Source: a virus (Duplodnaviria > Caudoviricetes). From it: a stretch of DNA of 64,000 nucleotides. The notes beneath the pieces are model-generated. The model worked only from the letters and a program-made list of their open reading frames with translations, was not told the DNA's origin and made no database searches. Of this stretch, positions 1 to 64,000 are shown one piece after another (position 1 is the stretch's first letter; every line of letters starts with the position of its first letter). Both the position numbers and the translations under genes were made by a program. The stretch covers positions 1 to 64,000 of the IMG/VR virus record IMGVR_UViG_3300037797_000133; one strand, written 5' to 3'.

Positions 1-1
1 C

Positions 2-160
2 GTCCGCACCTATCTGGCGACCCAGTACCCGGAGCCGGGGTGCGCTGCCCGCCTCGGTCTCGACACGCCGACCACGACGGTGTCGACCACGACGGTCCCG
101 CCGGCGGCGCCGGCCACCCCCACCCCTGCCCCCACGCCCACCACAACGGAGGTCCCATGA
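2..160 (+). CDS. 3' end of a Thr/Pro-rich protein (truncated by window edge)
   Basis: Open frame VRTYLATQ...PTTTEVP*; its TGA overlaps the next ATG (ATGA). Confidence 0.5.
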   Translation, partial: VRTYLATQYPEPGCAARLGLDTPTTTVSTTTVPPAAPATPTPAPTPTTTEVP

Positions 161-618
161 GACCCACCAAGATCGGCGCCGGCCTCGCCGCCGCCTCCAC
201 CATCGTCATCCTCGGCGCCGCCCCAGCGTTCGCCCAGGTCGCCGAGGACGGCAACGTCACCCCCGACGCCCCGCTCGGCTCGGTGCTCACGATCAACAAC
301 ACGTGGGTGACGATCCTGCTCGGTGTCGTCGCCCCGCTCGTCACCGGCTTCCTGCTCCGCCCGCAGAACCCGCCGGCCGTGAAGCTACTCGTCGCCTCCC
401 TGGTCGGCATCGGCTTCCACGCCGTCTCGGAGGTCGTGCAGCAGGACGGCACCGCCGTCTTCTCGCAGGAGTGGCTGGTGAAGCTGGTGCTGCTCCTGGC
501 CGCCGAGTTCGGGACGTACACCCACGTGTGGAACCCGGTGTTCGCCAGCAAGGGCGGCGTCAACGCCGCGACCGGGCCCGGCGTCATCCCCGCCACGTCG
601 GGGCGCGCCGCCGCCTAG
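157..618 (+). CDS. Holin-like membrane protein
   Basis: GGAGG RBS, signal-like N-terminus plus 2-3 hydrophobic helices, last rightward gene before a terminator. Confidence 0.6.
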   Translation: MRPTKIGAGLAAASTIVILGAAPAFAQVAEDGNVTPDAPLGSVLTINNTWVTILLGVVAPLVTGFLLRPQNPPAVKLLVASLVGIGFHAVSEVVQQDGTAVFSQEWLVKLVLLLAAEFGTYTHVWNPVFASKGGVNAATGPGVIPATSGRAAA

Positions 619-650
619 ATCGCTCGGCCAACCCCCTCCGGTCGAGCTTG

Positions 651-697
651 GCGATGCCCCCGGCTCTGGTGCTGCCCGCCCTGGCCGGGGGCATCGC
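651..697. terminator. Hairpin between convergent genes
   Basis: 14-bp stem GCGATGCCCCCGGC/GCCGGGGGCATCGC. Confidence 0.6.
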
Positions 698-702
698 CGC
701 GT

Positions 703-894
703 CTACTCGCCGATGTCGTAGATGGCCTGGCGGGACAGGCCTGCGAGCCGGGCGATCTGTGCGATCGGGGTCCCACTGGCGCGCAGCTCCCGGATGGTGG
801 CGTCACGCAGCTCCCGGAGCGCTTCCTTCTCTGCGTCGATGAGGGCGAAGCGCTCCGGGGCGGGCTGCTCACGGATGGCGTCTGCTGCGCTCAC
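703..894 (-). CDS. Small HTH DNA-binding protein
   Basis: GTPIAQIARLAGLSRQAIYDI helix-turn-helix; GTG overlaps DUF262 stop. Confidence 0.75.
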   Translation of the reverse strand: MSAADAIREQPAPERFALIDAEKEALRELRDATIRELRASGTPIAQIARLAGLSRQAIYDIGE

Positions 895-1514
895 CGGCCG
901 GCGACCTCGGCCGCACGGGCGCGGTCCTCGTCGGTCTGCGGGACACCACCGAAGTTGACCAGCAGGTACAGCTCGGCCTCCCAGGCGTCGCGCTCGGGCC
1001 CGGCGGGGAGGTCGACCCACTTCCAGCTGCCGTCTTCCCCGCGGTGGGGGATGCTCGCCGCGTTGGTCTCGATCGTCGGCACCGGCCAGCTGTCGACGGT
1101 GCGCCGGCCACGAACGGACAGATCGGCGATCGTGACATCACGGCCCCGGGCGGCCTCGCCGTCGGCCAGCTCGGTCGCATGCCACCACCAGCCCGGGACG
1201 GCGAACTCACCGGCGACCCACGCCCGGAGCGCCCGGATGCGCTGCTGGCCGTCCACGACCCGGTAGGTGGACTGCGTCTCGTAGCCCTGGTGGGCGACGA
1301 TCACGGCACCGATCGGGACGCCCATGATCAGCGAACGGATCAGGTTGCGGCGCTGCTCGACCGTCCAGACGGCGCCGCGCTGGTACGGGGCGTCCAGGTC
1401 GAACGGGTCGGGGTCGTCGGCGTCGCGCCAGCTGGTGAGATAGTGCATCGCCGTCCGGTTAGAGGGGGACAGCGACAGTTCGGGGAGCGGTTCGGGGAGT
1501 GCGTCCTGCGTCAT
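891..1514 (-). CDS. Stand-alone DUF262 (GmrS/ParB-like) protein
   Basis: Motifs YQRGAVW, LIRSLIMGVPIG, VVDGQQR. Confidence 0.85.
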   Translation of the reverse strand: MTQDALPEPLPELSLSPSNRTAMHYLTSWRDADDPDPFDLDAPYQRGAVWTVEQRRNLIRSLIMGVPIGAVIVAHQGYETQSTYRVVDGQQRIRALRAWVAGEFAVPGWWWHATELADGEAARGRDVTIADLSVRGRRTVDSWPVPTIETNAASIPHRGEDGSWKWVDLPAGPERDAWEAELYLLVNFGGVPQTDEDRARAAEVAGR

Positions 1515-1562
1515 GAGTGTCAAGTTACTGGACACCGAGTGAGGTGTCAAGACGCTGGACAC
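1515..1562 (-). promoter_or_regulatory. Leaderless sigma70-type promoter with two palindromic operators
   Basis: TTGACA(1550-1545)-N17-TAACTT-N7-ATG(1514); boxes GTGTCAAG-N3-CTGGACAC at 1517-1535 and 1544-1562. Confidence 0.75.
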
Positions 1563-1803
1563 ATCCCGGCGCAGACGGTGGAACCTTGGCTACCCTCGGC
1601 GGTGGCGTAGCGACGAGGCCGCCGCAAGCACCCGCCCCCGGTCCCGCCGCCGGGGGCGGTCGCACGTCATGGCTAGTAAGTCCCTCGCCGGCCTCGGCGG
1701 CCCGACGTACGATCTCGCCTGTGGCTCGGTACCTCGCTGCCTCCCTGCTCCCAATCCCGCCGCTCTGGCGGGGTTGAGCGAGCGCGCTCACGCCCCGCTT
1801 CGA

Positions 1804-1878
1804 CGGGGTGTGGCGCAGTGGCAGCGCAGCCGGTTCGGGACCGGAAGGCCGGAGGTTCGATTCCTCCCACCCCGACCA
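1804..1878 (+). tRNA. tRNA-Pro(CGG)
   Basis: Full cloverleaf CGGGGTG/CACCCCG, anticodon loop TTCGGGA, T-loop TTCGATT, A73, encoded CCA. Confidence 0.92.
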
Positions 1879-1891
1879 GCTGCGACCCCCT

Positions 1892-1964
1892 ACGGTCGAG
1901 CGTCCGGCTGACGCGCCCCGGGCTCCAACCCCGGCGGCAGCGGGTTCGACACCTGCCGACCGTG
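1892..1964 (+). tRNA. tRNA-Trp(CCA)-like gene with atypical D-arm
   Basis: ACGGTCG/CGACCGT acceptor, CCGGG-CTCCAAC-CCCGG anticodon arm, GCGGG-TTCGACA-CCTGC T-arm, G73; no encoded CCA. Confidence 0.65.
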
Positions 1965-2383
1965 CCGAGCCGAGGGAAAGCACTCGCGTCCGTCGAGCGG
2001 GCCACCTAGGCTCGGGCCACTGAGAACCGCTTGGTCTCGATGCTGGAGACACCCGGGACGACCGTTTCGCTTGGCAAGGGCTGGGGCGGTCACCCCGGGT
2101 GTCCTCGCGTCTGGCCTCGGGACGCTCGAGGGGCGCCGACCTGTTGAGCGCCGTGGCACCTGCGGTCACCCTTCGCCGCGAGCTTGGCGCCTACCATCGG
2201 CCAGGTCCGCTCCCTGCCAGCCGCTCGGCGCGACGGCGTACAGCGTGGTACGTAGCCGAGGAAGCTCTGTCCGGCCTCTCTGCCCCCGTGGGTGGAGGCA
2301 AGGGGCCGGACGGAGCGCCACCCCACCGCACGGGCGCTTGCACTGCCGCCGGCGCAACGAAAGCGAACCGGCCTCGGCTTACG
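1965..2383 (+). ncRNA. Candidate large structured ncRNA downstream of the tRNAs
   Basis: No credible CDS; nested stems 1965-71/2009-15, 2048-57/2094-2103, 2255-61/2372-78, 2264-76/2304-16 and an 11-bp pseudoknot. Confidence 0.5.
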
Positions 2384-2461
2384 CCCGCTCCCTGTCACAC
2401 CCCGCCGCTACAATCCCTCGGCATTCGGTGCAGGTGCTGGCATGGGGATGACCAGCGTCGC

Positions 2462-2493
2462 GATGCCCCCTCGGCTCCGGTCGAGGGGGCATC
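2462..2493 (+). terminator. Hairpin/terminator
   Basis: 12-bp stem GATGCCCCCTCG/CGAGGGGGCATC with TTTT shortly after. Confidence 0.55.
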
Positions 2494-2569
2494 CGCCGTT
2501 TTCGGCTGCTCGCTGTCACAGCCCCGCTGTACCCTGGGGGCGAAGAGGAAGCGCGACCACGCTCATGTA

Positions 2570-2597
2570 GACGCCCCCGACTGCGGTCGGGGGCGTC
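2570..2597. terminator. Hairpin closing the leftward arm
   Basis: 12-bp stem GACGCCCCCGAC/GTCGGGGGCGTC, 4-nt loop. Confidence 0.6.
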
Positions 2598-2605
2598 CGT
2601 CGCGT

Positions 2606-2806
2606 TCAGGGGCTGTCTCGAGGCCTGTGCTCGTGGTGGACGCGGCCGAGGGCGTCAGGCATCTCGATCCACCCGCAGCAGTCGTAGGCCACGCCACCGT
2701 GGGCGCCGATCAGGTGGGCGGCCAGCTGCATGTCGTCCACGTCGGACGGCGGCGGGGTGGGGCAGTCCGGGACCGGGCAGAACGTCGGCTCGTCCATGGC
2801 GTCCAT
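2606..2806 (-). CDS. Small Cys/His-rich (zinc-binding) protein
   Basis: CPVPDCP...HLIGAH...CC; starts 2 nt after the recombinase stop. Confidence 0.5.
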   Translation of the reverse strand: MDAMDEPTFCPVPDCPTPPPSDVDDMQLAAHLIGAHGGVAYDCCGWIEMPDALGRVHHEHRPRDSP

Positions 2807-2808
2807 CC

Positions 2809-3900
2809 TCACAGGCCGACCTTGCCGGACGGGTTGTCCTTGAACAGGCCCGCCTCCTCCATGTACTTGCGCACCTGCGGGATCGACTTGTGGCGGGAGT
2901 GGCGCATGATCCGGTGCTCGGCCACGCCGGCGTCGGCCGCCGATGAGATGAGGCCGCGACGGAGGCTGTGGCCGGCGAACAGCGTCGGGTCGTAGCCGGC
3001 GGCTTCGGCGGCGCGCTTCACGATCAGCGCCACCGACCGGCCGGTCAGCCGTCCGTCGCCGACGTGGCCGTGACGGTCGATCGGACGGAAGGGCGGACCC
3101 TCGGTGATCTCGGCGGCGGCAAGCCAGGTGCGCCACGCCCGCACCGGACAGGTGGTCGGGTCCTTCCCGAAGCCGATGCCGACCGCCTCGTGCTCGCCCT
3201 CCTGGTTCGTCTTCGACGAGCGGAGCACGATCGCCAGCCCCTCGGATCGCTCCTCGACGTCGCCGACATCGAAGCCGACGACCTCGCTACGGCGGAACGC
3301 TCCGGCGAAACCGATCAGGAGAATCGCCCGGTCCCGCTTCCCGGCAAGCGTGTCGACGTCGAGTGCCTCCACCATCCGCCGCACCTGCTCGATCCGGGCG
3401 GCGTTCTTCGGCTTCGACTTCGCCCCGTAGGTACGGAGCAGGCCGCGCCACGCTCGCCGGACGCCCTCGTGCTTCGTCGGCGGGGTGTCGTCCGGGTACG
3501 CCTCGCGGTGCTTCACGGCGACGGTCGCGAGGCGCCGGCGGATCGTCGCTGCCTTGTGGCGCTTCGAGTGAGCGCCGACGTAGAGGGCAACCGTCTCGGG
3601 TTCGGCGGGCAACGGGCAGCGGCCGTAGCGCTCGCACCACGCGACGAAGTGACGCCAGTCGCCGTCGTGAGCGCGACGGGTCGACTCGGACTCGGACTCG
3701 CGGATGAGCGTCGCTGTGTCCTCGGCGACGGCGCGCAGCTCCGCGAGGAGCGCTTCGGGGGAGAGGTCTTCGGAGGGGCTCGGTTCCGTTATCGCCCGCT
3801 TACCGGTCGTGTCCGACGTGGGCTTGAACGGGACGATCGCGGTGGCGCTGTCGGCGTCTCCGGGGGGCACCTCGTCCGGCTGGATCGGCTCGGCGCTCAC
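2809..3900 (-). CDS. Tyrosine recombinase, Cre-like
   Basis: RDRAILLIGFAGAFRRSE (R), SKT (K), GHSLRRG (HxxR), RHSRH, final Y; N-terminal helical core-binding domain. Confidence 0.9.
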   Translation of the reverse strand: MSAEPIQPDEVPPGDADSATAIVPFKPTSDTTGKRAITEPSPSEDLSPEALLAELRAVAEDTATLIRESESESTRRAHDGDWRHFVAWCERYGRCPLPAEPETVALYVGAHSKRHKAATIRRRLATVAVKHREAYPDDTPPTKHEGVRRAWRGLLRTYGAKSKPKNAARIEQVRRMVEALDVDTLAGKRDRAILLIGFAGAFRRSEVVGFDVGDVEERSEGLAIVLRSSKTNQEGEHEAVGIGFGKDPTTCPVRAWRTWLAAAEITEGPPFRPIDRHGHVGDGRLTGRSVALIVKRAAEAAGYDPTLFAGHSLRRGLISSAADAGVAEHRIMRHSRHKSIPQVRKYMEEAGLFKDNPSGKVGL

Positions 3901-4148
3901 TCGAACTCCACCGTCGGCTCGGGGCGGTACCGGCGACGGATGGCGAGCGTCGCCCGGCGCGTGGCGTTCGGCTCGGCCCGGATGCCGTCTACGTCGAGCC
4001 GTGCGCCGGCGAGTTCCTGTCGCAGCAGGTGACGCACCGACTGGGCGACCGTCCGGCCGTTGGCGGCGGCGTCCCGCACGAGCGCGACCCGGAGGTCGTC
4101 GTCGACCCGCACCACGATCTGATGCGTCAGCGGACGCTCGGCGCTCAC
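3897..4148 (-). CDS. Ribbon-helix-helix DNA-binding protein
   Basis: QIVVRVDDDLRVAL...GRTVAQSVRHLL pattern. Confidence 0.65.
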   Translation of the reverse strand: MSAERPLTHQIVVRVDDDLRVALVRDAAANGRTVAQSVRHLLRQELAGARLDVDGIRAEPNATRRATLAIRRRYRPEPTVEFE

Positions 4149-4501
4149 TGCTTGCTCCCGTCGAACGCCGCCTCGTACGCCTCAAGCATCTCGCCGAAGC
4201 TGGCCCACAGGTCGAGGGGCGCGCAGTCGTCGACGATCGCCCGCAGGTCGAGTCGTCCCGTGGCGGCCATGAGGCGCACGTTGAGGTTGCGGTAGCCCTC
4301 TCGGGCGACGTAGCCGACGCACGGCTCCTCGCCGCCTTCGGGGGAGCCGTGGCACGCCATGACCGTGCGGAAGTCGTCGCTGTCGCCGACGGTGCAGGAG
4401 AGGCCGCGCATCAGCTCGAGGCCGAAGCCGGGGATGCGTTCGCCGCCGGCGGGGTTGGAGCGGCGCCACGGGCACGAGCCGCACGGGACGGTTGCGCTCA
4501 C
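4145..4501 (-). CDS. DUF6283-like Cys-rich phage protein
   Basis: PCGSCPWRR...MACH...PCVGY. Confidence 0.6.
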   Translation of the reverse strand: MSATVPCGSCPWRRSNPAGGERIPGFGLELMRGLSCTVGDSDDFRTVMACHGSPEGGEEPCVGYVAREGYRNLNVRLMAATGRLDLRAIVDDCAPLDLWASFGEMLEAYEAAFDGSKQ

Positions 4502-4797
4502 TGGACGTCCCAGAGCTTGCGGCAGGCGGGTCGCCCGCACCGGTGCGCTCTCTCCGTGTCCTCGACGCCGACCTCGCTCTGCTCGACGAGGAGGGAGCGT
4601 TGGTTGCAGGCGGCCACGTATCCCTCGGCCACCACGTGGTACTGCGGCACCCGGTCGACGCTCGGGTAGTTGAACCAGCTCGCGTCCCGCAGGGCGAGCC
4701 GCAGTTCACCGCTCGGCGGGCGGTCGGCGTCGAGGCCGATCTCTGCCAGGGCCCGCAGTGTCGCCATCGCTTCGGGCCCGAGCGCTGCGCCGCTCAC
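4498..4797 (-). CDS. Hypothetical protein
   Basis: Coupled GTGA overlaps; C-terminal CGRPAC. Confidence 0.55.
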   Translation of the reverse strand: MSGAALGPEAMATLRALAEIGLDADRPPSGELRLALRDASWFNYPSVDRVPQYHVVAEGYVAACNQRSLLVEQSEVGVEDTERAHRCGRPACRKLWDVQ

Positions 4798-5105
4798 GAC
4801 CCAACCGCCTTGTCGTAGCCGACGGGCTCGGTGTCGTCCGCTCCATCCCACGCGTAGGCGGCGAGGACCGCGGCCCGGAACGCGTCGCGCATCGTCCGCT
4901 CCCGGCCCGACGCTGCGGGGCCGTGGCCGAAGTAGCACCAGCCCTTGTCGATCACCTGGTCGGCCAGAGGCCCCGTCGTCGGGGTGGTGACGAGCCGCCA
5001 GCCGTAGAGCATGCGGAGGACGTCGATCCGGTGGCGGCCGTCGGCCGAGGGGCGGACGCTGTAGCCGCCGTCGATCGGGGTGAGCTCGAAGTCGGTGACG
5101 CTCAC
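4794..5105 (-). CDS. Hypothetical protein
   Basis: Coupled ORF in leftward operon. Confidence 0.55.
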   Translation of the reverse strand: MSVTDFELTPIDGGYSVRPSADGRHRIDVLRMLYGWRLVTTPTTGPLADQVIDKGWCYFGHGPAASGRERTMRDAFRAAVLAAYAWDGADDTEPVGYDKAVGS

Positions 5106-5329
5106 GTGTCCTGCGCCCCCTGCGCTCGCAGGTGCACCCGGAGGGTTCCGGGCGGCGCCGGCGCAGTGCGCTGCGCCTCCTCGTCGGCTTCCCGCCAGAG
5201 GCGGTCTCGCTCGGCAGTGGAGGCCGGCGAGCTGGTGTGGGCCTTCCATGCTGCGACGAACTCGCCAGCGGCGGCCGCGGTCCGCCGGCAGGTGGCGCCG
5301 AACTCGGCAGCGATGTCTCGGGTGGTCAC
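5102..5329 (-). CDS. Hypothetical protein
   Basis: Coupled ORF. Confidence 0.5.
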   Translation of the reverse strand: MTTRDIAAEFGATCRRTAAAAGEFVAAWKAHTSSPASTAERDRLWREADEEAQRTAPAPPGTLRVHLRAQGAQDT

Positions 5330-5511
5330 GTCGGCTCCTGTCGCTTGTGGTCCACGGCCCGTCCCTCGCCGTTGTCGATGTCGTCGCGTCTGCCGCAGTA
5401 CGGGCAGCCGCCGTGGATCAGCGGCTTGCCGGAGCCCTTGCACGGCACCTGGATCGGGGCCTCCCGGTAACCGAGGTACTCGGGGAAGTCGGAGGGGGTG
5501 GGGTCAGCCAT
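5326..5511 (-). CDS. Small zinc-ribbon protein
   Basis: PCKGSG...CPYCG. Confidence 0.5.
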   Translation of the reverse strand: MADPTPSDFPEYLGYREAPIQVPCKGSGKPLIHGGCPYCGRRDDIDNGEGRAVDHKRQEPT

Positions 5512-5806
5512 CGGCGCGGGACCCCTCCATCGACCGCATGAGCGCCCAGGTGGCCTCGTTGCGGCCATCGACGGTCAGCCGGTACATGCGGCGGCGGTAC
5601 TTCACGTTCGGCTCCTGGTCATCCCACTGCGCCTCCAGGAGGCCGTCAGCTTCCAACGGCCAGACGATCCGGTAGAAGAGGCCGGAGCGGACCCGAGACC
5701 GCTTGATGACGTCGTAGCTGTACTGCCAGCGGGGGCCGCCCTCCAGGAAGCGGAGGAGGATCGACTCACGGGCCTTCGACTTCGACCAGATGCGTCGCCG
5801 GTTCAT
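5504..5806 (-). CDS. PadR-like winged-helix regulator
   Basis: YSYDVIKRS...SGLFYRIVWPLEADGLLEAQWD...RRRMYRLTVDG. Confidence 0.8.
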   Translation of the reverse strand: MNRRRIWSKSKARESILLRFLEGGPRWQYSYDVIKRSRVRSGLFYRIVWPLEADGLLEAQWDDQEPNVKYRRRMYRLTVDGRNEATWALMRSMEGSRADG

Positions 5807-6078
5807 GTCGCCTCCCGGTAGAGCGGCACCCAGCCGTCCTCTGTGGGCGGGTGGTTGATGACGTCGCCGGACTCGGGGTGCTGCCAGGCGCCGGCGGGTT
5901 CGATCGGCGGGGGGCTGCCTTCCGCCGCCTCGGCCACTTCCAGCCGCAGCGCAGCGAGGTCGAGCAGGGTGCCGTCTCGCTCGGGCAGCAGAGTCGCCTC
6001 GTGGCGGACCACCTCGGCCAGCCGGCGCAGCCGGTCCGGGACCGAGTTGCCGTCTGGACTCGTGAGGCGCGCCATCAC
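5803..6078 (-). CDS. Hypothetical protein
   Basis: Coupled ORF. Confidence 0.5.
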   Translation of the reverse strand: MMARLTSPDGNSVPDRLRRLAEVVRHEATLLPERDGTLLDLAALRLEVAEAAEGSPPPIEPAGAWQHPESGDVINHPPTEDGWVPLYREAT

Positions 6079-6497
6079 CCTTCCTCCTCTCCGGGGCGGG
6101 TGTCGTGCACGACCTCGCCGCGCACTGCCCGGTCCACCGCGGCCTCCAGGTCGGGGGTGACCTCCAGGGGGGCGAACGGGTCGCTCCTGGGGGTGTCGTC
6201 GTCGAGCAGCACCCAGAACGCCTCGCGCTCGGTCAGGCCCCCGGCCATCAGCGCATCGAGCGCCCGGCGGACGGTCTTCGGGCCGACGTTGGAGCCGTAG
6301 CGGCTACCGAACTGGCCCGGGGCGTTGCTGCCGCTGCACGGGTTGTCGTGGTGCGTCGCCCGGGGGCAACGCTTGTTGCCGCAGTCGGGGCAGACGCAGA
6401 AGCGGCGCATGACCCGGCGGGCGCCCGTGTAGCGGTCGCGCCCGGCCTCGTCGCAGGAGATGCACCAGCAGGCGGTGGTGGTGGTGTCGGTGTTCAT
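6075..6497 (-). CDS. Cys-rich hypothetical protein
   Basis: CWCISC...CPDCGNKRCPRATHH. Confidence 0.6.
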   Translation of the reverse strand: MNTDTTTTACWCISCDEAGRDRYTGARRVMRRFCVCPDCGNKRCPRATHHDNPCSGSNAPGQFGSRYGSNVGPKTVRRALDALMAGGLTEREAFWVLLDDDTPRSDPFAPLEVTPDLEAAVDRAVRGEVVHDTRPGEEEG

Positions 6498-6784
6498 CGC
6501 CCCTCCCGGCCCTTCAGTGCGGCCGCCGCCTCGCCCAGGAGCCTGCCCAGCTCCAAGGCCTGCTCATCGCCGAGCGACTCGACGTTGTTGGTGAGTAGCC
6601 GGAGCGACCAGCGGTCGAGGCAGTCGGTCAGAGGGGTAGGCGGGGTGGCCGTGAGCCGGTCCAGCGCACGCCACAGCGTGGGCCACTCGGCGCGGTGCTT
6701 TGCCATGACCATCCGGTGGTGGTCCGGGTGCGAGCCGGGGTCGGCGATCGCACGCCGGATCTCGTCGAGGGTGCTGTCGCTCAT
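6494..6784 (-). CDS. Hypothetical protein
   Basis: GAAGGCGGAG RBS, coupled. Confidence 0.55.
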   Translation of the reverse strand: MSDSTLDEIRRAIADPGSHPDHHRMVMAKHRAEWPTLWRALDRLTATPPTPLTDCLDRWSLRLLTNNVESLGDEQALELGRLLGEAAAALKGREGR

Positions 6785-6882
6785 CGCTCTCCGCCTTCGT
6801 GTGGGTGGTGGTCTGTCTGGGTGGTGGACACGGGCAGCCACGACGCTGCCTGCCGGACTACACCGGTCGTGTCCTGGGAGGG

Positions 6883-7305
6883 TCAGGGGTTGGGGGTGGG
6901 TCGAGGCATCGGCGGCAACGGGTCGGCGCGCATCGGCTCAGCCCACTCGGGGCCGACGAGCACGTACCGGCGGACCTCACCGTCCGCCACCTGCCATCCG
7001 AGGGAGCACGCCCCGCACCAACCGAGCGCCCGAACCTCGTACCGGTGGCCCTCCAAGAGGCGTCCGGTGCGGGCCTGGGTGCCCCGCACGTCGTGGGCGA
7101 GGAAGCACGGCATGCAGGTCTCGAGCGGTTCCCGGTCGTGACCGTGGCTGGTGAGCGGTGAGGCGGTCGAGGCGGAGGCGTCGATCCGGTCAAGGTGGCC
7201 GTGCCCGAGCGGACACCGCCCCTCCACGAGCGACCACGCGGCCACCGGCGTCAGGGTCGCGTGTAGGGCATGACGGAGGTCGCCGGGCGCCAGGTCGCTG
7301 TTCAC
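6883..7305 (-). CDS. Cys/His-rich hypothetical protein
   Basis: CPLGH, CMPC, WCGAC; GTG overlaps upstream stop. Confidence 0.5.
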   Translation of the reverse strand: MNSDLAPGDLRHALHATLTPVAAWSLVEGRCPLGHGHLDRIDASASTASPLTSHGHDREPLETCMPCFLAHDVRGTQARTGRLLEGHRYEVRALGWCGACSLGWQVADGEVRRYVLVGPEWAEPMRADPLPPMPRPTPNP

Positions 7306-7571
7306 TGGTCCGCCATCAGCGTCGGGTCGTTGGGTTCGGCGTCCCCGAGCGCCCAGGCCTGCGCGCCTCGCTCGCCGACGCCCCGGGCGGTGATTGCGCC
7401 CATGGAGTTGAGCCGGTTCAGCGTCGTGCGCACCTGGGCGACGGTGAGCTTGCCGTTGAGGTACTCGCTGATCTCGCGAGCCGTCATCGGCGCCCACGGG
7501 ATGGCGTGGTACGTCGGGTCGGTCTGCCGGAGCGCTCTGAGCACCATCCGGGTTCTGGTGTGGGTGTCCAT
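7302..7571 (-). CDS. Winged-helix DNA-binding protein
   Basis: PMTAREISEYL...VAQVRTTLNRLNSMGAI. Confidence 0.65.
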   Translation of the reverse strand: MDTHTRTRMVLRALRQTDPTYHAIPWAPMTAREISEYLNGKLTVAQVRTTLNRLNSMGAITARGVGERGAQAWALGDAEPNDPTLMADQ

Positions 7572-7719
7572 CAGGTCTCCGCCTTCCGTTCGTGTCGGTG
7601 TGTCCAGTGGGTGACTCCACCCGGGGCCTGTACTGGTCCCTGCCGTCGCGGTCAGGACCGTCGTCCTGGCTGGTGAAGCCGCCCACTCGAAACACCGGCT
7701 GGTGCATCGAGCCCCCGCG

Positions 7720-7896
7720 TCAGTCGGGGTAGGTCTCGTAGCCGACCCAGGCGCCGGCGCGGTAGCTCGCCATGACGCCGTTGTCCTCGAAATCGACGAG
7801 GTCGAGCGAGCCGTCTTCGCCCACGGTGCCGAAGCAGCCGGGGAACTCGTCGGTGTCGCCGGTGTCCTGGGAGTTGGTCAGCACGCTCGTGCGCAT
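7720..7896 (-). CDS. Hypothetical protein
   Basis: GAAGGA RBS, acidic small ORF. Confidence 0.5.
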   Translation of the reverse strand: MRTSVLTNSQDTGDTDEFPGCFGTVGEDGSLDLVDFEDNGVMASYRAGAWVGYETYPD

Positions 7897-7900
7897 GAGG

Positions 7901-8278
7901 TCAGTCCTTCGTGTCGTGATCGGGGTCTTCGGGGAAGCTGGCGCCGTAGGTGCTGGTGAACGAAGCAGACACGAGCGCCCCGACCAGTGCACTGACGATC
8001 GCCTCGGCCTCGGCATCTCGCTCGGTCGGGGCGTCGAGCCACGCCATTGCTCGGTCGACGCCGGGAATCGCGGCGAGGTCGGCGGTCCGCTCGCCGTAGG
8101 CGCCTGCGAGACGCACCAGAACGAGGAAGCTGGGGCGCTCCCGGTCGTTCTCCAGCTTCGACAAGTAGGGGACGCCGATGCGGCACCGGTCAGCCACCTG
8201 GGCGAGGGTCCAGCCCTTCGCGGTGCGGCATGCCTTGAGACGGTCGCCGAGGGTGGGAAGCGTGGTCGTGTCGATCAT
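7901..8278 (-). CDS. XRE-family HTH regulator
   Basis: LGDRLKACRTAKGWTLAQVA...YLSKLEND. Confidence 0.8.
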   Translation of the reverse strand: MIDTTTLPTLGDRLKACRTAKGWTLAQVADRCRIGVPYLSKLENDRERPSFLVLVRLAGAYGERTADLAAIPGVDRAMAWLDAPTERDAEAEAIVSALVGALVSASFTSTYGASFPEDPDHDTKD

Positions 8279-8285
8279 TGGTCCC

Positions 8286-8543
8286 TCACGCCGCCGATGC
8301 CGGCAGCTGAACTTCGGCCTTCCAGGCCTCGCCGTTGGGGCCGAAGGCCCAGTGGGCGACCGGCGCCTGGGGCTCGACCTCGGCGATCCGGAAGCCACCG
8401 TGACCGGCGTAGACGTAGCGGACCTGGCCGGTGCTCCGAGCCGACTTGGCGGCACGAGCGATGGTCACCATCAGCGGGTTGCCGGCCGCCTGGCGAACCG
8501 TGGGGATCGGCCGGTTGCTGATGTCGGTGCGCTGCATCTCCAT
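8286..8543 (-). CDS. Hypothetical protein, first gene of leftward arm
   Basis: Leaderless start 7 nt after TAGGGT -10. Confidence 0.55.
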   Translation of the reverse strand: MEMQRTDISNRPIPTVRQAAGNPLMVTIARAAKSARSTGQVRYVYAGHGGFRIAEVEPQAPVAHWAFGPNGEAWKAEVQLPASAA

Positions 8544-8641
8544 GTCCATGACCCTACTCCTGGTGGGTCACCCGGTCAAGGGATATGACCCGCTATAGGT
8601 TGTGTCACATGACCCCCACGAAGTAGGGTCATGGACATGGA
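8539..8641. promoter_or_regulatory. Divergent promoter pair bounded by a perfect 20-bp inverted repeat
   Basis: TCCATGTCCATGACCCTACT (8539-58) / AGTAGGGTCATGGACATGGA (8622-41); TTGACC-N17-TAGGGT leftward; five TGACCC/GGGTCA boxes. Confidence 0.7.
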
Positions 8642-8867
8642 CGACAAGTCGGCCGCCCTGGCCAAGCTGGCGCGGACATCGCAGAAGGCCAAGGACTGGA
8701 CCGAGCAGAAGGCCAAGGACGCCGCCGCCGCCTACGAGGCAGGCGCCAGCGTCAGCGAGGTCGGCAAGGCGATGGGCGTCTCCCCTGAGGCCGCCCGCCG
8801 CTACCTGGAGCGTCAGGGCGTCCAGCGGCGGGAGGCCAACAAGCACCACGGGAGCGGGCAGCAGTGA
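8637..8867 (+). CDS. Small HTH protein
   Basis: GASVSEVGKAMGVSPEAARRYL. Confidence 0.75.
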   Translation: MDDKSAALAKLARTSQKAKDWTEQKAKDAAAAYEAGASVSEVGKAMGVSPEAARRYLERQGVQRREANKHHGSGQQ

Positions 8868-9538
8868 AACCACCGAGCAACTGGATCGACGTGGACGCGG
8901 CAGCGATGGCTGCCTACGTCGTCGAGCGAGAGATGAGCCCCAACGTGGCGGCGATCTTCAAGGGCCTCGTGCACTCGTCGGATCCGAACACGGGCCTGTG
9001 CACGGACCTCAAGGCGGCAGAGAAGATCGCTCGTCGTTTCCGGCGCAACCTCGGCACGCTGAACTGGCACTACCGAATCCAGGCGTTGCACTCGCAACAC
9101 GGCGCGATCGCGTTCTTGCGGTCGGAAGGGCTCGGAGGCATTCCGGCGTGGTACGAGCGCCCCACTGTGCTCATCGCCGACTGGCTGCGCCTGGTTCGGG
9201 CGACGGACGCTCAGGCCGAGACGGTCGCTGAAGCACACGCCCGCATCCTCGAACACCCGAGGACGTGGCCGGTCCGACCGATCGTGTACGGCACGTCCCT
9301 CTATCGGATGTGGAACTACGGCGGCGACCTGCTCTACGTCGGCATCGCCAGCGACCCCGGGAAGCGCTTCGACCAGCACTCCCGCTACAAGCGTTGGTGG
9401 CATGAGGTCGACACGATCAAGGTGATCCACTACCCCACGCGCGCCGAAGCGCGAGCGGCTGAGCTGGTGGCAATCCGCTCCGAGTCGCCCCGCTACAACG
9501 TGGCCGACGCGCCGAAGGTGGACGAGTCGGCCGCCTGA
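8864..9538 (+). CDS. GIY-YIG nuclease domain protein
   Basis: SLYRMW...LLYVGIA...RFDQH...AELVAIRSESPRYN. Confidence 0.8.
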   Translation: MKPPSNWIDVDAAAMAAYVVEREMSPNVAAIFKGLVHSSDPNTGLCTDLKAAEKIARRFRRNLGTLNWHYRIQALHSQHGAIAFLRSEGLGGIPAWYERPTVLIADWLRLVRATDAQAETVAEAHARILEHPRTWPVRPIVYGTSLYRMWNYGGDLLYVGIASDPGKRFDQHSRYKRWWHEVDTIKVIHYPTRAEARAAELVAIRSESPRYNVADAPKVDESAA

Positions 9539-9577
9539 CCCGTCCTCGTCCCTCTGCGGGCCTCTCCGGAACGAGAA

Positions 9578-9607
9578 CGGCCCCGCCGCTCACGCGCGAC
9601 GGGGCCG
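9578..9607. terminator. Hairpin between convergent genes
   Basis: CGGCCCCG/CGGGGCCG stem. Confidence 0.5.
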
Positions 9608-9635
9608 AACAGGGGGGAGGCGGGCTGGAGGGCGC

Positions 9636-11075
9636 TCAGGCGCTGCGTGACGACCGGTACTCGGCGACCGGGATCGGCTCGACGCCTGGCCGCATCCGCT
9701 CCCGGTAGAGGCGGCCGTACAGGTGGTCGACCTCGTGTCCGACCAGCCCCGCTACGGCGCCGTCGTACGACACGAGCCGCACCGTCCCGTCCACGTCCTG
9801 CTGCTCGACGTGCAGCCCCGCCGGCCGGACCGCCTTGCCGCGCACGTCGAAGAACGACAGGCAGCCCTCGTACGCCTCGACGGTCTCCTCTGATTCGCCG
9901 ATCACCTTCGGGTTGATGAGGGTCAGCACCTCGCCCTCAGGGGTCCTGACGAGCGCCACAGCGCGGCTGATGCCGATCTGCGGGGCGGCGATCCCCATCC
10001 CGCCGGAGAAGGCGTGAGCGCCTCTCACCCGCTCCATGGCGGACGCGAGCTCGGCGATGACCCGCCGGCAGTCCTCCGCTTCGGCGGGCAGGTCGAACGG
10101 GCGGGCGACCTCGGCGAGGATCGGGTCGCCTTCCTGCACGACCCCGATCGCCGCCATCGTCTGCGACGGCAGAGCGTCGGTCGTCTGCGGCGGCGCGGCG
10201 AACGACCACTCCAGGCGATACCGGGCCTGGAGCGGCGGGTCGTCCGTCGACCACGAGAACGTCACCGTGTCCCCGTCGGTCTCCTGGGCGATCGCTGTCG
10301 GTAGCGGCTGGGCGTCCGCCGTCGGCGCCGTCTCCATGCCCCACACGGAGGGGAGGAGCGCGGCGGGGAACTCGAGCCGGACCGCCATGTGCCGGGTCGG
10401 GTGGCGGACGGCCCGCTGGTACCAGTGGCCCCACTGCTCGTCGGAGACGGTGTAGCCGTACTCGATCCACGCCTCCTGGCCGGGGTAGAGCGGGAAGCGG
10501 CGGCCGTCGGGTGACTCGAAGCGGAGCCACACCTCCTTCACGGCGTCCCAGTCGTCCTTGACGTCGAGGCTCATCGGGCCGGCGTTGTGGCGCGCCCACA
10601 GGTCGAGCGTCTCCCACGTGAGCGGACGCTCCCGGTAGAGCAACTTCGACCGTTCGGGGTCGCCGGGGTACCGGTCGACGGAGATGCGGACGAGGTAGCG
10701 GGTGACGGGCTCTGTGCCGTCGTTGCGGAGGAGACGCCGCTGGGTGGGGTGGTAGCTGGTCCCGTCGTAGGTGAGGGTCGCTTCGTCGTGCAGGACGACC
10801 AGAGCGCCGCTGGTGGCCGCCGGCTGGTGCTGGCGCCGCCCGGTCGACGGGACGAGGGCGTGGGCCCGCAGGAGCGCCCCTCCGGCGCCGAGCGCCCGGT
10901 CTGCCTCGTCGGCGAACTCGGCCGATGGGCGGGCGACACGGGACTCGACCTTGGACACGTACGAGGCCGTGTAGGTGGTCTCGTCTGCGAGCGACGCCTG
11001 CGACATGCCGCGCACGTGGCGCCAGTGCTTGAGGGTGGTCACGAACGCATCGTCGAGGGCGGTCACTGTGGACAC
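9636..11075 (-). CDS. XRE HTH + unknown beta-rich domain + peptide deformylase fusion
   Basis: N-terminal LKHWRHVRGMSQASLA...YVSKVES; C-terminal PDF motifs GMGIAAPQ, EGCLS, HEVDH all intact. Confidence 0.88.
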   Translation of the reverse strand: MSTVTALDDAFVTTLKHWRHVRGMSQASLADETTYTASYVSKVESRVARPSAEFADEADRALGAGGALLRAHALVPSTGRRQHQPAATSGALVVLHDEATLTYDGTSYHPTQRRLLRNDGTEPVTRYLVRISVDRYPGDPERSKLLYRERPLTWETLDLWARHNAGPMSLDVKDDWDAVKEVWLRFESPDGRRFPLYPGQEAWIEYGYTVSDEQWGHWYQRAVRHPTRHMAVRLEFPAALLPSVWGMETAPTADAQPLPTAIAQETDGDTVTFSWSTDDPPLQARYRLEWSFAAPPQTTDALPSQTMAAIGVVQEGDPILAEVARPFDLPAEAEDCRRVIAELASAMERVRGAHAFSGGMGIAAPQIGISRAVALVRTPEGEVLTLINPKVIGESEETVEAYEGCLSFFDVRGKAVRPAGLHVEQQDVDGTVRLVSYDGAVAGLVGHEVDHLYGRLYRERMRPGVEPIPVAEYRSSRSA

Positions 11076-11162
11076 CTCACGAGCCTCGGGAGTGAACGCG
11101 GAAGGAAGCCCGCTCCGGGTTCCGGCAACGGGTGTGCTCGTCGTCCACTGCGCGGCATGCGG

Positions 11163-11399
11163 TCACGTCCGACCTCGCTCTGTGGCCCACGCTTCGACGT
11201 CGGCCCGCACCCAGAACGCTGCCCGTCCACGCTCGATGAACGGCGCCGGGAAGTCGCTGTAGCGGCGCCGGTAGACGCTGAGGCCGTCGGGGTTGCCGAG
11301 CTTGATGATCTCGGCGACCTGCGTCCGGTCGATCAGCTCGCCGGCGGCGATGCGCCTTTCGGTGTCCGATGGTGTGGGTGCAGGGGTCTCGGCGGGCAC
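11163..11399 (-). CDS. AlpA/excisionase-like HTH protein
   Basis: LIDRTQVAEII...FPAP...AFWVRADVEAW. Confidence 0.7.
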   Translation of the reverse strand: MPAETPAPTPSDTERRIAAGELIDRTQVAEIIKLGNPDGLSVYRRRYSDFPAPFIERGRAAFWVRADVEAWATERGRT

Positions 11400-11490
11400 A
11401 CCCAGATACTAGTTGACATACCCAACGTAAGGGTGTTGGGTGAGGCAACAGAACGAGACGGGGCGGGGGGAGTGCCAGCTCCCCCACGAC
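11400..11490. promoter_or_regulatory. Divergent control region of the transfer-like operon
   Basis: TTGACA 11413-18; palindrome ACCCAAC-N8-GTTGGGT 11420-41; leftward TAGTAT-N6-GTG; hairpin 11466-85. Confidence 0.6.
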
Positions 11491-11521
11491 CCCTAGGACA
11501 CCAGAGAGGGATAGCTCTCCG

Positions 11522-11785
11522 ATGACTTGCCCGGACGATACGTCGCGCGCGCCGACGGCTGCGCCGACCACCACCGACGACTCAGCCGCCGACCTGCGTG
11601 CGCTCATCGCCAAGCAGGGCGAGGTCATCGCCAGGCTTCAGGCCGACGCCGCCGAGACCGAGCGGGACATCGCGGTCCTCATCGAGCGGGTGTGGCGTAT
11701 CGCCGACCTGATGGGCGGTGCCTACCGGGCGAAGGTGCTCGCTCCGGTCGAGGGCCTCGACATCGACACGGGCGTCGAGCCGTGA
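11522..11785 (+). CDS. Coiled-coil hypothetical protein
   Basis: First gene of rightward operon. Confidence 0.55.
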   Translation: MTCPDDTSRAPTAAPTTTDDSAADLRALIAKQGEVIARLQADAAETERDIAVLIERVWRIADLMGGAYRAKVLAPVEGLDIDTGVEP

Positions 11786-12048
11786 GCAGCCGCCTGTTCT
11801 TCCCCGTGGTCCTGGCAGCGATGCTCGCCGCACGGGTCCTGATCGCTCCGGGCGCCGCCTGGCTGGTCGCCGCCGCCGTCGTGCTGGCCCTCGCCGTCGC
11901 CGAGGTGATGGACCGGGTCCGGGACCGTCGCCGCGACCGCGAGTTGCTGAGCCGACCGACCGTGATCATCGACGGCAAGCCGTACACGTCGGAGCAGTTC
12001 GTCTCCGGCGAGTGGCTGCACGACGAGCGACCGGAGGACCGGCCGTGA
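11782..12048 (+). CDS. Small membrane protein
   Basis: Two hydrophobic segments, coupled. Confidence 0.6.
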   Translation: MSSRLFFPVVLAAMLAARVLIAPGAAWLVAAAVVLALAVAEVMDRVRDRRRDRELLSRPTVIIDGKPYTSEQFVSGEWLHDERPEDRP

Positions 12049-12212
12049 AGCCCCTCGCCGTCCTCGTCGGCCTCGCTGCCCTCGTGGCTGCCGTGGTCGT
12101 GGCTGAGCGCATGACCCGCCCCTGCCGCCCGCAGCCCCTCGACCCCGCCGCGACGGACGCCATCTACCGGACGCAGCTCGACGCCGAGCGCTACGCCGGA
12201 GGCTGGACGTGA
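12045..12212 (+). CDS. Small membrane protein
   Basis: One TM segment, coupled. Confidence 0.5.
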   Translation: MKPLAVLVGLAALVAAVVVAERMTRPCRPQPLDPAATDAIYRTQLDAERYAGGWT

Positions 12213-12352
12213 CCCGCCTCCTGCCTCCGGTCTTCGACGGTCGGAGAGACGACAAGTACGCCTGCCCGATCCAGCGCTGCAATAAGACGGCCCGCGGCCA
12301 AGTGGCCCCGAGCTGCCCGCAGCACAAGGTCCCGATGGAGAAGGTGCGTTGA
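12209..12352 (+). CDS. Small Cys-rich protein
   Basis: CPIQRC...CPQH, coupled. Confidence 0.45.
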   Translation: MTRLLPPVFDGRRDDKYACPIQRCNKTARGQVAPSCPQHKVPMEKVR

Positions 12353-12504
12353 GCGCCTACCGCAAGACGAAGCGCTTCCTCTACCGGGCGCTCAGCTTCT
12401 CCAACGACATCGACGCCGCCCGCAAGGGGCCGAAGGCGCTCGCCCGACGGCTCCTCCGCAAGGAGCTGCTCAAGGGCGCTGGCCGACTGTCGAGGCGCAT
12501 CTGA
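12349..12504 (+). CDS. Small basic protein
   Basis: TTG start overlapping upstream stop. Confidence 0.45.
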   Translation: MSAYRKTKRFLYRALSFSNDIDAARKGPKALARRLLRKELLKGAGRLSRRI

Positions 12505-12683
12505 TGGGCGACGGCTTCACCGCCGCCGAGTGGGCGGTCCTCGCCGCGTTCTGGGCGGCGGTCATCGCTCTCGCCTGCGGTCAGCCCTGGCTCGCCGCGG
12601 TGGCCGGTGTCGCCCTCGTCGCCGCGGTCTACGCCGCCCTGCGGCAGCCCGAGGGGCCCGAGCGGGCCCCCGGCGACCGGTGA
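12504..12683 (+). CDS. Small membrane protein
   Basis: Two TM segments, TGATG coupling. Confidence 0.55.
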   Translation: MGDGFTAAEWAVLAAFWAAVIALACGQPWLAAVAGVALVAAVYAALRQPEGPERAPGDR

Positions 12684-12828
12684 TGGCCCGCACCCTCGAC
12701 CCGCCTCCCGGCCGGCCCCCGCACGTGCCGCCGGTGAAGCGCCCCCACCCGGTCGCCCCGATCCCTATCCGCCGGCCAGGCGAACCCCGCCGGCCCTGAA
12801 CCCCAGACAGCCACCAGGAAGGAACCAG

Positions 12829-13029
12829 ATGGCCAGACGCACCGAAGCCCAGGAGCGTGCCCTACGCACCCGTGTGGCGGCAGCCCTCGACGAGACCGTG
12901 GCGCTCGGCCAGGGTCGCCGCGACGCAGCGACGGGCCGGGCGGACAGCCGCAAGGCGTGGAAGGGCAACAGGCACGCCTACGCCGACGGTGTCCGAGCCC
13001 ACCGCGACCGGAAGGGCGGCGGGCGATGA
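12829..13029 (+). CDS. Small basic protein
   Basis: AGGAAGG RBS. Confidence 0.5.
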   Translation: MARRTEAQERALRTRVAAALDETVALGQGRRDAATGRADSRKAWKGNRHAYADGVRAHRDRKGGGR

Positions 13030-13160
13030 AGAAGACCAAGGGCCCGCTGCTCGGCCCCAACAACCGTCGCAAGCGGCCCGAGCTCGAGTGGTGCAAGCCG
13101 ACCCGGGCCGACCGCAAGGCCGACCGCGCCGAGCGCAAGCAGCAGCGGGGTCGTCGGTGA
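13026..13160 (+). CDS. Small basic protein
   Basis: Coupled. Confidence 0.4.
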   Translation: MKKTKGPLLGPNNRRKRPELEWCKPTRADRKADRAERKQQRGRR

Positions 13161-13339
13161 TGGCCCGCAAGCGGTTCGTCCCCAACGCCGGCGCTCGCAA
13201 CGACCGATGCCCGACGTGCGACGACACCGGGTCGACCCGAAGCGGTCGCCCCTGCATGCGCTGCACCGGCCGCAACGGCGGTCCTGGCCGGATCGTCCCG
13301 GGCCGCGAGCGCGGCCACCGCTACGGGAAGCGCCGGTGA
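13160..13339 (+). CDS. Small zinc-finger protein
   Basis: CPTC...CMRC. Confidence 0.5.
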   Translation: MARKRFVPNAGARNDRCPTCDDTGSTRSGRPCMRCTGRNGGPGRIVPGRERGHRYGKRR

Positions 13340-13665
13340 TGGCCGACCCGAAGGTCATCCGCTTCCCGAAGGCGACCACCGCCGAGGACAGCGAGCATCT
13401 CGCCGGGGCGCTCCGTGGCCTCAGCGCCGACGTCGGTGTCCGCTACGCCCGCGTCGCCGACGGCGGCCACCACGGGCGACCCCGGGTCGTCGTGGTCGTC
13501 GACGAGGTGCAGTCGTACCTCGGCCGGTCCCCGGTCAGCCGGGACATCGCCCGCCGGCTCGTCGACATCGCGAAGACGGGCCGGGCGGTCGACGTCACCG
13601 TCCAAGCCACCTACTCCAACCCGCAGGCAGTCCCGCTCGACCTGCGGGACGCCCTCACCCCCTAG
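13339..13665 (+). CDS. Truncated FtsK/TraB-like ATPase fragment (Walker B half only)
   Basis: VVVVDEVQSYLG...DIAKTG...DLRD aligns with TraB IFIDEAQRYIG...DIAKVG...DLRD; no Walker A. Confidence 0.65.
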   Translation: MADPKVIRFPKATTAEDSEHLAGALRGLSADVGVRYARVADGGHHGRPRVVVVVDEVQSYLGRSPVSRDIARRLVDIAKTGRAVDVTVQATYSNPQAVPLDLRDALTP

Positions 13666-13760
13666 CCCCCATCAGCGAGTTGGTCCGGCGGAGGTAGCCG
13701 CCTCCGCCGGACCGAAGTCCAGACCCACCCCCATCAGCAACGAGAGAAGGAACCAGACCA

Positions 13761-13916
13761 GTGAAGACTCGCACGCAGATCGAGCGGGAGGCGTGGCTGC
13801 GGCGCGACCGGCGCGTCAGCCGCAAGCGCACCCGCCAGCTCTCCGCCGCCATGCCGTCCATCGAGGACCAGCGGAAGCAGTTCGACCGCACCAGCCGCCA
13901 GGCGGTGGCCCGGTGA
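13761..13916 (+). CDS. Small basic protein
   Basis: GAAGGA RBS after 13-bp hairpin 13682-13713. Confidence 0.45.
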   Translation: MKTRTQIEREAWLRRDRRVSRKRTRQLSAAMPSIEDQRKQFDRTSRQAVAR

Positions 13917-14128
13917 CGATCACCCTCGGTCTCCTGCTCCTCATCGCCGGCTTCCTCGCATGGAAGATGCGCGGCGCCCAGATGCCCCACCTCGTCCTCG
14001 GGGCGCTCATCATGAAGGCGTCGACCGCCGGCTCGATGGTCGACCAGCTCGGCGCCACCGGCATCCAGGTCGTCCAGACCCTCGCCTCCGCCCTCAGCAC
14101 CGCCTTCGGCGGCGGGGCGATCGTCTGA
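13913..14128 (+). CDS. Small membrane protein (Spd-like context)
   Basis: Hydrophobic, coupled. Confidence 0.55.
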   Translation: MTITLGLLLLIAGFLAWKMRGAQMPHLVLGALIMKASTAGSMVDQLGATGIQVVQTLASALSTAFGGGAIV

Positions 14129-14388
14129 TGGCTGACGTCAACGACCGCCAGGAACGCGACGCCCCCCGTGTCGTCGTGGCCATCGACGAGTGCCAGCAGT
14201 GGGTGAAGCCGAAGCGTCCCCGGTGGCGGCTGAGCCGCTGGCAGCGGGCCGTGTTCGCCGTGCTCACTGTCGTGGCGTTCGTCCAGTCGTTCACCGACCC
14301 GTTCGCCGTCGCGGCGTTCGCCGTCGCTGTCGTGTGGCTCGGCGCTGACATCGCCGCGGACCTCCTCGAGCGGAGGGGGCAGCGGTGA
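14128..14388 (+). CDS. Membrane protein with N-terminal Walker-B-like motif
   Basis: PRVVVAIDECQQW followed by two TM helices. Confidence 0.55.
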   Translation: MADVNDRQERDAPRVVVAIDECQQWVKPKRPRWRLSRWQRAVFAVLTVVAFVQSFTDPFAVAAFAVAVVWLGADIAADLLERRGQR

Positions 14389-14657
14389 TCGGCGTCGACT
14401 CTCCGGCCGGCGGGACGGTCGACCCCGACCTGCTCATCGTCGGCGCCGCCCTGGTCGTCCTGTGGATCACCTTCGGGCGCAGCCACAGGGCGACCCGGGT
14501 GCGGACCCGGGTCGGTAACCGGCCCAAGGCCCGCTTCTGGTCCTGGTGGCCGGTCGCGGTCCTCGCCCTCGCCGTGATGATCGTGCTCGGCCTGCCCGGC
14601 GAAGGCATCCACATCGGCGGGGACAACGTCGCCGACACGACGGGGGAGGGGCCGTGA
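14385..14657 (+). CDS. Small membrane protein
   Basis: Two TM segments. Confidence 0.55.
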   Translation: MIGVDSPAGGTVDPDLLIVGAALVVLWITFGRSHRATRVRTRVGNRPKARFWSWWPVAVLALAVMIVLGLPGEGIHIGGDNVADTTGEGP

Positions 14658-14845
14658 ACGGTGGACCCGATCGCCAGGACCGCCCAGTGGCTGGTCCCTC
14701 TGGTGTGTCTGGCCTGCGTCGTGGCTGGTCTCGTCGATGCCATGGTCGGCCGTTAGCTGACGTGGCGCTCCTGCTCGTCGGCCCGGTCGCCGTCATCGGC
14801 GTGGCCGCCGTCGCCTACCTGATCGCCACGGGGCGGATCCGATGA
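14654..14845 (+). CDS. Small membrane protein
   Basis: C-terminal TM. Confidence 0.45.
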   Translation: MNGGPDRQDRPVAGPSGVSGLRRGWSRRCHGRPLADVALLLVGPVAVIGVAAVAYLIATGRIR

Positions 14846-14991
14846 TCGTCCTCGACCACGACCCCCTAACCGACGAGGACCGCACCCTGGCCGGCCCCGT
14901 CGAGCGGCGCATCCTCGCTGCGATCGACGAGTCGGAGCGGCTCGCCGCCGAGGAGGACGCCTGGCGGCGTCTGGCAGGGGAGGCGTCGTGA
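14842..14991 (+). CDS. Small acidic protein
   Basis: Coupled. Confidence 0.45.
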   Translation: MIVLDHDPLTDEDRTLAGPVERRILAAIDESERLAAEEDAWRRLAGEAS

Positions 14992-15164
14992 TCGGCCTCG
15001 CCTTCGGGGCGGTCCGTCACCGGATCGGCCTCCTCGTCGTCATCGCGGTGATCATCGTCTTCGCCACCGGCCTCCCCCTGCGGGTCGAGGAGCACTTCGC
15101 CCCCGTCGACAACCCGTACGACGACACCCCCACGACCACCGAACCGGAGGTGGCATCACCGTGA
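14988..15164 (+). CDS. Small membrane protein
   Basis: One TM, coupled to DUF2637 gene. Confidence 0.5.
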   Translation: MIGLAFGAVRHRIGLLVVIAVIIVFATGLPLRVEEHFAPVDNPYDDTPTTTEPEVASP

Positions 15165-16234
15165 GCAGCGCCAACGGACAGCGCTACGCCGAAGGCGACA
15201 TCTTCACCGTCTGGCGCGACCAGACCGAGGAGTACGTCGAGGAAGAGGGCAGGGTCGCCGCCCGGCGCACCACCACCGAACGGCGCCCCCGTACGCCCAC
15301 CGCCGCCGAGGGACGGGAGGCCGCAGGGTCGCTCCTCTTCGACGGGATCACCGCCCTCGGCATCGCGGTCCTTGGGCTCATCGGCTTCTACGTGAGCTTC
15401 TCGACGGTCCGCGACTCGGCGGTCGGCCAGTCGTTCGGGTCGAAGGCGTGGGCGCTCCCGCTCACCGTCGACGCCGGCATCGCCGTCTTCACCGCCCTCG
15501 ACCTCCGCATGGCCGCCCACGGCATGCGCGCCCGCTGGGTGCGCGTGTTCCCGTGGGCGCTCAACGGCATCACCGTCTACCTGAACGGCGCCGAGCAGGC
15601 CACGTGGGCCGGCAAGATCGGCCACGCCGCCCTGCCGTTCATGTGGATCGGCGCCGTCGAGGCCGTCGCCCTCATCGTGAAGCGTCGCACCCAAGGCCCC
15701 AAGCCTGAGGTCGACCAGATCCCCCGGGCCCGCTGGCTGCTCGCCCCCGGCCCGACCCTGCTGCTGTGGCGGCGCATGCGCCTGTGGGGCGTCACGTCCT
15801 ACGACGAGGCGCTCGAGCGCGAGTGCGACCGTCGCCTCGTCCGGGCCCGTCTCGCCCAGCAGCACGGTTCGCTGCGCAAGCTCCCGGCCGAGACCAGGGA
15901 GCTGTACCGGATGGGCAAGCTCCGGGCCACCGACGTCGTCCTGGAGGTGCCCGCGGTCGTCACGGTCGACCCGCCGGCCGCTCCTGCGGCCCCTGAGGCG
16001 CCCGTGGCGGCTCCGACGCTCGTCGCCGTCCCTGCACTGCCGCCGGCCGATGAGGCCCGCCGGGAGGACGTTGAGACGGCCGCCCGCCGGATCGTCCGCG
16101 ACCAGTTCGACGGCAAGTGCCCCGGCCGCCCCACCCTCACCGCCGCCCTCAAGGCCGACGGACACACGATCAGCAACGCCGACGCCGCCGACCTGGTGCG
16201 CCGGCTGAAGGCCGAAGGGAACGACAGTGCTTGA
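15161..16234 (+). CDS. DUF2637 membrane protein (transfer/spread-associated)
   Basis: Four TM segments with LPLTVDAG, LLWRRMRLWG motif, Pro/Ala linker, C-terminal HTH-like PGRPTL...ISN. Confidence 0.75.
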   Translation: MSSANGQRYAEGDIFTVWRDQTEEYVEEEGRVAARRTTTERRPRTPTAAEGREAAGSLLFDGITALGIAVLGLIGFYVSFSTVRDSAVGQSFGSKAWALPLTVDAGIAVFTALDLRMAAHGMRARWVRVFPWALNGITVYLNGAEQATWAGKIGHAALPFMWIGAVEAVALIVKRRTQGPKPEVDQIPRARWLLAPGPTLLLWRRMRLWGVTSYDEALERECDRRLVRARLAQQHGSLRKLPAETRELYRMGKLRATDVVLEVPAVVTVDPPAAPAAPEAPVAAPTLVAVPALPPADEARREDVETAARRIVRDQFDGKCPGRPTLTAALKADGHTISNADAADLVRRLKAEGNDSA

Positions 16235-18494
16235 CCGCGAGGACAAGTCGCTGCGCCGCATACTCGAGCGCCGTAGTGGCCGGTACGTCAACGACGACCT
16301 CGCCGACGACATGCTCGGCCACATGGGCGTCGGCCCCGTCGCCGCCACCGTCGTCGAAGACGTCGACTGGGACGAGGAGCTGTCCGAGCTCGAAGACGTC
16401 ATCGACGTCGAGCCGATCGACCCGCCCGGCGATCTGCCCGACCGCGGGGCACCGAAGCTGCCCCGGGCGGACCGGGAGTCCCGGCCGGTTCTGCCCGCCT
16501 GGCTCGACGCCCCGAAGGCAGCGGTCAAGCAGCGCTGCCGGGACCTCAAGCACGACGTGAAGTTCCACGCCACCCGGGCGCCGTCCTACGCCGGTCGGGC
16601 CGTGAAGTACGCGCCCGCTGGCGTGGGCCGCACCTACCGGGGCCTGTACCGCTGGGCGACCGACTACGAGTCGGCGCCCGCCCGGTACCTGGAGGCGCAG
16701 CGGGGCAACACGTCCGCGTACCTGGCGCTCGCTCAGCAGCGAGACGAGCGGGTGCATGACCGGCGGTTCCTGGCGATGGGTCTCGGCTGCCTACTGCCGC
16801 TCACGGTCCTCGCCGTCTGGTTCGGGCTGACCGGACCGGAGCTGCCCGGACAGACCCGCCTCGTTGCCTTCGTGGCGGCCCTTGTGACGGTCGTGGTCCT
16901 CGGCCATATCGGGGCACCGGAGGACAAGCCGATCGTCGAGTCGGCCGCCGCCGGCCCGGCACGCCGCCGGATCACCTGGTCGATGCTGCGGGCCGCGTTC
17001 GAGGCCGAGGGCGTGAAGCTGTCCAAGGCCCGCCCCGACGGCGCCCCCGCCGACCCGGCTCGAGAGATGACGCTCGTCCGGGAGATCTCCCGCGACGCCC
17101 GAGACACCGGCTACGTGGCGACGATCGACCTGCCGTTGGGCAAGACCGCGGCGGACGCCATGGCGAAGCGGGACAAGATCGCCTCCGGGCTGTCCGTCTC
17201 CCGGGCCCAGGTGCACATCACCCCCGACGCGGACAGCGAGCGGCGCATCAACATCTACGTCGCCGACGTCGACCCGTTCACCCGCCCTCGCCGGGTCTCC
17301 CCGTTGGCGTCGCTGCGCCAGCTCGACTTCTGGGAGGGCTTCGACTTCGGCACCAACGCCAAGGGCGAACCGGTCCGGCTCAAGCTCGTGTGGACGCACC
17401 TGCTCGTCGCCGCCATCCCCCGGATGGGCAAGAGCTACGCCGCGCTCATCGCCGCGTGCGCCGCCGCCCTCGACCCGCGGGTGCGGATCATCATCCTCAA
17501 CGGCAAGAAGGGCGCCTGGCGTCACCTCGCCAAGGTCTGCCACCGCTACGTGGCCGGCGCCCGCGACGAGGCCGTCCTCTACGTGCTGCGCACCCTGCGC
17601 GAGTGCAAGGCCGACATCGACGCCCGCGGCGACCGCATCGAGGAACTCGACGAAAAGTACGGCTACGGCGACAAGCTCGTCCCGCAGGTCGCCTCCGACC
17701 CGAGCCAGGGCATGCCCCTCGTCGCGATCTTCATCGACGAAGCGCAGCGCTACATCGGGCACGGACAGTACGGCGGCGAGATCCTCGCCCTCTTGAAGGA
17801 CATCGCCAAGGTCGGACCCTCGGCCGGCTACATGCTGATCGTCGCTGTCCAGAAGCCGACCGGCGACGTCATCGACACCGACCTCCGGGACAACATGGGG
17901 CTCCGCTACGTGCTCCGCATGAAGACCTCGGCGGGTTCGAAGGCGGCGCTCGGCGAGATCACCCCGGGCTTCGACCCGGTGCAGTTCTCGGACAGGCACA
18001 AGGGCGTCGGGGTGCTCGACGGGTCGGACAACGAGGAAGAGTCGCTCGACGGCGCGGACATCGACATTGTCCGCACGGACAGCCTCGACATGGCGATGGT
18101 CGAGGAGATCGCGGACAGGGCCCATGCTGTCCGGACAGGCATGAACAAGCTGTCCGGCTACGCAGCGGGCGACGACCTGTCCGAGGAGTCGACGCCGTTC
18201 CTGCTGCTCGACCACCTGTCCGACGCCATCAAGCTCGGCGAGGACAAGGTGTGGTCAGCCGATCTGATCCGCCGCATCGCGGACAGTCACCCCGAGGCGT
18301 ACGACGGCTGGTCGCCCGACGACCTGGCCAACCACCTGAAGCCGTACGGGGTCGAGACGATCCAGATCAGCCGCACCGTCACGGACCCTGAGACGGGCGT
18401 GAAGCGCCAGAAGAACTGGCGTGGCGTCGCCGTCGCGGACCTCACCGAGGCCTACAACCGGGAGATGGCGAAGCGCGCCGCGCTCGGCCAGTGA
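16227..18494 (+). CDS. traB: TraB-type FtsK/SpoIIIE DNA translocase
   Basis: Two TM helices, Walker A-like AIPRMGKS, Walker B IFIDEAQ, QKP, C-terminal winged helix (VWSADLIRRI...WSPDDLANHLKPYGV). Confidence 0.82.
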   Translation: MLDREDKSLRRILERRSGRYVNDDLADDMLGHMGVGPVAATVVEDVDWDEELSELEDVIDVEPIDPPGDLPDRGAPKLPRADRESRPVLPAWLDAPKAAVKQRCRDLKHDVKFHATRAPSYAGRAVKYAPAGVGRTYRGLYRWATDYESAPARYLEAQRGNTSAYLALAQQRDERVHDRRFLAMGLGCLLPLTVLAVWFGLTGPELPGQTRLVAFVAALVTVVVLGHIGAPEDKPIVESAAAGPARRRITWSMLRAAFEAEGVKLSKARPDGAPADPAREMTLVREISRDARDTGYVATIDLPLGKTAADAMAKRDKIASGLSVSRAQVHITPDADSERRINIYVADVDPFTRPRRVSPLASLRQLDFWEGFDFGTNAKGEPVRLKLVWTHLLVAAIPRMGKSYAALIAACAAALDPRVRIIILNGKKGAWRHLAKVCHRYVAGARDEAVLYVLRTLRECKADIDARGDRIEELDEKYGYGDKLVPQVASDPSQGMPLVAIFIDEAQRYIGHGQYGGEILALLKDIAKVGPSAGYMLIVAVQKPTGDVIDTDLRDNMGLRYVLRMKTSAGSKAALGEITPGFDPVQFSDRHKGVGVLDGSDNEEESLDGADIDIVRTDSLDMAMVEEIADRAHAVRTGMNKLSGYAAGDDLSEESTPFLLLDHLSDAIKLGEDKVWSADLIRRIADSHPEAYDGWSPDDLANHLKPYGVETIQISRTVTDPETGVKRQKNWRGVAVADLTEAYNREMAKRAALGQ

Positions 18495-18500
18495 TCCGTC

Positions 18501-18587
18501 GCTACGCGTAGCACCCCCAGCCGCTACGCGTAGCACTAGTGCTAGCACCTGAGACTGGTTCTCACCTGGGCCTTAGCGGGCTAGCAC
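18501..18587 (+). repeat. clt-like repeat cluster right after traB
   Basis: GCTACGCGTAGCAC at 18501 and 18523; GCTAGCAC at 18541 and 18580 (core TAGCAC x4). Confidence 0.6.
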
Positions 18588-18684
18588 CAGATCTGCGACT
18601 CCGCCGAAACCGTGCCGGGGGGCCGGTTCTCGGTGGGGTCGCAGCAGCCGCTACCCGCTACGCGACCCCACCCAGGAGACCGCC

Positions 18685-19101
18685 ATGCACGTCCACTACG
18701 AGATCTCCCAGAAGCGCTCCACCGAAGGCCACCTGCGGCTCACCGCCGAGCAGGAGCACGACTACAAGAAGGCCCGCACCGACGAGCAGCGCAAGGCCGC
18801 CGTCCGGGCCGCGATCCTCGCCCACGCCGACGAGACCGACGACTGGGCATACGACGACCTGCTGACCCTGTCCGCTGTCCCCGACGACGCCGACCACCCG
18901 CTGCTCGTCGAAGCCGACAAGCTGCGGACAGGCCGACTTGTCCGCCGCGAGGAGCGCCTGCGGACAGCGCTGCTGTCCGGCGGGCTGTCCGAGGAGGACG
19001 AGCTGCGGCTGTCCGCCACCCGCGCTGTCCTGTCCGACCGCGGCGAGATCCTCGAAGACTGCCCGGGCCTCCCGGACATCGAGCACCTCGACTGGGCCTG
19101 A
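18685..19101 (+). CDS. Hypothetical protein
   Basis: AGGAG RBS, typical codon usage. Confidence 0.6.
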   Translation: MHVHYEISQKRSTEGHLRLTAEQEHDYKKARTDEQRKAAVRAAILAHADETDDWAYDDLLTLSAVPDDADHPLLVEADKLRTGRLVRREERLRTALLSGGLSEEDELRLSATRAVLSDRGEILEDCPGLPDIEHLDWA

Positions 19102-19159
19102 CCAGACCCTGTCCGTTTGCCCGACACAACCCGGGCCCGCGGGGCTACCGTCGGGAGGC

Positions 19160-19345
19160 ATGCGGTACACGGCAGCGGTGAAGACGGCAGAGCGACTCCC
19201 GCGCCGCACGCTCGAGCAGCGGGCGGAGCGGCTGCTGCGGGTGTGGGAGAACCTCGGCGACAAGATGTCCCGCGGCGACCGGATCAAGCTCGCCGCCGCA
19301 CGGGAGGCGCTCAACCTTCCGCCGCTCTACGGGCTCGAGCCCTGA
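19160..19345 (+). CDS. Hypothetical protein
   Basis: GGAGG RBS. Confidence 0.5.
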   Translation: MRYTAAVKTAERLPRRTLEQRAERLLRVWENLGDKMSRGDRIKLAAAREALNLPPLYGLEP

Positions 19346-19394
19346 ACGCCCTGAGGCCCCGCACCGGACGTACCGGGCGGGGCCTCAGGGCGTT
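19345..19394. terminator. Strong hairpin between convergent operons
   Basis: 18-bp stem AACGCCCTGAGGCCCCGC/GCGGGGCCTCAGGGCGTT. Confidence 0.7.
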
Positions 19395-19403
19395 GGGGCC
19401 GGG

Positions 19404-19568
19404 TCACGTTCTCGTCGGCCGCCGGAGGGTGGAGACGACAGCGAGGCACAGCACGATCACGGCGACGCAGGCGAACAGCAGCCAGCCGTGAACGATCACC
19501 CAGTCGGCCATCGACCCGGTCGGGCCGGCCTCGGGGTCCTCGGCGAACCAGGCGCGTAGGTCAAGCAT
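19404..19568 (-). CDS. Small membrane protein
   Basis: C-terminal TM. Confidence 0.5.
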   Translation of the reverse strand: MLDLRAWFAEDPEAGPTGSMADWVIVHGWLLFACVAVIVLCLAVVSTLRRPTRT

Positions 19569-19758
19569 CGGGGTCTCCTGGTCGTTGCGTGTGGTCGGGT
19601 CGTAGGGCCCGTGCGGCGATGGCGGCCCGCCGGCGGGTGGGCTGGCAGACCGCACAGGGGGTGTGGGTGGCGTGTTCGTTGACGGCGTCGGGGTGGTAGC
19701 CGCAGTCCTCGGCGAGCAACGCCCGCAGGATCCGGTCGACGTCGTCGCCGTCAGGCAT
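19561..19758 (-). CDS. Small Cys/His protein
   Basis: Coupled. Confidence 0.45.
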   Translation of the reverse strand: MPDGDDVDRILRALLAEDCGYHPDAVNEHATHTPCAVCQPTRRRAAIAARALRPDHTQRPGDPDA

Positions 19759-20035
19759 CGTCGTCGTCCGTCGTGGCGTGAATGAGCGGGCGGCCCTCGG
19801 CGTCGTAGGCGCAGGCACCGTGCTGGCCGCACTCGGGACACGGGTTGGCGAGGCGCCGCTCCAGCTCGTACTCGGCGGCGTCCGGGAGGTTCGGGTCGTC
19901 CTCGGGGTCGTACGGCTGGTCAGGTCCGTCCTGGCCGAGGACGTGGACCCAGAACTCGCCGTCGTCCATCGCGTCGCGCAGGTCCGCCTCGGGGCAGAGC
20001 GGCACGCCGGCGGCGTCGACGAGGTGGCCGCTCAC
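19751..20035 (-). CDS. Hypothetical zinc-binding protein
   Basis: PCPECGQHGACAYD. Confidence 0.6.
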   Translation of the reverse strand: MSGHLVDAAGVPLCPEADLRDAMDDGEFWVHVLGQDGPDQPYDPEDDPNLPDAAEYELERRLANPCPECGQHGACAYDAEGRPLIHATTDDDDA

Positions 20036-20280
20036 GCTGCGGCTTCCTGCTCGTCGAGGAACGCCTGCACCGCTGCGTGGTTACTGAGGCAGCGGGCCAG
20101 GAACTGGCCGACCTCGAACTCGTCGAAAGCCGTGCAGATCGGGACGTCAGGCCGCTTGCCCGTCACGGGCCGGACGATCGACCAGCCCTTCGGGTAGGTG
20201 CGGGCGACGGTGTCGCCGATCACGTCGTCGTCGTCGGCGAACAGCTCGTAGTGGCCCTCGGGGAACGGGAGGCCGCTCAC
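20032..20280 (-). CDS. Hypothetical protein
   Basis: Coupled. Confidence 0.55.
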   Translation of the reverse strand: MSGLPFPEGHYELFADDDDVIGDTVARTYPKGWSIVRPVTGKRPDVPICTAFDEFEVGQFLARCLSNHAAVQAFLDEQEAAA

Positions 20281-20492
20281 TGGTCCAACCAGACGATGTC
20301 CGTTCGGCCGTTGTGTCCGTGGACGTGCTCGACCGCTGCGGCGCCCTTGTCGTGGAACACCACGGAGGTGGGCCAGTCGGTGAGCCAGCGGAGCGCCACA
20401 ACCCCGTCGTCGAACTCGACGCCCTGCGCGACGACTCCGTCGCCGGAGACCCCGCTGACGTCCTCGTGTCGGTGTAGCTCGAATCGCCTCAC
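20277..20492 (-). CDS. Conserved actinophage-type small protein
   Basis: RRFELHRHEDVSGVSGDGVVAQGVEFDDG...HGHNGRT. Confidence 0.7.
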   Translation of the reverse strand: MRRFELHRHEDVSGVSGDGVVAQGVEFDDGVVALRWLTDWPTSVVFHDKGAAAVEHVHGHNGRTDIVWLDQ

Positions 20493-20550
20493 GTTCGTTC
20501 TCCAGTTCGTTCGGTTGCCCTGGCTTCCGGGGGAGTGGAGCCAGCGCGGG

Positions 20551-20691
20551 TCACTTCTCGATGCGGGTGGGGCGGCGGGACAGCAGCAGGGCTACGACCA
20601 CACCGGCGGCGATAACGACCGCCACGGCCAGCCCGCAGGCGGCGAGGTCTCGTAGGCCCGCCATCCACTGTTCGTGGGTCGTGGCGGTCAC
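20551..20691 (-). CDS. Small membrane protein
   Basis: One TM. Confidence 0.45.
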   Translation of the reverse strand: MTATTHEQWMAGLRDLAACGLAVAVVIAAGVVVALLLSRRPTRIEK

Positions 20692-20927
20692 CACGGCTGG
20701 TCCTCGCGGGGGAGGGGCGGCAGCCGGTCGAAGCGCTCGACCCGGATGCGGGAGGGGGTGCGCTCGGCCGGGGTCACCGGTTTTCGCCGCAGCCGCTCCC
20801 TGACCCGGCGGGCCAGGGACTCGACCCCGTGGTGGGACAGGAGGCACAGCCCGAGGGCGGCCGCCAGGCACCGGAACCAGCCGGTGTCCCACGCGGCCAC
20901 CAGGTCCGCCCACGCCACCGCGGTCAC
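20688..20927 (-). CDS. Hypothetical protein
   Basis: Coupled. Confidence 0.45.
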   Translation of the reverse strand: MTAVAWADLVAAWDTGWFRCLAAALGLCLLSHHGVESLARRVRERLRRKPVTPAERTPSRIRVERFDRLPPLPREDQPW

Positions 20928-21367
20928 GCCACGCCCTCCGGCTTGCCGACCGCCGGGTGCGACCCGGACTGCTCCTGGCGCTCCTCGTAGGCGAGGCGGG
21001 CGCACTGGTCCTCGACCGCCGCCGCCGCTCGCTGCACCTCCCGGCGCTCACCGACCCAACGGCAGATCCCGACCTCGGCGACCACGGCACCGTCGGGCCG
21101 GGCGTAGACCACCGGCACCGTCTCCGCCGTGACGTAGATCGAAGCCAGCGCGTCGCGCTCGGCCTCGAGCCGCTCGACGTCACCGGCCAGCCGGTCGGCG
21201 AGGTCCATCGCGGTGGCGTGTGCCTCCCAGGCGATGCCGACCTCGCGGGACAGCTCCCCGATGATCTTGGCGCCTTCGTTCTCGCGCTGGTCGTCGTAGC
21301 GGATGTGGCCGACTTCGGTGAGCCACCGGTCGCCCCGCTCCCGGGCGGTCTCCCCGTTGGTGCTCAT
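20924..21367 (-). CDS. Coiled-coil hypothetical protein
   Basis: Coupled. Confidence 0.55.
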   Translation of the reverse strand: MSTNGETARERGDRWLTEVGHIRYDDQRENEGAKIIGELSREVGIAWEAHATAMDLADRLAGDVERLEAERDALASIYVTAETVPVVYARPDGAVVAEVGICRWVGERREVQRAAAAVEDQCARLAYEERQEQSGSHPAVGKPEGVA

Positions 21368-21585
21368 GACGCCACCCGCAGGGGCGCCGACTCGCCGAAC
21401 ACCGCGAGCTCGGCCGGCGACAGCGGCTCCGGCGGGCGTTGCCGCGACGGGACCCGGGACGTCGCGTCCACCCACCAGGCGCCTTCACGCACCCAGCCGG
21501 CGACGCAACGGTCGCCGATCCCGGCTCGCACCCGCAGACGGCTGACCGCCGCCGGCTCGGGGGGAGCCATCGCGTGCCGGCTCAT
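21364..21585 (-). CDS. Hypothetical protein
   Basis: Coupled. Confidence 0.4.
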   Translation of the reverse strand: MSRHAMAPPEPAAVSRLRVRAGIGDRCVAGWVREGAWWVDATSRVPSRQRPPEPLSPAELAVFGESAPLRVAS

Positions 21586-21749
21586 GACGCCACCCGGTGC
21601 TGCTCGTGGCCGATCGCCATGAACCGGACCGCAGCCCTGCCCGCCACCGGGTCCGCCACGTCGGCGAGCCGGTCAGCTTCGGCCTCGGTGATGTGGCCGG
21701 CGACGAGACCGCGGGCGATCTCGTCGAGCCGTGCAGTGACCGGGCTCAC
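21582..21749 (-). CDS. Hypothetical protein
   Basis: Coupled. Confidence 0.4.
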   Translation of the reverse strand: MSPVTARLDEIARGLVAGHITEAEADRLADVADPVAGRAAVRFMAIGHEQHRVAS

Positions 21750-22012
21750 AGCTCACCGCCGAGCGCCTTGGCGACGGCTTCGAGCACGACGTAGGCGTCG
21801 CGTTCGACCGCGTCGCTCGGCCACTGGTAGCCGTTCTCCTCGGCGAGTCGCCTGCCGCCGGCGGGGGTGAACCGGGGGAGCAGCTCTGCGAGCTTGCCGA
21901 GGATCTCGTCCACGTCGCCCGGGTCGTCGCCCACGTAGGAGCCGAGCAGCGCACGGACATCGTTGCGTGCCCCGGCCAGCTCCTCGGCCTCGACGGGATC
22001 GGGGGTGGTCAC
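21746..22012 (-). CDS. Hypothetical protein
   Basis: Coupled. Confidence 0.5.
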   Translation of the reverse strand: MTTPDPVEAEELAGARNDVRALLGSYVGDDPGDVDEILGKLAELLPRFTPAGGRRLAEENGYQWPSDAVERDAYVVLEAVAKALGGEL

Positions 22013-22218
22013 GACGTCACCCGCTGGTTCCACTCGACCGACTCGGCGACCACGTCGTCGAAGTCCGAGATCGAGCCGGGGTCGATCAGCTCACCGAGGT
22101 CGGTGTCGTAGCCGAGCCGCAGGGCGGACACGTGGCAATCCATGCACCACGTGCTGCCGTCCTTCAGGCGGACGTCGGCGTGGTCGCCGCAGGACTCGCA
22201 GCGCTTGATCGCGGTCAC
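22009..22218 (-). CDS. Small zinc-finger protein
   Basis: CESC...WCMDC. Confidence 0.55.
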   Translation of the reverse strand: MTAIKRCESCGDHADVRLKDGSTWCMDCHVSALRLGYDTDLGELIDPGSISDFDDVVAESVEWNQRVTS

Positions 22219-22285
22219 TGGCTCTCTCCTTGCTGGTTGGGGATGGAGGCCTCCGGCTCGCGGGGAGCACGAGCCGGTGGCCAGA

Positions 22286-22513
22286 TCAGGTGTCGGGGGT
22301 CAGGACGATCTCGAAGTAGGCGGTGTCGTCGCAGGCGCGGAACCGGCCCTCGGCCTTGCCTGTGACGACCGCGTCGCCGTCGAACACGCCGAACGCCTCG
22401 ACGATCTGCATCAGGTGGTTGAGGCCGTCCGGCCACACGGTGCACAGCGGCTTCGACGGCAGCCCGGACGTCGACAGGCGCACCTCGATCGGGCACTCAC
22501 GGGTCTCGCTCAC
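22286..22513 (-). CDS. Hypothetical protein
   Basis: Coupled. Confidence 0.45.
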   Translation of the reverse strand: MSETRECPIEVRLSTSGLPSKPLCTVWPDGLNHLMQIVEAFGVFDGDAVVTGKAEGRFRACDDTAYFEIVLTPDT

Positions 22514-22734
22514 CGGGCCTCCTCGGGGTCCTCGTCGGAGACGACGATCGAGCCGTCGTCGCGGCGGGTCACCCACTGGCCCGGCCAGATCGGGATCACC
22601 TGGCCGTCGGCGAGGCACAGGAACGGGTGGTGGCCGGGGCCTTCGTCGGCGCAGTCGGCGACGAACTCCATGCCGGTCAGCTCGGCGATCTCCGCGCAGT
22701 TCAGGTGCGGCTCGTACCGGAGGGACCGGCTCAC
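22510..22734 (-). CDS. Hypothetical protein
   Basis: Coupled. Confidence 0.45.
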   Translation of the reverse strand: MSRSLRYEPHLNCAEIAELTGMEFVADCADEGPGHHPFLCLADGQVIPIWPGQWVTRRDDGSIVVSDEDPEEAR

Positions 22735-23291
22735 CGGACACCCGCCGGGGCGGCGGCGTCGAGGTGCGAGTACATGCGGGTCAGCAAGTCCTGATCCCAC
22801 CGGGTCGGGTAGGCGTTCACACACGGGCCGTCCACCGAGCCGTGCGACAGGCCGAGACCGTGGCCGAGCTCGTGGCAGATCCCGTTCGCCAGGGCCGCGA
22901 GGTTCTGGCCGCGCCGGTTGTCGAACACCGCGTACGTGTTCGGGCTCGTCACGATCCGTTCGCCGATCGCCGCCTGCGGTGCCAGACCGCCGTTGCGGGC
23001 CTCACCGCGCACCGGGAGACAGTTCTCGCCCGACCGGCAGGTGCGGACCACCATCGAGATCCGCGGGTTCGCGTTCCACCGCGCCACCGCGTTCACGACG
23101 GCGGGACGGAGGACCTCGGCCGACGGGGTGACCTGCACGACCACCAGCGTCTGCGCCCCCGACGACCGGCCCCAGTGGCGACCCGAGTCCCGCGACGTCT
23201 CCGCAGCAGACACGGCACCGGTCAGGACGACCACAGCGAGCACCAGGCCGACAGCGGCAGCCAAGGAGCAGCGGATGCGGGAGGCAGTCAT
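22731..23291 (-). CDS. Secreted metzincin-type zinc metalloprotease
   Basis: Signal peptide; HELGHGLGLSH = HExxHxxGxxH. Confidence 0.75.
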   Translation of the reverse strand: MTASRIRCSLAAAVGLVLAVVVLTGAVSAAETSRDSGRHWGRSSGAQTLVVVQVTPSAEVLRPAVVNAVARWNANPRISMVVRTCRSGENCLPVRGEARNGGLAPQAAIGERIVTSPNTYAVFDNRRGQNLAALANGICHELGHGLGLSHGSVDGPCVNAYPTRWDQDLLTRMYSHLDAAAPAGVR

Positions 23292-23620
23292 CCGTAGAAC
23301 TCCCACTTCGCTGACGGCCACTGGAGGGCAGCGCGCCGCATCTCGTGGAGCACCGCTAGCAGCGACTCGTACGAGCCCCACTTGTTCTCCGGGTTCATCG
23401 CCTCGAAGCGGCGGCGCTGCGCCGACATGGTGTCGATGACCATGCCGAGCTTGGCCGCCACCTCGTCGGAGCCGAGCGACTCACGGGGCCAGAACTCCGG
23501 CCAGCCCGCCTCACGGATCATCCGGTTGCAGTTGTGCGTGTAGTTCACGGCGAGCACCTCGAACGTGCTCTCGTCGCCGTCGACCTCGTGGGTGACCGTG
23601 GCGGTCGCGTCCCAGCTCAT
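23288..23620 (-). CDS. Conserved phage hypothetical protein
   Basis: NYTHNCNRM...MNPENKWGSYE. Confidence 0.6.
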   Translation of the reverse strand: MSWDATATVTHEVDGDESTFEVLAVNYTHNCNRMIREAGWPEFWPRESLGSDEVAAKLGMVIDTMSAQRRRFEAMNPENKWGSYESLLAVLHEMRRAALQWPSAKWEFYG

Positions 23621-23796
23621 CGGGCCTCTTCCTCCTGGAGCACAGCTCCGGATCGGTGGCTGGCCTTGTGGCGGGCCAGGTAGTCGTCTGCCGACGCTGC
23701 GTTCCGCGGCGGGGACGTGTAGCCACACGTGCACCACACCCGGGGACGTCGGGGATCGCCGACGAGGGCGCACTGATGGCGGGCGGGGCGGGTCAC
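23617..23796 (-). CDS. Small Cys/His protein
   Basis: VWCTCGY...YLARH. Confidence 0.45.
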   Translation of the reverse strand: MTRPARHQCALVGDPRRPRVWCTCGYTSPPRNAASADDYLARHKASHRSGAVLQEEEAR

Positions 23797-24077
23797 GGCG
23801 CCGCCTGCGTCAGGCCGAGCAGGACGGCCATGTCGTCCGACATCGGCTCGAACTCGATCGCCGGCGTCCAGCGGATCCACTCGTGGCTCCCGTCCGCCTT
23901 CGTGTTCGGCTGCCACCCGGCGCTCATGCGGCGGACCAGCTCGTCACGCTCGGCCCGCAGCGCCTCGTGGCTGCGCAGCACCTCCAGGAACGTCATCGAC
24001 GCGAGGCCCATCGCGCTGGCGGCCTCCTCGTCGTGCAGCAGGTCAGCCGTCCGCTCGACCGGCAGGATCTCGCTCAT
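23793..24077 (-). CDS. Hypothetical protein
   Basis: Coupled. Confidence 0.5.
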   Translation of the reverse strand: MSEILPVERTADLLHDEEAASAMGLASMTFLEVLRSHEALRAERDELVRRMSAGWQPNTKADGSHEWIRWTPAIEFEPMSDDMAVLLGLTQAAP

Positions 24078-24271
24078 CGCAGGCCCTCCCGCTCGCCTGG
24101 CCCGTCATGCCCCAGGGGCACGTCCCAGTCCTCGACGTGGGCGAGACGGTCCATCTCGACCCGCTCGTCGCCGCGGGCGCAGGCGAGGGCGTCCACCGCC
24201 GAGTCGCACACGCCACCACACACCCGGCACTCGACCCCGGCAGGGAGGGGGGATGGAGCGACGACGCTCAC
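24074..24271 (-). CDS. Small zinc-finger protein
   Basis: ECRVCG...ALACA. Confidence 0.5.
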   Translation of the reverse strand: MSVVAPSPLPAGVECRVCGGVCDSAVDALACARGDERVEMDRLAHVEDWDVPLGHDGPGEREGLR

Positions 24272-24528
24272 GACGCACGCCCCGTCGCGGGCCGCATGTA
24301 CTCCTCGTCACGGGTCCTGATCCGTTCGGTGGCGGACAGCTCGTCGCTACGGCGAGGCGGCTGCCCGGCCGCCGCTCGCAGCTGCGCCAGCGTCGAGCAA
24401 CGGAAGCACGTGACCATGTCCTCCGGCTCCAGCGTCGGCCCGTTGCAGGCGAAGAACTGGCAGTCGAGCCGGTCGAGCGCGTCCACCGCGTCGAGCAGCA
24501 GCTCCTGCGGGATGGCGACGACGGTCAC
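24268..24528 (-). CDS. Hypothetical protein
   Basis: CQFFAC...TCFRC. Confidence 0.5.
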   Translation of the reverse strand: MTVVAIPQELLLDAVDALDRLDCQFFACNGPTLEPEDMVTCFRCSTLAQLRAAAGQPPRRSDELSATERIRTRDEEYMRPATGRAS

Positions 24529-24743
24529 AGCCCCTCCTCCGAGTCGAACGAGGACCAGCCGCGACCAACCCGGAAGCAGCCGTCCCAGCGCGAGGCGTCA
24601 CGCAACAGCGCGTCCATCTCGAGCGCCGACAGCGGGCCACGCCCCAACGGGAGGTAGCGCTCCGCGACCTCGGCCGCGGACACGGGTCGGTCGAACGTCA
24701 TCTCCGCGTCGAGCAACGCGCCCAGCACCGTGTCGCCGCTCAC
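24525..24743 (-). CDS. Hypothetical protein
   Basis: Coupled. Confidence 0.5.
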   Translation of the reverse strand: MSGDTVLGALLDAEMTFDRPVSAAEVAERYLPLGRGPLSALEMDALLRDASRWDGCFRVGRGWSSFDSEEGL

Positions 24744-25030
24744 GACGCACCACCGAACGAGTCGACCCAGGCGTCCACATCGGCGTCGTCCTGGGCCTGC
24801 TTGCGTTCCCGGTCAGCCGCCACCTGCGCAGCGTTCGCCGCAGCGAGGGCAGCCACCAGGCCCGGCAGGACCGACGGCGGGAACACCACCGCGCCCTCCT
24901 GCCACGAGCCGTCCTCCTCGCGGTCCTGCGCCACGATCGACGCGTGGCAGTCCGGGGAGGACCGCACCACCAGGCGACCGCCGTCGTAGGCGATCGTCAC
25001 GTCGACCGGGAGGCCGTCGGTGGCGCTCAC
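24740..25030 (-). CDS. Hypothetical protein
   Basis: Coupled. Confidence 0.5.
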   Translation of the reverse strand: MSATDGLPVDVTIAYDGGRLVVRSSPDCHASIVAQDREEDGSWQEGAVVFPPSVLPGLVAALAAANAAQVAADRERKQAQDDADVDAWVDSFGGAS

Positions 25031-25311
25031 GACTCACCGCCGCTGCGGCCGGCAGCGTTGCGCTTGTCGAGCGAACGGCTGCGCAGGTACTCGGCCCGGT
25101 CGCGCAGGTGCCGGTCGTGCTGGTCCTCACCACAGAGACGCACGGCGTCCCGCAGCAGCGACTCCATGTCGTCGGCCACCTCGTCGAGACGGTCCGGATG
25201 GGCGCTCCGGGCGTCGATCGTGTTGCCGAGATGCTTCGCCATCATCCGGAGGCCGCCAGCGGCCAGCACCGGGTTCGACGTCAGGTTGGGGGTGTTGGGT
25301 CCGTCGCTCAC
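25027..25311 (-). CDS. Hypothetical protein, first gene of leftward arm
   Basis: Leaderless GTG after TTGACT-N18-TACTCT. Confidence 0.5.
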   Translation of the reverse strand: MSDGPNTPNLTSNPVLAAGGLRMMAKHLGNTIDARSAHPDRLDEVADDMESLLRDAVRLCGEDQHDRHLRDRAEYLRSRSLDKRNAAGRSGGES

Positions 25312-25347
25312 ATCGCCAGAGTAAGCGGTCGATCCTCGCTTAGTCAA
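25312..25347 (-). promoter_or_regulatory. Leftward early promoter with operator
   Basis: TTGACT(25347-42)-N18-TACTCT-N6-GTG; palindrome TAAGCG-N9-CGCTTA. Confidence 0.6.
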
Positions 25348-25422
25348 GCGGTGAAGTAGAACCCTCTCGCCCTGGTAATGGGCAGTATCACCGCCACTCT
25401 GTGAGCGTGTACGGTCCGCCTG

Positions 25423-26856
25423 GTGGAGGTGCTCCCGCGGGCCGCTGCGATCTACACGAGGATCTCGCTCGACCGCTCCGGCGAGGGCCTCGGCGTGGCC
25501 CGCCAGGAAGCCGACTGCCGACGTCTCGCCACCGAACGTGGCTGGCACGTCCACCGTGTGTACCCGGACAACGACCTCAGCGGTAGTGCCCGCGGTGTCA
25601 CCCGCCCCGAGTACGACCAGCTCTGCGCCGACATCGCTGCCGGGATCGTCGATGCCGTCATCTGCTGGGACCTCGACCGGCTCACCCGCCAGCCCCGCCA
25701 GCTAGAGGAGTTCGTCGAGCTGTGCGACCGGGCCGGCGTACGTCACCTCGCTACCGTGTCCGGCGACATCCACATCGGCACCGGCGACGGCCTCCTCGTC
25801 GCGAGGATCAAGGGCGCGGTGGCGGCCGAGGAGGCGCGCAAGATCCGCCAGCGGGTCGCTCGCAAGCAGCAGGAGCTGGCCGAACGGGGTCTGCCCGGTG
25901 GCGGCGGCAAACGGCCACTCGGCTTCCAAGCCGACCGGATCACCCACGACCCCACGGAGGCAGCGGCCCTCCGCTACGCCGTCGATGTCGTGCTTACCGG
26001 TGGCACCCTGGCTGACGCCGCAGCGGACGTGTCGTCGCGCCTCGCCCGCCCCGTCGATCCGTCCTCGCTGCGCCGAGTGCTCGTGTCGCCTCGCCTCGCC
26101 GGCCTCCGCCAGCGGCACGGCGCGATCGTCGGCGAGGCGAAGTGGGCGCCGATCATCGAGCCGGAGACCCAGGAACGGCTACGCGCCACGCTCGCCGGCA
26201 GGTACCGCTACAGCCGCCCCTACCGGGCCCACCTCCTCGGCGGCATCGCCCGCTGCGGCGCCCCAGGCTGCGACGCCAAGCTCCACGCCCAGGTCGTGAA
26301 AGGCCGACGGGAGGGTCTCGTCCAGTACTCGTGCCGGCGGGCCCGCGGCGGCTGCGGCCGAGTCGCCGTCACCGCCGACATCCTCGAAGGCGAGGTGCTG
26401 GCCGAGGTGCAACGCTGGCTACAGCAGCCCGAGTTCGCCGCCGCCATCGCCGCCGCCGTCGACGGCGACCCGCAGGGCGACCTCGACGACCTCGCCGCAC
26501 AGGTCGTAGCGGCGGAGGCCGCGCTCGAGTCGCTCGCCCGGGAACGTCAGGAACTCGGCCTGGAGGTGGCGGAGTGGAAGGCGTTGCGGGAACCGATCGC
26601 AGCCCGGCTCGACGCCGCCCGCCGCACGCTCAGCGAGGCCCGGCAGCGCAGCGGCCCGACACCGTTCTCAGGCGTCACCCCGGCCGAGCTCGCGGAGCTA
26701 TGGCCGGCGCTGGCCGCCGACCCGGCCACGATGCGAGAGCTGATCCGCCTGCTCGTGGGCGAGATCCGGGTACGCCCCGTAGGCAAGGGCTGGCGAAGCG
26801 CAGTGCGTCAGCGGGTGCAGGTCGTGCCGGCATGGAGTGTCAGTGGCAGGGGCTGA
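25423..26856 (+). CDS. Large serine recombinase (integrase)
   Basis: AAIYTRIS catalytic Ser, DLDRLTR, recombinase domain, zinc ribbon CGAPGC...YSC...C, coiled coil. Confidence 0.93.
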   Translation: MEVLPRAAAIYTRISLDRSGEGLGVARQEADCRRLATERGWHVHRVYPDNDLSGSARGVTRPEYDQLCADIAAGIVDAVICWDLDRLTRQPRQLEEFVELCDRAGVRHLATVSGDIHIGTGDGLLVARIKGAVAAEEARKIRQRVARKQQELAERGLPGGGGKRPLGFQADRITHDPTEAAALRYAVDVVLTGGTLADAAADVSSRLARPVDPSSLRRVLVSPRLAGLRQRHGAIVGEAKWAPIIEPETQERLRATLAGRYRYSRPYRAHLLGGIARCGAPGCDAKLHAQVVKGRREGLVQYSCRRARGGCGRVAVTADILEGEVLAEVQRWLQQPEFAAAIAAAVDGDPQGDLDDLAAQVVAAEAALESLARERQELGLEVAEWKALREPIAARLDAARRTLSEARQRSGPTPFSGVTPAELAELWPALAADPATMRELIRLLVGEIRVRPVGKGWRSAVRQRVQVVPAWSVSGRG

Positions 26857-26937
26857 CAAGCCCGTACCCCCCCGGTTCACTTGCCCACGGATCGTGGGTA
26901 GGGTCGCGCGCACAGGGAGTAGTCGAACGGAGCGGGG

Positions 26938-27165
26938 TTGATGGGGATCAGCGATGATCCACGCGGCGAGGCGGGATTGAGCCGGCGGGTCGATGAGCTG
27001 GAGGACGGCTTCATCGAACTGCAAACGATCGTGTTCAACAGGTCGTCGGAGCAGCGCGAGGACTTGGACCGCAAGGCGGCGTCGGTCCACGAGCGCTTAG
27101 ACGACCTGGAACGGGTGATGCAGCTCATCCTCGCCCAGCTGAATGATCGGAAGCCCGCTGGCTGA
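26938..27165 (+). CDS. Small coiled-coil protein
   Basis: Heptad pattern; 41-nt convergent overlap with the repressor. Confidence 0.5.
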   Translation: MMGISDDPRGEAGLSRRVDELEDGFIELQTIVFNRSSEQREDLDRKAASVHERLDDLERVMQLILAQLNDRKPAG

Positions 27166-27499
27166 GCGCCCGCAGGATCTCCCGCATCTGGGCCTCCAGG
27201 TCCGCTAGCCGTTCCTCCACCGTCCGCTCCCGCCCGCCGATGAGGCTGTCGCGGGGGGCGGCTGCGTCCTCGGGTTCGCCGCCCTTGCGGATGGCGTCGA
27301 TGGCCCCGGGCGGCCAGTCCAGCGCGATCGACACGGAACGTAGCGTCGTGGGTTGGTAGCGGCTCTGCCGCGCCGTCTCGATCAACCGGATCGTCGATGT
27401 CGCTACGCCGGCCGCGTGGGCGACGGCTTCCTGCGTGAGGCCGAGATCCTCGCGCCGCTGGCGAGCGCGCGCGCCCACCCGTTTCCAACCGTCGTCCAT
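27125..27499 (-). CDS. XRE-family immunity repressor candidate
   Basis: RREDLGLTQEAVAHAAGVATSTIRLIE; next to integrase, divergent from early operon. Confidence 0.8.
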   Translation of the reverse strand: MDDGWKRVGARARQRREDLGLTQEAVAHAAGVATSTIRLIETARQSRYQPTTLRSVSIALDWPPGAIDAIRKGGEPEDAAAPRDSLIGGRERTVEERLADLEAQMREILRALSQRASDHSAGRG

Positions 27500-27607
27500 G
27501 GGGCGAGTTTGTACGGCAACTGTCGCGTGATTCAAGCGCCGACACCCTCGGTGACCAGGACTTTTCGGATCGTCACGGTAAGCGGTTGAAACACCGGCGC
27601 CAAGCGC

Positions 27608-27949
27608 TTGTATCGGCGCCGGTCACCGCTTACACTGGCGGTCGTGACGACGGACGCCGCGACCCTTCCCGCTGATCTCGACGAGCCGCCCGCCGCTGGG
27701 CTCGTCGCGGTCGCTTGGCACGCCTTCCACCGACGTAAGGACGACCTCAAGCTGAGCCAGCGCGAGGTCGCCGAGCGAGCGGCGGTCTCCGAGTACACGA
27801 TCCGGCTGCTGGAGAAGGCGGGCCAGTCGAGCTTTCAGCGCTCGACGATGCGCTCCATCTCGCTCGCCCTCGACTGGCCGGGCGACGCTCTGGAGCGCAT
27901 CCAGGCTGGCCTGCCCCCGGTCGCTCGCAAGCGCAAGGCATCGGCGTGA
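27608..27949 (+). CDS. XRE-family Cro-like regulator, paralogue of the repressor
   Basis: LKLSQREVAERAAVSEYTIRLLEKAGQSSFQRSTMRSISLALDWP; start uncertain. Confidence 0.75.
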   Translation: MYRRRSPLTLAVVTTDAATLPADLDEPPAAGLVAVAWHAFHRRKDDLKLSQREVAERAAVSEYTIRLLEKAGQSSFQRSTMRSISLALDWPGDALERIQAGLPPVARKRKASA

Positions 27950-28073
27950 GCGACGACGCCCGACCCGAGTGGGGGCCGGCACCCGCTGACGTGTGTGAGC
28001 GCGTCGCCCGCCTGCTCGCCCCGAAGCTCAAGGAGCTGCGCGAGCGCAAGGCCGAGGCCGAGCGAGGTGTGGC

Positions 28074-28619
28074 GTGAGCGGCCGGGAGTGGGCCCGCATC
28101 GATCCGGCGCCGTCGTTCGGCATGGCCCTGTCGAGCCAGGGCGGGACCGTCCATCGGGTCCGGGCGGCCTATCGGTACTCACCTCCCCTCGGCATGCCGT
28201 CTGCGATCTGGGCGGTGTGGGAATGCCGGCCCGGCACCTGCGTCGAGGCTTGGCATTCGTCGGCCCGCCACGTCCAGCTGATGGACGACCCCGGCGCCCA
28301 TCTTCGCTGCGCCAAGTGCGGCGTGGAGGACACCGGCAATCCGTCACTGGCATCGGGCCGGCCTGGCTGGCCGGACATCCCGGTGTCGCTCTACGTCGCC
28401 CGTCGCGTCGACGGCGTGGTGAAGGTCGGCTGCACGACTGACGTCGAGCGGCGGATGCGGCAGCTCGACGCGGAGCTGCTGGCCAGCCGTCCCGGCAACT
28501 ACGTCGACGAGCGTCGCTTACTGGCCGGTCTGCCGCTGGAACCCGTCGAGGGCCAGGAGTGGTTCGCCCCTGGCTCTGAAGCCGTCCTGCTGGCCGCTCT
28601 CAACGAGGTCGCGGCATGA
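28074..28619 (+). CDS. Zinc finger + GIY-YIG/T5orf172-like domain protein
   Basis: CAKCG; LYVARRVDGVVKVGCTTDVERRMRQL...EWF. Confidence 0.65.
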   Translation: MSGREWARIDPAPSFGMALSSQGGTVHRVRAAYRYSPPLGMPSAIWAVWECRPGTCVEAWHSSARHVQLMDDPGAHLRCAKCGVEDTGNPSLASGRPGWPDIPVSLYVARRVDGVVKVGCTTDVERRMRQLDAELLASRPGNYVDERRLLAGLPLEPVEGQEWFAPGSEAVLLAALNEVAA

Positions 28620-28937
28620 CCACCCCCACCCCTGGGACGTCGAGCGCTGATCGCGGCGGGTTCCCCCTGCCTGTCGCGGCCAGCGCTGGACGTCCCGGCC
28701 TGGTCCGTCCCGCGGAAGGGCCGGCCGGGGCGCCCTCTTCTCGGCGATCGGCACGCCTGTCCGCGGTTGCGCGGACGGGTCTGCGGGTGGCCGAGCCCGT
28801 TGCGAGCCAGCCCCGTAGCCGGCGTGCCTCCCCCAGTGGTCACGTCGGCCTCGGCCACCCCACCCCGTAAAGGCCGAAGGCCGGCCCCCAGCTTTGACGG
28901 GCAGGGACCGGCCTTCCGAGACCAGGAGATCAACGTA

Positions 28938-29177
28938 ATGAGAGTTTCCCTACGTGTCGACCCCGAGGGTCGGGCCCGGCTCGATCAGCATCGGGCGCAC
29001 CGGATCATGCTCGCCTTGCAGCGGGAGGGCGCGACGCCGGAGGAGGTGGCTGAGCTGTCGCCGCTGGGGTGGCTGCTCGCTGGTTCGCTGGCCGAGTTGC
29101 AGTCGCCGCCGTCCGGTGACGTGAAGCGGATCGTGCTCGCCGAGTACCGGCTCGAGGACGAGGCGGTGTCGGCGTGA
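28938..29177 (+). CDS. Hypothetical protein
   Basis: AGGAG RBS after leader hairpin. Confidence 0.5.
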   Translation: MRVSLRVDPEGRARLDQHRAHRIMLALQREGATPEEVAELSPLGWLLAGSLAELQSPPSGDVKRIVLAEYRLEDEAVSA

Positions 29178-29365
29178 GCGTCATCTACGCCTGGTGCACC
29201 GACTGCGAGCTGTACGCCCCGGTCGTGGTGCTCGCCCCCAATGGGCCGCAGATCCTCACCCACCCGACTCGCAACGACGACGGGACCTGCCGTGGCACGG
29301 GACGGGTCCTCGCCCCCGGCTCGGAGACGCTCACGGCTGACGAGATCTTCGGCGGTGCGTCGTGA
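29174..29365 (+). CDS. Small Cys protein
   Basis: Coupled. Confidence 0.45.
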   Translation: MSVIYAWCTDCELYAPVVVLAPNGPQILTHPTRNDDGTCRGTGRVLAPGSETLTADEIFGGAS

Positions 29366-29637
29366 GCGCCACCGCCGACTTCGAGGTCCCGGCTGCCGAG
29401 CTGCTGGCCGAGGACGAGCGGTACCGCCGCGAGCACCTGGGCCTCCCGACCCGCACCGTCCATTCGGAGGTGTGGGGTTCGCACACGACCCGCTGCTGGA
29501 ACGCCGGCATGGCTGCGGCTGTCGCCGATCTGGAGGACGAGCCGGTGTTCGGTTCGCCGACGGCGTTCGTGTGCACGTGCGGCCAGGCCGTGAACCCGCT
29601 GACGATGCTCCTGATCGCCACCGGTGGTGAGGCGTGA
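29362..29637 (+). CDS. Hypothetical protein
   Basis: Coupled. Confidence 0.5.
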   Translation: MSATADFEVPAAELLAEDERYRREHLGLPTRTVHSEVWGSHTTRCWNAGMAAAVADLEDEPVFGSPTAFVCTCGQAVNPLTMLLIATGGEA

Positions 29638-29921
29638 CCGCGCTCGATCCGGTCCTCGCCGCGCCGGCCGTGGCCGACGACCTCAACGATGTCGCCCGCT
29701 TCGTCCGCAAGGCCGAGATGTTCGCCCCGCTGTTCTTCGACGAGGGCTTCACGCTCACGGTCGAGACCCGCCACGAGTGGCTGTCCGCTGTCGAGCTGAT
29801 GGAGGCCCACGGCGGCGTCGACCACGGCGTCTCCGCCGACCGCGAGTGGGCGGTCGCGTCCACCTACTTCGGTGGCCTGACCGTGTCGGTGCAGGCGCCG
29901 CTGGCGGAGGTGGGGGAGTGA
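29634..29921 (+). CDS. Hypothetical protein
   Basis: Coupled. Confidence 0.5.
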   Translation: MTALDPVLAAPAVADDLNDVARFVRKAEMFAPLFFDEGFTLTVETRHEWLSAVELMEAHGGVDHGVSADREWAVASTYFGGLTVSVQAPLAEVGE

Positions 29922-30301
29922 TGGCCCACCGCGAAGACCCGATCATCGTGGCGATCGCTCAGGCCATCGACCACGTCCGCAAGGGCAACGCCGGGGCGGC
30001 CGTCGACACGCTGGAGGCGGCCGACCCGGACGGCTTCATGTCCACCTACGCGATCGCTGGCGGTATCGCCCGCCTCGGGATCACGAGTGGGCCGGTCACG
30101 GTCACGTCGTTCGGCTCGACGCCGGGCCAGGACGAGTACGGGGCTTCCCTCGGTGCGTTCATCGCTGCCGCCGGCAACGGCGACGTCGAGGGGGCGCGGG
30201 CGGTCTACTTCGCTGACGCCTTCGTCACCGGCGAGATGATGGGCGACCTCCTCATCATCGCTAGCCAGCTCGTCGATGGTGCTTCCGGGGCGGTCGGCTG
30301 A
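29921..30301 (+). CDS. Hypothetical protein
   Basis: TGATG coupling both ends. Confidence 0.55.
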   Translation: MAHREDPIIVAIAQAIDHVRKGNAGAAVDTLEAADPDGFMSTYAIAGGIARLGITSGPVTVTSFGSTPGQDEYGASLGAFIAAAGNGDVEGARAVYFADAFVTGEMMGDLLIIASQLVDGASGAVG

Positions 30302-31257
30302 TGGCCCTCGCCAAGGACCTGTCCCACCTGCCGACCCCGGCAGCCACGAAGGACGAGCCGTTCGCCCCGGACCCGGAGCCGACGTTCCTCCTGCCGTACC
30401 TGGACGACCTCGTCGCCCGGAACGCAGCCGAGGGCCAGCGCCCGCACGCCGTCGCGGGCACCCGGTTCCGCCACTCGATGGCCGGCAACTGCTCGAGGGC
30501 CGTCGCCTACTACGCGCTCGGCGTCGACGAGTCGAACCCGATGGACCTGTGCGGCGTGGTCGTCACCGGCAACGGGACGGCGAAGCACGACGAGATCCAG
30601 GACGTGCTCATCCGTGAGGTCGACGGCCTCACCGTCGAGGTGCCCTGCCAGGTCGACGACTTCGACGGGTCCGGCAACGCCGACGGCCTGCGCGTCATCG
30701 ACGGCAAGCGCATCTGCTGGGAGCACAAGAACGTCGGCGGGTTCGCCTTCAAGATGGCGATCGGGGAGCGCTCGGCGCCGCAGGGCCCGAAGCACGACCA
30801 CATCGTCCAGGCGGGCCTGAACGCCCTCGCTCTGGGTGCTGACACGGTGGTCATCACCTACCTGACGTGGGAGGCGGTGAGCGTCCAGGCCGCGGCCCGG
30901 AAGCACATCGACGGCCCGAACCGCATCGCCGCCCAGTGGACGATCGAGCGGGACGTCTGGGAGCCGCTGGCCCTCGATGAGGTGAAGCGCATCAAGGCGA
31001 TCCTCGCCATGGTCGACGGCGGCACGCTCCCGGCCCGCAAGATCCCGGACCCGCAGCTGCCGAAGGGCGCGGTCATCGTCGACCCTTCGTCGGCTCGGTG
31101 GGAGCAGCACAACGCCGACGGCGAGATCCTCGATACCGGATCTACTTGGTCGTGTTTCTACTGTCGCTGGCAGGACCTCTGCGTTCGCACGCCCGCCGGC
31201 CGTGCCCCCGTCGAGACGCTCGTCGAGATCGGCGCACTCCCCGAGGTGGCGGCATGA
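30301..31257 (+). CDS. PD-(D/E)XK / Cas4-like exonuclease
   Basis: GNCSRAVAY, GTAKH, GNADG...WEHKN, Q, C-terminal WSCFYCRWQDLC. Confidence 0.75.
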   Translation: MALAKDLSHLPTPAATKDEPFAPDPEPTFLLPYLDDLVARNAAEGQRPHAVAGTRFRHSMAGNCSRAVAYYALGVDESNPMDLCGVVVTGNGTAKHDEIQDVLIREVDGLTVEVPCQVDDFDGSGNADGLRVIDGKRICWEHKNVGGFAFKMAIGERSAPQGPKHDHIVQAGLNALALGADTVVITYLTWEAVSVQAAARKHIDGPNRIAAQWTIERDVWEPLALDEVKRIKAILAMVDGGTLPARKIPDPQLPKGAVIVDPSSARWEQHNADGEILDTGSTWSCFYCRWQDLCVRTPAGRAPVETLVEIGALPEVAA

Positions 31258-32234
31258 CCCGGCGCCCCGTCCCCGTGCGCTCCCTCGCGACGCGCCTGCC
31301 CGACGCCGGCCGCATCCGCATTGGCGTGAAGGTCCCGGTCCCGGGCAAGGACCGCAACGGCAACCCGAAGTCCCGGCCCGAGAAGATCGACCGGTTCCGC
31401 TTCACGAGCGCCGACCGGACGGCCCTCGACCAGGTGGCCGCCATCTACGGCGGCCAGGTCACCGAGTGGGTCGAGCCGAAGGCCGCGCCCGGCCAGTGGC
31501 AGGTCATCACCGACGCCCGCGAGATCCGGATCGCTCTGCCGCCGGACCCGCTGGGCAACACGCCCGTCTACGAGCTGTGGGCCGGTGGCGGCTGCCAGCG
31601 GCGCTGCGACGGCGAGACCGTCGAGATGCTCACCAACGGGCCCGACGGCCTCGACCTCCAGACCGCTCCGTGCATCTGCGACCGCAAGCAGGCGCTCGAG
31701 TGCTCGCTGCACACCCGCCTGTCGGTGCTGCTGCCCGAGGTCCGGTTCGCCGGCGTGTGGCGGCTGGACACGAAGTCGCAGAACGCCGCGGTGGAGCTAC
31801 CCGGGATGGTGGAGCTGATCCGGTCGCTTCAGGACCGGGGGATCGTCCGGGCGACGATGCGCGTCGAGTGGCGCAAGCAGGTCCAGGCCGGCCAGACCCG
31901 CGAGTTCGCCGTCCCGGTCCTCGGTGTCGACGACACGCTGAACGAGCTCGCGGCCGGCTCCGCCCGGCTGGGTGCCCTGTCGTCCGCTGCTGCGCCGGAG
32001 CCGATGGCCGAGCTGAACGCCGGCCCCGACCTCGACGACGAGGCAGTCGAGGCCGAGATCGTTGAGCCGACCATCTCGCCCGACGACGCCGAGTCGATCA
32101 AGGCCCGGGTCAACGCGGGAGGCCCGGCCGTCATCAAGGCGTGGCGTACCCAGTTCGGTGTGGCCCCTGCGGATCTGCCGGCTGAGCGGTACGACGAGGC
32201 GCTCGCCTTCCTCGCCGAGGGGGTGACGGCGTGA
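31254..32234 (+). CDS. Gp3-like (recombination directionality factor-like) protein
   Basis: GRIRIG, RRCDGET, RLSVLLP, GVWRLDTKSQNAAVEL. Confidence 0.7.
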   Translation: MTRRPVPVRSLATRLPDAGRIRIGVKVPVPGKDRNGNPKSRPEKIDRFRFTSADRTALDQVAAIYGGQVTEWVEPKAAPGQWQVITDAREIRIALPPDPLGNTPVYELWAGGGCQRRCDGETVEMLTNGPDGLDLQTAPCICDRKQALECSLHTRLSVLLPEVRFAGVWRLDTKSQNAAVELPGMVELIRSLQDRGIVRATMRVEWRKQVQAGQTREFAVPVLGVDDTLNELAAGSARLGALSSAAAPEPMAELNAGPDLDDEAVEAEIVEPTISPDDAESIKARVNAGGPAVIKAWRTQFGVAPADLPAERYDEALAFLAEGVTA

Positions 32235-32596
32235 ACTTCGCCGACACGTTCGCCGAGGTGCAGCGCCTGTCCGGGCTCATCGACGAGGGCCTCGCTGCCC
32301 TGCGTACCCAGGCCCACGCCGTGGCCGAGGCGGAGCACACGTATCGACACTCGAAGGCCCGCGCTTGGCTAGAGGCACCTCGCGTCGTCGCCGGTCAGAA
32401 GATCACCGCTGGCGAGCGTGAGGCCTGGGTCGACGCTGCCACGGCTGACCAGCGCCGTGACCGCGACATGGCCGACGGCCTCCGCGCTGCCGCTCTCGAA
32501 GCGGTGCGCTCCCGCCGCACGCAGCTTTCGGCCATCCAGTCGCTCCTCGCGGCCGATCGTGCCGAAGCCGAGTTTTCGCGAACGGGGCCCCGATGA
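32231..32596 (+). CDS. Helical hypothetical phage protein
   Basis: AEAEHTYR...REAW...RTQLSAIQS. Confidence 0.6.
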   Translation: MNFADTFAEVQRLSGLIDEGLAALRTQAHAVAEAEHTYRHSKARAWLEAPRVVAGQKITAGEREAWVDAATADQRRDRDMADGLRAAALEAVRSRRTQLSAIQSLLAADRAEAEFSRTGPR

Positions 32597-33066
32597 CGAT
32601 GCTCCCCGGCCCCGACAAGCTCGACTGCCCCTGCGGGTGCGGCAAGTTCGGCACGCCCCGGCGCAAGGCGTGGGGCGACGGTCTTCGCCACGTCAGCCGC
32701 TGCCCCTGCCCGCGCTGCGTCGGCGGCCGCCAGAGCGGCAAGGCGCGACGCCGCGAGAACAAGGTGGCGAAGGATCTCGGCGGCCACCGCCACGCCCTCT
32801 CCGGCGGCCTGTCTGGCGCTGACGTGTCGGCCGGCTACTGGTCGTTCGAGGAGACGTCGAACGAGGCGATCGTGCGTGGCTTCCGCCGCTGGTGGACGTC
32901 GAAGGGTGTGCGCTCGAAGCTCGCCCGCCTGTTCGCCCGCCGCGGCGAGGCCCACGCCCTCGTTCTGTCCTGGGACGGACGGCCTCAGGTGGTCGTGACG
33001 CCCTACGAGGACTTCGTCGCCCACTTCCCGCACCAGTCCACCGACGGGCCGGGAGGGGCAGCGTGA
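32593..33066 (+). CDS. Zinc-binding protein with possible Holliday-junction-resolvase-like domain
   Basis: CPCGCG, CPCPRC, RRENKVAK...SG...ADV...EE. Confidence 0.5.
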   Translation: MTMLPGPDKLDCPCGCGKFGTPRRKAWGDGLRHVSRCPCPRCVGGRQSGKARRRENKVAKDLGGHRHALSGGLSGADVSAGYWSFEETSNEAIVRGFRRWWTSKGVRSKLARLFARRGEAHALVLSWDGRPQVVVTPYEDFVAHFPHQSTDGPGGAA

Positions 33067-33369
33067 GCGCCCCGGCCAAGGAGCTGCGCATCTGCGCCAA
33101 CTGCCAGCACCGGCAGCACGGCCAGTGCACCTCGAACGTCTTCCCCGTGTGGGTCTGCGACTGCCTGTGCCGGCTGATCGGCACCGCCCCTGACGGCCCG
33201 AAGGACGCGGCGTGACGGCCGCCGAGGTGTGGACGTACCGGGGCCGGTCGCATCCGTTCCTGAACGCCGACGGGTCGACCGATGTTCGGGCGCTGCTGGC
33301 GCGCTGGGACGACGAGGCGAACCGCGACGCCGACCGTTCGGACCGTGAGCCGATCCGGAGGTCGGGCCA

Positions 33370-33747
33370 GTGAGCCGGCGCGGCGACGAGATGACGTCGC
33401 TCTCCGACGTGCGGGTGACGCCTCTCCCGGTCGCGGCCGAGCCGCACGAGCACGGCACCGTCTGGCGCTGGCGCCCCGTGCGCGACGAGGCCCGCCGGAA
33501 CTGCGCCATCTGCCGTCCGGCGCTCCCGTGCTTCACCCACGGCGCCCCGACGTTCCAGTGGGCCGACTACCCGTACGGCACGCTCGGCGCCTCGCCTCCC
33601 CCTGGCGGGTTCGAGCGCTGCCAGCGCTGCACTCGCACCGACGCCGTCGCCGTGGGTGTCCACCGCGGCGAGGACCTGATCGACGGCGCCATCTGCGACC
33701 GGTGCATCGATCGCCGCTACGGCAAGCGCAACTGGGAGGCGTCATGA
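33370..33747 (+). CDS. Cys-rich hypothetical protein
   Basis: CAIC, CQRC, CDRC. Confidence 0.5.
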   Translation: MSRRGDEMTSLSDVRVTPLPVAAEPHEHGTVWRWRPVRDEARRNCAICRPALPCFTHGAPTFQWADYPYGTLGASPPPGGFERCQRCTRTDAVAVGVHRGEDLIDGAICDRCIDRRYGKRNWEAS

Positions 33748-34022
33748 GCGTCTCGGACGCCTTGTGGTTCCTCGCTGTCGCCGGCCCGGATGCGGCCGCC
33801 CCCGCCTTCGTGTTCGCCGCTGAGCTGAGCCCAGCGGAGAGGACCGGCGTCGGCCTGGTTCTCCTCGTCGGCCTGATCGTCGCCGCCGCCAGCCTCACCG
33901 GCTTCGTGCTCTGGCTCGGCGATCTGCGTCGGCGCCGCAAGGCCCGCCGCGCCGTCGCCCCTGTCCTCCGCGGGCGCAGCTCGACGCGCGCCCGCCGCTT
34001 CCGCAAGGAGACCCCGAAGTGA
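33744..34022 (+). CDS. Small membrane protein
   Basis: TM segment plus basic tail. Confidence 0.5.
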   Translation: MSVSDALWFLAVAGPDAAAPAFVFAAELSPAERTGVGLVLLVGLIVAAASLTGFVLWLGDLRRRRKARRAVAPVLRGRSSTRARRFRKETPK

Positions 34023-34279
34023 TCCCCACCCTCGCCACAACCATCGACGCCGAGTTCGGCGTGACCGGCGGCGGGATCGTCCGCCCGGTCATGCTCGGCC
34101 TCGCGGTCACCTTCGGCGCCTGGTGCATCGGCCAGCTGTGGGCCCGCCTGGAGCCTGAGGCGTACGGCCATCCGTACAGCCTCGACCGGGCCGAGTGGGA
34201 CCCGGGCTACGCGACGGCGCCGTGGCAGAACGACATCACCGCCCCGCACGTCCACACCGAGCAGCGGAGGGCGTCGTGA
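34019..34279 (+). CDS. Small membrane protein
   Basis: One TM. Confidence 0.5.
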   Translation: MIPTLATTIDAEFGVTGGGIVRPVMLGLAVTFGAWCIGQLWARLEPEAYGHPYSLDRAEWDPGYATAPWQNDITAPHVHTEQRRAS

Positions 34280-34427
34280 ACGTCTCCACGACCGACCTCA
34301 AGATCGTCGACACGGCGGACGAGGACCCGAAGACCTGCCGCGACGGGCGCCCTGGCTGCAAGCGCGTCGCGTTCATCGACGGCCGCTGCATCGGCTGCCA
34401 CGCCGCCCGGCCCGAGCGGAGGGCGTC

Positions 34428-34796
34428 ATGAGCGCCATCGACGACCGGCTCGAGCGAGCCCTGCACCGCGACCCCCGCCAGCCGTACACGGGCGCCGCCG
34501 AATGCGCCGAGGACGGCTGCCACTCCGACGCTCACACCCGTGGCCTGTGCTCGAAGCACTACAACCGCCAGCGGCGGGCAGCGATGCGGGCAGGCACGTG
34601 GGTGCCCGTCCCGCAGGCCCCGCCGGTCGACTCCGAGGAGCCGGTCTGCACCTGCGCTGTCGCCCGCCCTGACGGCATCGGCGAGTGCGCGACCTGCCGC
34701 CGGGTGGTCATCGCTTCGATGGCCCCGGCGATCCGGGTCAAGGCGCTGGTCCGCTGGCCGCACCTCGCCGGCCAGACGATCGGCGGTGCGGCGTGA
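34428..34796 (+). CDS. Zinc-finger protein
   Basis: CAEDGC...RGLCSKHY motif, as in the HNH N-terminus. Confidence 0.6.
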   Translation: MSAIDDRLERALHRDPRQPYTGAAECAEDGCHSDAHTRGLCSKHYNRQRRAAMRAGTWVPVPQAPPVDSEEPVCTCAVARPDGIGECATCRRVVIASMAPAIRVKALVRWPHLAGQTIGGAA

Positions 34797-35107
34797 TCTG
34801 GCTCGCCGTCCTCGCCGGCCGGGCGTGGCTCTGGTCCTACGGGCTGAACGCCGTCTACGCCGTCGGTCTCATCGTCGGCGCCGCGGCCGGCTGGGTGGCC
34901 CGCGAGTTCGCCGGCGCCTACCTCCCCCAGCTCGACGCCGAACCCGGCGCCACCTACGGGCGCCTGGTGCGCACCACCCGCCAGCAGCTCCTCGACCGGG
35001 TCGCCGCCCGCTCCCAGACGCTCCGCCACCGCCAGCTCGACACGGCCGAGATCGCCGCGCTCGACCTCGACGACGACGAGCTCGAGCCGAAGGTGGCGGC
35101 GGCGTGA
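34793..35107 (+). CDS. Membrane hypothetical protein
   Basis: Coupled. Confidence 0.45.
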   Translation: MIWLAVLAGRAWLWSYGLNAVYAVGLIVGAAAGWVAREFAGAYLPQLDAEPGATYGRLVRTTRQQLLDRVAARSQTLRHRQLDTAEIAALDLDDDELEPKVAAA

Positions 35108-35268
35108 GCTCGAGCACCTGCACCCGTTGCGAGCTCGAGCTCGAGGCCGGCGACGAGCTCACGCGGGACGGCCTGCCGTACTGCTCGGACCGGTGCGCCG
35201 AGCTCGGCCCGAAGCCGGTGGTGCTCGAGGGGCAGCGCGCCCTGTTCGAGCTCGAGGCGACGTCGTGA
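35104..35268 (+). CDS. Small zinc-finger protein
   Basis: CTRC...YCSDRC. Confidence 0.5.
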   Translation: MSSSTCTRCELELEAGDELTRDGLPYCSDRCAELGPKPVVLEGQRALFELEATS

Positions 35269-36017
35269 GCACGCTCGAGCGAGTCGAGCTCGAGGTGGGC
35301 TACGCCGCCCCGGCCATGCCGGACTCGCCGGTGATGGCCGCCTCCAGATGGCCCACGAATGCCGAGCTCGTTGCCGACGTGGCGCGCCTTGGATGGTTGC
35401 GCTCAAGCGACACGGTGCTCGACCCGACGTACGGCCGGGGCCGCTGGTGGGCCAAGTGGCGGCCCGCCCGCCTCGTCGCGACCGACATCCGCCTCCGTGG
35501 AGCTCGAGACGCACGACCCCATGACGCCCGCTGCGACTTCCGTGCCCTGCCGTTCCGCTCGAGCTCGTTCGACGCCGTCGCATGGGACCCGGCCTACGTC
35601 GCAGCCGGCGGCAGGAAGACGACGGGCATGGTCGACTTCCACGACCGGTACGGGATGGACGACGCCCCCGCCACGCCGGCCGAGCTCCAAGCCCACAACA
35701 ACGCCGGACTGCCCGAGCTCGTCCGCGTGCTCAAGCCCGGCGGGATCCTGCTGGCGAAGACGCAGGACTACGTGTCGTCCGGGAAGCTCTGGCCGGGCAC
35801 GCACTACACCCTGACGGCCGCCCTGGAGCTCGAGCTCGAGCTCGTCGACCGTCTCGAGCACATCGGCTCCCCGCGCCCGCAGCCGCCCCGGTCTCGAGCG
35901 GACGGCCAGCCGGTGCGCCAGCAGCACAGCCGCCGAAATCTGTCGACGCTGTTCGTGTTCCGGAAGCCGCTCGAGCGACGCCGTCGCCAGCCCTCCCTGC
36001 TGGAGGTGCCGGCATGA
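35265..36017 (+). CDS. Amino (N6A/N4C)-type DNA methyltransferase
   Basis: VLDPTYGRG SAM motif, FDAVAWDPAY (DPPY variant), RVLKPGG. Confidence 0.7.
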   Translation: MSTLERVELEVGYAAPAMPDSPVMAASRWPTNAELVADVARLGWLRSSDTVLDPTYGRGRWWAKWRPARLVATDIRLRGARDARPHDARCDFRALPFRSSSFDAVAWDPAYVAAGGRKTTGMVDFHDRYGMDDAPATPAELQAHNNAGLPELVRVLKPGGILLAKTQDYVSSGKLWPGTHYTLTAALELELELVDRLEHIGSPRPQPPRSRADGQPVRQQHSRRNLSTLFVFRKPLERRRRQPSLLEVPA

Positions 36018-36081
36018 ACCTGCTCCTCGCTCTGGCTGCCGCTCTCGGCATCGCCTGCACGTACGCGCTGGTGGAGCTGGC

Positions 36082-36315
36082 TCAGCTCCTCGGCCTCGGC
36101 GGGAGCGTGCTGTGAGCCCGCTCGCAGGCGGCCTTCGCTTCGTCGAGGCTGGTGTAGCGCCCGATCGGTTTGCCGGTGCGGCAGAGCACAGCGAGCCAGT
36201 GCGGCGCGAAGTCGGGTGTCAGCGTGACGGTGGCGCACATGTAGCCGTCGTCGTCGAGCATTCGCGTCTCGCCATCGCCAGCGGCTTCGCGTGCGGGGTC
36301 CCATCGGTAGGCCAT
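36082..36315 (-). CDS. Hypothetical protein in opposite orientation
   Basis: GAGG RBS; MAYRWDP... Confidence 0.4.
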   Translation of the reverse strand: MAYRWDPAREAAGDGETRMLDDDGYMCATVTLTPDFAPHWLAVLCRTGKPIGRYTSLDEAKAACERAHSTLPPRPRS

Positions 36316-36407
36316 CTCGCCCACCTCTACCGCCGTCCCGTGACAGGTCGGCGCGTCGGGGCCGGCGCACCTTCTCAGACTCGCCCTCAGACCTGCGGTG
36401 GTGCGTC

Positions 36408-36737
36408 GTGAGCGAGCGTCGCTGCGGACCGCAGGTCGCCGCCCTTCGCTGGCCGGTCCAGCCGCTGCTCGACAACACGTCCCTGACGCCGTCGGATCTG
36501 CGCACCCTGGTCGGCGGCGGCAAGTACGGGCAGCTCGTCGCCGAGGGGCTGACGGACCAGCAGGCGGACCGGTGGGCGATCCGCGGCGGCGTCCACCCCG
36601 GCTGCGTTTGGGACTCGTGGTTCGACGCGGCGTTGACCCCGCTGGATGAGGCGCACGTGGCCGGCGGGTGGCGCCAAGCCTGGCTGTGGGCCGACGAGCA
36701 GTCCGAGCGCTGCGCCGACGAGCGGAGAGCGGCGTGA
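36408..36737 (+). CDS. Hypothetical DNA-binding-like protein
   Basis: ADRWAIRGGVHPGCVW. Confidence 0.5.
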   Translation: MSERRCGPQVAALRWPVQPLLDNTSLTPSDLRTLVGGGKYGQLVAEGLTDQQADRWAIRGGVHPGCVWDSWFDAALTPLDEAHVAGGWRQAWLWADEQSERCADERRAA

Positions 36738-36960
36738 GCCCTGCATCCCGGCCGCTCCATCCGGGCGGCGAGACGCTGACATCGCTGGGTGGCGTGACGC
36801 CCACTCAGCGCTATCCCGGGGCCGAATGCCCTGGTAGAGTGCCCGTACACGTAGTGACCCCCGCGGTGCGTCAACACCCGGGGGTCTGCCCAACGCCGCT
36901 TGGAGGCGCTGAGATGGATCAGGTTACTTGCTGCCCGCGTACGTCCACGGGGACGACGCT

Positions 36961-37326
36961 GTGAGCGGCGACATGAAGCCCATCGCCCGCTACGAGCGCC
37001 AGATCCCTGCGCGCCTAGTGGTGCGCTTGGAGAACGGTGAGGAGTGGGACGCCGACGAGGGCGACCTGCTCCGCTTCGGGTTCTGCCGCACGGTCACCGC
37101 CGAGTACGAGGCAGGCAACGCCATCACCCTCGCTGGCCTCGACCCCAGCGGCGACCACTCGGGTCTCCGGTACGCCATCGAGCGCGCCCTGCGCGGCGCT
37201 CCGCTCGACCCCGACGACGCCGAGGACGCTGTCGTCCTGGCGACGCTCCGCCATCAGGCCGAGCTGTTCCGTCGGGGGGTCAACCCCGACGAGTGGGAGC
37301 TTCCCGATGCCGGAGGTGCATCGTGA
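36961..37326 (+). CDS. Hypothetical protein
   Basis: Typical codon usage. Confidence 0.5.
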   Translation: MSGDMKPIARYERQIPARLVVRLENGEEWDADEGDLLRFGFCRTVTAEYEAGNAITLAGLDPSGDHSGLRYAIERALRGAPLDPDDAEDAVVLATLRHQAELFRRGVNPDEWELPDAGGAS

Positions 37327-37553
37327 GCAACCTCCCTCCGATCCAGTCCGGCGAGATCTACATCCGCTGCCCCGAATGCCTGACCATCGGCTGGACCGAA
37401 GACGACGACTCGGAGCCGATGCCCGACTGCCCGCCCTGCGGCGTGCCCGCAGAGAAGTGGCAGCCGGGCGACGAGGGCACCCCCGACGTCCGCCTGATCG
37501 ACGGCGACCCTGTCGACGCAGCGCACCACCTGACGGCGGAGGTGCAGCCGTGA
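37323..37553 (+). CDS. Zinc-ribbon protein
   Basis: CPEC...CPPC. Confidence 0.5.
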   Translation: MSNLPPIQSGEIYIRCPECLTIGWTEDDDSEPMPDCPPCGVPAEKWQPGDEGTPDVRLIDGDPVDAAHHLTAEVQP

Positions 37554-37873
37554 TGGCCGCCCACCAGGACCGCTACGCCCACCTCGGGCCGAAGCGCCGC
37601 AAGGGCCGCGTCCACGCCTTCCGCGGCTTGCAGCCCGTCACCGCGTCCGCCGCGGAGACCCGCCGGGACCGCCAGTGCCACCGCGGTGACGGCGTCCCGA
37701 AGGCACGCCTCACCGAGACCGCAGCCCGCGACCTCGCTGCCCAGTGGTACGGCTACAACGCCTACGAGTGCTCCTCGTGCGGCTGGTGGCACGTCGGCCG
37801 CATCCCCGGCCGTCTCTGGTCCGAGCCCGCCCCTGACGCTGGGGCCGAGCAGAGCACCGGAGGCGATCGATGA
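37553..37873 (+). CDS. Zinc-binding phage protein
   Basis: AYECSSCGWWHVG. Confidence 0.55.
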   Translation: MAAHQDRYAHLGPKRRKGRVHAFRGLQPVTASAAETRRDRQCHRGDGVPKARLTETAARDLAAQWYGYNAYECSSCGWWHVGRIPGRLWSEPAPDAGAEQSTGGDR

Positions 37874-38391
37874 GGCCGACCCTCATCTCCGAGGTGCTCG
37901 ACATGGTGGCCCGGTCGTCGATGACCCCCGCCGGCGACGACGCCGACGTGCTGCGCCAGGCGGCGGACATCCTCCGTTCGGGCCGGTCGAAGGACGGCTC
38001 TGTCGTTATCGTCGCCGGCCCGCTCCATGACCCGTGGGTGAACGAGCTGGAGGACACCGCCGACCGGGTGCGTGCCCTCTACGACGAGCTGCACGGCGTC
38101 TCCGAGCACGTCGACGACCTGCTGCGCCTGTTCCGGGAGCGGCGCGGCGACAAGCTCTGCCCGATCTGCCGCAAGCCCTCGCATCCCGGGTGCTGCGACG
38201 AGGAGGCCGCGGCGTACCGCCGTTCGCTCGGCATGGCCTACGACGGCTGGACGCCGGGTGACCGGAACGACGCCTACAAGCGTGGCCACTGGGTGCGGGG
38301 CTTCGGTGACCGCGAGCCGATGACCGAGGCGCAGCAGCTCATCCACTACGGCGAGGTCATCGTTCCTGCCGGCCCCGGAGGCGATCGATGA
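37870..38391 (+). CDS. Hypothetical protein
   Basis: CPICRKPSHPGCC. Confidence 0.55.
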   Translation: MRPTLISEVLDMVARSSMTPAGDDADVLRQAADILRSGRSKDGSVVIVAGPLHDPWVNELEDTADRVRALYDELHGVSEHVDDLLRLFRERRGDKLCPICRKPSHPGCCDEEAAAYRRSLGMAYDGWTPGDRNDAYKRGHWVRGFGDREPMTEAQQLIHYGEVIVPAGPGGDR

Positions 38392-38786
38392 CCGCCCCCG
38401 ACGTCATCCACTGCCGCGAGTGCGGACGCCCCTGGGGTGTCCGCCTCGGCCGCCCTGACGGCGCCGCAGAGGCCCGAGAGGCGCTCCTCGACGCCTACCG
38501 GACGTTCCTCGCCGAGGACTACGGCACCGACGAGTACGCGGCCCCTGAGCTGCCCGAGCCGGAGCAGGTCGACATCGTGTTCGTGTCGGCCGCTGACAAC
38601 CGTTGGCTCGACTGGGTCGGCATCGAGTCGTGCGCCGACTCCGACACCTGGAACCGGGCCGATCACCTGCCCGAGATGCCGAAGTGGTGGAACGGGTTCA
38701 AGCGGGCCAAGCCGGCGCTCTGGTGGGACTGCTGCCAGCTCGACCCGGTGCCGCTCGCCCTCGCCAGCGAAGGGGGCGACCAGTGA
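38388..38786 (+). CDS. Hypothetical protein
   Basis: Coupled. Confidence 0.55.
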   Translation: MTAPDVIHCRECGRPWGVRLGRPDGAAEAREALLDAYRTFLAEDYGTDEYAAPELPEPEQVDIVFVSAADNRWLDWVGIESCADSDTWNRADHLPEMPKWWNGFKRAKPALWWDCCQLDPVPLALASEGGDQ

Positions 38787-38980
38787 CCTGCCCCACCTGC
38801 CACTACCGCGATTGCACCCCCGAGGGTCTGGAGTACGAACCCGCAGCTGCCGGTGACGGCGTCGCGGTCCTCGTCTGCCCTTGCACCAGCTGCCACATGG
38901 ACGTGCCTGTCGACGACCGGGTGTTGGCCGCCGAGGTGCGGATCCACCACGCGCTCGCCGCCATGGGGGTCCAGCCGTGA
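38783..38980 (+). CDS. Small Cys-rich protein
   Basis: CPTC, CPCTSC. Confidence 0.5.
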   Translation: MTCPTCHYRDCTPEGLEYEPAAAGDGVAVLVCPCTSCHMDVPVDDRVLAAEVRIHHALAAMGVQP

Positions 38981-39113
38981 CCGCCCCTCGATGCGGCACC
39001 CGATTCGGCAAGCGCCGCCAGTACACGTGCAAGCGCCTGCCCCGGCATCGGGGACCCCACCGGTTGCGGGCCACCGCCGCCGAGCTCGCGGCGCTGCTCC
39101 GGAGGGCGCGGCG

Positions 39114-39380
39114 ATGACCGCTCGCACCCTCCTCGCCACCTGCGCCCTCGCTCTGGCCGCGTGCTCGTCCTCGAGCGCGCCGCCGGCAACCACGACCACC
39201 ACCGAGCCCGAGACCCGCTTCTGGGTGGGCCACGCCGGCGGCAACGAGACCCAGGTGTGCGTCGAGCACCCGGACGGCGACGACACCACCACGACGTGCG
39301 CCCCCTGCTACTGGCCTGACGGGGACCCGTCGGCCGGCTCGTGGGTGGAGTGCGAGCGTTTCGACGAGGAGGGGTCGTGA
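39114..39380 (+). CDS. Lipoprotein
   Basis: Lipobox LAAC followed by Ser/Thr linker. Confidence 0.6.
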   Translation: MTARTLLATCALALAACSSSSAPPATTTTTEPETRFWVGHAGGNETQVCVEHPDGDDTTTTCAPCYWPDGDPSAGSWVECERFDEEGS

Positions 39381-39958
39381 GCGTCGACGTCTTCTCCGAG
39401 CTGTCGCCCCCCTACGCCACGATCGTGGCGGACCCGCCGTGGCCGTACCCCGAGGGCTGGCCTGGCTGGGGAATGACTGCGGCCGAGCGACGCGCCCTGC
39501 CCTACACGTCAATGACCGTTGACGAAATTGCAGCCCTGCCTGTTCGATCGCTCGCAGCGCGCGAGGGCTACTTGTTCCTGTGGACGACGAACCGCTACCT
39601 GCGGGCGTCGTTCGACGTCCTCGATGCCTGGGGGTTCACGTTCCGCCAGGCGGTCGTGTGGTGCAAAGACCCGCAGGGTGAGGGCCCGGGCGGCATGTTC
39701 GCTCAGACCACCGAGTACGTGATGGTCGCCCAGAACATCGGTCCTCGGTCCCATGCCCGCGGCAAGCGCACTAGTGGCAGCCGTGAGGCCTCGTCGTGGT
39801 TCAAGGCGCCGAAGGCGGCGCATAGCGCCAAGCCGCCGTCGTTCATGGACGCGGTCGAGCGTGTCGCCCCGGGCCCGTACCTGGAGCTGTTCTGCCGCCA
39901 GCCGCGTTTCGGATGGGACACCTGGGGCTGGGGACATGAGTTCGGGGAGGCCTCGTGA
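39377..39958 (+). CDS. MT-A70 family adenine methyltransferase
   Basis: IVADPPW, LFLWTTN, HSAKP, YLELFCR. Confidence 0.88.
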   Translation: MSVDVFSELSPPYATIVADPPWPYPEGWPGWGMTAAERRALPYTSMTVDEIAALPVRSLAAREGYLFLWTTNRYLRASFDVLDAWGFTFRQAVVWCKDPQGEGPGGMFAQTTEYVMVAQNIGPRSHARGKRTSGSREASSWFKAPKAAHSAKPPSFMDAVERVAPGPYLELFCRQPRFGWDTWGWGHEFGEAS

Positions 39959-40079
39959 CCCTCCGCATCTACACCGCCACCAGGAGTGAAGTCCCTGGTA
40001 AGGTGGCCGGACAACCGAAAACGAGCCGAGCCCCTGCGCTAACAGGGGCCCGGCGATGACACAGGAGGAGCTATCTCCC

Positions 40080-40382
40080 ATGTCGACCCCCGAGCCTACG
40101 GGCTCGTCGCCACGGCGTACGGCCGTTCGAGACAACACCGCCGCCCAGCTGGAAGCAGCTTGGGCCGAACTCGAACGACAGGGCGCAGCCGTCCGTCGCC
40201 GGGACCTTCCGACGCTCCCCGACGATGCGCTCAACGCGCTGCTGCGCCACGAGTGCCAGCGCATCCGAGCGCTCGCCGAACGGGACCTGCCCGCGCCGGC
40301 GCCGTTCGACTGGCGGTCGTACCGCCGCCGCACGGAGGGCCGGGTGTTCTTCTCCGGCGGGTTCCAGAGGCGGGTCGCATGA
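40080..40382 (+). CDS. Hypothetical protein
   Basis: AGGAGG RBS after leader hairpin; alternative start 40056. Confidence 0.45.
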   Translation: MSTPEPTGSSPRRTAVRDNTAAQLEAAWAELERQGAAVRRRDLPTLPDDALNALLRHECQRIRALAERDLPAPAPFDWRSYRRRTEGRVFFSGGFQRRVA

Positions 40383-40509
40383 TCTGCCCCGACTGCCGCG
40401 GGACGGGCCTCTGCGTCGCCTGTGACGGCCGGAACGTGGATGCCAACGGCGACAGCCCCTGCACCTGGTGCCGGGGCTCCCTGCGTTGCACGTGTCGGGA
40501 GGGCGACCG

Positions 40510-40749
40510 GTGAGCGACGAGCGCGACGTTGGTCGGTCGGTCGCCTGGGACCCCTCCGACCCTCCCTGTCCCCGCTGCGAGCTGATCGACCTGGTTCAGC
40601 GCACCGGCGACCAGAGGGTTTGCACGAACTGCTGGACGCTCTTCGAAGGGACATACCCGGAGTGGCAGGCGATGGCCGGTGCCCGGGTCCAGTGGCGCGA
40701 GGTCTACACCGCGCCACGTGATGACGACACGAAGGAACGGGCGACGTGA
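40510..40749 (+). CDS. Zinc-ribbon protein
   Basis: CPRC...VCTNC. Confidence 0.5.
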   Translation: MSDERDVGRSVAWDPSDPPCPRCELIDLVQRTGDQRVCTNCWTLFEGTYPEWQAMAGARVQWREVYTAPRDDDTKERAT

Positions 40750-41234
40750 GCACGACTCTGAAGGCCAGACCCACCACCTACAACGGGATCAAGATGCGGT
40801 CCCGGCTCGAGGCCGGCTACGCGCAGTGGCTCGACGGGTGGGATGTCGAGTGGACCTACGAGCCGCAGTGCTTCGCCGCGGCCGACGGCCAGTACCTCCC
40901 CGACTTCCGACTCGACGGCGTCGTGGTCCCGATCCGGCCGGGAGCGGCTGTCTACGTCGAGGTGAAGCCGTCGCTCGCCTCGCTCGACATGGATGCCCTG
41001 TGGCGCCGGATGTCGATCATCAAGGGCAGCGACCCGGACTGCGTCCTGTTGCTCCAGGTGCCAGGGGGGAGGGGCCTGGTTGCCGGTCGCTCCCGCATCA
41101 CGGACGAACCGGTGTGGGCCGACGCGACGTGGCTCTTCGGCAGCTTCAACGGTGAGAAGTCGAAGCTCACGCTCAGTCAGCCGATCGCCCCGCATGACCT
41201 CCCTTGGCCCGATGGCTATTGGGAGGGCACCTGA
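40746..41234 (+). CDS. PD-(D/E)XK endonuclease (resolvase-like)
   Basis: RSRLEA, WTYEP, YLPDF, YVEVKP. Confidence 0.75.
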   Translation: MSTTLKARPTTYNGIKMRSRLEAGYAQWLDGWDVEWTYEPQCFAAADGQYLPDFRLDGVVVPIRPGAAVYVEVKPSLASLDMDALWRRMSIIKGSDPDCVLLLQVPGGRGLVAGRSRITDEPVWADATWLFGSFNGEKSKLTLSQPIAPHDLPWPDGYWEGT

Positions 41235-42355
41235 TGGCACGGAGCTTCGGCCGCACCCTGTCGTCCCTGTGGGGCGACGAGAGCTGGTGCAGCCTCACCC
41301 CGGGCGCCCAGCGCCTCCACATGATGCTGACGTCACAGCGGGCCATGACGCTCGCAGGGACGATCAGCCTCACCGCCAAGCGGTGGACGCGCTACTCGGC
41401 CAACACGACTGTCGCCGACATCGAGCGGGCGCTCTACGAGCTGTCCGACGCCGGCTGGGTGATGCTCGACGAGGAGACCGACGAGGTCGTCGTGCCGGCC
41501 GTCCTGAGCGACGACCTGAACGCCGGCCGCCTGTCCTCTCAGGTGGCCAAGGGCTTCTGGTCGGCGTGGGACGCCATCGACTCGCGGCACCTGCGGAGGG
41601 TGGTGGTCGGTGCGCTCGGTGACGATGTGTGGGCGAAGCTCGAACCGCTCGCCCCCCTCGATGCGGTGCATTACCGCAGGTCGTCCCCAATCGATACGGA
41701 ACCGCCTCCCCGAACCGATAGGGAGACGCACCCCCCTACCGAGAGTGAAGCGTCGCCCCCAGTCGAGACGGATCGTTCCAGTCGAATCGAGTCGAACGGC
41801 AGGGCCCCTATCGATTCCACACGCGCCCGTCTCTCGACTGTCGATCTTCGATCTTCGATGGTCGATGGTCGATGCGACTCGTCGGCACCCGAGGACGACC
41901 CCGAACCCGTTGAGGTCGTCGAGACGTCGCCGCCCGCCCCGGCGGTCGTCGACCCGACGCTCGCCCACGCCCGGCGGCTGTGCGTTCTGCTGGCCGACTC
42001 CATCGCCGATCGGGACTCCAAGCGCCCGAGCATCTCCGATGCGTGGGTGCGGGACATGGAGCGCCTGATGCGCATCGACGGCCGTGCGCCGGAGGACGTC
42101 GAGCGGGTGATCCGCTGGCTCGACCGTGGCGCCGACGACGTCGCCTCGTTCTGGCAGCCGAACGTCCGCTCGCCGAAGAAGCTCCGCGAGAAGTGGGACC
42201 AGATGCGGGAGCAGCACCGGCGCAGCACCGTCGGGCGCGGTACCCGGGCAGCGAGAGACGACCGGGCGTGGGAGGACGGGCACACGCTCCTGCGTGCCGT
42301 CGGCTCCGACGTGAACCCGATCGACCTCCTCACGAGCCGGAGGAACGGGCAGTGA
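41234..42355 (+). CDS. Replication initiator protein
   Basis: N-terminal HTH-like region, repeat linker, C-terminal LMRIDGR...FWQPNVRSPKKLREKWDQM. Confidence 0.75.
   Translation: MARSFGRTLSSLWGDESWCSLTPGAQRLHMMLTSQRAMTLAGTISLTAKRWTRYSANTTVADIERALYELSDAGWVMLDEETDEVVVPAVLSDDLNAGRLSSQVAKGFWSAWDAIDSRHLRRVVVGALGDDVWAKLEPLAPLDAVHYRRSSPIDTEPPPRTDRETHPPTESEASPPVETDRSSRIESNGRAPIDSTRARLSTVDLRSSMVDGRCDSSAPEDDPEPVEVVETSPPAPAVVDPTLAHARRLCVLLADSIADRDSKRPSISDAWVRDMERLMRIDGRAPEDVERVIRWLDRGADDVASFWQPNVRSPKKLREKWDQMREQHRRSTVGRGTRAARDDRAWEDGHTLLRAVGSDVNPIDLLTSRRNGQ
41685..41875 (+). repeat. Intragenic iteron array / candidate origin
   Basis: YCGAK cores at 41691, 41715, 41739, 41763, 41787, 41811 (24-bp period), then TCGAT x5 at 7-bp period (41841-41873). 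Confidence 0.65.
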
Positions 42356-42915
42356 ACCTCGACGACGCAATGACCTGCCTGTGGCTCACCAAGTCCCACT
42401 GGTCGAACTTCAACGTGCTTAGCGGCGAGAAGCTGGCTCTTCAGGCCGGCGCCTGGCTCGACGTCCTGGGCGATGTCGACCTGGCCGACGTCCGGGCGGC
42501 CCTCGCCGAGCTGGACGTGGAGGGTCTCGAGTTCGCCCCCACGCCGGGCCAGGTCCGCCAGACGATCCTGCGGCGACGCGGGGAGCTGGCTCCGGACACC
42601 GACCAGGCGCTCACGGAGGTGCTGGACAAGTACCGCCGCGGCTACGACTACACGACGGGAAGGCCCGACCAGGTCTCGCACCCGGCGATCGACGAGGCGA
42701 TGCGCACGCTCGGTGGCTGGCGCCAGGCCGGCCAGATGCCCACCGACGAGCTGCGCCGGCAGTTCCGGTACGCCTACGAGCCTGCGGCCAAGCGGGCGGA
42801 CCGCGAGGCGTCTGCGCCGCCGGCCGCGCCTACCGGCATCGACCGGTCGGCCGAGGTGCTTGCCCTCCCGACGCCGGAACGGCCGACGTTGCCACGGCAC
42901 TACGAGGAGGCGTGA
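42352..42915 (+). CDS. Helicase loader/inhibitor (G39P-like) protein
   Basis: AWLDVLGDVDLADVRAAL...FAPTPGQVR; follows initiator. Confidence 0.6.
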   Translation: MNLDDAMTCLWLTKSHWSNFNVLSGEKLALQAGAWLDVLGDVDLADVRAALAELDVEGLEFAPTPGQVRQTILRRRGELAPDTDQALTEVLDKYRRGYDYTTGRPDQVSHPAIDEAMRTLGGWRQAGQMPTDELRRQFRYAYEPAAKRADREASAPPAAPTGIDRSAEVLALPTPERPTLPRHYEEA

Positions 42916-43271
42916 TGGTCGGTTCCGCGAAGACGCACCAGAAGCAACGGGCCCGGTTCCGCCGCCTGCTCGAGTCCGAGGGTGTGCCGCCCGAGGCGAT
43001 CGAGCGGAAGGTCGCGAAGCTCGCTGACCGGCAGCGTGCCCAGCGGCTGCACGCGGCGGCTGACCGGGAGCTGGTCCACCAGGGGCAGGAGGCCCGCGAG
43101 GCGGAGACGTACGCCCGCCTGTCCCCGTCGGACGCCGGCTACCGGCCGAGCTCACCGGATCCGCTGTTGCGTGGCCCGGCGCGGGTGACGTCGATGACGG
43201 CCCGTGCCGCTGCCCGCCGGCGAGCCACCACGAGGTACGAGTACGACCGGCTCGACGGTGAGGCCTCGTGA
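42912..43271 (+). CDS. Hypothetical protein
   Basis: Coupled. Confidence 0.5.
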   Translation: MMVGSAKTHQKQRARFRRLLESEGVPPEAIERKVAKLADRQRAQRLHAAADRELVHQGQEAREAETYARLSPSDAGYRPSSPDPLLRGPARVTSMTARAAARRRATTRYEYDRLDGEAS

Positions 43272-43474
43272 CTCCCGAGCTGACCAACCTGCTCGATGCG
43301 TGGCTGGCGTGGTCGCGTGGCCCGGCGGATCGCCAGGGGGTGCTCCGCCTCCAGGCTGCGTCCCGTGTCGCCGGGTTGGGTGTCCCGGCCTACGCGGTGG
43401 GGGACCTGATCGTCGACGGGCTACGCCGCGGGCTGTCCGCGGATGAGGCCGTCGCCGCGCTGGGGGCGTCGTGA
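43268..43474 (+). CDS. Hypothetical protein
   Basis: Coupled. Confidence 0.45.
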   Translation: MTPELTNLLDAWLAWSRGPADRQGVLRLQAASRVAGLGVPAYAVGDLIVDGLRRGLSADEAVAALGAS

Positions 43475-43767
43475 GCGCGCCTCGGCCGACCTGGATGCCC
43501 CTGGCCGAGCTGACCGCGCGCTGGGCCCCCGGCTCGTATCCGCAGCCGTGGACGTGGGACGACGAGGAGCGTCACATCCTCGCTCAGGTCTGCCTCTGCT
43601 GTGGCCAGCCGGGGCACTACCAGCTCGCCCTCGAAGCGCATCTCGCCGAGCACGGGCTGACCCAGGGCGTGTGCCTCGGGACCGATGGCCGCATCTGGGA
43701 CGGACACCACCGGATCGTCGCTGCCCGGCGGCTTGGGATCGAGCGGATCCCGCTGGAGGCGTCGTGA
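43471..43767 (+). CDS. Small ParB N-terminal-like protein
   Basis: IWDGHHRIVAARRLG. Confidence 0.65.
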   Translation: MSAPRPTWMPLAELTARWAPGSYPQPWTWDDEERHILAQVCLCCGQPGHYQLALEAHLAEHGLTQGVCLGTDGRIWDGHHRIVAARRLGIERIPLEAS

Positions 43768-44219
43768 GCACCGCGCCCCGTCCCATCCCCGTGCCCGCTA
43801 CGGGCCCTGAGTCGCCCGGAGAGCGCTCGGAACCCCACGCGACGTACGGCGGGAGCCGCCAGACCAACACGGGCGATCTGAGCGCCTCACAACCGAACCG
43901 ACAGCGAAAGGGCGGCAGCATGAGCGAGAGCACAGGCGTCGACGAGACGACGCAGGCCAAGGCGGGAAGCGGCCGACCTCCGAAGCGCTCCCTTCGGTCG
44001 CGCCTCCGCTGGTGGCCCTACGACCACCTGCGCTCGTTCCGGCGGGAGGATGGCTTCCCCTATGACCAGTACGCCTGGGTGTTCTCCCGGGCTTACCGAC
44101 TCGCCATGGAGCAGCTGCACAAGCGAGGGCGCCACTGGACGAAGCTCACCGGCCCGGACAACGACATCCTCTGGTGCCAGTGGTGCGGCCACCGCGAGTC
44201 GGTGAAGCAGGCAGCGTGA
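43764..44219 (+). CDS. Hypothetical protein
   Basis: C-terminal WCQWCG; start may be 43920. Confidence 0.45.
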   Translation: MSTAPRPIPVPATGPESPGERSEPHATYGGSRQTNTGDLSASQPNRQRKGGSMSESTGVDETTQAKAGSGRPPKRSLRSRLRWWPYDHLRSFRREDGFPYDQYAWVFSRAYRLAMEQLHKRGRHWTKLTGPDNDILWCQWCGHRESVKQAA

Positions 44220-44443
44220 CCTCCCTCACCCACGACGACCTCGACGCGCTGTGGGCCGCGAGCGCCCTCGGCCCTGCGTCACCCGATGGGGCATGCGGCG
44301 CCCACTGGCTGATCCCTGCGGTGGGACTCGCCCTCGCAGCAGCCGTTGGCGCAGCGGTCACGCTCGTCATCGTCCGACGCCCGTAGCCTGCGACCAGCGA
44401 TACGCAACCGGATAGCTGCGCAACCCATGGAGTGGAGGTGACC

Positions 44444-45097
44444 GTGCCCGACCGAAGCATTGACCCCACCGACGCCAGCACCTGGCCCGACGTGTGCCCC
44501 GACTGCGGCAACGCCATCACCGTCACCCGCCAATGCATGGGCCATCGCACCTCCGACGGCGTCCACTGCGGCAACAAGGCACTCAAAGGCCAGGTCGTGT
44601 GCCGCAAGCACGGCGGCGCAGCCAAGCAAGCTCGAGCCAAGGCCAGCGAGCGCATCGAGGAGGCGCGGGCGAAGCGCACGATCGAGCAGGCGCTGGCCAA
44701 GATCGACCGGGACTCCCTCGGTGTCGTCGAAGCGATCGAACCCCTCGACGCCCTGCTCCTCGCCCTCTACCGGACCGCGGCGTTCGCCGGAGTGCTGCAC
44801 TCGGTGCTGTCGTCGGCGGACCTGGACGAGCTGACCCAGTGGGGTGCGACGGGCAAGCAGCTGTCGGTGTTCGCCGAGCTGTACATGCGGTTGACGGAGC
44901 AGCAGGCCAGGATCGCCTCCGCTTGCTTGAAGGCGGGCGTCGAGGAGCGGTCGGTGCGTCTGGCGGAGGGGCAGGCGGAGCTGATGGCGAGCGTGTTGCG
45001 GGAGTTCGCGAAGCGGTGCGGTCTGGATCTGGCGTCGCCGGAGGTGGCTGCGGCTGCGAGGGCGAGCCTGACGCTGGTCGAGGGCCGAGCGGCGTAG
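44444..45097 (+). CDS. HGG-motif zinc protein, possible terminase small subunit
   Basis: GGAGG RBS; CPDC, CGNKA...CRKHGG, helical C-terminus. Confidence 0.55.
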   Translation: MPDRSIDPTDASTWPDVCPDCGNAITVTRQCMGHRTSDGVHCGNKALKGQVVCRKHGGAAKQARAKASERIEEARAKRTIEQALAKIDRDSLGVVEAIEPLDALLLALYRTAAFAGVLHSVLSSADLDELTQWGATGKQLSVFAELYMRLTEQQARIASACLKAGVEERSVRLAEGQAELMASVLREFAKRCGLDLASPEVAAAARASLTLVEGRAA

Positions 45098-45156
45098 GTC
45101 AGCTACAGGTATGCGAACTACTTGACGAGTAGCTGAGCTACCCGCATACTGAGGGC
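45094..45156 (+). promoter_or_regulatory. Leaderless promoter with GTAG-N5-CTAC boxes
   Basis: TTGACG-N17-CATACT-N6-ATG(45157). Confidence 0.65.
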
Positions 45157-45315
45157 ATGACGAACGAAGAACTCCGCCGGATCGCCGGAGACTCCTATAC
45201 CGACATCGTCGCCGCCGGCGCCGACCCGCGGGCACACGCTCGGCTCGTCGACCGCCTCGGCGCCGACGAAGCCGAACACTGGATGTGGGTCGCTGGCCAG
45301 TGCCCGACGTCGTAG
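45157..45315 (+). CDS. Small hypothetical protein
   Basis: Leaderless start. Confidence 0.45.
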   Translation: MTNEELRRIAGDSYTDIVAAGADPRAHARLVDRLGADEAEHWMWVAGQCPTS

Positions 45316-46346
45316 ACCTCTACGGCGGCCCCGGCGGATGGGCCGAAGGCCTCCGCTCCCTCGGCCTCACCGACTTCGGCATAGACCGCGACCAGGCCTG
45401 TTACACCACCCGCCGCGCAGCGGGCCACGACGCCATACTCGGCGACGTCTCCGAGCTCGACCCCACCCGCTACTCCGCGTCCGGGCTGATCGGTTCGCCG
45501 CCCTGCCCGCTTTTCTCCGACGCCGGACTCCGCCACGGCGTGGCTGCCACCGACCTACTGGCTGGCGCCATCGGTGACGTCGCCCGCGGTCGGGATCCCC
45601 GCGCACAGCTTCGCCAGCAGGTCGCCGACCTCGTCGAACCCGCCATCTCTGCCGCTCACCCCGAGTGGGATGCCGGCACCCTCCTACTCGACGTCACCAC
45701 CCGCACCCGGGCCGAAGCCGAACGCCTCGCCGCCGAAGCTGCACAGGTTCTCGAGCCGGCCCGGTGGGCTCACTCCCTCCACCCCGAGTGGATAGCGCTG
45801 GAACAGGTGCGGGCCGTTCTGCCCATCTGGCAGGCCTACGCCGCCGCACTCGGCGAGCTCGGCTACGACACCGCCACCGGGATCGTCGACGTCGCCGATT
45901 ACGGCGTTCCGCAGCACCGCCGTCGGGCCGTCCTCGTCGCCAGCCGGGTCCGACCTGCCCGCCTCCCGATCCCTACCCATGGGCCCGGTCGGATCCCGTG
46001 GGTGTCGATGGCCACGGCTCTCGGGTGGAAGGCTGGCCGAGTCGGGTTCCCGCGCCGTGACGACGGCTCCGGCACCGCCACCGACGACGGGTACAGGGAT
46101 CGCGACTGGTGGCCAGTCGACGGGCCGGCGCCGACCCTCACCGAGAAGGCCCGCTCCTGGTCCGTCGTTCTCTCCTCCGGTCCTGACGCCGGGATGTCCC
46201 GCCCGCTAGAGCTCGCCGAGGCCCTCATCCTGCAGGGGTTCCGGGCCGACTACCCGTTGCACGGCACCCGGACGGATCGGTTCCGTCAGGTCGGCGACGC
46301 GGTCCCGCCCCCCCTCGCCGCGGCGCTCGTCGGGGTGGTGACGTGA
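45300..46346 (+). CDS. DNA cytosine-5 methyltransferase
   Basis: DLYGGPGG (I), GSPPC (IV), LEQV (VI), YGVPQHRRR (VIII), RQVGDAVPP (X). Confidence 0.92.
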   Translation: MPDVVDLYGGPGGWAEGLRSLGLTDFGIDRDQACYTTRRAAGHDAILGDVSELDPTRYSASGLIGSPPCPLFSDAGLRHGVAATDLLAGAIGDVARGRDPRAQLRQQVADLVEPAISAAHPEWDAGTLLLDVTTRTRAEAERLAAEAAQVLEPARWAHSLHPEWIALEQVRAVLPIWQAYAAALGELGYDTATGIVDVADYGVPQHRRRAVLVASRVRPARLPIPTHGPGRIPWVSMATALGWKAGRVGFPRRDDGSGTATDDGYRDRDWWPVDGPAPTLTEKARSWSVVLSSGPDAGMSRPLELAEALILQGFRADYPLHGTRTDRFRQVGDAVPPPLAAALVGVVT

Positions 46347-46380
46347 GCTGCACCTGATGCGATCCGGTGGGCATCACCGA

Positions 46381-46428
46381 GTATGCGAACTACTTGACAG
46401 GTAGGTCAGCTACCGGCAGACTGTGGGC
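46381..46428 (+). promoter_or_regulatory. Second copy of the leaderless promoter
   Basis: TTGACA-N17-CAGACT-N6-ATG(46429); shares an 18-mer and a 13-mer with 45094-45126. Confidence 0.65.
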
Positions 46429-46653
46429 ATGCCGAACCCCCCGCACCCCACCAACCCGAGCGCCATGGTCGACGACCCGGAGACCAAGAGCAGCTACATG
46501 GTCTACCGGGACGGGACCGACTGGGCCGCCAGCGGCAACGTCTGGGTGCCCGGCACCTTCGCCATCCGCTTCGACCTCGCGGACGCCATGACGTCCGCCG
46601 GCTTCCCTCAGCGGGTGCAGCGCAAGATCACGAAGGCCCTGGGCCAGTCGTGA
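46429..46653 (+). CDS. Hypothetical protein
   Basis: Leaderless start. Confidence 0.5.
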   Translation: MPNPPHPTNPSAMVDDPETKSSYMVYRDGTDWAASGNVWVPGTFAIRFDLADAMTSAGFPQRVQRKITKALGQS

Positions 46654-47126
46654 CCTCCGCCCCTCTCGGCGATCCGGTGGGCATCACCGAGATCGCCGAA
46701 CGTCTCGGCGTCGAGCGCCAGACCGCCCAGAACTGGGCCTACGCCCAAGCGCACGGGACGGCCAAGAACCCGATGCCCGCCCCGTGGCGGATCATCGGCG
46801 GCCGCACTCCGATCTGGCATTTCCCCGACGTGGCCGAGTGGCACGCCGCCAAGGATCCCCGGGGTGGACGGGCGCGCACCCTCCAGCCGACGACTGAGGC
46901 GAGCGACGTCCTCGAGCCGTCGCCCGCATCGAACGGTGACCGCCCTCTGTTCGCCGCTCCTGCGGTCAACGTGGCCGGCTCGGCGTGGACGTGGTCCGTC
47001 GAGGTGAACGGCAAGCGGGTGACGGCACGTGCCTCGTCTCGCCGCGATCTTCGGGGCAAGGCGAAGGAGCGGGTCGCCCGCGAGCTCGGTCACGACGACT
47101 TCGACGTAGAGGTGACGGACGCATGA
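46650..47126 (+). CDS. AlpA-like HTH protein with HicB-like C-terminal domain
   Basis: VGITEIAERLGVERQTAQNW...PIWHFPDVAEW; WSVEV...TARASSRRDL. Confidence 0.6.
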   Translation: MTSAPLGDPVGITEIAERLGVERQTAQNWAYAQAHGTAKNPMPAPWRIIGGRTPIWHFPDVAEWHAAKDPRGGRARTLQPTTEASDVLEPSPASNGDRPLFAAPAVNVAGSAWTWSVEVNGKRVTARASSRRDLRGKAKERVARELGHDDFDVEVTDA

Positions 47127-47485
47127 GCGCCGAGACCGAGCGCATCGTGCGCGCCCTGGCCGCTGAGTCGCCGCTGCTGGTCGACGACCCGGTCGGCGCG
47201 GTCGGCTGCCTGCTGTGCCTCGACATCGGCCGTCCGCCGGCGAACGACGAACCCGAGCCGCATGACCCCTCCTGCCCTTGGCGTCTGGCCCGAGAGTGGG
47301 TAGCGAAGCACCCCGAGTCCGGCGGCGAGCCTTCTCGCCTTGAGGGGGCGGCACAGCGCCTCCTCGACGGCGTGACGCCGTTCATCTCGGCGCTGGAGTG
47401 CGAGCACGGCGTCGACGGCGAGGAGCTGTACGCCGACCTAGCGGAAGCGATCGGTTTGCCTCGGAACTACCGCCCGTCGGACTAG
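47123..47485 (+). CDS. Hypothetical protein
   Basis: CLLC...HDPSCPW. Confidence 0.5.
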   Translation: MSAETERIVRALAAESPLLVDDPVGAVGCLLCLDIGRPPANDEPEPHDPSCPWRLAREWVAKHPESGGEPSRLEGAAQRLLDGVTPFISALECEHGVDGEELYADLAEAIGLPRNYRPSD

Positions 47486-47552
47486 CCCTGCATCCGCCGC
47501 CCACGCTCCGAGTTTGTGCAACCACCCGGTAGCACGTGTAACACTCAGAGTG

Positions 47553-48128
47553 ATGACGAGTGACCCACAGCGTTGGGAGGACTGGGCTGCATGCGAAGGG
47601 CTCGACCCCGGCCTGTGGTTCCTTGACAAAGGACACGTCCTCAGCCCGAAGGCGAAACAGACGTGCCACGACTGCCCCGTCTTCTTCGCCTGCCTGGAGC
47701 AATCGCTCGGCCGACGTGAGACCCACGGCGGTTGGGCCGGCGCCGCGCCCCGCACCCGCCGGGTCCTCTGGCACGCCTGGGTCGCCCGCACCCACGACTA
47801 CGACCCGGCTTGCACCCGCAGCTCGTGTTGGTGCCGTGTCGCCGAGACGCACCGCGAGTCGCTGATCGAGTCGAGCACGCCGCTCCAGCTGAACGGGCCG
47901 GGCGCCCGATGCGGCAAGCGCAGCACGTACGCCCGTGGCTGCCGGTGCCTCGCCTGCCGCACGGCGATCTCACCGACCGGGGTGCGGATGCGTGACGCCG
48001 GCATCGACATCCTCGCCTGGTTCGAACGCTGGTTCGACGGCGACGCCCGCTACGACGACAGCGTGATGCCGCTCGTCCGGCGCATGGCCAAGTACGAGAT
48101 CACCGACGGCGAAGCCGCAGCGGCGTGA
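47553..48128 (+). CDS. whiB: WhiB-family regulator with C-terminal Cys-rich extension
   Basis: AACEGLDPGLWF...CHDCPVFFAC...HGGWAG. Confidence 0.8.
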   Translation: MTSDPQRWEDWAACEGLDPGLWFLDKGHVLSPKAKQTCHDCPVFFACLEQSLGRRETHGGWAGAAPRTRRVLWHAWVARTHDYDPACTRSSCWCRVAETHRESLIESSTPLQLNGPGARCGKRSTYARGCRCLACRTAISPTGVRMRDAGIDILAWFERWFDGDARYDDSVMPLVRRMAKYEITDGEAAAA

Positions 48129-48691
48129 GCATCTTCGACGGTCTCGCCCTCGGCACCTACCGGCTCGTGTGCATCGACCCGCCGTGGCCAGCCGACATCA
48201 CTCAACGCCTCGGCGGCGCCGGCCGTCGACGTCGCAGCCGGGCAGCCGACCACTACGCCACGATGAGCCTCGACGACATCCGGGCGTTGCCGATCAGCGA
48301 CCTCGCCGCCCCCGACGCCTGGTGCGTCCTGTGGGTCACGAACGCCGTCATGACCCGCGGCGACCACGCCGGCCTGCTCGAGGGGTGGGGGTTCCGTCCG
48401 ATCACCGCTGTCACCTGGTGCAAGCCGGGCGGCGGTGGGTTGGGCGTCTACTTCCGTGGCGCCACAGAGCACGCCCTGATCGGCGTCAGGGGCACCGGCA
48501 CCGTGCCGGCTACGCCGTGGCCCTCCACCTGGTTCCAGGCGGCGAGAACGCATCACAGCGCCAAACCCGACGCGCTCATGGACATCCTCGAGCTGGTCGG
48601 CCCGACACCACGGGTCGAGCTGTTCCAGCGCCGGCCCCGGTTCGGGTGGGATGGCTGGGGCGCCGGCTACGAGTCGCAGGTGTCGGCGTGA
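48125..48691 (+). CDS. MT-A70 family adenine methyltransferase (second copy)
   Basis: IDPPW, LWVTN, TEHALIG, HSAKP, VELFQR. Confidence 0.88.
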   Translation: MSIFDGLALGTYRLVCIDPPWPADITQRLGGAGRRRRSRAADHYATMSLDDIRALPISDLAAPDAWCVLWVTNAVMTRGDHAGLLEGWGFRPITAVTWCKPGGGGLGVYFRGATEHALIGVRGTGTVPATPWPSTWFQAARTHHSAKPDALMDILELVGPTPRVELFQRRPRFGWDGWGAGYESQVSA

Positions 48692-48954
48692 CCCGCCTCC
48701 GCCGCCACGGAGGCACACCCGAACAGCACACGGCCGGCCCTGGCTCGCTGTGCCTCGGCTGCCACGCCGGCACCCTCCGTCCCGTGGGCGACGTCCTCGT
48801 GTGCGGCGAGTGCCGCCGCCACGTCGACCCGGGCCCGTTCACCGCAGCGCGCCTAGCCGAGCTCGCGGCGGACCGTGGCGTGACCCTCGACTCCGTCGGG
48901 TCGCTGCGCCGCAAGCGGGGGCGAGCGCTGCCCCGAGCGGGAACCCCCACGTAG
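48688..48954 (+). CDS. Zinc-ribbon protein
   Basis: CLGC...CGEC. Confidence 0.45.
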   Translation: MTRLRRHGGTPEQHTAGPGSLCLGCHAGTLRPVGDVLVCGECRRHVDPGPFTAARLAELAADRGVTLDSVGSLRRKRGRALPRAGTPT

Positions 48955-48957
48955 CCC

Positions 48958-50448
48958 ATGGCTGCGCCGATGCTCGCCGTCACCGGCAGGTGCCCACACG
49001 GCAAGGCATCGGCGCGCCTGTGCGCCTTCTGCATCGCCGCCGAGTCGTTCGCTCCGCCGCCGCCCGAGCGTGTCTCGCCGGTGGCGTTCGCTGAGCGCTA
49101 CAGCCGCGGCCAGTACAAGCGGTTCCGTCACGTCGAGATCATCGAGGAGGCGATCCTCGACACCATCGCTACCGGGGGGCGGCTGATCCTGTCCGCCTCG
49201 GTGCGCCACTCGAAGTCGCAGACGGCGTCGATGTGGTTCCCGGCCTGGTACCTCGGCACTCACCCGGACAAGCGGGTGATCCTCGCCGGGCACGAGGCCG
49301 ACTTCGCTGCCCGCTGGGGGAGAGCGGCGAGGGACATCCTCACCGAGCACGGTCCGGAGGTGTTCGGCGTCGAGGTGTCCCGCCGCAGCGAAGCGGCGAA
49401 CCGCTGGGATCTCGCCCGCCCACACGTCGGCGGCATGCTCACCGTCGGCGTAGGAGGGAGCCCGATAGGCCGTGGCGCCGACCTCATGGTCCTCGACGAT
49501 GTGTGCAAGTCGTTCGAGGACGCCATGTCCCCGCTGAAACGCCGCCGGCTGATCGACTGGTGGACGGGCACCATGGCCAGCCGCATCGAACCCGGGGGCG
49601 CTGTGATCCTCATCCAGGCCCGATGGCACGAAGAGGACTTGGCCGGGTTCCTGCTGCGCGAGGCGCCCGAGGTGTGGAAGGAGCTGCGCCTCCCGGCGCT
49701 GTGCGACGACCCCGAGAACGACCCGATGGGCCGCGATCTCGGCGAGGCCCTGTGGCCGGAGCGGTGGCCGAAGGAAGCGCTCGAGGAGCGTCGCAGGGAG
49801 GTGTCGCTGTCGCTGGGCGAGGTGGTGTGGCGGGCCCAGTACCAGCAGCGCCCGACCCGGCCCGAGGGTGGCATGTTCCCGGAGGACCGGTGGGAGTTCG
49901 TGTCGGCCGAGCGGTACGACTGGAACCCGAGGTGGGTCCGGTCGTGGGATCTGGCGGCGACGTCGGGCGGCGGCGACTACACGGTCGGCGTGCTGATCGG
50001 TGCGCTCGACGACGGACGCACCCTGATCCGTGATGTGCGGCGGGGCCAGTGGTCGGCGGACGAGGTGCGCGACCAGATCCGCCGGGCGGCACAGGACGAT
50101 CCGTCCGGGACGAGGGTGGAGCTGCCGCAGGACCCGGGGCAGGCGGGCAAGGACCAGGTGCAGCAGCTGACCCGCATGCTGTCCGGCTACGACGTCCACT
50201 CACAGCCGGTCACCGGGTCGAAGGAGGTGCGGGCTACGGGTCTGTCGGCGCAGCAGCGGGCCCGCAACGTGCTGCTGTGGGAGGCGCCATGGAACGGCCC
50301 GTTCATCGCCGAGCTGGCGGCTTTTCCACAGGCCGCTCACGACGATCAGGTCGACGGGGCGACGGGCGGGTTCGATGCGTTGCACCGCGGGTCGGGTCCG
50401 GTGCAGGAGTCGAGCTGGAAGGACTACGGGCGCCTGTCCCGCAGGTAG
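48958..50448 (+). CDS. Terminase large subunit
   Basis: VRHSKS Walker A-like, GRGADLMVLDD, QARWHEEDL, nuclease WDLAAT...DDQVDG. Confidence 0.92.
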   Translation: MAAPMLAVTGRCPHGKASARLCAFCIAAESFAPPPPERVSPVAFAERYSRGQYKRFRHVEIIEEAILDTIATGGRLILSASVRHSKSQTASMWFPAWYLGTHPDKRVILAGHEADFAARWGRAARDILTEHGPEVFGVEVSRRSEAANRWDLARPHVGGMLTVGVGGSPIGRGADLMVLDDVCKSFEDAMSPLKRRRLIDWWTGTMASRIEPGGAVILIQARWHEEDLAGFLLREAPEVWKELRLPALCDDPENDPMGRDLGEALWPERWPKEALEERRREVSLSLGEVVWRAQYQQRPTRPEGGMFPEDRWEFVSAERYDWNPRWVRSWDLAATSGGGDYTVGVLIGALDDGRTLIRDVRRGQWSADEVRDQIRRAAQDDPSGTRVELPQDPGQAGKDQVQQLTRMLSGYDVHSQPVTGSKEVRATGLSAQQRARNVLLWEAPWNGPFIAELAAFPQAAHDDQVDGATGGFDALHRGSGPVQESSWKDYGRLSRR

Positions 50449-50468
50449 CCCGACGTACGATCGTCGGC

Positions 50469-50702
50469 ATGCCAGGCGATAGCGAACCCCAGCTCATGTA
50501 CTACGAGCAGCCCGAGGGCGCTCCTGAGCTGCTCACCCGCGTGGACCCGGCGTCGCCGTTGGCAGTGCACACGGCCGCGGGCTGGGTCATCTACGACCGG
50601 CAGCCGGACGGCTCGATGAGGGAGCGTGAGGGCGGTCCGTTCGCCGAGTTGCACTGCGTGGTGACGAACCCCCTCCCACCTGCATCCGCTGTTCGCCCGT
50701 AA
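50469..50702 (+). CDS. Hypothetical protein
   Basis: Small ORF after terminase. Confidence 0.45.
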   Translation: MPGDSEPQLMYYEQPEGAPELLTRVDPASPLAVHTAAGWVIYDRQPDGSMREREGGPFAELHCVVTNPLPPASAVRP

Positions 50703-50769
50703 CGCCACTACCACCATCGGCGTTCTTCGGTAGGGCCACTCGGCCCTGCGACTCAATGAGGAGCGCTAC

Positions 50770-51588
50770 GTGAGACCCTTCCGTATCTCGGCTGTCCTAC
50801 TGACGGCCGGCCTGTTCCTGGCCGTCGGCGCCACGGGTGCCCCCGCCCCCGCTTCGGCTGCCCCGGCGACGTGTGGCCCGCATCTCAACGAGGTGGAGAT
50901 CGCCTCGCGTCGGCCGCACTGCACGACCACGACCACGGTCGCTGTGCCCGTCGCGATCACCCCCGACCTCCCGACCCTCGTGTGCGTGGACGGCAAGACG
51001 TTCCTGTCGGTCCCGGAGCCGCCCCTCGGCGTCGCCGGCTACCGCCTCAACGACGAGCCGGTCGAAGGCACGGTCGAGATCGAGGACGGCACCCACACGG
51101 TGAGCGTCGTGCTGCTCGACGGCTACGTCCTCGAAGACGGCGCTGCGGCCGAGGCGGAGATCGAGGCGCCGATCGCCGACTGCACCCCGCCGGTCGAGAC
51201 CACGACGACCACGGAGGCCCCGGTCGAGACGACCACGACGGTCGTGGACACGGTGCCGGAGACGACGACCACCGTCGCCGAGACGACCACCACGGTGCCC
51301 GAGACCACGGTCCCCGGTGTGACGGAGCCGACGTGCGCCGACTACCCGGGCATGAACATCCCCCGCGACGACCCCCGCTACCGGCCCGCCCTCGACGCTG
51401 ACGGCGACGGCATCGCGTGTGAGTCCGCTGTGGACAACGCCGTGTCGTTCACGCCTGTCGCCCGGGGCGGGGAGCTGCCGCGGACCGGGTCGACGGTCGC
51501 GCCGTGGGTGGCAGCAGGTGCCGCTCTGCTCCTCATCGGCGGGGCGCTCGTCGCTCTATCGTCGAAGGGCGCGCTGCTGCGCCGCTAG
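50770..51588 (+). CDS. Sortase-anchored surface protein with excalibur Ca-binding domain
   Basis: Signal peptide, ETTTT linker, CADY...LDADGDGIACE, LPRTG + TM + RR. Confidence 0.85.
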   Translation: MRPFRISAVLLTAGLFLAVGATGAPAPASAAPATCGPHLNEVEIASRRPHCTTTTTVAVPVAITPDLPTLVCVDGKTFLSVPEPPLGVAGYRLNDEPVEGTVEIEDGTHTVSVVLLDGYVLEDGAAAEAEIEAPIADCTPPVETTTTTEAPVETTTTVVDTVPETTTTVAETTTTVPETTVPGVTEPTCADYPGMNIPRDDPRYRPALDADGDGIACESAVDNAVSFTPVARGGELPRTGSTVAPWVAAGAALLLIGGALVALSSKGALLRR

Positions 51589-51632
51589 GTCGTTCGGGCA
51601 CAAGACGTCCCCAGCCGTCGCCCGAGCTAGAG

Positions 51633-51669
51633 CACCCGCCCGCCGGTCCCCCCTTAACCGGCGGGCGGT
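51633..51669 (+). terminator. Hairpin after surface-protein gene
   Basis: CCGCCCGCCGG/CCGGCGGGCGG stem. Confidence 0.55.
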
Positions 51670-51736
51670 GTCGCGTCTGGGCACTGGTGCGCGCCTGCAT
51701 CCCGCCTGATCCCCTGGTCTCCGCCACGGTCGGCGG

Positions 51737-53623
51737 GTGGCCGGCACCAACGCACCCGTATTCGACGTCTGGGCGCCGCTCAATCACTTCCTGGCGATGG
51801 AGGACGACCCCGGGTCGTTCGGTCTCCTCTCACCCAGCTGGATCAGCGCCGAGCATCACCGCCGTTTGCGGGCCTACAAGCTGCTCGCCGCCCTGCGGTT
51901 GAACAACCGGCGCTACTACGCCTCGACGGTCAAGACGGTCTGCGACCAGTTCCGGGAGTACGGCGACGCCGACCTCCTCGTCGACACCACACGGGCAGGC
52001 GTGCTCGGCCGGGACCCCGAGCTGGTCGTCGACGGCGCCGACGTCGATCTGCCCGACGCACCAGTCCTCCCGCCCGAGCCCGAGACGCCGAAGGACGAAC
52101 CGTCGGACTCGCCGTCGGTGTCCGCCGCGATCCGCACCCGGGTGTACGACACGCAGCTGGCCCGCTGGGAGACCGACGCCCTCGCCGCCGTCGACGAGTG
52201 GGAACGCCTGTGGACCGACCTGCCCGGCCTCCAAGAGCGGCAGCGCTGGTACCGGGACTGGGCGAAGAAGGAGTCGTTCTGGGCGAAGATCCACGAGGGC
52301 GAGGGCGACACCGTCGGTCTCGGTGACGGCGTCTACGCGCTGCGCTGGTCGACGAAGAAGAAGCGGGTCAAGCTCGACGTCTTCGACCCGGGCCACTACT
52401 TCCCGGTCCGGAACCTCGAAGGCGACGACGACGGCTACCCGCGCAAGATCCACCTGGCGTGGGAGTTCGAGGACGACGACGGCAAGAAGTTCGTGCGTCG
52501 CCTCACCTGGGAACTCGGCCCGATCGAACCGGTGGGCGACAGCCTGCGGGTCGGAGACCGCTACGCCGCCGACGGCCGCATCGTCCGCGACCTCCCGTGG
52601 GTCGACCCCGACGAGGACGACTACGAGCCTGCGGCGGAGACCTGCTACTTCTCGGCCGGCGTCTGGGACCTGAGCAAGGTCCGGTCGCTCACTTCCCTGG
52701 CTGACGTGTCCGACGGCGCCGCCCGGTGGGACGAGAACGAGGACGGCACCCCGGCGTACCGCGTCGACCTCGGCGTGGACTTCATCCCGGTCGTGCATGT
52801 CCCCGACACCCCGACGGGTCGGGAGCACTTCGGGGCGTCGGTCCTGCTGCGTGTCGCTCAGCTGCTCGGCGACATCTCCGTTGGCGACACCGACTCGGCC
52901 GCCGCGTCCGAGCTCGCGGCGGGTCCGGCGATCTCCCTGTCCGCCTCGGTGAACGCCGGGGAGACGCTGCACGTCCGACCCGGCGCCGTCTACCAGGTGG
53001 GCGAAGGCGGGCGCATGGACGTGCTCGACCTGTCGACCGGGCTGGCCGAGCTGCGCAAGCGGGTCGTGGAGCTGCGCGACTTGCTGTCCGTCAACGCCCA
53101 GGTGCCCGGGGTGGCGCTCGGTCGCATCGACCCGGGCGAGGCCCCGTCGGGTGTGGCGCTGGCGATGCTGTTCTCCCCGTTCGGGCAGCTCGTGGGCGCA
53201 CTCCGGATGGTCCGCGAGGAGAAGTACGGGCTCATGCTCCGGATGGTCGCCAGGCTTAGTCAGGTCGGGGGGGCCCTCGAGCCTGGTCCGAACCCGCCGG
53301 CCGGCATCGCTTTCGGCCCGTTCCTGCCGACGGACCGGACGGCTGTGGTCAACGAGGTCGCATCGCTGCTGGAAGCGGGCGCCATCTCCCGTCAGTCCGC
53401 CGTACAGACCCTTGTCGCCGCCGGCTGGACGATGGACGACGCCAGAGGCGAGGTCGACCGCATCCGGCTTGATCGTGAGGACGCTCGGTCAATTGCGGAC
53501 GCAACAGGGTCGGAGCAGCTTGGCGCCGACTACCTCGGGATGGAGCTGCCAGATACGGCAGCTCCCACCGTGTCTGCCCCTCAGATCTCACTCCCTGGCG
53601 CCATCGCTGACCAGGTAGAATGA
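51737..53623 (+). CDS. Portal protein
   Basis: Size and position after terminase; GDGVY, PSGVAL, ISRQSAV. Confidence 0.75.
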   Translation: MAGTNAPVFDVWAPLNHFLAMEDDPGSFGLLSPSWISAEHHRRLRAYKLLAALRLNNRRYYASTVKTVCDQFREYGDADLLVDTTRAGVLGRDPELVVDGADVDLPDAPVLPPEPETPKDEPSDSPSVSAAIRTRVYDTQLARWETDALAAVDEWERLWTDLPGLQERQRWYRDWAKKESFWAKIHEGEGDTVGLGDGVYALRWSTKKKRVKLDVFDPGHYFPVRNLEGDDDGYPRKIHLAWEFEDDDGKKFVRRLTWELGPIEPVGDSLRVGDRYAADGRIVRDLPWVDPDEDDYEPAAETCYFSAGVWDLSKVRSLTSLADVSDGAARWDENEDGTPAYRVDLGVDFIPVVHVPDTPTGREHFGASVLLRVAQLLGDISVGDTDSAAASELAAGPAISLSASVNAGETLHVRPGAVYQVGEGGRMDVLDLSTGLAELRKRVVELRDLLSVNAQVPGVALGRIDPGEAPSGVALAMLFSPFGQLVGALRMVREEKYGLMLRMVARLSQVGGALEPGPNPPAGIAFGPFLPTDRTAVVNEVASLLEAGAISRQSAVQTLVAAGWTMDDARGEVDRIRLDREDARSIADATGSEQLGADYLGMELPDTAAPTVSAPQISLPGAIADQVE

Positions 53624-53682
53624 CGAGGAGTGGCCGGGGCGTGCTCGAACACCCCCGGCCGTGGTCAACCACCTAGTGAGAG

Positions 53683-54360
53683 GTGATCGACGTGCCTGAG
53701 CGTACGTGTTCTGTCGACGGCTGTGCTCAGCCGCACAAGGCCCGTGGCTACTGCTCGAAGCACTACCAGCGGTTCACGAAGTTCGGCGACCCGCTGAAGG
53801 TCGGCTACACCCAGAGTCCGCCCCAGTGCATCGTCGACGGCTGCGCCGGCGTAGTCCTTGCCCGCGGCTGGTGTCGCAGGCACTACTACCGCTGGAGCAC
53901 CCATGGGGATCCGCTCGCAGGCAGAGCGTTCGCGCGGCCCCACCCGGAACGGTGCACGGTCGACGGCTGTGAGAAGCCTCACTTCTGTCAGGACTTCTGC
54001 TCGGGCCACTACGCCCGTTGGAAGAAGCACGGCGACCCCAACTACGTCCCGTTCAGCGCTTGGGCGGAGCAGCGCTTCTGGCCGCAGGTGGACAAGTCCG
54101 GGCCGCCATCGAGGTACAGGCCAGACCTTGGCCCGTGTTGGCTGTGGCTCGGTCCACTCAACCGTCACGGATATGGCATCTACAGCAACAAGCGCACGCA
54201 CCGCATCGCCTACGAGCTTCTCGTCGGTGCCGTGCCGCGGGGCCTTGAGCTGGACCACCTGTGCCGTGTGCGCAACTGCTGCAACCCGGCACACCTCGAA
54301 GCCGTCACCCACCAGGTGAACGCCAAGCGCGGGGCCGAGGCCAGGGCCGCCGGCTACTAG
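53683..54360 (+). CDS. HNH endonuclease with three N-terminal zinc-finger repeats
   Basis: CxVDGC...CxxHYxR x3; CWLW; LDHLCRVRNCCNPAHLE. Confidence 0.88.
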   Translation: MIDVPERTCSVDGCAQPHKARGYCSKHYQRFTKFGDPLKVGYTQSPPQCIVDGCAGVVLARGWCRRHYYRWSTHGDPLAGRAFARPHPERCTVDGCEKPHFCQDFCSGHYARWKKHGDPNYVPFSAWAEQRFWPQVDKSGPPSRYRPDLGPCWLWLGPLNRHGYGIYSNKRTHRIAYELLVGAVPRGLELDHLCRVRNCCNPAHLEAVTHQVNAKRGAEARAAGY

Positions 54361-54404
54361 CTGCATCCGCTAGCCAGGACGAGGAGGGGCCACGGTCGCA
54401 CGCC

Positions 54405-54620
54405 GTGGCCCCTCCTGTCGCGCCATCCCTCCTCGACCGGGCGCAGGCTGCCCTGCATCGTGTCGTCCACTACCGGTCGACGTACTGCCTCCACCGCTTG
54501 CACGACGACTGCCGGCTCACCTGCGTGATCTGCAACGGGCCGTGCTGGTGCTGGTGTCACCGCACCGAGCGGCGCCGGTTGCAGTGGGACGCCTGGCTGC
54601 GCTCCTTCGGACGCCGGTGA
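54405..54620 (+). CDS. Small Cys/His-rich protein
   Basis: GAGGAGG RBS; CVICNGPCWCWCH. Confidence 0.5.
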   Translation: MAPPVAPSLLDRAQAALHRVVHYRSTYCLHRLHDDCRLTCVICNGPCWCWCHRTERRRLQWDAWLRSFGRR

Positions 54621-55240
54621 CCCCGTACTACGACGAGGACGGGATCACCATCTTCCACGGGGATTGCCGGGAGGTGGACGCCTGGCTGTCCGCTGACGTG
54701 CTGGCCACCGATCCGCCGTACGGCATCGCCTTCAAGAGCGGGTGGACAGGAAGCGCGATCGCCAACGATGAAACGCTGGCCGCGCGTGACGCCGTCCTCG
54801 CTGCTTGGGGTGATCGGCCGTCGCTCGTCTTCGGTTCGCCGGGGCGAGCAGAGCCGCAGGGGGTGGTCGGGCGCCTCGTGTGGCACCGCCCTGGCTCAGG
54901 CATGGGCGACTTGTCGCTGCCATGGAAGCCCGACTGGGAGATCGTCTACGTGCTCGGGTCGGGCTTCGTCGGCACCCGCCGCGGGAGCGCCGTCCTGACC
55001 TACCCATGGGACGTCTTCCGGGGTAGCGCTCTCCATCCCCACCAGAAGCCCCTCGGGCTCATGCGCGACCTGCTCGCCAAGTGCCCCCCGGGAGCGATCG
55101 CCGACCCGTTCATGGGTTCGGGCTCGACGCTCCGCGCGGCGAAGGACCTCGGCCGCCGGGCCATAGGCGTTGAGCTGGACGAGCGGTACTGCGAGGTTGC
55201 CGCCAAGCGTCTCGCCCAGGGCGTGCTCGCCTTCGGATGA
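54617..55240 (+). CDS. N6A/N4C DNA methyltransferase (beta class)
   Basis: TDPPYG, HPHQKP, DPFMGSGST, GVELDERY. Confidence 0.9.
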   Translation: MTPYYDEDGITIFHGDCREVDAWLSADVLATDPPYGIAFKSGWTGSAIANDETLAARDAVLAAWGDRPSLVFGSPGRAEPQGVVGRLVWHRPGSGMGDLSLPWKPDWEIVYVLGSGFVGTRRGSAVLTYPWDVFRGSALHPHQKPLGLMRDLLAKCPPGAIADPFMGSGSTLRAAKDLGRRAIGVELDERYCEVAAKRLAQGVLAFG

Positions 55241-55495
55241 CGGCGTGCGTCCCCGAGACCGGCTGAGGCTCCGCTGGCTGGTGTGGCGCCGCCGGCTCCC
55301 CGGCCGCAGCGTCGTCGTCGCCTGGCGTTGGCGCCGCTTTCGCCGGGGCCCGTGGTGGCACGGACGTAGCTGACCTGCACTGCATCCCCCGGGGCACCTG
55401 GGTGTCCACGGACCATCGCTACTGACCGGCAGTCGTAGGGCTGTCGGGCGGACACCCCGATCCGTCAACGGGGGAGCGAGACCCACGGAGGACCG

Positions 55496-56218
55496 ATGCC
55501 CGAGAACGAGACCGCCACCAGCACCGAGACCACCGCCCCGAGCGGGGACAACGGCGCGCCCAGCGGCAGCGAAGGCACGAGCCCCACCAACGTCACCGTC
55601 AACGCACCGGCCCCGCAGACCGAGGCCGAGGCGAAGTTCACGCAGGCGGACCTCGACAAGCACGCCGGCCGACGGGCCAACGAAGCGAAGCGAGCCCGCG
55701 ACAAAGAGATCGCCGACGCCCTCGGCGTCCCGATCGACAAGGCCAGGGAGATCATCGCCGAGCGGCAGGCGGCCGAAGAGGCCGCCAAGTCCGAGGCCGA
55801 CAAGCTCCGCGACCAGCTCGCCGCCGTCGAACGCGAGCGGGACACAGCGACCGCCGCAGCGGCCCAGGAGCGGTTCCAGTCCCGGATGCGTTCCCGGCTC
55901 GCCAACGACGGCGTGCCCCCCAAGTCGCTCGACCGGGCCCTGAAGATGGTCGACCTTCCCGTCGACGCCAGCGACGACGACATCGCCGCCGAGGTCGAGT
56001 CCCTCCGCGACGCCGTGCCCGGCCTGTTCGCCCCGCCCGCCGGAGAGCCGGCCCGGCCCCCCGCCCCGTCCGGTGTCACCGCCGCCGCCGTTCCCCCGGC
56101 CGGCGGTCACGCCCCGCAGTCCCTGCTCGAGAAGGGCGCCGCCGCAGCAAGGGCGCGGTTCCCCCAGAACGACCCCGACCGCGACCCCTTCCAACGGCTC
56201 ACCGGCCGTCGCTCCTAG
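55496..56218 (+). CDS. Capsid scaffolding protein
   Basis: FTQADLD, KSEADK, coiled coil; precedes head genes. Confidence 0.8.
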   Translation: MPENETATSTETTAPSGDNGAPSGSEGTSPTNVTVNAPAPQTEAEAKFTQADLDKHAGRRANEAKRARDKEIADALGVPIDKAREIIAERQAAEEAAKSEADKLRDQLAAVERERDTATAAAAQERFQSRMRSRLANDGVPPKSLDRALKMVDLPVDASDDDIAAEVESLRDAVPGLFAPPAGEPARPPAPSGVTAAAVPPAGGHAPQSLLEKGAAAARARFPQNDPDRDPFQRLTGRRS

Positions 56219-56233
56219 AGGAGATCCAACTCC

Positions 56234-56971
56234 ATGCCCCAGCTGACCCCGGCGGAGAACGCCAACCTCGTCCAGGACGACGGACGGTGGCGCGGCGACA
56301 CCGGCAACCCGGTGTACCCGAACGAGACGATCGCCCTCGACAAGTCGGCCTTCACCGGCACCTGGACCAACGGGTTCATCCCGTCGGGTGTCGCCCTCGC
56401 CCAGCTGACGGCCACGAAGCTGTACGTCCCGTACGGCGGCAACGCCTCCGAGGTGCAGAGCCTCATCGCGACGGGCGCCTCGGCCGGCACGTTCACCCTC
56501 ACCTTCGACGGTGAGACCACCGCCGCGATCGCCTGGAACGCCAACGCCGCCGCCGTCCAGTCGGCGCTCGAAGCGCTGTCCAGCGTGAACCCCGGCGACA
56601 TCACGGCCGCTGGCGGCCCGCTGCCCGGCACCGCTGTGACGCTCACGTTCGGCGGCCAGTACGGCGGCACGAACGTCCCGGCGATCACCGGCAACTCCGG
56701 TTCGCTGACCGGTGGCACCGCCACCATCACGACGCCGACCGCCGGCGGTTCCGCCTCGTCGGACGGCTCGCAGACCTTCGCCGGTCTCCTCTACGCCCCC
56801 GTCGCCTACGGGCTCGGCAACGCCGCAGGCGACGACCTGCTCGGCGCCCTGTTCGTCGGCGGCACCGTCTTCCAGGAGTTCCTCCCCGTGCAGGTGGCCG
56901 GGCCGGGCTTCGTCGATGCCGACGCCGTGGCCGATGCCCGGCACATCCGCTTCATCCCGAAGCCGGTCTGA
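56234..56971 (+). CDS. Head decoration protein with inserted beta-rich domain
   Basis: NGFIPSGVAL...GLLY; insert EVQSL...GTFTLTFDGETT...AVQSALEAL. Confidence 0.7.
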   Translation: MPQLTPAENANLVQDDGRWRGDTGNPVYPNETIALDKSAFTGTWTNGFIPSGVALAQLTATKLYVPYGGNASEVQSLIATGASAGTFTLTFDGETTAAIAWNANAAAVQSALEALSSVNPGDITAAGGPLPGTAVTLTFGGQYGGTNVPAITGNSGSLTGGTATITTPTAGGSASSDGSQTFAGLLYAPVAYGLGNAAGDDLLGALFVGGTVFQEFLPVQVAGPGFVDADAVADARHIRFIPKPV

Positions 56972-57008
56972 CCCAACCCGTCTGACGGACTGAATCAAGG
57001 AGCCCTGA

Positions 57009-58082
57009 GTGGCCGAGTACATCTACGACATCGTCGACCCGGTCGAGCTGACGGGGTACGTCCGCACGGCCACCGAGGACGCCTTCCCGTTCGCGGACCT
57101 GCTGCCGATCCTGCCGACGACCGACATCGAATACGAGCTGACCCAGCTCGACCACCGTGGCGGCCCTGTCGCCCGGTACCGCGGCTGGGACGTCCCGGCG
57201 CAGCTCGGCCGCCGGCCCGGCGTGTCGACGATCACCGGTGAGATCCCGCCGCTGAGCCTGGCCTACGACCTCCGTGAGAAGGAGATCAACCAGGTCAACG
57301 CCCTGCGGACGGGTCTCGGTGACCGATACGACCAGCGGGTCGTCGACAAGATCCTCGACGACGCCGTCAACGCCGCTCTCGGCGTGATGAACCGGCTGTC
57401 GTGGGCGTGCGCCGAGCTGCTCACCACCGCACAGGTGACGCTCACCGACGCCACCCCCGGCGTGTCGGCCGGCAACGCCGTGAAGGCCAAGTTCGCGACG
57501 CCGCCCGCGCAGCTCGCCGTCGCCCCCCTCGGCGCCCTCTGGTCGAACCACTCGACCTCGGTGCCGCTCGACGACCTCCTCGCCTGGGAGACCGCTTTCG
57601 CCGACAACAACGGCGGGCTGCCCCCCGACGCGTGGATCATGTCGAAGAAGACGCGCAGCCACCTGGCCCAGAACACCCAGGTCCGGGCCCAGATGCTGTC
57701 GGCCCCCGCTGGCTACGTCGCCACCCCGAACGACCTGTCGGCGGTCATGGACCAGTACGGCATCTCCGGCCGGCTCGTCGTCTCCGACATCCGCCTGCCG
57801 CTGATGACCGACGACACGGCGTCGGGCCGGGCGATCCCGGAGAACTACGTGATCGCTGTCCGTTCAGCTGCCCTCGGCAACACGCTGATGGCTCCGAGCT
57901 CGAACGCGACGACGCTCGCCGCTGGCGCCCCGGCCCGGTCGGTGCTGGCCTCGCAGCCGGGCATCACCGCCTTCCAGGTCGCCGATGTGAACCCGGCGAA
58001 GATCACGACTGTCGCCGACGCCGTGGCGCTCCCGGTCCTCCGGGATCCGAACGCCCTGTTCGTCGCGATCCCGCACGCCTGA
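57009..58082 (+). CDS. Major capsid protein (capsid E-like)
   Basis: 357 aa after decoration gene; ARYRGWDV, GEIPPLS, ALPVL. Confidence 0.82.
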   Translation: MAEYIYDIVDPVELTGYVRTATEDAFPFADLLPILPTTDIEYELTQLDHRGGPVARYRGWDVPAQLGRRPGVSTITGEIPPLSLAYDLREKEINQVNALRTGLGDRYDQRVVDKILDDAVNAALGVMNRLSWACAELLTTAQVTLTDATPGVSAGNAVKAKFATPPAQLAVAPLGALWSNHSTSVPLDDLLAWETAFADNNGGLPPDAWIMSKKTRSHLAQNTQVRAQMLSAPAGYVATPNDLSAVMDQYGISGRLVVSDIRLPLMTDDTASGRAIPENYVIAVRSAALGNTLMAPSSNATTLAAGAPARSVLASQPGITAFQVADVNPAKITTVADAVALPVLRDPNALFVAIPHA

Positions 58083-58333
58083 TGGGCCGGATCCTGGCGA
58101 GTTCGGTGCACCTGTTCGACGGCCGCTCCTTCGCGGCCGGTGACGAGGTGCCCGACGACGTGGCAGAGCAGATCACCAACCCCGCTGTGTGGGTCGATGG
58201 CGACACGGACGAGGTGTCGCCCGGGGCGGCCCACGAGGACTCTGACGGGTCCGACGCGGCCGAGCAGCCGGCGGGTGACGGGTCCCGGTCCCGTCCCCGC
58301 CGAGCCTCGGCGAAGAAGCCAGACAGGGAGTAG
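58082..58333 (+). CDS. Small head-associated protein
   Basis: GDEVPDDVAEQITNPAVW after capsid gene. Confidence 0.6.
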   Translation: MGRILASSVHLFDGRSFAAGDEVPDDVAEQITNPAVWVDGDTDEVSPGAAHEDSDGSDAAEQPAGDGSRSRPRRASAKKPDRE

Positions 58334-58336
58334 CCG

Positions 58337-58663
58337 GTGGCCGAGTTCACCCCGCAGATCGAAGGCGAGCTGCGGGCGTGGACCGGCAGCCTGCCGGATC
58401 GTGAGGAGCTGGAGGAACGCTGGCGTCTGGCGGGCGAGTCCGTCTACCGGGCGGCGCTGGCGATCCTCCGGGAACGCCGTGCTGACCTCCTCGCCTCGCC
58501 GGCACGCTGGGCGGTAGAAGGCGACTACTCGCAAGACAGCAGCGGCAACCTCGCTCAGCTGAACGCCCAGATCGCCCAGCTCGAGACCCTCGCAGAGGAC
58601 CCGGCTGCCACGTCGAGCGCACTGACCGTCTCGTACATGGTGCGGGACCGTTGCGGCCGCTAG
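58337..58663 (+). CDS. Head-tail adaptor-like protein
   Basis: Position and size. Confidence 0.5.
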   Translation: MAEFTPQIEGELRAWTGSLPDREELEERWRLAGESVYRAALAILRERRADLLASPARWAVEGDYSQDSSGNLAQLNAQIAQLETLAEDPAATSSALTVSYMVRDRCGR

Positions 58664-58670
58664 GAGACCT

Positions 58671-60236
58671 GTGGGCACGGTGAACCTGAAGCCGGGCCGT
58701 CTCGACATCGAGTCGGACCCCCGCAACGCGCACGCCTTCCACCTCGTGTGGCCCGTCGACCTGTCGGGTCGCACGTTCGCCGCGCGCCTCGACGACGACG
58801 CCGCGGTGCCGTGGGTCGTAACGGTCGACGACGAGATGATGACCGTCGCCATCCCCGCCGGTCTCGGGACCGACACCCGGAACTGGCGGCTTACCGAAGG
58901 CGACCAGGTGGTCTTCGTGGGCCGGTGGACCCCGTCGACGTCGGGCACGGTGTCGCCGTCGGGGACGGTGGTCGTGTCGATGGCGGACGCGACGGTGACG
59001 GTCGTGGCCACGGGCCCACCCGGCCCGCCGGGCGCCGACGGTTCACCGGGCGCCGATGGCGAGGACGGCCTGCCGGGCGAGGACGGCCCGCCTGGTGTGG
59101 TCGCCGCCACGGCCCCGGCGACGTACAACGCCGGCACGCAGACGATCGGCGTCGCGGTCGGCACCACCGCGGGCACGGTCGCCGCAGGGGATGACCCCCG
59201 CTTCGCCGGTGGTGGCGGTGGGGGAGCGGTCGACTCGGTCAACGGTCAGACCGGCGTCGTCGTCCTCACCGCCGCGAGCGTCGGGGCAGCGACTGTCGCC
59301 CAGGCCGCGGGCCTCGTCGATGCCCTCGACGACGAGCTGGCCACCGTCGCCAAGTCGGGCGCCTACGGGGACCTCACCGGGACGCCGACGATCCCGGACT
59401 CCCCGGACGACATCGGCGCCGAGGTGGCCGGTGCCGCCGCCACGGTCGATGACCGGGTCGACGGGGTGGTCGCCGATCTCGTCACGCAGACCGGCCGCAT
59501 CGATTCGGTGGTCAGCACCAACGACGTCCAGGCCGGGCAGCTCACCTCGCTCGCTGGCCTCGTGGTCGACCTCCAGGGCGCCGACACCGCCATCGACGGG
59601 CGCCTCGATGTGGTTGAGGCGGACCTACCTGGCAAGGCGGACACGTCGTCGCTCGCCACCGTCGCCACCTCCGGCGCGTACGCGGACCTGTCCGGCCGAC
59701 CCGACATCGCCGCCTACCTGGTGCCCCGCACCGGCTACAGCAGCGGCGAGTGGACGTCGTGCGCCGGCGTAGCAACGTCCTCGTCGCTCGTCTCGTACGC
59801 GCCGAACGTGCTGCGGTTCGCCCCGTTCCGGCCCATCGTGGACATGACCGCGGACCGGATGCGGTTCTACGTGGCCGCCGCGGCCAACGTCCGGGCCGGG
59901 ATCTACGCCAGCGACGGCACCAACGGCGCGCCCGGCACCCGACTCGTCGACGCCGGAGTCGCAGCGGTCGCCGTGGCGGGAGATCAGACGTTGACGATCT
60001 CGCTGGCGATGACCGCCGGGACCCTCTACTGGCTCGTCGTTCAGAACGACGTGACGGTCAACATGCGGTCCCACCCGGAGGCGTCCATGCCGGTGCTCGA
60101 ACCGAACGCCCCGTCCGTGGCGACCAACACGGTGACGTGGACCGCCAACCAGTTCTACGTCAACGGCCTGCCGTCCCCGGCGCCGACGCTCATCAAGTCC
60201 ACGCTCGTCCCTGCCGTCCAGTTGAGGGTCGCCTGA
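58671..60236 (+). CDS. Collagen-containing fibre/minor virion protein
   Basis: BppU-like N-terminus, GPPGPPGADGSPGADG, VDSVNGQTG, repeated LATVA.SGAY.DL.G.P. Confidence 0.7.
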   Translation: MGTVNLKPGRLDIESDPRNAHAFHLVWPVDLSGRTFAARLDDDAAVPWVVTVDDEMMTVAIPAGLGTDTRNWRLTEGDQVVFVGRWTPSTSGTVSPSGTVVVSMADATVTVVATGPPGPPGADGSPGADGEDGLPGEDGPPGVVAATAPATYNAGTQTIGVAVGTTAGTVAAGDDPRFAGGGGGGAVDSVNGQTGVVVLTAASVGAATVAQAAGLVDALDDELATVAKSGAYGDLTGTPTIPDSPDDIGAEVAGAAATVDDRVDGVVADLVTQTGRIDSVVSTNDVQAGQLTSLAGLVVDLQGADTAIDGRLDVVEADLPGKADTSSLATVATSGAYADLSGRPDIAAYLVPRTGYSSGEWTSCAGVATSSSLVSYAPNVLRFAPFRPIVDMTADRMRFYVAAAANVRAGIYASDGTNGAPGTRLVDAGVAAVAVAGDQTLTISLAMTAGTLYWLVVQNDVTVNMRSHPEASMPVLEPNAPSVATNTVTWTANQFYVNGLPSPAPTLIKSTLVPAVQLRVA

Positions 60237-60508
60237 TGCCGCCCATCCTCCGAACCGACCGCAACCAGGAGTTCGGCCCCGACGGGAAGCTGGTCTCCTC
60301 CGAGACCGTCGAGGTCGACGTCACCGCCGAGGTGAACGCGGCGACCTTGCACGGCGCGGCGACCGCTGCCCTGGCCAACAACCGCACGTTCCTCGCCATC
60401 CAGGGCGCCCCGACGAACGCCCAGGTCGTCGCCCAGGTGCGGGCGTTGACCCGCCAGAACCAGGCGCTGATACGGCTCGTGCTCGGCCTGCTCGACGAGA
60501 CCGACTGA
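60236..60508 (+). CDS. Small fibre-associated protein
   Basis: Coupled to fibre gene. Confidence 0.55.
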   Translation: MPPILRTDRNQEFGPDGKLVSSETVEVDVTAEVNAATLHGAATAALANNRTFLAIQGAPTNAQVVAQVRALTRQNQALIRLVLGLLDETD

Positions 60509-60515
60509 GGCCGCC

Positions 60516-60824
60516 GTGACAGCGCAGCGCATCCTCATCGACTCGCGGCCAGGGTGCGTCGACCACCTGTTCCGCCCCGGCTCGAGCTTCACCGTCACGT
60601 TCCGCTTCACCGCAGGCGAGACCACCGGCCACACCTACACGTCGGTCCTCGGCGGGCAGATCCTCGACGTCGACCTCGACGACGACACCGTCACCGTGTC
60701 CGCGACAGCGGAGCAGACCGCCGATGTCGGCGGGCCGACGGCGTGGCGGCTGCTCGAAGACGACGAGGAGCTGCTGATCGGCACCTGGTCGCCGTCGAAC
60801 TCGCCGCGGGGTTCGGCCCGGTGA
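60516..60824 (+). CDS. BppU-like domain protein
   Basis: Resembles N-terminus of 58671 protein (WRL.E.D....G.W.PS). Confidence 0.55.
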   Translation: MTAQRILIDSRPGCVDHLFRPGSSFTVTFRFTAGETTGHTYTSVLGGQILDVDLDDDTVTVSATAEQTADVGGPTAWRLLEDDEELLIGTWSPSNSPRGSAR

Positions 60825-60976
60825 CGGCGTGCCGTGAGGTGATCGTCTCGACCCGGTCCCCGGTCGTCACGGTGACCACCCGGGCGCCGGTCGTCGAGGT
60901 GAAGACGAGCGGCGGCAGGGGCCCGAAGGGCGACCCGGGAGACTCGGCCGAGTTCATCGACGGTGGCGGCCCGTGA
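60821..60976 (+). CDS. Short collagen-motif peptide
   Basis: GGRGPKGDPG...IDGGGP. Confidence 0.45.
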   Translation: MTACREVIVSTRSPVVTVTTRAPVVEVKTSGGRGPKGDPGDSAEFIDGGGP

Positions 60977-62730
60977 CCCGGATGCGGCAACGGCGCGGCA
61001 CCGCCGCCCAGTGGACGACAGCGAACCCGGTACTCGCCGACGGCGAACTCGGCGTCGAGTCCGACACCGGCAACGTGAAGGTCGGCGACGGCGCCACCGC
61101 CTGGACCGGACTGCGCTACTCGGCGTCACCAGATGCTGTGGAGGCGGTCGACGGTCTCGGTGTCCGCGTCGACGACGTCGAAGGCAGCCTGGCCGGCACA
61201 GCGACGGTGGCGGCGCTCACTGCGGAGTCGTCGGCACGTGAGGCGGCGGATACGGCGCTGGACGGCCGTGTGGATGCCTTGGAGGCGTTCGAGCCTGCGA
61301 TAGCGACGCTCACTGACCCGATCGTCGTCCAGTTCGGTGGGTCACCCGGCGCTCTCGCCATCACGTCCGCCTACCACGGCCCGTTCTGGCCGACGGCCAC
61401 GGACCTGCCCAACTTCTCGTGGGAGTTCTGGTCCTGCGCCATCGACGTGAGCATCACCGGCTACCTCATCTCGGAGGGCTACGGCGGCGCCCACGCGGTG
61501 CTGGCCAGCGTGCTCACCGGCATCGGCGGCTCCACCTGGAACGGCACGACGGAGACGTACTTCCAGGGGCGCTACAGCCCCCAGCTCGGCGAGTGGGTGC
61601 ACAGCCGGTTCGGTTGGGATGGCAAGTTCCTGCACGTCTGGATCAACGGCATCCACGTCGGCATGACCCCGTTCACGGGTCCGCGCCGCGCCCAACAGGG
61701 CACCGTCTACATCGGCGGCAGCGACCACTCCAACCTCACTGGCAGGATCGCCATGGTCCGCGCCTACGAGGGCAGCTGCCCCGCCTACGCCGCCGGCAGC
61801 ATCTACGCCGCCTGGGTCCCGTCCCGGGCGTTCATGGCCGTCAAACCGACGGACGTGCAGGGCTCACCCGACGCCCAGTTCTGCGCCCACTACCTCGGCA
61901 TGCCCACCGCCCGCACGATCCCCGACCTGAGCGAGGGCTACGCGGGTGTGCGCCACCACGGCCAGCTGGTCAACACCAGCGGCAACCCCAACCGGGCACC
62001 CGGCCCGTTCTGGGTCACGGACCCGACGGCCCCGTTCAACCTGGCCGCCGAGCCCGCCCGTACGCGGGTGTTCGCCGCTCCGACCAGCGTCCCCGCCGGC
62101 GCCAAGATCTGGGACTCGGTGGGCCGCGAGGACTCCATCCCCGCGTTCGCCTCCAGCTTCGTCGGCGGCGTCCCGCAGACCACCCCCGGTAGCACCGAGG
62201 GCGGCAGCCTCGGCGTCAAGGCCTGGCAGTTCCACAGCGCCGCCAACCGCTGGGGCGTCTTCGACGGGGCGCTCCTCGGCTTCCACACCACCGGCAAAGC
62301 CGGCCTGTACGTCCTCAACGACTCGCCCGACATGGACGTCCGGGTCGACCGCAAGAACGCCGCCGGGTACGACACGCAGCCCCCCGCGACGATCAACCGG
62401 GTCGACCAGGGCCTGATCCTGCGGCGGGTCGACGGTTCCAACTACCTGTTCACCTGGCAGTTCCGCGATCCCGCTGGCAACAACTACGTGCGGCTGTACC
62501 GGTGCGTGGCGGGGGTCGACACGCTCATCGCGACGATCACCCTGCCTAACTACACGTGGACCACTCAGCGGTGGGTGCTCGCCGGCACGACCGTCACCTG
62601 CTACATCGACGGGGTCCAGCGGGGACAGGCCACGGGGGTCACCGACCACCAGGAGGGCCTGGGCGTGGGCCTCTTCCACATGCAGGGCGCCCCGACCTCG
62701 GTCAAGGCCAAGAACTTCGTCGTCTACTGA
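60973..62730 (+). CDS. Fibre/receptor-binding protein (Mtd_N-like N-terminus, LamG-like domain)
   Basis: QRRGTAAQWTTANPVLADGELGVESDTGNVKVGDG; FSWEFW...GEWVH...LHVWING...YIGG. Confidence 0.75.
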   Translation: MTRMRQRRGTAAQWTTANPVLADGELGVESDTGNVKVGDGATAWTGLRYSASPDAVEAVDGLGVRVDDVEGSLAGTATVAALTAESSAREAADTALDGRVDALEAFEPAIATLTDPIVVQFGGSPGALAITSAYHGPFWPTATDLPNFSWEFWSCAIDVSITGYLISEGYGGAHAVLASVLTGIGGSTWNGTTETYFQGRYSPQLGEWVHSRFGWDGKFLHVWINGIHVGMTPFTGPRRAQQGTVYIGGSDHSNLTGRIAMVRAYEGSCPAYAAGSIYAAWVPSRAFMAVKPTDVQGSPDAQFCAHYLGMPTARTIPDLSEGYAGVRHHGQLVNTSGNPNRAPGPFWVTDPTAPFNLAAEPARTRVFAAPTSVPAGAKIWDSVGREDSIPAFASSFVGGVPQTTPGSTEGGSLGVKAWQFHSAANRWGVFDGALLGFHTTGKAGLYVLNDSPDMDVRVDRKNAAGYDTQPPATINRVDQGLILRRVDGSNYLFTWQFRDPAGNNYVRLYRCVAGVDTLIATITLPNYTWTTQRWVLAGTTVTCYIDGVQRGQATGVTDHQEGLGVGLFHMQGAPTSVKAKNFVVY

Positions 62731-62732
62731 CC

Positions 62733-63689
62733 ATGACCCAACCGGCCGAGGTCGAACGCACAGCCCAACAGCTGATTGCCCTCTACGAGCGGGCACAGGA
62801 CGACATCCGGGCCGAGCTCGAAGCGATCGCCGCCACGCCGTCGAAGGCGGGGCAGCGCAGACGGCTGCGGGCAGCGGCGGCCGAGGTGCAACGGCAGCTC
62901 GACGCGCTCGAGGCTACGACGGCGACGTGGCTGACGACGCAGCTCCCGTACGTCTACGAGCTGGGGGCGACGGCGACGAGCGTGCAGATGGGCGAAGCGT
63001 TCGTGTGGACCAGCTCGCACGCCAACGCTGTGCAGCAGCTGGCGACCCGCACGTGGGACGAGCTGCTGTCGGCGACCACCTACACCCGCGAGGAGACGAA
63101 GCGTTGGCTTCGGGACCAGGTGCGCCGCCAGGCAGGCCTGTCGCTCGTCGAGGGGCGCACCTCCCAGCAGGCGGCCCGTGCCCTCGTAGGGGCCGCTGGA
63201 GAGGCCGTAGAGGCGATCGGGGCGCCGGTGGGCTACGTCCGCTACAAGGACGGCAGCTACCGGACCCTCGCCGACTACGCCGACACGGCGCTCCGCACCG
63301 AGGTAGCGGTCGCCCACAACGCCGGCAGCCTCAACCAGATGGCCGCCCTGAACGTCACCCATGCCGAGTGCGTCGACGGCATGGGGTGCGGGCTGACCAG
63401 CCACGACGACGGCAACCCAGCCAACGGCAAGGTGTTCCCGATCGCCACGGCCATGTCCTACCCGACCGCGCATCCCCGCTGCCGCCGTAGCTGGATCGCC
63501 CGTCCGGAAGTGCGGTCGGCCGCCGAGGCGAGGGCCGCCGAGCCGCTGCGCTCACCCGAGCAGATGGCCGACCAGGCTGCCGCCGAGGTGGAGCGGGCGC
63601 GGACGCTCACGCAGCGCCGGACGAACCGCCAGGCGCGGGCCGCCCGTGCGCCGAGGGCCCCTCGGAGTCCGCGGCGCGCAGCATCCTGA
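62733..63689 (+). CDS. Minor capsid / head morphogenesis (MuF-like) protein
   Basis: ALRTEVAVAHNAG, C-terminal TAHPRCRR. Confidence 0.78.
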   Translation: MTQPAEVERTAQQLIALYERAQDDIRAELEAIAATPSKAGQRRRLRAAAAEVQRQLDALEATTATWLTTQLPYVYELGATATSVQMGEAFVWTSSHANAVQQLATRTWDELLSATTYTREETKRWLRDQVRRQAGLSLVEGRTSQQAARALVGAAGEAVEAIGAPVGYVRYKDGSYRTLADYADTALRTEVAVAHNAGSLNQMAALNVTHAECVDGMGCGLTSHDDGNPANGKVFPIATAMSYPTAHPRCRRSWIARPEVRSAAEARAAEPLRSPEQMADQAAAEVERARTLTQRRTNRQARAARAPRAPRSPRRAAS

Positions 63690-63843
63690 CCCCGCCGACG
63701 ATCCCGCAGAACGAGGCGACGAACAGGGCGAGGACCTCCCAACCCTCGGACGCCTCCGGGTCGGAGAAGAACTGCCACAGGAAGAACGGCGTCACGGCGA
63801 CGCCGAACGCGATGGTGATGAAGGCTCGTGTGCGCTGGCTCAC
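63607..63843 (-). CDS. Small two-TM membrane protein, opposite strand
   Basis: AFITIAFGVAVTPFFLWQF and VLALFVASFCGIVGG; start uncertain. Confidence 0.4.
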   Translation of the reverse strand: MSQRTRAFITIAFGVAVTPFFLWQFFSDPEASEGWEVLALFVASFCGIVGGVRMLRAADSEGPSAHGRPAPGGSSGAA

Positions 63844-64000
63844 GCCGCGCACGGTACGACGCCGACCACTCACAGTCACTGGCATCGGCTGCATCCGGCA
63901 CGCGACCGCAACAGCGGCGCAGCGTCGAGCGATGGCCAGCACCAAGTTCTCCCTCGTCGCCACCCCCGTCGGGTTGGGCCGATGCGTCCTCGACCTGGGC

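Follow-up and report, generated by a model that had tools for sequence, protein, structure and literature searches.

A phage-borne XRE-HTH/beta-saddle/peptide deformylase fusion represents a large Actinomycetota family of putative self-regulating regulators

The DNA analysed here (the window) is a stretch of 64,000 nucleotides, positions 1 to 64,000 of the IMG/VR virus record IMGVR_UViG_3300037797_000133, a contig of 78,596 bp. The contig encodes a large terminase, a portal, a major head protein, a tail fibre and a serine integrase. The carrier of the fusion gene is a temperate actinomycete phage, and the gene had rightly been called phage-borne. The open reading frame begins with GTG and shows a strong coding signal with a GC3 of 0.94. 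The features of the locus are collected in Table 1. The original prediction of a 479-aa protein with an N-terminal XRE HTH, a middle domain of about 200 aa rich in beta strands and a peptide deformylase (PDF) carrying all three motifs was confirmed by the reading frame, Pfam and AlphaFold. In the full-length AlphaFold model (pLDDT 87.6, pTM 0.79), residues 8-73 form a helical HTH and residues 92-292 an all-beta domain, the two joined by a disordered linker (77-89), and residues 303-475 adopt a PDF fold. Pfam assigns HTH_31 to residues 11-70 and Pep_deformylase to residues 312-463, with no match between them (residues 75-310). In an alignment of 43 homologues, all three domains are strongly conserved. 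No PHROG family spans the entire protein, and PADLOC-DB 2.0 matches it at the HTH level only (HTH_VI, capH, RmrA).

Table 1. Features of the fusion gene and its surroundings in the window.
Feature	Position	Strand	Basis or remark
Whole gene, XRE-HTH / beta-saddle / peptide deformylase, 479 aa	9636..11075	-	ORF and translation, Pfam, AlphaFold
XRE-type helix-turn-helix, residues 11-70	10866..11045	-	PF13560 HTH_31
Disordered linker, residues 77-89	10809..10847	-	pLDDT below 50 in full-length model
Beta-saddle middle domain (predicted fold), residues 90-298	10182..10808	-	Domain model pLDDT 94.2, structural alignment
Complete peptide deformylase domain, residues 303-475	9651..10169	-	PF01327, Foldseek
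PDF motif 1 GMGIAAPQ, residues 359-366	9978..10001	-	G359, G361, A363, A364, Q366 invariant in family
PDF motif 2 EGCLS, residues 403-407, Cys as metal ligand	9855..9869	-	E403, G404, C405, S407 invariant
PDF motif 3 HEVDH, residues 447-451, metal ligands and catalytic Glu	9723..9737	-	H447, E448, D450, H451 invariant
Terminator-like hairpin directly past the stop codon	9578..9607	-	12-pair stem, 11 GC pairs
Degenerate CACTCAC copy, CACTCCCG	11087..11094	-	One mismatch; 19 nt before start codon
Small ORF, 78 aa, excisionase/AlpA-like, upstream of fusion gene	11163..11399	-	PHROG 597 E 8.8e-6, PHROG 66 E 3.7e-5
Operator-like palindrome in divergent control region, unique; core ACCCAAC-N8-GTTGGGT perfect	11412..11449	.	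Occurs once in 64 kb, never in shuffles
Divergent operon of small genes, last DUF2637 and FtsK/SpoIIIE (TraB-like) protein	11522..18494	+	Context only

PDF is essential and serves as a target of antibiotics; actinonin, its classic inhibitor, is made by Streptomyces. The deformylase domain of the fusion matches PF01327 with an E-value of 3.2e-30 (105.2 bits against a cut-off of 22.8). The three PDF motifs (GxGxAAxQ, EGCLS and HExxH) are all present and invariant across the 43 homologues; the first of them forms the formyl-binding pocket. Its alignment to solved PDFs runs from the N-terminus of the latter up to and including motif 3, and Foldseek matches the domain to them, actinonin complexes included, with an E-value of 1e-12 and TM scores of 0.75-0.86 normalised to the target. 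Since the metal and catalytic site is complete, the domain is predicted to bind, and probably to hydrolyse, N-formyl-methionyl termini. Judged from its motifs and fold, it is apparently a competent deformylase.

The expectation that phage PDFs are mostly single-domain enzymes held, as 106 INPHARED records match the PDF part of the protein only (residues ~304-478). The PDF of the fusion scored below the NCBIfam Def equivalog cut-offs (TIGR00079 / NF001159), reaching 86.7 bits where 103.95 are needed and 93.9 bits where 125 are needed. In the PDF tree, a long branch (SH-aLRT 95, length 0.7) splits the PDFs of this system from housekeeping actinomycete Def, represented by the canonical Def of the same genomes, and the same branch parts them from 19 of the 20 single-domain phage PDFs. 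The branch of one trypsin-linked PDF is long and unstable. The PDFs of the system are a dedicated clade, apart from housekeeping Def and from most phage PDFs.

Structure prediction and structural alignment gave the middle domain a fold. VIA-align matched its model to ribophorin I/OST1 (Z 14.8 and 14.6), to the N-domain of BDI_1141 (Z 13.7) and to the N-domains of M1/M61 aminopeptidases (Z 8-12.7), and Foldseek agreed (E 1e-6). Alignments to M1 N-domains and ribophorin I/OST1 with Z 9-14.8 cover 150-175 residues, identity is 5-17%, and by sequence the domain, with no Pfam match, falls outside both the M1 N-domain family (PF17900) and ribophorin I. As modelled, the middle domain shares the beta-saddle fold that caps M1/M61 aminopeptidases (LTA4 hydrolase 5fwq, ERAP1 3qnf, Deinococcus M1 6a8z) and that also forms the lumenal domain of ribophorin I/OST1 (6s7o_E, 6c26_1). 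In M1/M61 peptidases the beta-saddle N-domain caps the active site or substrate. The likeness to the M1 enzymes extends to the order of domains, the saddle directly preceding a HEXXH metallohydrolase. The catalytic partner here, however, is a PDF, whereas that of M1 is thermolysin-like, and similarity in sequence is undetectable. By analogy, we propose that the saddle may cap the PDF site. The saddle is a newly identified partner domain for PDF.

The fusion is neither unique nor specific to phages. The family it represents is large and unstudied, with more than 1,263 matches across Actinomycetota, and is annotated only as "peptide deformylase". A sizeable host family therefore exists, but it is uncharacterised, and many of its members lie on prophages or integrative elements, so that the tie to mobile elements stands. 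Across Streptomyces species the family gene is patchy and accessory: about 9% of the species carry a split system, 5% the fused one and about 15% either form. In the split form, the HTH and saddle are encoded by one gene and the PDF by the next, and the two are translationally coupled. The Streptomyces split loci all have this arrangement (16/16), a gene of 324-330 aa followed by a PDF gene of 187-194 aa whose start overlaps the preceding stop by 4 nt, or by 7 nt in one locus. The split-form PDFs are about 51% identical. About 19 Streptomyces genomes with matches to residues 3-298 only had looked like siblings lacking a PDF; we dropped that reading because an overlapping, separate PDF gene was found in 16 of the 16 loci fetched. 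A single system exists in two versions, fused and split, and the pair defines a new two-part system. A standalone PDF of the system type exists as well (locus L011).

The saddle also occurs with other N-terminal heads. Saddle and PDF follow a Trypsin_2 domain in one architecture and DUF4062 in another (P0134), with the PDF motifs intact in both. Without a PDF, the saddle is joined to Metallophos, and in an nSTAND3-saddle protein an IMPase-like domain takes the place of the PDF. Such effector-linked relatives are few among the matches listed. Cluster representatives that contain a saddle number 411. From these combinations, saddle and PDF together have the look of a portable module for sensing.

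The intact active site would suit a plain enzyme equally well, and this counts against the reading favoured below. The protein could be an accessory PDF that serves as an auxiliary or resistance gene, providing the lysogen with an extra or inhibitor-insensitive deformylase in soils containing actinonin-type compounds, while the HTH would autoregulate its dose only. We regard this as unlikely. The intact catalytic motifs and fold would suit it, as would the standalone PDF of the system type and the position of the conserved DNA element, described below, at the gene's own promoter. PDFs tolerate fusion, as the functional def-fmt fusion demonstrates, and accessory PDFs are frequent on mobile elements and can make their carriers resistant to actinonin (PMC12690207). 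An accessory enzyme leaves unexplained, however, an obligatory and highly conserved saddle of 200 aa, the NADase, protease and phosphoesterase heads, and the IMPase-like domain that replaces the PDF in one relative. The separate clade and the scores below the equivalog cut-offs also argue against it, and a 300-aa N-terminal load may, in our own estimation, hinder docking at the ribosome exit tunnel.

The N-terminal domain belongs to the XRE family of HTH domains (HTH_31, E 3.6e-10, 40.4 bits against a cut-off of 27). In its recognition helix Y35, Y39, K42 and E44 are invariant among the 43 homologues, and S38 and S41 nearly so. The HTH gives matches to the PADLOC profiles capH and RmrA and is followed by a disordered linker, features that recall the ImmR/ImmA, DdrO/IrrE and CapH/CapP switches. 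By this account a stress signal would lead the PDF-fold hydrolase, fused to the XRE repressor or specified by the following gene, to cleave and thereby inactivate that repressor, for example in the linker. The gene arrangement agrees with it: an XRE repressor is fused to or co-transcribed with a HEXXH metallohydrolase (overlapping genes in 16/16 split loci), a divergent upstream neighbour is found in about 66 of 82 loci, and the carriers are often phages or integrative elements. The chemistry agrees less well. Pfam finds no M78/COG2856 domain in the protein, the hydrolase being PF01327, and the features specific to PDF, motif 1 and the Cys metal ligand among them, are conserved without exception, which argues for formyl-amide over endopeptidase chemistry. 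We consider such a switch improbable.

A CACTCAC(G/A) repeat lies between -60 and -5 relative to the start of the family gene itself; it was found at 39 of 80 loci, compared with a background of 3% (p about 1e-37), and its copies recur at intervals of 10-11 or 21 nt. Members of the viral clade carry the motif within an 8-of-9 palindrome, and covariation of the operator half-sites rests on 2-3 clades only. In six loci the conserved leader gave no Rfam match at the gathering threshold. The window's copy retains a one-mismatch trace of the element, and autoregulation in this phage is thus only putative. Canonical CACTCAC sites were considered as a route to the regulon of the phage and discarded; the window holds 4 against about 10 expected, which is no enrichment, and none lies in a control region. 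The palindrome at 11412-11449 overlaps a TTGACA hexamer and is not related to the CACTCAC element. The GTG of the small ORF follows a TAGTAT box resembling a -10 element (11406-11411, minus strand) at a distance of 6 nt, a spacing that suggests a leaderless transcript. The small ORF, with a weak coding score, is probably the first gene of the fusion gene's unit. It is not conserved, since the gaps of 570-625 nt at nine related viral loci contain neither a homologue nor a convincing coding ORF.

The gene had been placed downstream of an AlpA-like HTH, in a unit divergent from a transfer-like operon that it might regulate. The geometry stands, with DUF2637 and FtsK/SpoIIIE-like genes in the operon, and it recurs in nine other viral contigs (L002-L010). 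The AlpA likeness is weak, at PHROG level with no Pfam match. The suggested regulation of the operon was not supported. In the nine related viral loci a conserved operator-like element directly precedes the fusion gene, about 500 nt from the start of the divergent operon, and chromosomal copies adjoin unrelated operons (sugars, QueC, ribonucleotide reductase, NUDIX). Both observations speak against a repressor of Kor or immunity type that controls the TraB/Spd-like transfer operon or lytic growth, with an incidental PDF part, as does a second XRE repressor candidate in the window (7901-8278). Known Kor/TraR repressors of Streptomyces transfer genes are GntR-type, whereas the HTH here is XRE-type by Pfam. 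What such a repressor would explain is position, the gene being divergent from a TraB-like operon, in the place that KorA/TraR takes in Streptomyces plasmids; the recurrence of that geometry in the nine other viral contigs; and the overlap of the unique palindrome with a -35 hexamer in the shared control region, a palindrome that might act as an operator in the traB promoter region. We hold it to be hardly probable.

A survey of the neighbourhoods found mobile-element settings in many members and no universal partner gene, the most frequent neighbour family occurring in 12 of 82 loci. DegT, dehydratase and glycosyltransferase genes neighbour some loci of the family and had prompted the idea of formamido sugars as the substrate or signal of the PDF. 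The placement of the formyltransferase PF00551 does not support it: the gene adjoins the operon in one locus only (G126), a search of four further split loci (G014, G021, G044, G091) placed it hundreds of kb off, and it turned up within none of the five fused DegT loci.

We tentatively favour, at a little short of an even chance, a self-regulating regulator or trigger enzyme in which the saddle-PDF module would report formylated N-termini or PDF inhibitors. The XRE HTH would bind an operator at its own promoter, and possibly at neighbouring promoters too, with the C-terminal saddle and PDF as signal-input module. The PDF would bind, and probably hydrolyse, N-formyl-methionyl termini, and would also bind inhibitors of the actinonin type; the saddle may gate the PDF site and relay its occupancy to the HTH. 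A build-up of formylated N-termini, or an inhibitor bound at the site, would alter DNA binding and derepress the unit. We infer the ligand, the direction of regulation and the inter-domain coupling alike. On the side of this reading we counted what is established for the family, namely its architecture, the conservation of motifs and of all three domains, the PDF fold and the saddle fold by two aligners, the fused and split forms, the portability of the module to other heads, the separate PDF clade and the promoter-proximal CACTCAC element, as well as the patchy accessory distribution and a precedent from prophages. In that precedent, PDF inhibitors induce some prophages via an unknown sensor; the case is from Vibrio, its phages are unrelated to that of the window, and the sensor is not named (10.1101/2025.06.06.656871).

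A broader version, possible although on the unlikely side, is that saddle and PDF form a previously unrecognised bacterial sensor of N-terminal formylation state or PDF inhibitors as a danger signal, wired to transcription or to killing effectors. The output would be the HTH in this phage, and elsewhere a DUF4062 NADase, a trypsin-like protease or a phosphoesterase. The original suggestion of a transcription factor linked to the sensing or processing of N-formyl peptides thus survives in part: a DNA-binding protein is fused to an apparently competent PDF, and sensing or processing is the best available reading of the sequence. The further suggestion of a defence or stress module does not suit the HTH version, but is a live idea for the sister architectures with NADase or protease heads.

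More than 1000 database entries named 'peptide deformylase' are three-domain regulators, and the family could link protein deformylation, or the antibiotics that block it, to gene control. An intact PDF hard-wired to a DNA-binding domain, and elsewhere to immune-type effectors, is a testable candidate for the sensing of deformylation stress by cells and phages. If the danger-sensor reading is true, temperate actinophages would gain a sensing of translation stress or antibiotics that is independent of SOS, and the kind of sensor missing for prophages induced by PDF inhibitors would be supplied. Even if the protein is a mere self-regulated spare enzyme, the misnamed entries, the two-part system and the new partner domain of PDF still stand.

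Among known systems, the accessory PDFs of mobile elements comprise Def2 of Vibrio cholerae, integron PDF cassettes and OrdE (PMC12690207, 10.1101/2025.06.06.656871). Accessory and phage PDFs, including that of cyanophage S-SSM7 (PDB 3uwa), likewise have PF01327, the three motifs, the PDF fold and carriage on mobile elements. They are, however, single-domain proteins of about 150-190 aa, whereas the window's protein adds an XRE HTH and a saddle of 200 aa, its relatives couple these translationally, and its PDF falls in a separate clade below the NCBIfam Def cut-offs. The only PDF fusion in the literature searched was def-fmt of Exiguobacterium. DUF4062 (TIR-like NADase) forms the single-protein antiphage systems Swarozyc and Evangelion, which have variable C-terminal sensor regions; deformylase is not mentioned in that literature (PMC13174449, 10.64898/2026.06.25.731849). 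The DUF4062-saddle-PDF protein follows the same logic of N-terminal effector and C-terminal sensor, and is a candidate defence protein; the window's protein has an HTH head and not a NADase. With ImmR/ImmA (of ICEBs1), DdrO/IrrE and CapH/CapP the family shares an XRE HTH and a HEXXH metallohydrolase, fused or adjacent, divergent from an operon and frequent on phages and integrative elements; the hydrolase there is M78/COG2856 and acts by repressor cleavage, whereas here it is a PDF with an additional beta-saddle. Trigger enzymes are DNA-binding enzymes such as PutA, BirA and NadR, and to our knowledge no PDF-based example has been described. They likewise combine a DNA-binding domain and a catalytically competent enzyme in one polypeptide, their occupancy is thought to set repression, and they regulate themselves at their own promoter, as we propose for the PDF family. 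They differ in enzyme, fold and organisms, all unrelated, and in that the module of the PDF family is also found with heads that do not bind DNA.

The open reading frame of the XRE/peptide deformylase (PDF) fusion has the strongest coding signal in its neighbourhood (GC3 of 0.94) and is a genuine gene, intact and conserved. It is phage-borne, as the original prediction stated, since the 78,596-bp IMG/VR virus record to which the window belongs encodes a large terminase, portal, major head protein, tail fibre, serine integrase and FtsK/SpoIIIE-like protein. Pfam places HTH_31 at residues 11-70 and Pep_deformylase at residues 312-463, both above the curated cut-offs, with no Pfam match between them; PADLOC and PHROGs matched the separate domains only. 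The PDF motifs lie at residues 359 (GMGIAAPQ), 403 (EGCLS) and 447 (HEVDH). The AlphaFold model, based on an alignment of 43 homologues (pLDDT 87.6, pTM 0.79), comprises a helical HTH, a disordered linker (77-89), an all-beta domain (92-292) and a PDF fold (303-475). Domain matches, motifs and model thus agree with the predicted order of XRE HTH, beta-rich middle domain and PDF with three motifs. Across the 43 aligned members all catalytic and metal-binding PDF residues are invariant, and the HTH recognition helix and the middle domain also contain many invariant positions.

Features of the fusion gene and its surroundings in the window
Feature	Position	Strand	Remarks
GmrSD_N protein	891-1562	-	223 aa, phage-encoded; DUF262-type restriction-endonuclease N-terminal domain
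Second XRE-family repressor candidate	7901-8278	-	strong PHROG repressor/regulator matches
Small HTH gene coupled to GIY-YIG endonuclease	8631-9538	+	near the second XRE candidate
Strong hairpin	9578-9607		3' of fusion gene
XRE/saddle/PDF fusion ORF	9636..11075	-	GTG start, 479 aa
One-mismatch CACTCAC copy	11087-11094		CACTCCCG
Small ORF	11163-11399	-	78 aa, upstream of fusion gene; weak PHROGs excisionase/DNA-binding match, no Pfam match
Control region	between small ORF and divergent operon (from 11522)		122 bp
Palindrome	core 11420-11441; full arms 11412-11449		perfect core ACCCAAC-N8-GTTGGGT

The fusion PDF can be overlaid on solved PDFs, among them complexes with actinonin, at TM values of 0.75-0.86 normalised to the target. 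Modelled alone, the middle domain reached a pLDDT of 94.2 and was searched with two independent structural aligners. It resembles ribophorin I/OST1 (Z 14.8 and 14.6), the N-domain of the putative protease BDI_1141 (Z 13.7) and many N-terminal beta-saddle domains from M1 and M61 aminopeptidases (Z 8-12.7). The structure prediction and fold search that had been proposed for this domain therefore identify it as an aminopeptidase-type beta-saddle. In M1 enzymes the beta-saddle directly precedes and caps the HEXXH catalytic domain. The fusion has the same order, saddle then metallohydrolase, and by analogy its saddle may cap the PDF active site.

More than 1,263 relatives came up in a word-indexed search, and the 120 best are all 476-552 aa long with the same HTH_31 and PDF annotation, carry only the name 'peptide deformylase', and are 54-63% identical to the fusion, except the window's own protein and one 88% relative. 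Their hosts include Streptomyces, Kitasatospora, Nocardia and Amycolatopsis, often on Mb-sized contigs. At least 579 confirmed stretches were found across Actinomycetota species-representative genomes, including Frankia, Actinomadura, Nocardioides and Acidimicrobiales. Nine more IMG/VR viral contigs (L002-L010) carry the fusion, and it is absent from INPHARED phage records. In five loci (L137, L140, L148, L156 and L160, from Frankia/Parafrankia and one MAG) the matches start at query residue ~82-90, covering saddle and PDF; these copies may lack the XRE HTH or have a different N-terminus. The family is large and unstudied: our literature search found no paper on the HTH+saddle+PDF architecture, and def-fmt is the sole fusion mentioned in a 2025 survey of accessory PDFs (PMC12690207).

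Among 201 Streptomyces species genomes, 10 encode the full-length fusion and about 19 give matches limited to residues 3-298. The latter could be read as PDF-less siblings, a reading we rejected, as all 16 of the loci fetched have an HTH+saddle gene (324-330 aa) followed by a separate PDF gene (187-194 aa). The stop of the first overlaps the start of the second by 4 nt in 15 loci and by 7 nt in one, and the split-form PDF is ~51% identical to the PDF domain of the fusion. The overlapping PDF gene in every locus indicates that one two-part system exists in a split and a fused version, and argues strongly for joint action of the PDF and the HTH+saddle protein. On the PDF tree the split forms are one clade nested among the fused forms (SH-aLRT 99), so that a single fission explains them. 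The system PDFs on this tree (fused, split, DUF4062-linked and one trypsin-linked) are set apart by a long branch (SH-aLRT 95, length 0.7) from the canonical Def proteins that the same genomes encode, as well as from 19 of 20 single-domain phage PDFs; a second trypsin-linked PDF has a long, unstable branch. The NCBIfam Def equivalog models match the fusion PDF only below their cut-offs. One IMG/VR contig of 61% GC encodes a standalone PDF of ~190 aa (L011:9944-10540) with the family-specific C-terminal tail (...PVSAY...GQAWQY) and no HTH-saddle gene nearby, and its place on the tree is among the system PDFs rather than beside other phage PDFs. Fused and split forms together occur in ~15% of the 201 species with one copy per genome, which marks the system as accessory. 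Two partial extra copies, G001:C1:8733600-8734493 and G154:C1:1638455-1639180, cover only residues 189-476 or 245-476 (part of the saddle plus PDF) and may be decaying paralogues.

With the saddle alone as profile, an exhaustive search yielded 411 cluster representatives, 20 of which were scanned against Pfam. These gave, besides HTH+saddle and HTH+saddle+PDF, the architectures Trypsin_2+saddle+PDF, DUF4062+saddle+PDF, DUF4062+saddle, Trypsin_2...saddle, calcineurin-like phosphoesterase+saddle and, in the 918-aa P0174, a weak nSTAND3+saddle+inositol-monophosphatase-like domain. The last replaces the PDF, so the saddle can partner other small-molecule enzymes. The PDF motifs are intact in the DUF4062-linked and trypsin-linked proteins. 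Input (sensor) modules typically show up as a conserved C-terminal part joined to output or effector heads that vary, and the saddle(-PDF) follows this pattern. DUF4062 was recently described as a TIR-like NADase effector of antiphage systems whose variable C-terminal regions serve as sensors (PMC13174449, 10.64898/2026.06.25.731849); no deformylase is mentioned in that work.

The nearly invariant recognition helix predicts a shared operator across the family. The most enriched words upstream of the gene are CACTCAC(G/A) 7-mers, present in 39 of 80 loci against a background of 3% (p about 1e-37). The split loci also have the element. All copies share the gene's orientation and fall within -60..-5, often two or three together at a spacing of 10-11 or 21 nt, in a block that also contains a -10-like TAGGCT. 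In the viral clade the element takes the shape of an 8-of-9 palindrome, CCTGAGAGT-N5-ACTCACAGG, with another copy after it. At 25 or 36 nt upstream lies a complementary half-site that changes in step with the repeat variant (Fisher p 1e-4, in only 2-3 clades). In six loci the region had no Rfam match, and the element may be operator DNA or leader RNA. An element at the gene's own promoter would fit autoregulation. The window has only a one-mismatch copy, with no enrichment elsewhere in it. Control of the divergent transfer-like operon, as originally proposed, gains no support from the element, which lies ~500 nt from that operon in viral loci, and a dedicated Kor-type or immunity repressor of the TraB-like operon is improbable.

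The palindrome in the control region occurs once in the window and overlaps a TTGACA hexamer. A minus-strand TAGTAT box, 6 nt ahead of the small ORF's GTG, suggests that the transcript is leaderless. The nine related viral contigs do not conserve this AlpA-like ORF. There, an unusually long ~570-625 nt without a convincing coding ORF separates the divergent operon from the fusion gene, conserved at its two ends only, with a CCCCG...CGGGG hairpin-like repeat at the end adjoining the divergent gene. Near the second XRE candidate of the window, a small HTH gene is coupled to a GIY-YIG endonuclease; this region may be the phage's actual immunity region.

In the window, many tiny genes make up the first part of the divergent operon, and DUF2637 and an FtsK/SpoIIIE-like protein follow. 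A divergent upstream neighbour is present in ~66 of 82 loci, usually 100-300 bp away. Viral loci repeat the window geometry: their long divergent operon closes with a ~430-aa protein and the FtsK-like protein, and a DnaB helicase lies downstream. No universal partner family exists among the 82 loci. Chromosomal fused forms adjoin DegT/GFO/epimerase sugar genes, NUDIX, ribonucleotide reductase, QueC/QueD/radical-SAM, pSAM2-type RepSA and integrases, and split forms a conserved glycosyltransferase operon in mid-chromosome. Ten Streptomyces loci (L136, L138, L141, L146, L147, L150, L151, L153, L157 and L159) share an island divergent from the fused regulator, ~10 kb upstream, with QueC, radical-SAM, DUF6884, phosphoribosyltransferase, FGE-sulfatase-like, glycosyltransferase and reverse-transcriptase (RVT_1) genes; it resembles a conflict island of the 7-deazaguanine or retroelement type. 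An N-formyl-sugar role for the PDF was rejected, with support from only one of ten loci. In that locus a formyltransferase-domain match (G126:C1:90605-90877, just past L171) directly follows a sugar 4,6-dehydratase/DegT aminotransferase operon divergent from the split system, the only such link in the ten.

Our leading reading, at somewhat less than even confidence, is that the fusion is a self-regulating trigger enzyme or one-component regulator. Formylated N-termini or actinonin-type inhibitors would occupy the competent PDF site, and the saddle-PDF module would report this occupancy and modulate HTH binding to DNA. Certain prophages are induced by PDF inhibitors in an SOS-independent way, through a sensor left unidentified (10.1101/2025.06.06.656871); as a parallel only, this makes the trigger-enzyme model plausible in biological terms for a temperate actinophage. 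An accessory or resistance PDF that simply regulates its own expression is a less likely reading, though compatible with this model, and a proteolytic switch of the ImmR/ImmA kind is improbable. New here are the equivalence of fused and split forms, a saddle of the aminopeptidase type, sister architectures linked to effectors, a PDF clade of the system's own and the promoter element. Among known kinds, the fusion is best filed with accessory PDFs joined to an XRE regulator or with trigger enzymes.

Follow-up and report, generated by a model that had tools for sequence, protein, structure and literature searches.

A fixed-spacing TAGCAC repeat array behind a TraB-type translocase gene in a phage-like genome, a candidate clt locus

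The traB region and the repeats that follow it

The window (the whole stretch of DNA analysed, 64,000 nt) makes up positions 1 to 64,000 of IMG/VR virus record IMGVR_UViG_3300037797_000133. The assembly is a single record of 78,596 bp and encodes a large terminase, a portal, a tail fibre, a serine integrase, a replication initiator and a 1,339-aa ORF of tape-measure size; because these phage genes lie on the same record, the transfer module described here sits inside a phage-like genome. The database has it as a linear record with 87% completeness. A direct terminal repeat of 151 bp is present at its two ends (window 1–151 and contig 78446–78596, 98.7% identity, 2 mismatches), and because of this repeat we take the record to be probably a complete circular or terminally redundant genome. 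The features of the region, in window coordinates, are:

15161–16234, + strand: DUF2637 membrane protein gene (Pfam PF10935, E 4e-23), overlapping the start of traB
16227–18494, + strand: traB-like gene encoding a 755-aa FtsK-family dsDNA translocase (NCBIfam, phrog, PDB profile, AF2 and Foldseek)
17989–18286, no single strand: left CGGACAG/CTGTCCG cluster, 9–10 copies in both orientations, in the 3′ end of traB
18183–18491, + strand: C-terminal winged-helix segment of TraB (aa about 657–755; AF2 model, 103 aa)
18507–18514, + strand: array site 1, CGTAGCAC, in the right half of palindrome GCTACGCGTAGC (18501–18512)
18529–18536, + strand: array site 2, CGTAGCAC, at a step of +22, within the second palindrome copy (18523–18534)
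18541–18548, + strand: array site 3, GCTAGCAC, at +34; overlaps the inverted copy at 18539–18546, the two jointly forming the 10-bp palindrome GTGCTAGCAC (18539–18548)
18572–18579, + strand: array site 4, degenerate CTTAGCGG, at +65; relatives have a TAGC core at the same +31 step
18580–18587, + strand: array site 5, GCTAGCAC, at +73, directly abutting CTTAGCGG
18593–18644, + strand: G+C-rich stem-loop with 24-nt arms (inverted repeat; RNA fold −49.9 kcal/mol, z −2.4)
18648–18664, + strand: CCGCTAC twice and GCTACGCG, a possible but weak further half-site just ahead of the next gene's ribosome-binding site
18685–19101, + strand: ORF138, an orphan 138-aa gene downstream of the array (GC3 0.93)
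18868–19115, no single strand: right CGGACAG/CTGTCCG cluster, 8 copies, in ORF138 and just beyond
19345–19394, no single strand: 50-bp palindrome (self-BLAST and sequence), between the rightward tra operon and the leftward early operon

The TraB-like protein carries Walker A (IPRMGKS) and Walker B (FIDEAQ) motifs and two hydrophobic helices at about aa 181–229. A Pfam search with the 755-aa sequence gave no match; the protein matched phrog_1358 (FtsK/SpoIIIE-like) at E 6e-28 and the NCBIfam model plasmid_TraB (NF041214) at E 2e-14 with 53 bits, short of the curated cut-off of 800 bits, which by profile score makes it a distant clade of the plasmid_TraB superfamily and not an equivalog. A HMMER sweep gathered 2,014 relatives (280 at E < 1e-30), and a profile of 82 relatives matched the FtsK motor 2iuu in the PDB at E 7.5e-17. 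The AlphaFold (AF2) model (pLDDT 87) led Foldseek to the FtsK motor structures 6t8g and 2ius at E 1e-13 (6t8g, E 2.8e-13). Modelled alone, the C-terminal domain (103 aa, pLDDT 87) has the topology H-E-H-H-H-E-E-H. Every structural neighbour it has is a DNA binder of the winged-helix kind (Rex, PadR, MarR-like proteins and the Orc1/Cdc6 winged-helix domain), the scores being moderate (Foldseek E 0.02 or worse; VIA Z 5–6.4). FtsK gamma was not among them in the fold search, an absence that carries no evidential weight. The domain also aligns with the C-terminus of pSVH1 TraB. Profile, structure model and fold neighbours thus agree with the first-pass annotation that the repeats adjoin a TraB-type translocase gene with a C-terminal winged helix: the modelled protein combines a membrane anchor, an FtsK/TraB-type motor and a C-terminal winged helix, the fold class of the last being moderately supported.

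The DUF2637 protein encoded upstream has a C-terminal tail that looks HTH-like by eye, and BLAST found no similarity between it and SpdB2 of pSVH1. Downstream, ORF138 has no Pfam, NCBIfam or PHROG match and drew a blank in a protein atlas search; comparison with SpdA-like protein and with Orf140 likewise gave no similarity (E 0.78 against the SpdA-like ORF of the Streptomyces plasmid L075, listed below). A short ORF at 13207–13665 contains an FtsK-like Walker B stretch (VVVVVDEVQ...) without a Walker A motif, and looks like a partial TraB paralogue upstream in the same operon. Beyond ORF138 there is an unlisted ORF of 61 aa that has a good ribosome-binding site (19161–19345), and the 50-bp palindrome beyond is a putative bidirectional terminator closing the tra operon.

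The traB-like ORF ends with TGA at 18492–18494 and the next gene begins with ATG at 18685, leaving a spacer of 190 bp. Direct reading bore out the first-pass annotation's report of a 14-mer occurring twice, 22 bp apart: GCTACGCGTAGCAC stands at 18501–18514 and 18523–18536, with a start-to-start distance of 22 bp. With the preceding C it extends to the 15-mer CGCTACGCGTAGCAC (18500–18514 and 18522–18536), each copy of which contains the 12-bp palindrome GCTACGCGTAGC. SSTAGCAC 8-mers begin at 18507, 18529, 18541 and 18580; a degenerate version stands at 18572 and one in inverted orientation at 18539. This gives five direct sites and one inverted site of SSTAGCAC type, the first of which lies 13 bp past the traB stop codon. 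GCTAGCAC, which had been described as occurring twice more, is present, the count being three once the inverted copy is included (18541–18548 and 18580–18587 on the + strand, 18539–18546 on the − strand). At site 5 lies a 12-mer, GCTAGCACCAGA, that is identical to a 12-mer in the Nonomuraea array described below. A recurrence of GCTAC near 18650–18660 had also been noted; CCGCTAC occurs there twice, together with GCTACGCG, at 18648–18664, and carries little weight because GCTACGC has 24 copies genome-wide. The stem-loop at 18593–18644, which lies between the array and the next gene and is without a T run, probably terminates the traB transcript. A search of 17900–19300 for sigma-70-like promoters found none.

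Over the whole genome TAGCAC is present at its chance total, with 8 copies in 78,596 bp against 8.3 in shuffles, and five of the 8 fall within the 80 bp from 18509 to 18587. In an unbiased local-clustering scan, which covered every hexamer, heptamer and octamer of the genome, TAGCAC was the most locally clustered hexamer (score 3.6e-9). The genome-wide count of the 8-mer that the first-pass annotation had proposed as a check points the same way: SSTAGCAC has 7 copies, 5 of them in the array, and is thus locally enriched.

Array conservation beside related traB genes

The closest TraB proteins, P0002 (76% identical), P0003 (46%) and P0004 (39%), all came from Logan assemblies. Arrays were compared at the DNA level on relatives with TraB at about 30% identity (27–34%), and pSVH1 (L077) served as positive control. 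The loci, with their TAGC-core steps where an array was measured, are:

Window: steps 22/12/31/8
L074, circular 18-kb Streptomyces plasmid with AICE gene content (NZ_CP107792.1): steps 22/12/31/7
L076, Nonomuraea gerenzanensis chromosome: steps 22/12/31/8, plus one extra core upstream
L073, Pseudonocardia alni pPaSha2 (CP052773.1, 41.9 kb): steps 22/12/31/7, on the opposite strand, a small gene intervening between traB and the array
L020, 69-kb provirus (IMG/VR; TraB 28% identity, HMM E 3e-252): steps 22/12/38, with a degenerate site 4, TGCAGCAC, at the +31 step
L001 and L002, two metagenome contigs: in L002, steps 21/12/41 with the word TCTAGACC
L075, Streptomyces decoyicus plasmid (NZ_CP107886.1)

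L074, L076, L001 and L002 have the same kind of array just 3′ of the traB stop, and at the level of sequence comparison the array is shown to be conserved beside the same TraB clade in five or six other loci. The L020 array reads, in order, GGTAGCAC / CGTAGCAC / GCTAGCAC / TGCAGCAC / CGTAGCAC, its first site overlapping the TAG stop. When IMG/VR was scanned for the exact 14-mer, 70 loci were found, a single one of which (L020) has a TraB homologue, with the 14-mer directly after its stop codon. The arrays align almost gap-free with 57% column identity, beside TraBs that are 27–34% identical. A word-blind scan of 1.83 Mb for the same 5-mer at 0/+22/+34 produced no runs of hits outside the window, L020, L074 and L076 arrays. 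The densest TAGC/GCTA stretch is the array beside traB in the window, L073, L074, L076, L001 and L002; it does not lie beside traB in L075 or in pSVH1, where its lack was expected.

TraB is the only gene next to the array that is common to every locus. A small TM/zinc-ribbon gene abuts the array in six relatives and has no counterpart in the 78-kb genome, and in L073 the DUF2637 gene is the immediate upstream neighbour of traB; in L074 it stands two genes further upstream. The alignments mark the array as a DNA-level module under purifying selection. What is conserved is the direct 8-mer, NNTAGCRS, which recurs at set positions on roughly one face of the helix; dyad symmetry is not the conserved feature, since site 1 of L020 keeps the 8-mer GGTAGCAC without the palindrome.

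Searches of viral and genome contigs with TraB alone or with the relatives' alignment returned no related loci, and metagenomes gave only L001 and L002; the region itself had no match in plasmids by blastn or in GenBank phages by tblastn. Two spaced GCTAGCAC copies in viral contigs were mostly chance or unrelated matches, none of them with TraB. Multi-copy TAGCAC/GCTAGCAC arrays were seen in the high-GC viral contigs L159 (an IMG/VR contig, at about 4030–4150, with steps 22/11/34/23), L137 and L138. No TraB homologue was present in the stretches of these contigs that were examined, and the ORFs flanking the L159 array had no Pfam match.

Two of the relatives have further features of their own. 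L073, deposited as a plasmid, has a holin gene and an integrase besides DUF2637–traB and the five-site array in inverted form, and may be another phage/transfer-module hybrid. In L074, eight copies of TTCTGTCA(G) at 12414–12663, between a YfjI-family gene and a small HTH gene, look like replication iterons.

A second clustered word in traB and ORF138

The clustering scan also picked out CGGACAG/CTGTCCG (8-mer CGGACAGS), with 46 copies in the genome and 22 of these in 16380–19115. There are 14 CGGACAG copies in traB, where synonymous-codon shuffles predict 1.3 (maximum 6 in 1,000-shuffle runs; z 8.6), and its last 513 nt hold 9, against 0.6–0.95 expected from the same kind of shuffle. The words are non-palindromic and sit in several reading frames and both orientations. 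The left cluster includes the palindrome CTGTCCGGACAG at 18127–18138; the right cluster has four direct CTGTCCG copies at steps of 12/24/21, plus inverted partners. No comparable embedded word was found in the traB genes of L001, L073–L076 or pSVH1, which marks CGGACAGS as a lineage-specific DNA-level signal around the conserved array, with clear DNA-level selection in the 3′ end of traB and in ORF138. It may represent accessory TraB sites, the element's true TRS or a target of ORF138 or another protein. CTGTCCG was also considered as a DnaA box and set aside, as its 3′ half does not fit the Streptomyces box TTGTCCACA.

Likeness to known transfer loci and possible binders of the array

TraB proteins recognise 8-bp repeats through a winged helix (PMC4447253, PMC4170104, PMC3583192). 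For pSVH1 of Streptomyces venezuelae, the accounts in PMC3583192 and PMC4447253, which cite Reuther 2006 and Vogelmann 2011, have the TraB winged helix reading the 8-bp TRS GACCCGGA, and the former, citing Vogelmann 2011, attributes this to helix alpha3. In our control, GACCCGG lies at +5, 16, 38, 70 and 91 after the traB stop (steps 11/22/32/21), with an inverted copy at +108. The window's array is like this clt in that it starts a few bp past the traB stop, with five direct copies over about 90 bp and an inverted copy; in a 14-bp repeat 21–22 bp apart; in spacings near multiples of the helical turn (11/22/32/21 in pSVH1 and 22/12/31/8 here); and in a cognate TraB with an alignable C-terminal winged helix. 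It is unlike it in its word, SSTAGCAC being unrelated to GACCCGGA, and in the embedding of sites 1–3 in perfect palindromes. The TraB of the window is only about 29% identical to that of pSVH1 over the motor and scores far under the plasmid_TraB cut-off, and the setting is a 78-kb genome with phage virion genes and a predicted clt, rather than a small plasmid.

The clt of pWTY27 consists of 16 bp of traA and 159 bp downstream, is footprinted by TraA, and contains direct and inverted repeats of 7-bp words in two classes, DC1 and DC2 (PMC3583192). As in pWTY27, the locus here runs from the end of the tra gene into adjacent non-coding DNA, direct and inverted repeats are mixed, and two classes of word coexist (DC1/DC2 there, TAGCAC/CGGACAG here). 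The words themselves differ, the window's second word lies mostly inside coding sequence, and a conserved array with fixed spacing is not reported for pWTY27. The pSVH1 control and pWTY27 (PMC3583192) together sustain the first-pass annotation's claim that the repeats are positioned like proven clt loci.

Because their exact spacing recurs behind related TraB genes, the repeats are very probably a DNA site on which the pump or a partner protein loads. On balance we lean towards the array at 18507–18587 being the clt, the cis-acting transfer locus, of the element, since its position, extent, copy number and turn-multiple spacing match pSVH1, and since the clt of pWTY27 is footprinted by its TraA. 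The C-terminus of the window's TraB, confidently modelled as a winged helix, aligns with that of pSVH1 TraB. As a clt, the five direct SSTAGCAC-type dsDNA 8-mers would be bound by the winged-helix domains of a membrane-anchored TraB hexamer, which would load there; the FtsK-type motor would then drive the 78-kb circle into an adjacent compartment of the hypha or into a recipient, and the flanking CGGACAGS arrays could act as a second layer, either of accessory TraB sites or of sites for another protein. We infer that the protein binding the array is TraB itself and no partner protein, that transfer is what the site serves, and that the module is, as first suggested, functional in cis. The identification of SSTAGCAC as the cognate loading site is strengthened by the retention of the 8-mer at fixed spacing in relatives, and weakened by the rival word CGGACAGS and the palindromic nature of sites 1 and 2.

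Short DNA words also load a related motor on the bacterial chromosome: KOPS are oriented 8-mers, dispersed with a polar bias along the chromosome, that are read by the FtsK gamma winged helix of a hexameric translocase. The likeness lies in an FtsK-family motor with a C-terminal winged helix and in short words that load or orient it, and the motor fold match is strong. KOPS are dispersed, whereas the window has a single tight array, and FtsK gamma was not recovered for the C-terminal domain.

Four observations sit less easily with the clt reading. TRS words vary from one characterised plasmid to the next, whereas the TAGC core is kept in different genera; this is unusual for a TRS and might mean that the binder is something more conserved, for instance the DUF2637 tail or a host factor. 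Sites 1–3 form perfect palindromes, typical of dimeric regulators and of the sps sites bound by SpdA (PMC4170104). CGGACAGS, 8 bp long and non-palindromic like a classical TRS, may be the true TraB word. Lastly, the C-terminal domain of TraB matches winged-helix folds at moderate scores (Z 5–6.4), FtsK gamma not being one of them.

The first two of these would be explained if the TAGC array were a platform for another DNA-binding protein, of the transfer or spreading module or of the host, instead of a TraB loading site, a reading that we regard as doubtful yet worth keeping in view. Candidates for such a binder are the HTH-like DUF2637 tail, the small TM/zinc-ribbon protein of the relatives and a chromosomal factor, and its role could be to regulate downstream genes or to position or spread the plasmid, as the SpdA–sps pair does. 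The sps site of pIJ101 and its relatives is a 12-bp palindrome, CGTCACGTGACG, that occurs in 2–3 copies and is bound by SpdA2 (PMC4170104). Like it, the window has a perfect palindrome of 12 bp repeated near transfer or spread genes (2–3 times in sps, sometimes next to traB), and the 10–12-bp perfect palindromes in sites 1–3, two of them 22 bp apart, resemble both sps and the TraR operator of pSVH1 (PMC4447253). Unlike sps, which is nearly invariant, the array palindrome varies (GCTACGCGTAGC, GCTATCGATAGC, GGTCTAGACC), with only the TAGC core and the spacing kept; CGTCACGTGACG itself is absent here, the palindrome being GCTACGCGTAGC.

Gene content cuts both ways. The TAGC core has been kept although the TraBs beside it share only some 30% identity; traB comes with a DUF2637 gene in the window, L073 and L074; the zinc-ribbon gene abuts the array in six relatives; and the GCTAGCAC-type arrays of viral contigs L159, L137 and L138 stand in stretches where no TraB was seen. 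Against a binder other than TraB, the zinc-ribbon gene is absent from the 78-kb genome, ORF138 is without similarity to SpdA-like protein, the 8-mer and not the dyad survives at site 1 of L020, and a scan covering about 30 of the window's ORFs, a subset of them, turned up no GntR regulator; GntR genes are present in L074 and L075. The two kinds of site also occur apart. L075 contains eight copies of TCACGTGA(C), the classical sps palindrome, at 8497–8610, inside a 141-aa ORF (8415–8840, − strand) that is presumably a SpdA homologue, and it has its own, separate GGTAG-type repeats next to traB (the traB region is present twice in this plasmid); the two site kinds are therefore distinct, and the possession of a classical sps/SpdA pair elsewhere in L075 argues against this rival reading of the array.

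It is unlikely that CGGACAGS is the real TraB word, with clt a zone of roughly 1.1 kb (17989–19115) in coding sequence and the TAGC array serving otherwise. In favour of this are the concentration of 22 of the 46 genome copies in 16380–19115, the presence in traB of 14 copies where 1.3 are expected, spread over several frames and both orientations, and the 12/24/21 steps of the right cluster, which resemble the TRS spacings of pSVH1; moreover, a proven clt may lie partly inside a tra gene (pWTY27, PMC3583192). Yet the word is lineage-specific, with none in the traB genes of L001, L073–L076 or pSVH1, whereas the TAGC array tracks the whole clade, and ORF138 or another phage protein is an equally possible binder of it.

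Very improbable is an action of the repeats in RNA, with the palindromes pairing as a 12-bp hairpin after the stop to form a traB terminator or mRNA-stability element: the arms at 18501–18512 and 18523–18534 are 100% complementary, the same kind of hairpin can form in L074 and L001, and 5 of 16 predicted pairs have double changes, but RNAalifold gives an unfavourable covariation term (+2.9), L020 and L002 have broken pairs, sites 3–5 keep core and spacing outside the hairpin, a separate strong stem-loop (18593–18644) already lies 3′ of the array, and both the L020 8-mer without palindrome and the L073 array, wholly inverted with another gene between it and traB, argue against it.

We return to the clt reading for what it would mean. 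Tentatively, the element could be a virion-forming temperate actinophage that has an intact, selectively maintained TraB–clt module and may, as a second way of moving, pump its circular dsDNA genome, free of capsids, between hyphae or into recipients in the manner of an AICE; the TAGC array would then be the general loading site of an uncharacterised TraB clade found in AICEs, plasmids and proviruses, and CGGACAGS a second recognition layer. To our knowledge, clt has been defined in only a few small Streptomyces plasmids, and our search of the clt literature returned plasmid cases only. In the papers covered, a clt motif has not been described for AICE-type elements (PMC9513070), in which clt is still assumed (PMC11571958). 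While the clt concept is known, the word, the fixed spacing of five sites, the conservation along a TraB clade and the presence in a virion-encoding genome appear to be new.

The five-site array with fixed spacing is a concrete, testable candidate loading site. It accompanies a single TraB clade, seen in Streptomyces, Nonomuraea, Pseudonocardia, metagenomic contigs and two phage-like records, and can serve as a search pattern when chromosomes are screened for clt-like sites. At the sequence level, nothing argues better for a working phage-borne transfer module than this intact array in a genome that also has terminase, portal and tail genes.

Two features of the window lie away from the tra region. 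The top clustered heptamer of the genome belongs to a dense GAGCTC/CTCGAG array at 35035–35365, and at 9636–11075 on the − strand a 479-aa protein is encoded in which an XRE-type HTH is fused to a polypeptide deformylase domain (Pfam E 3e-30).
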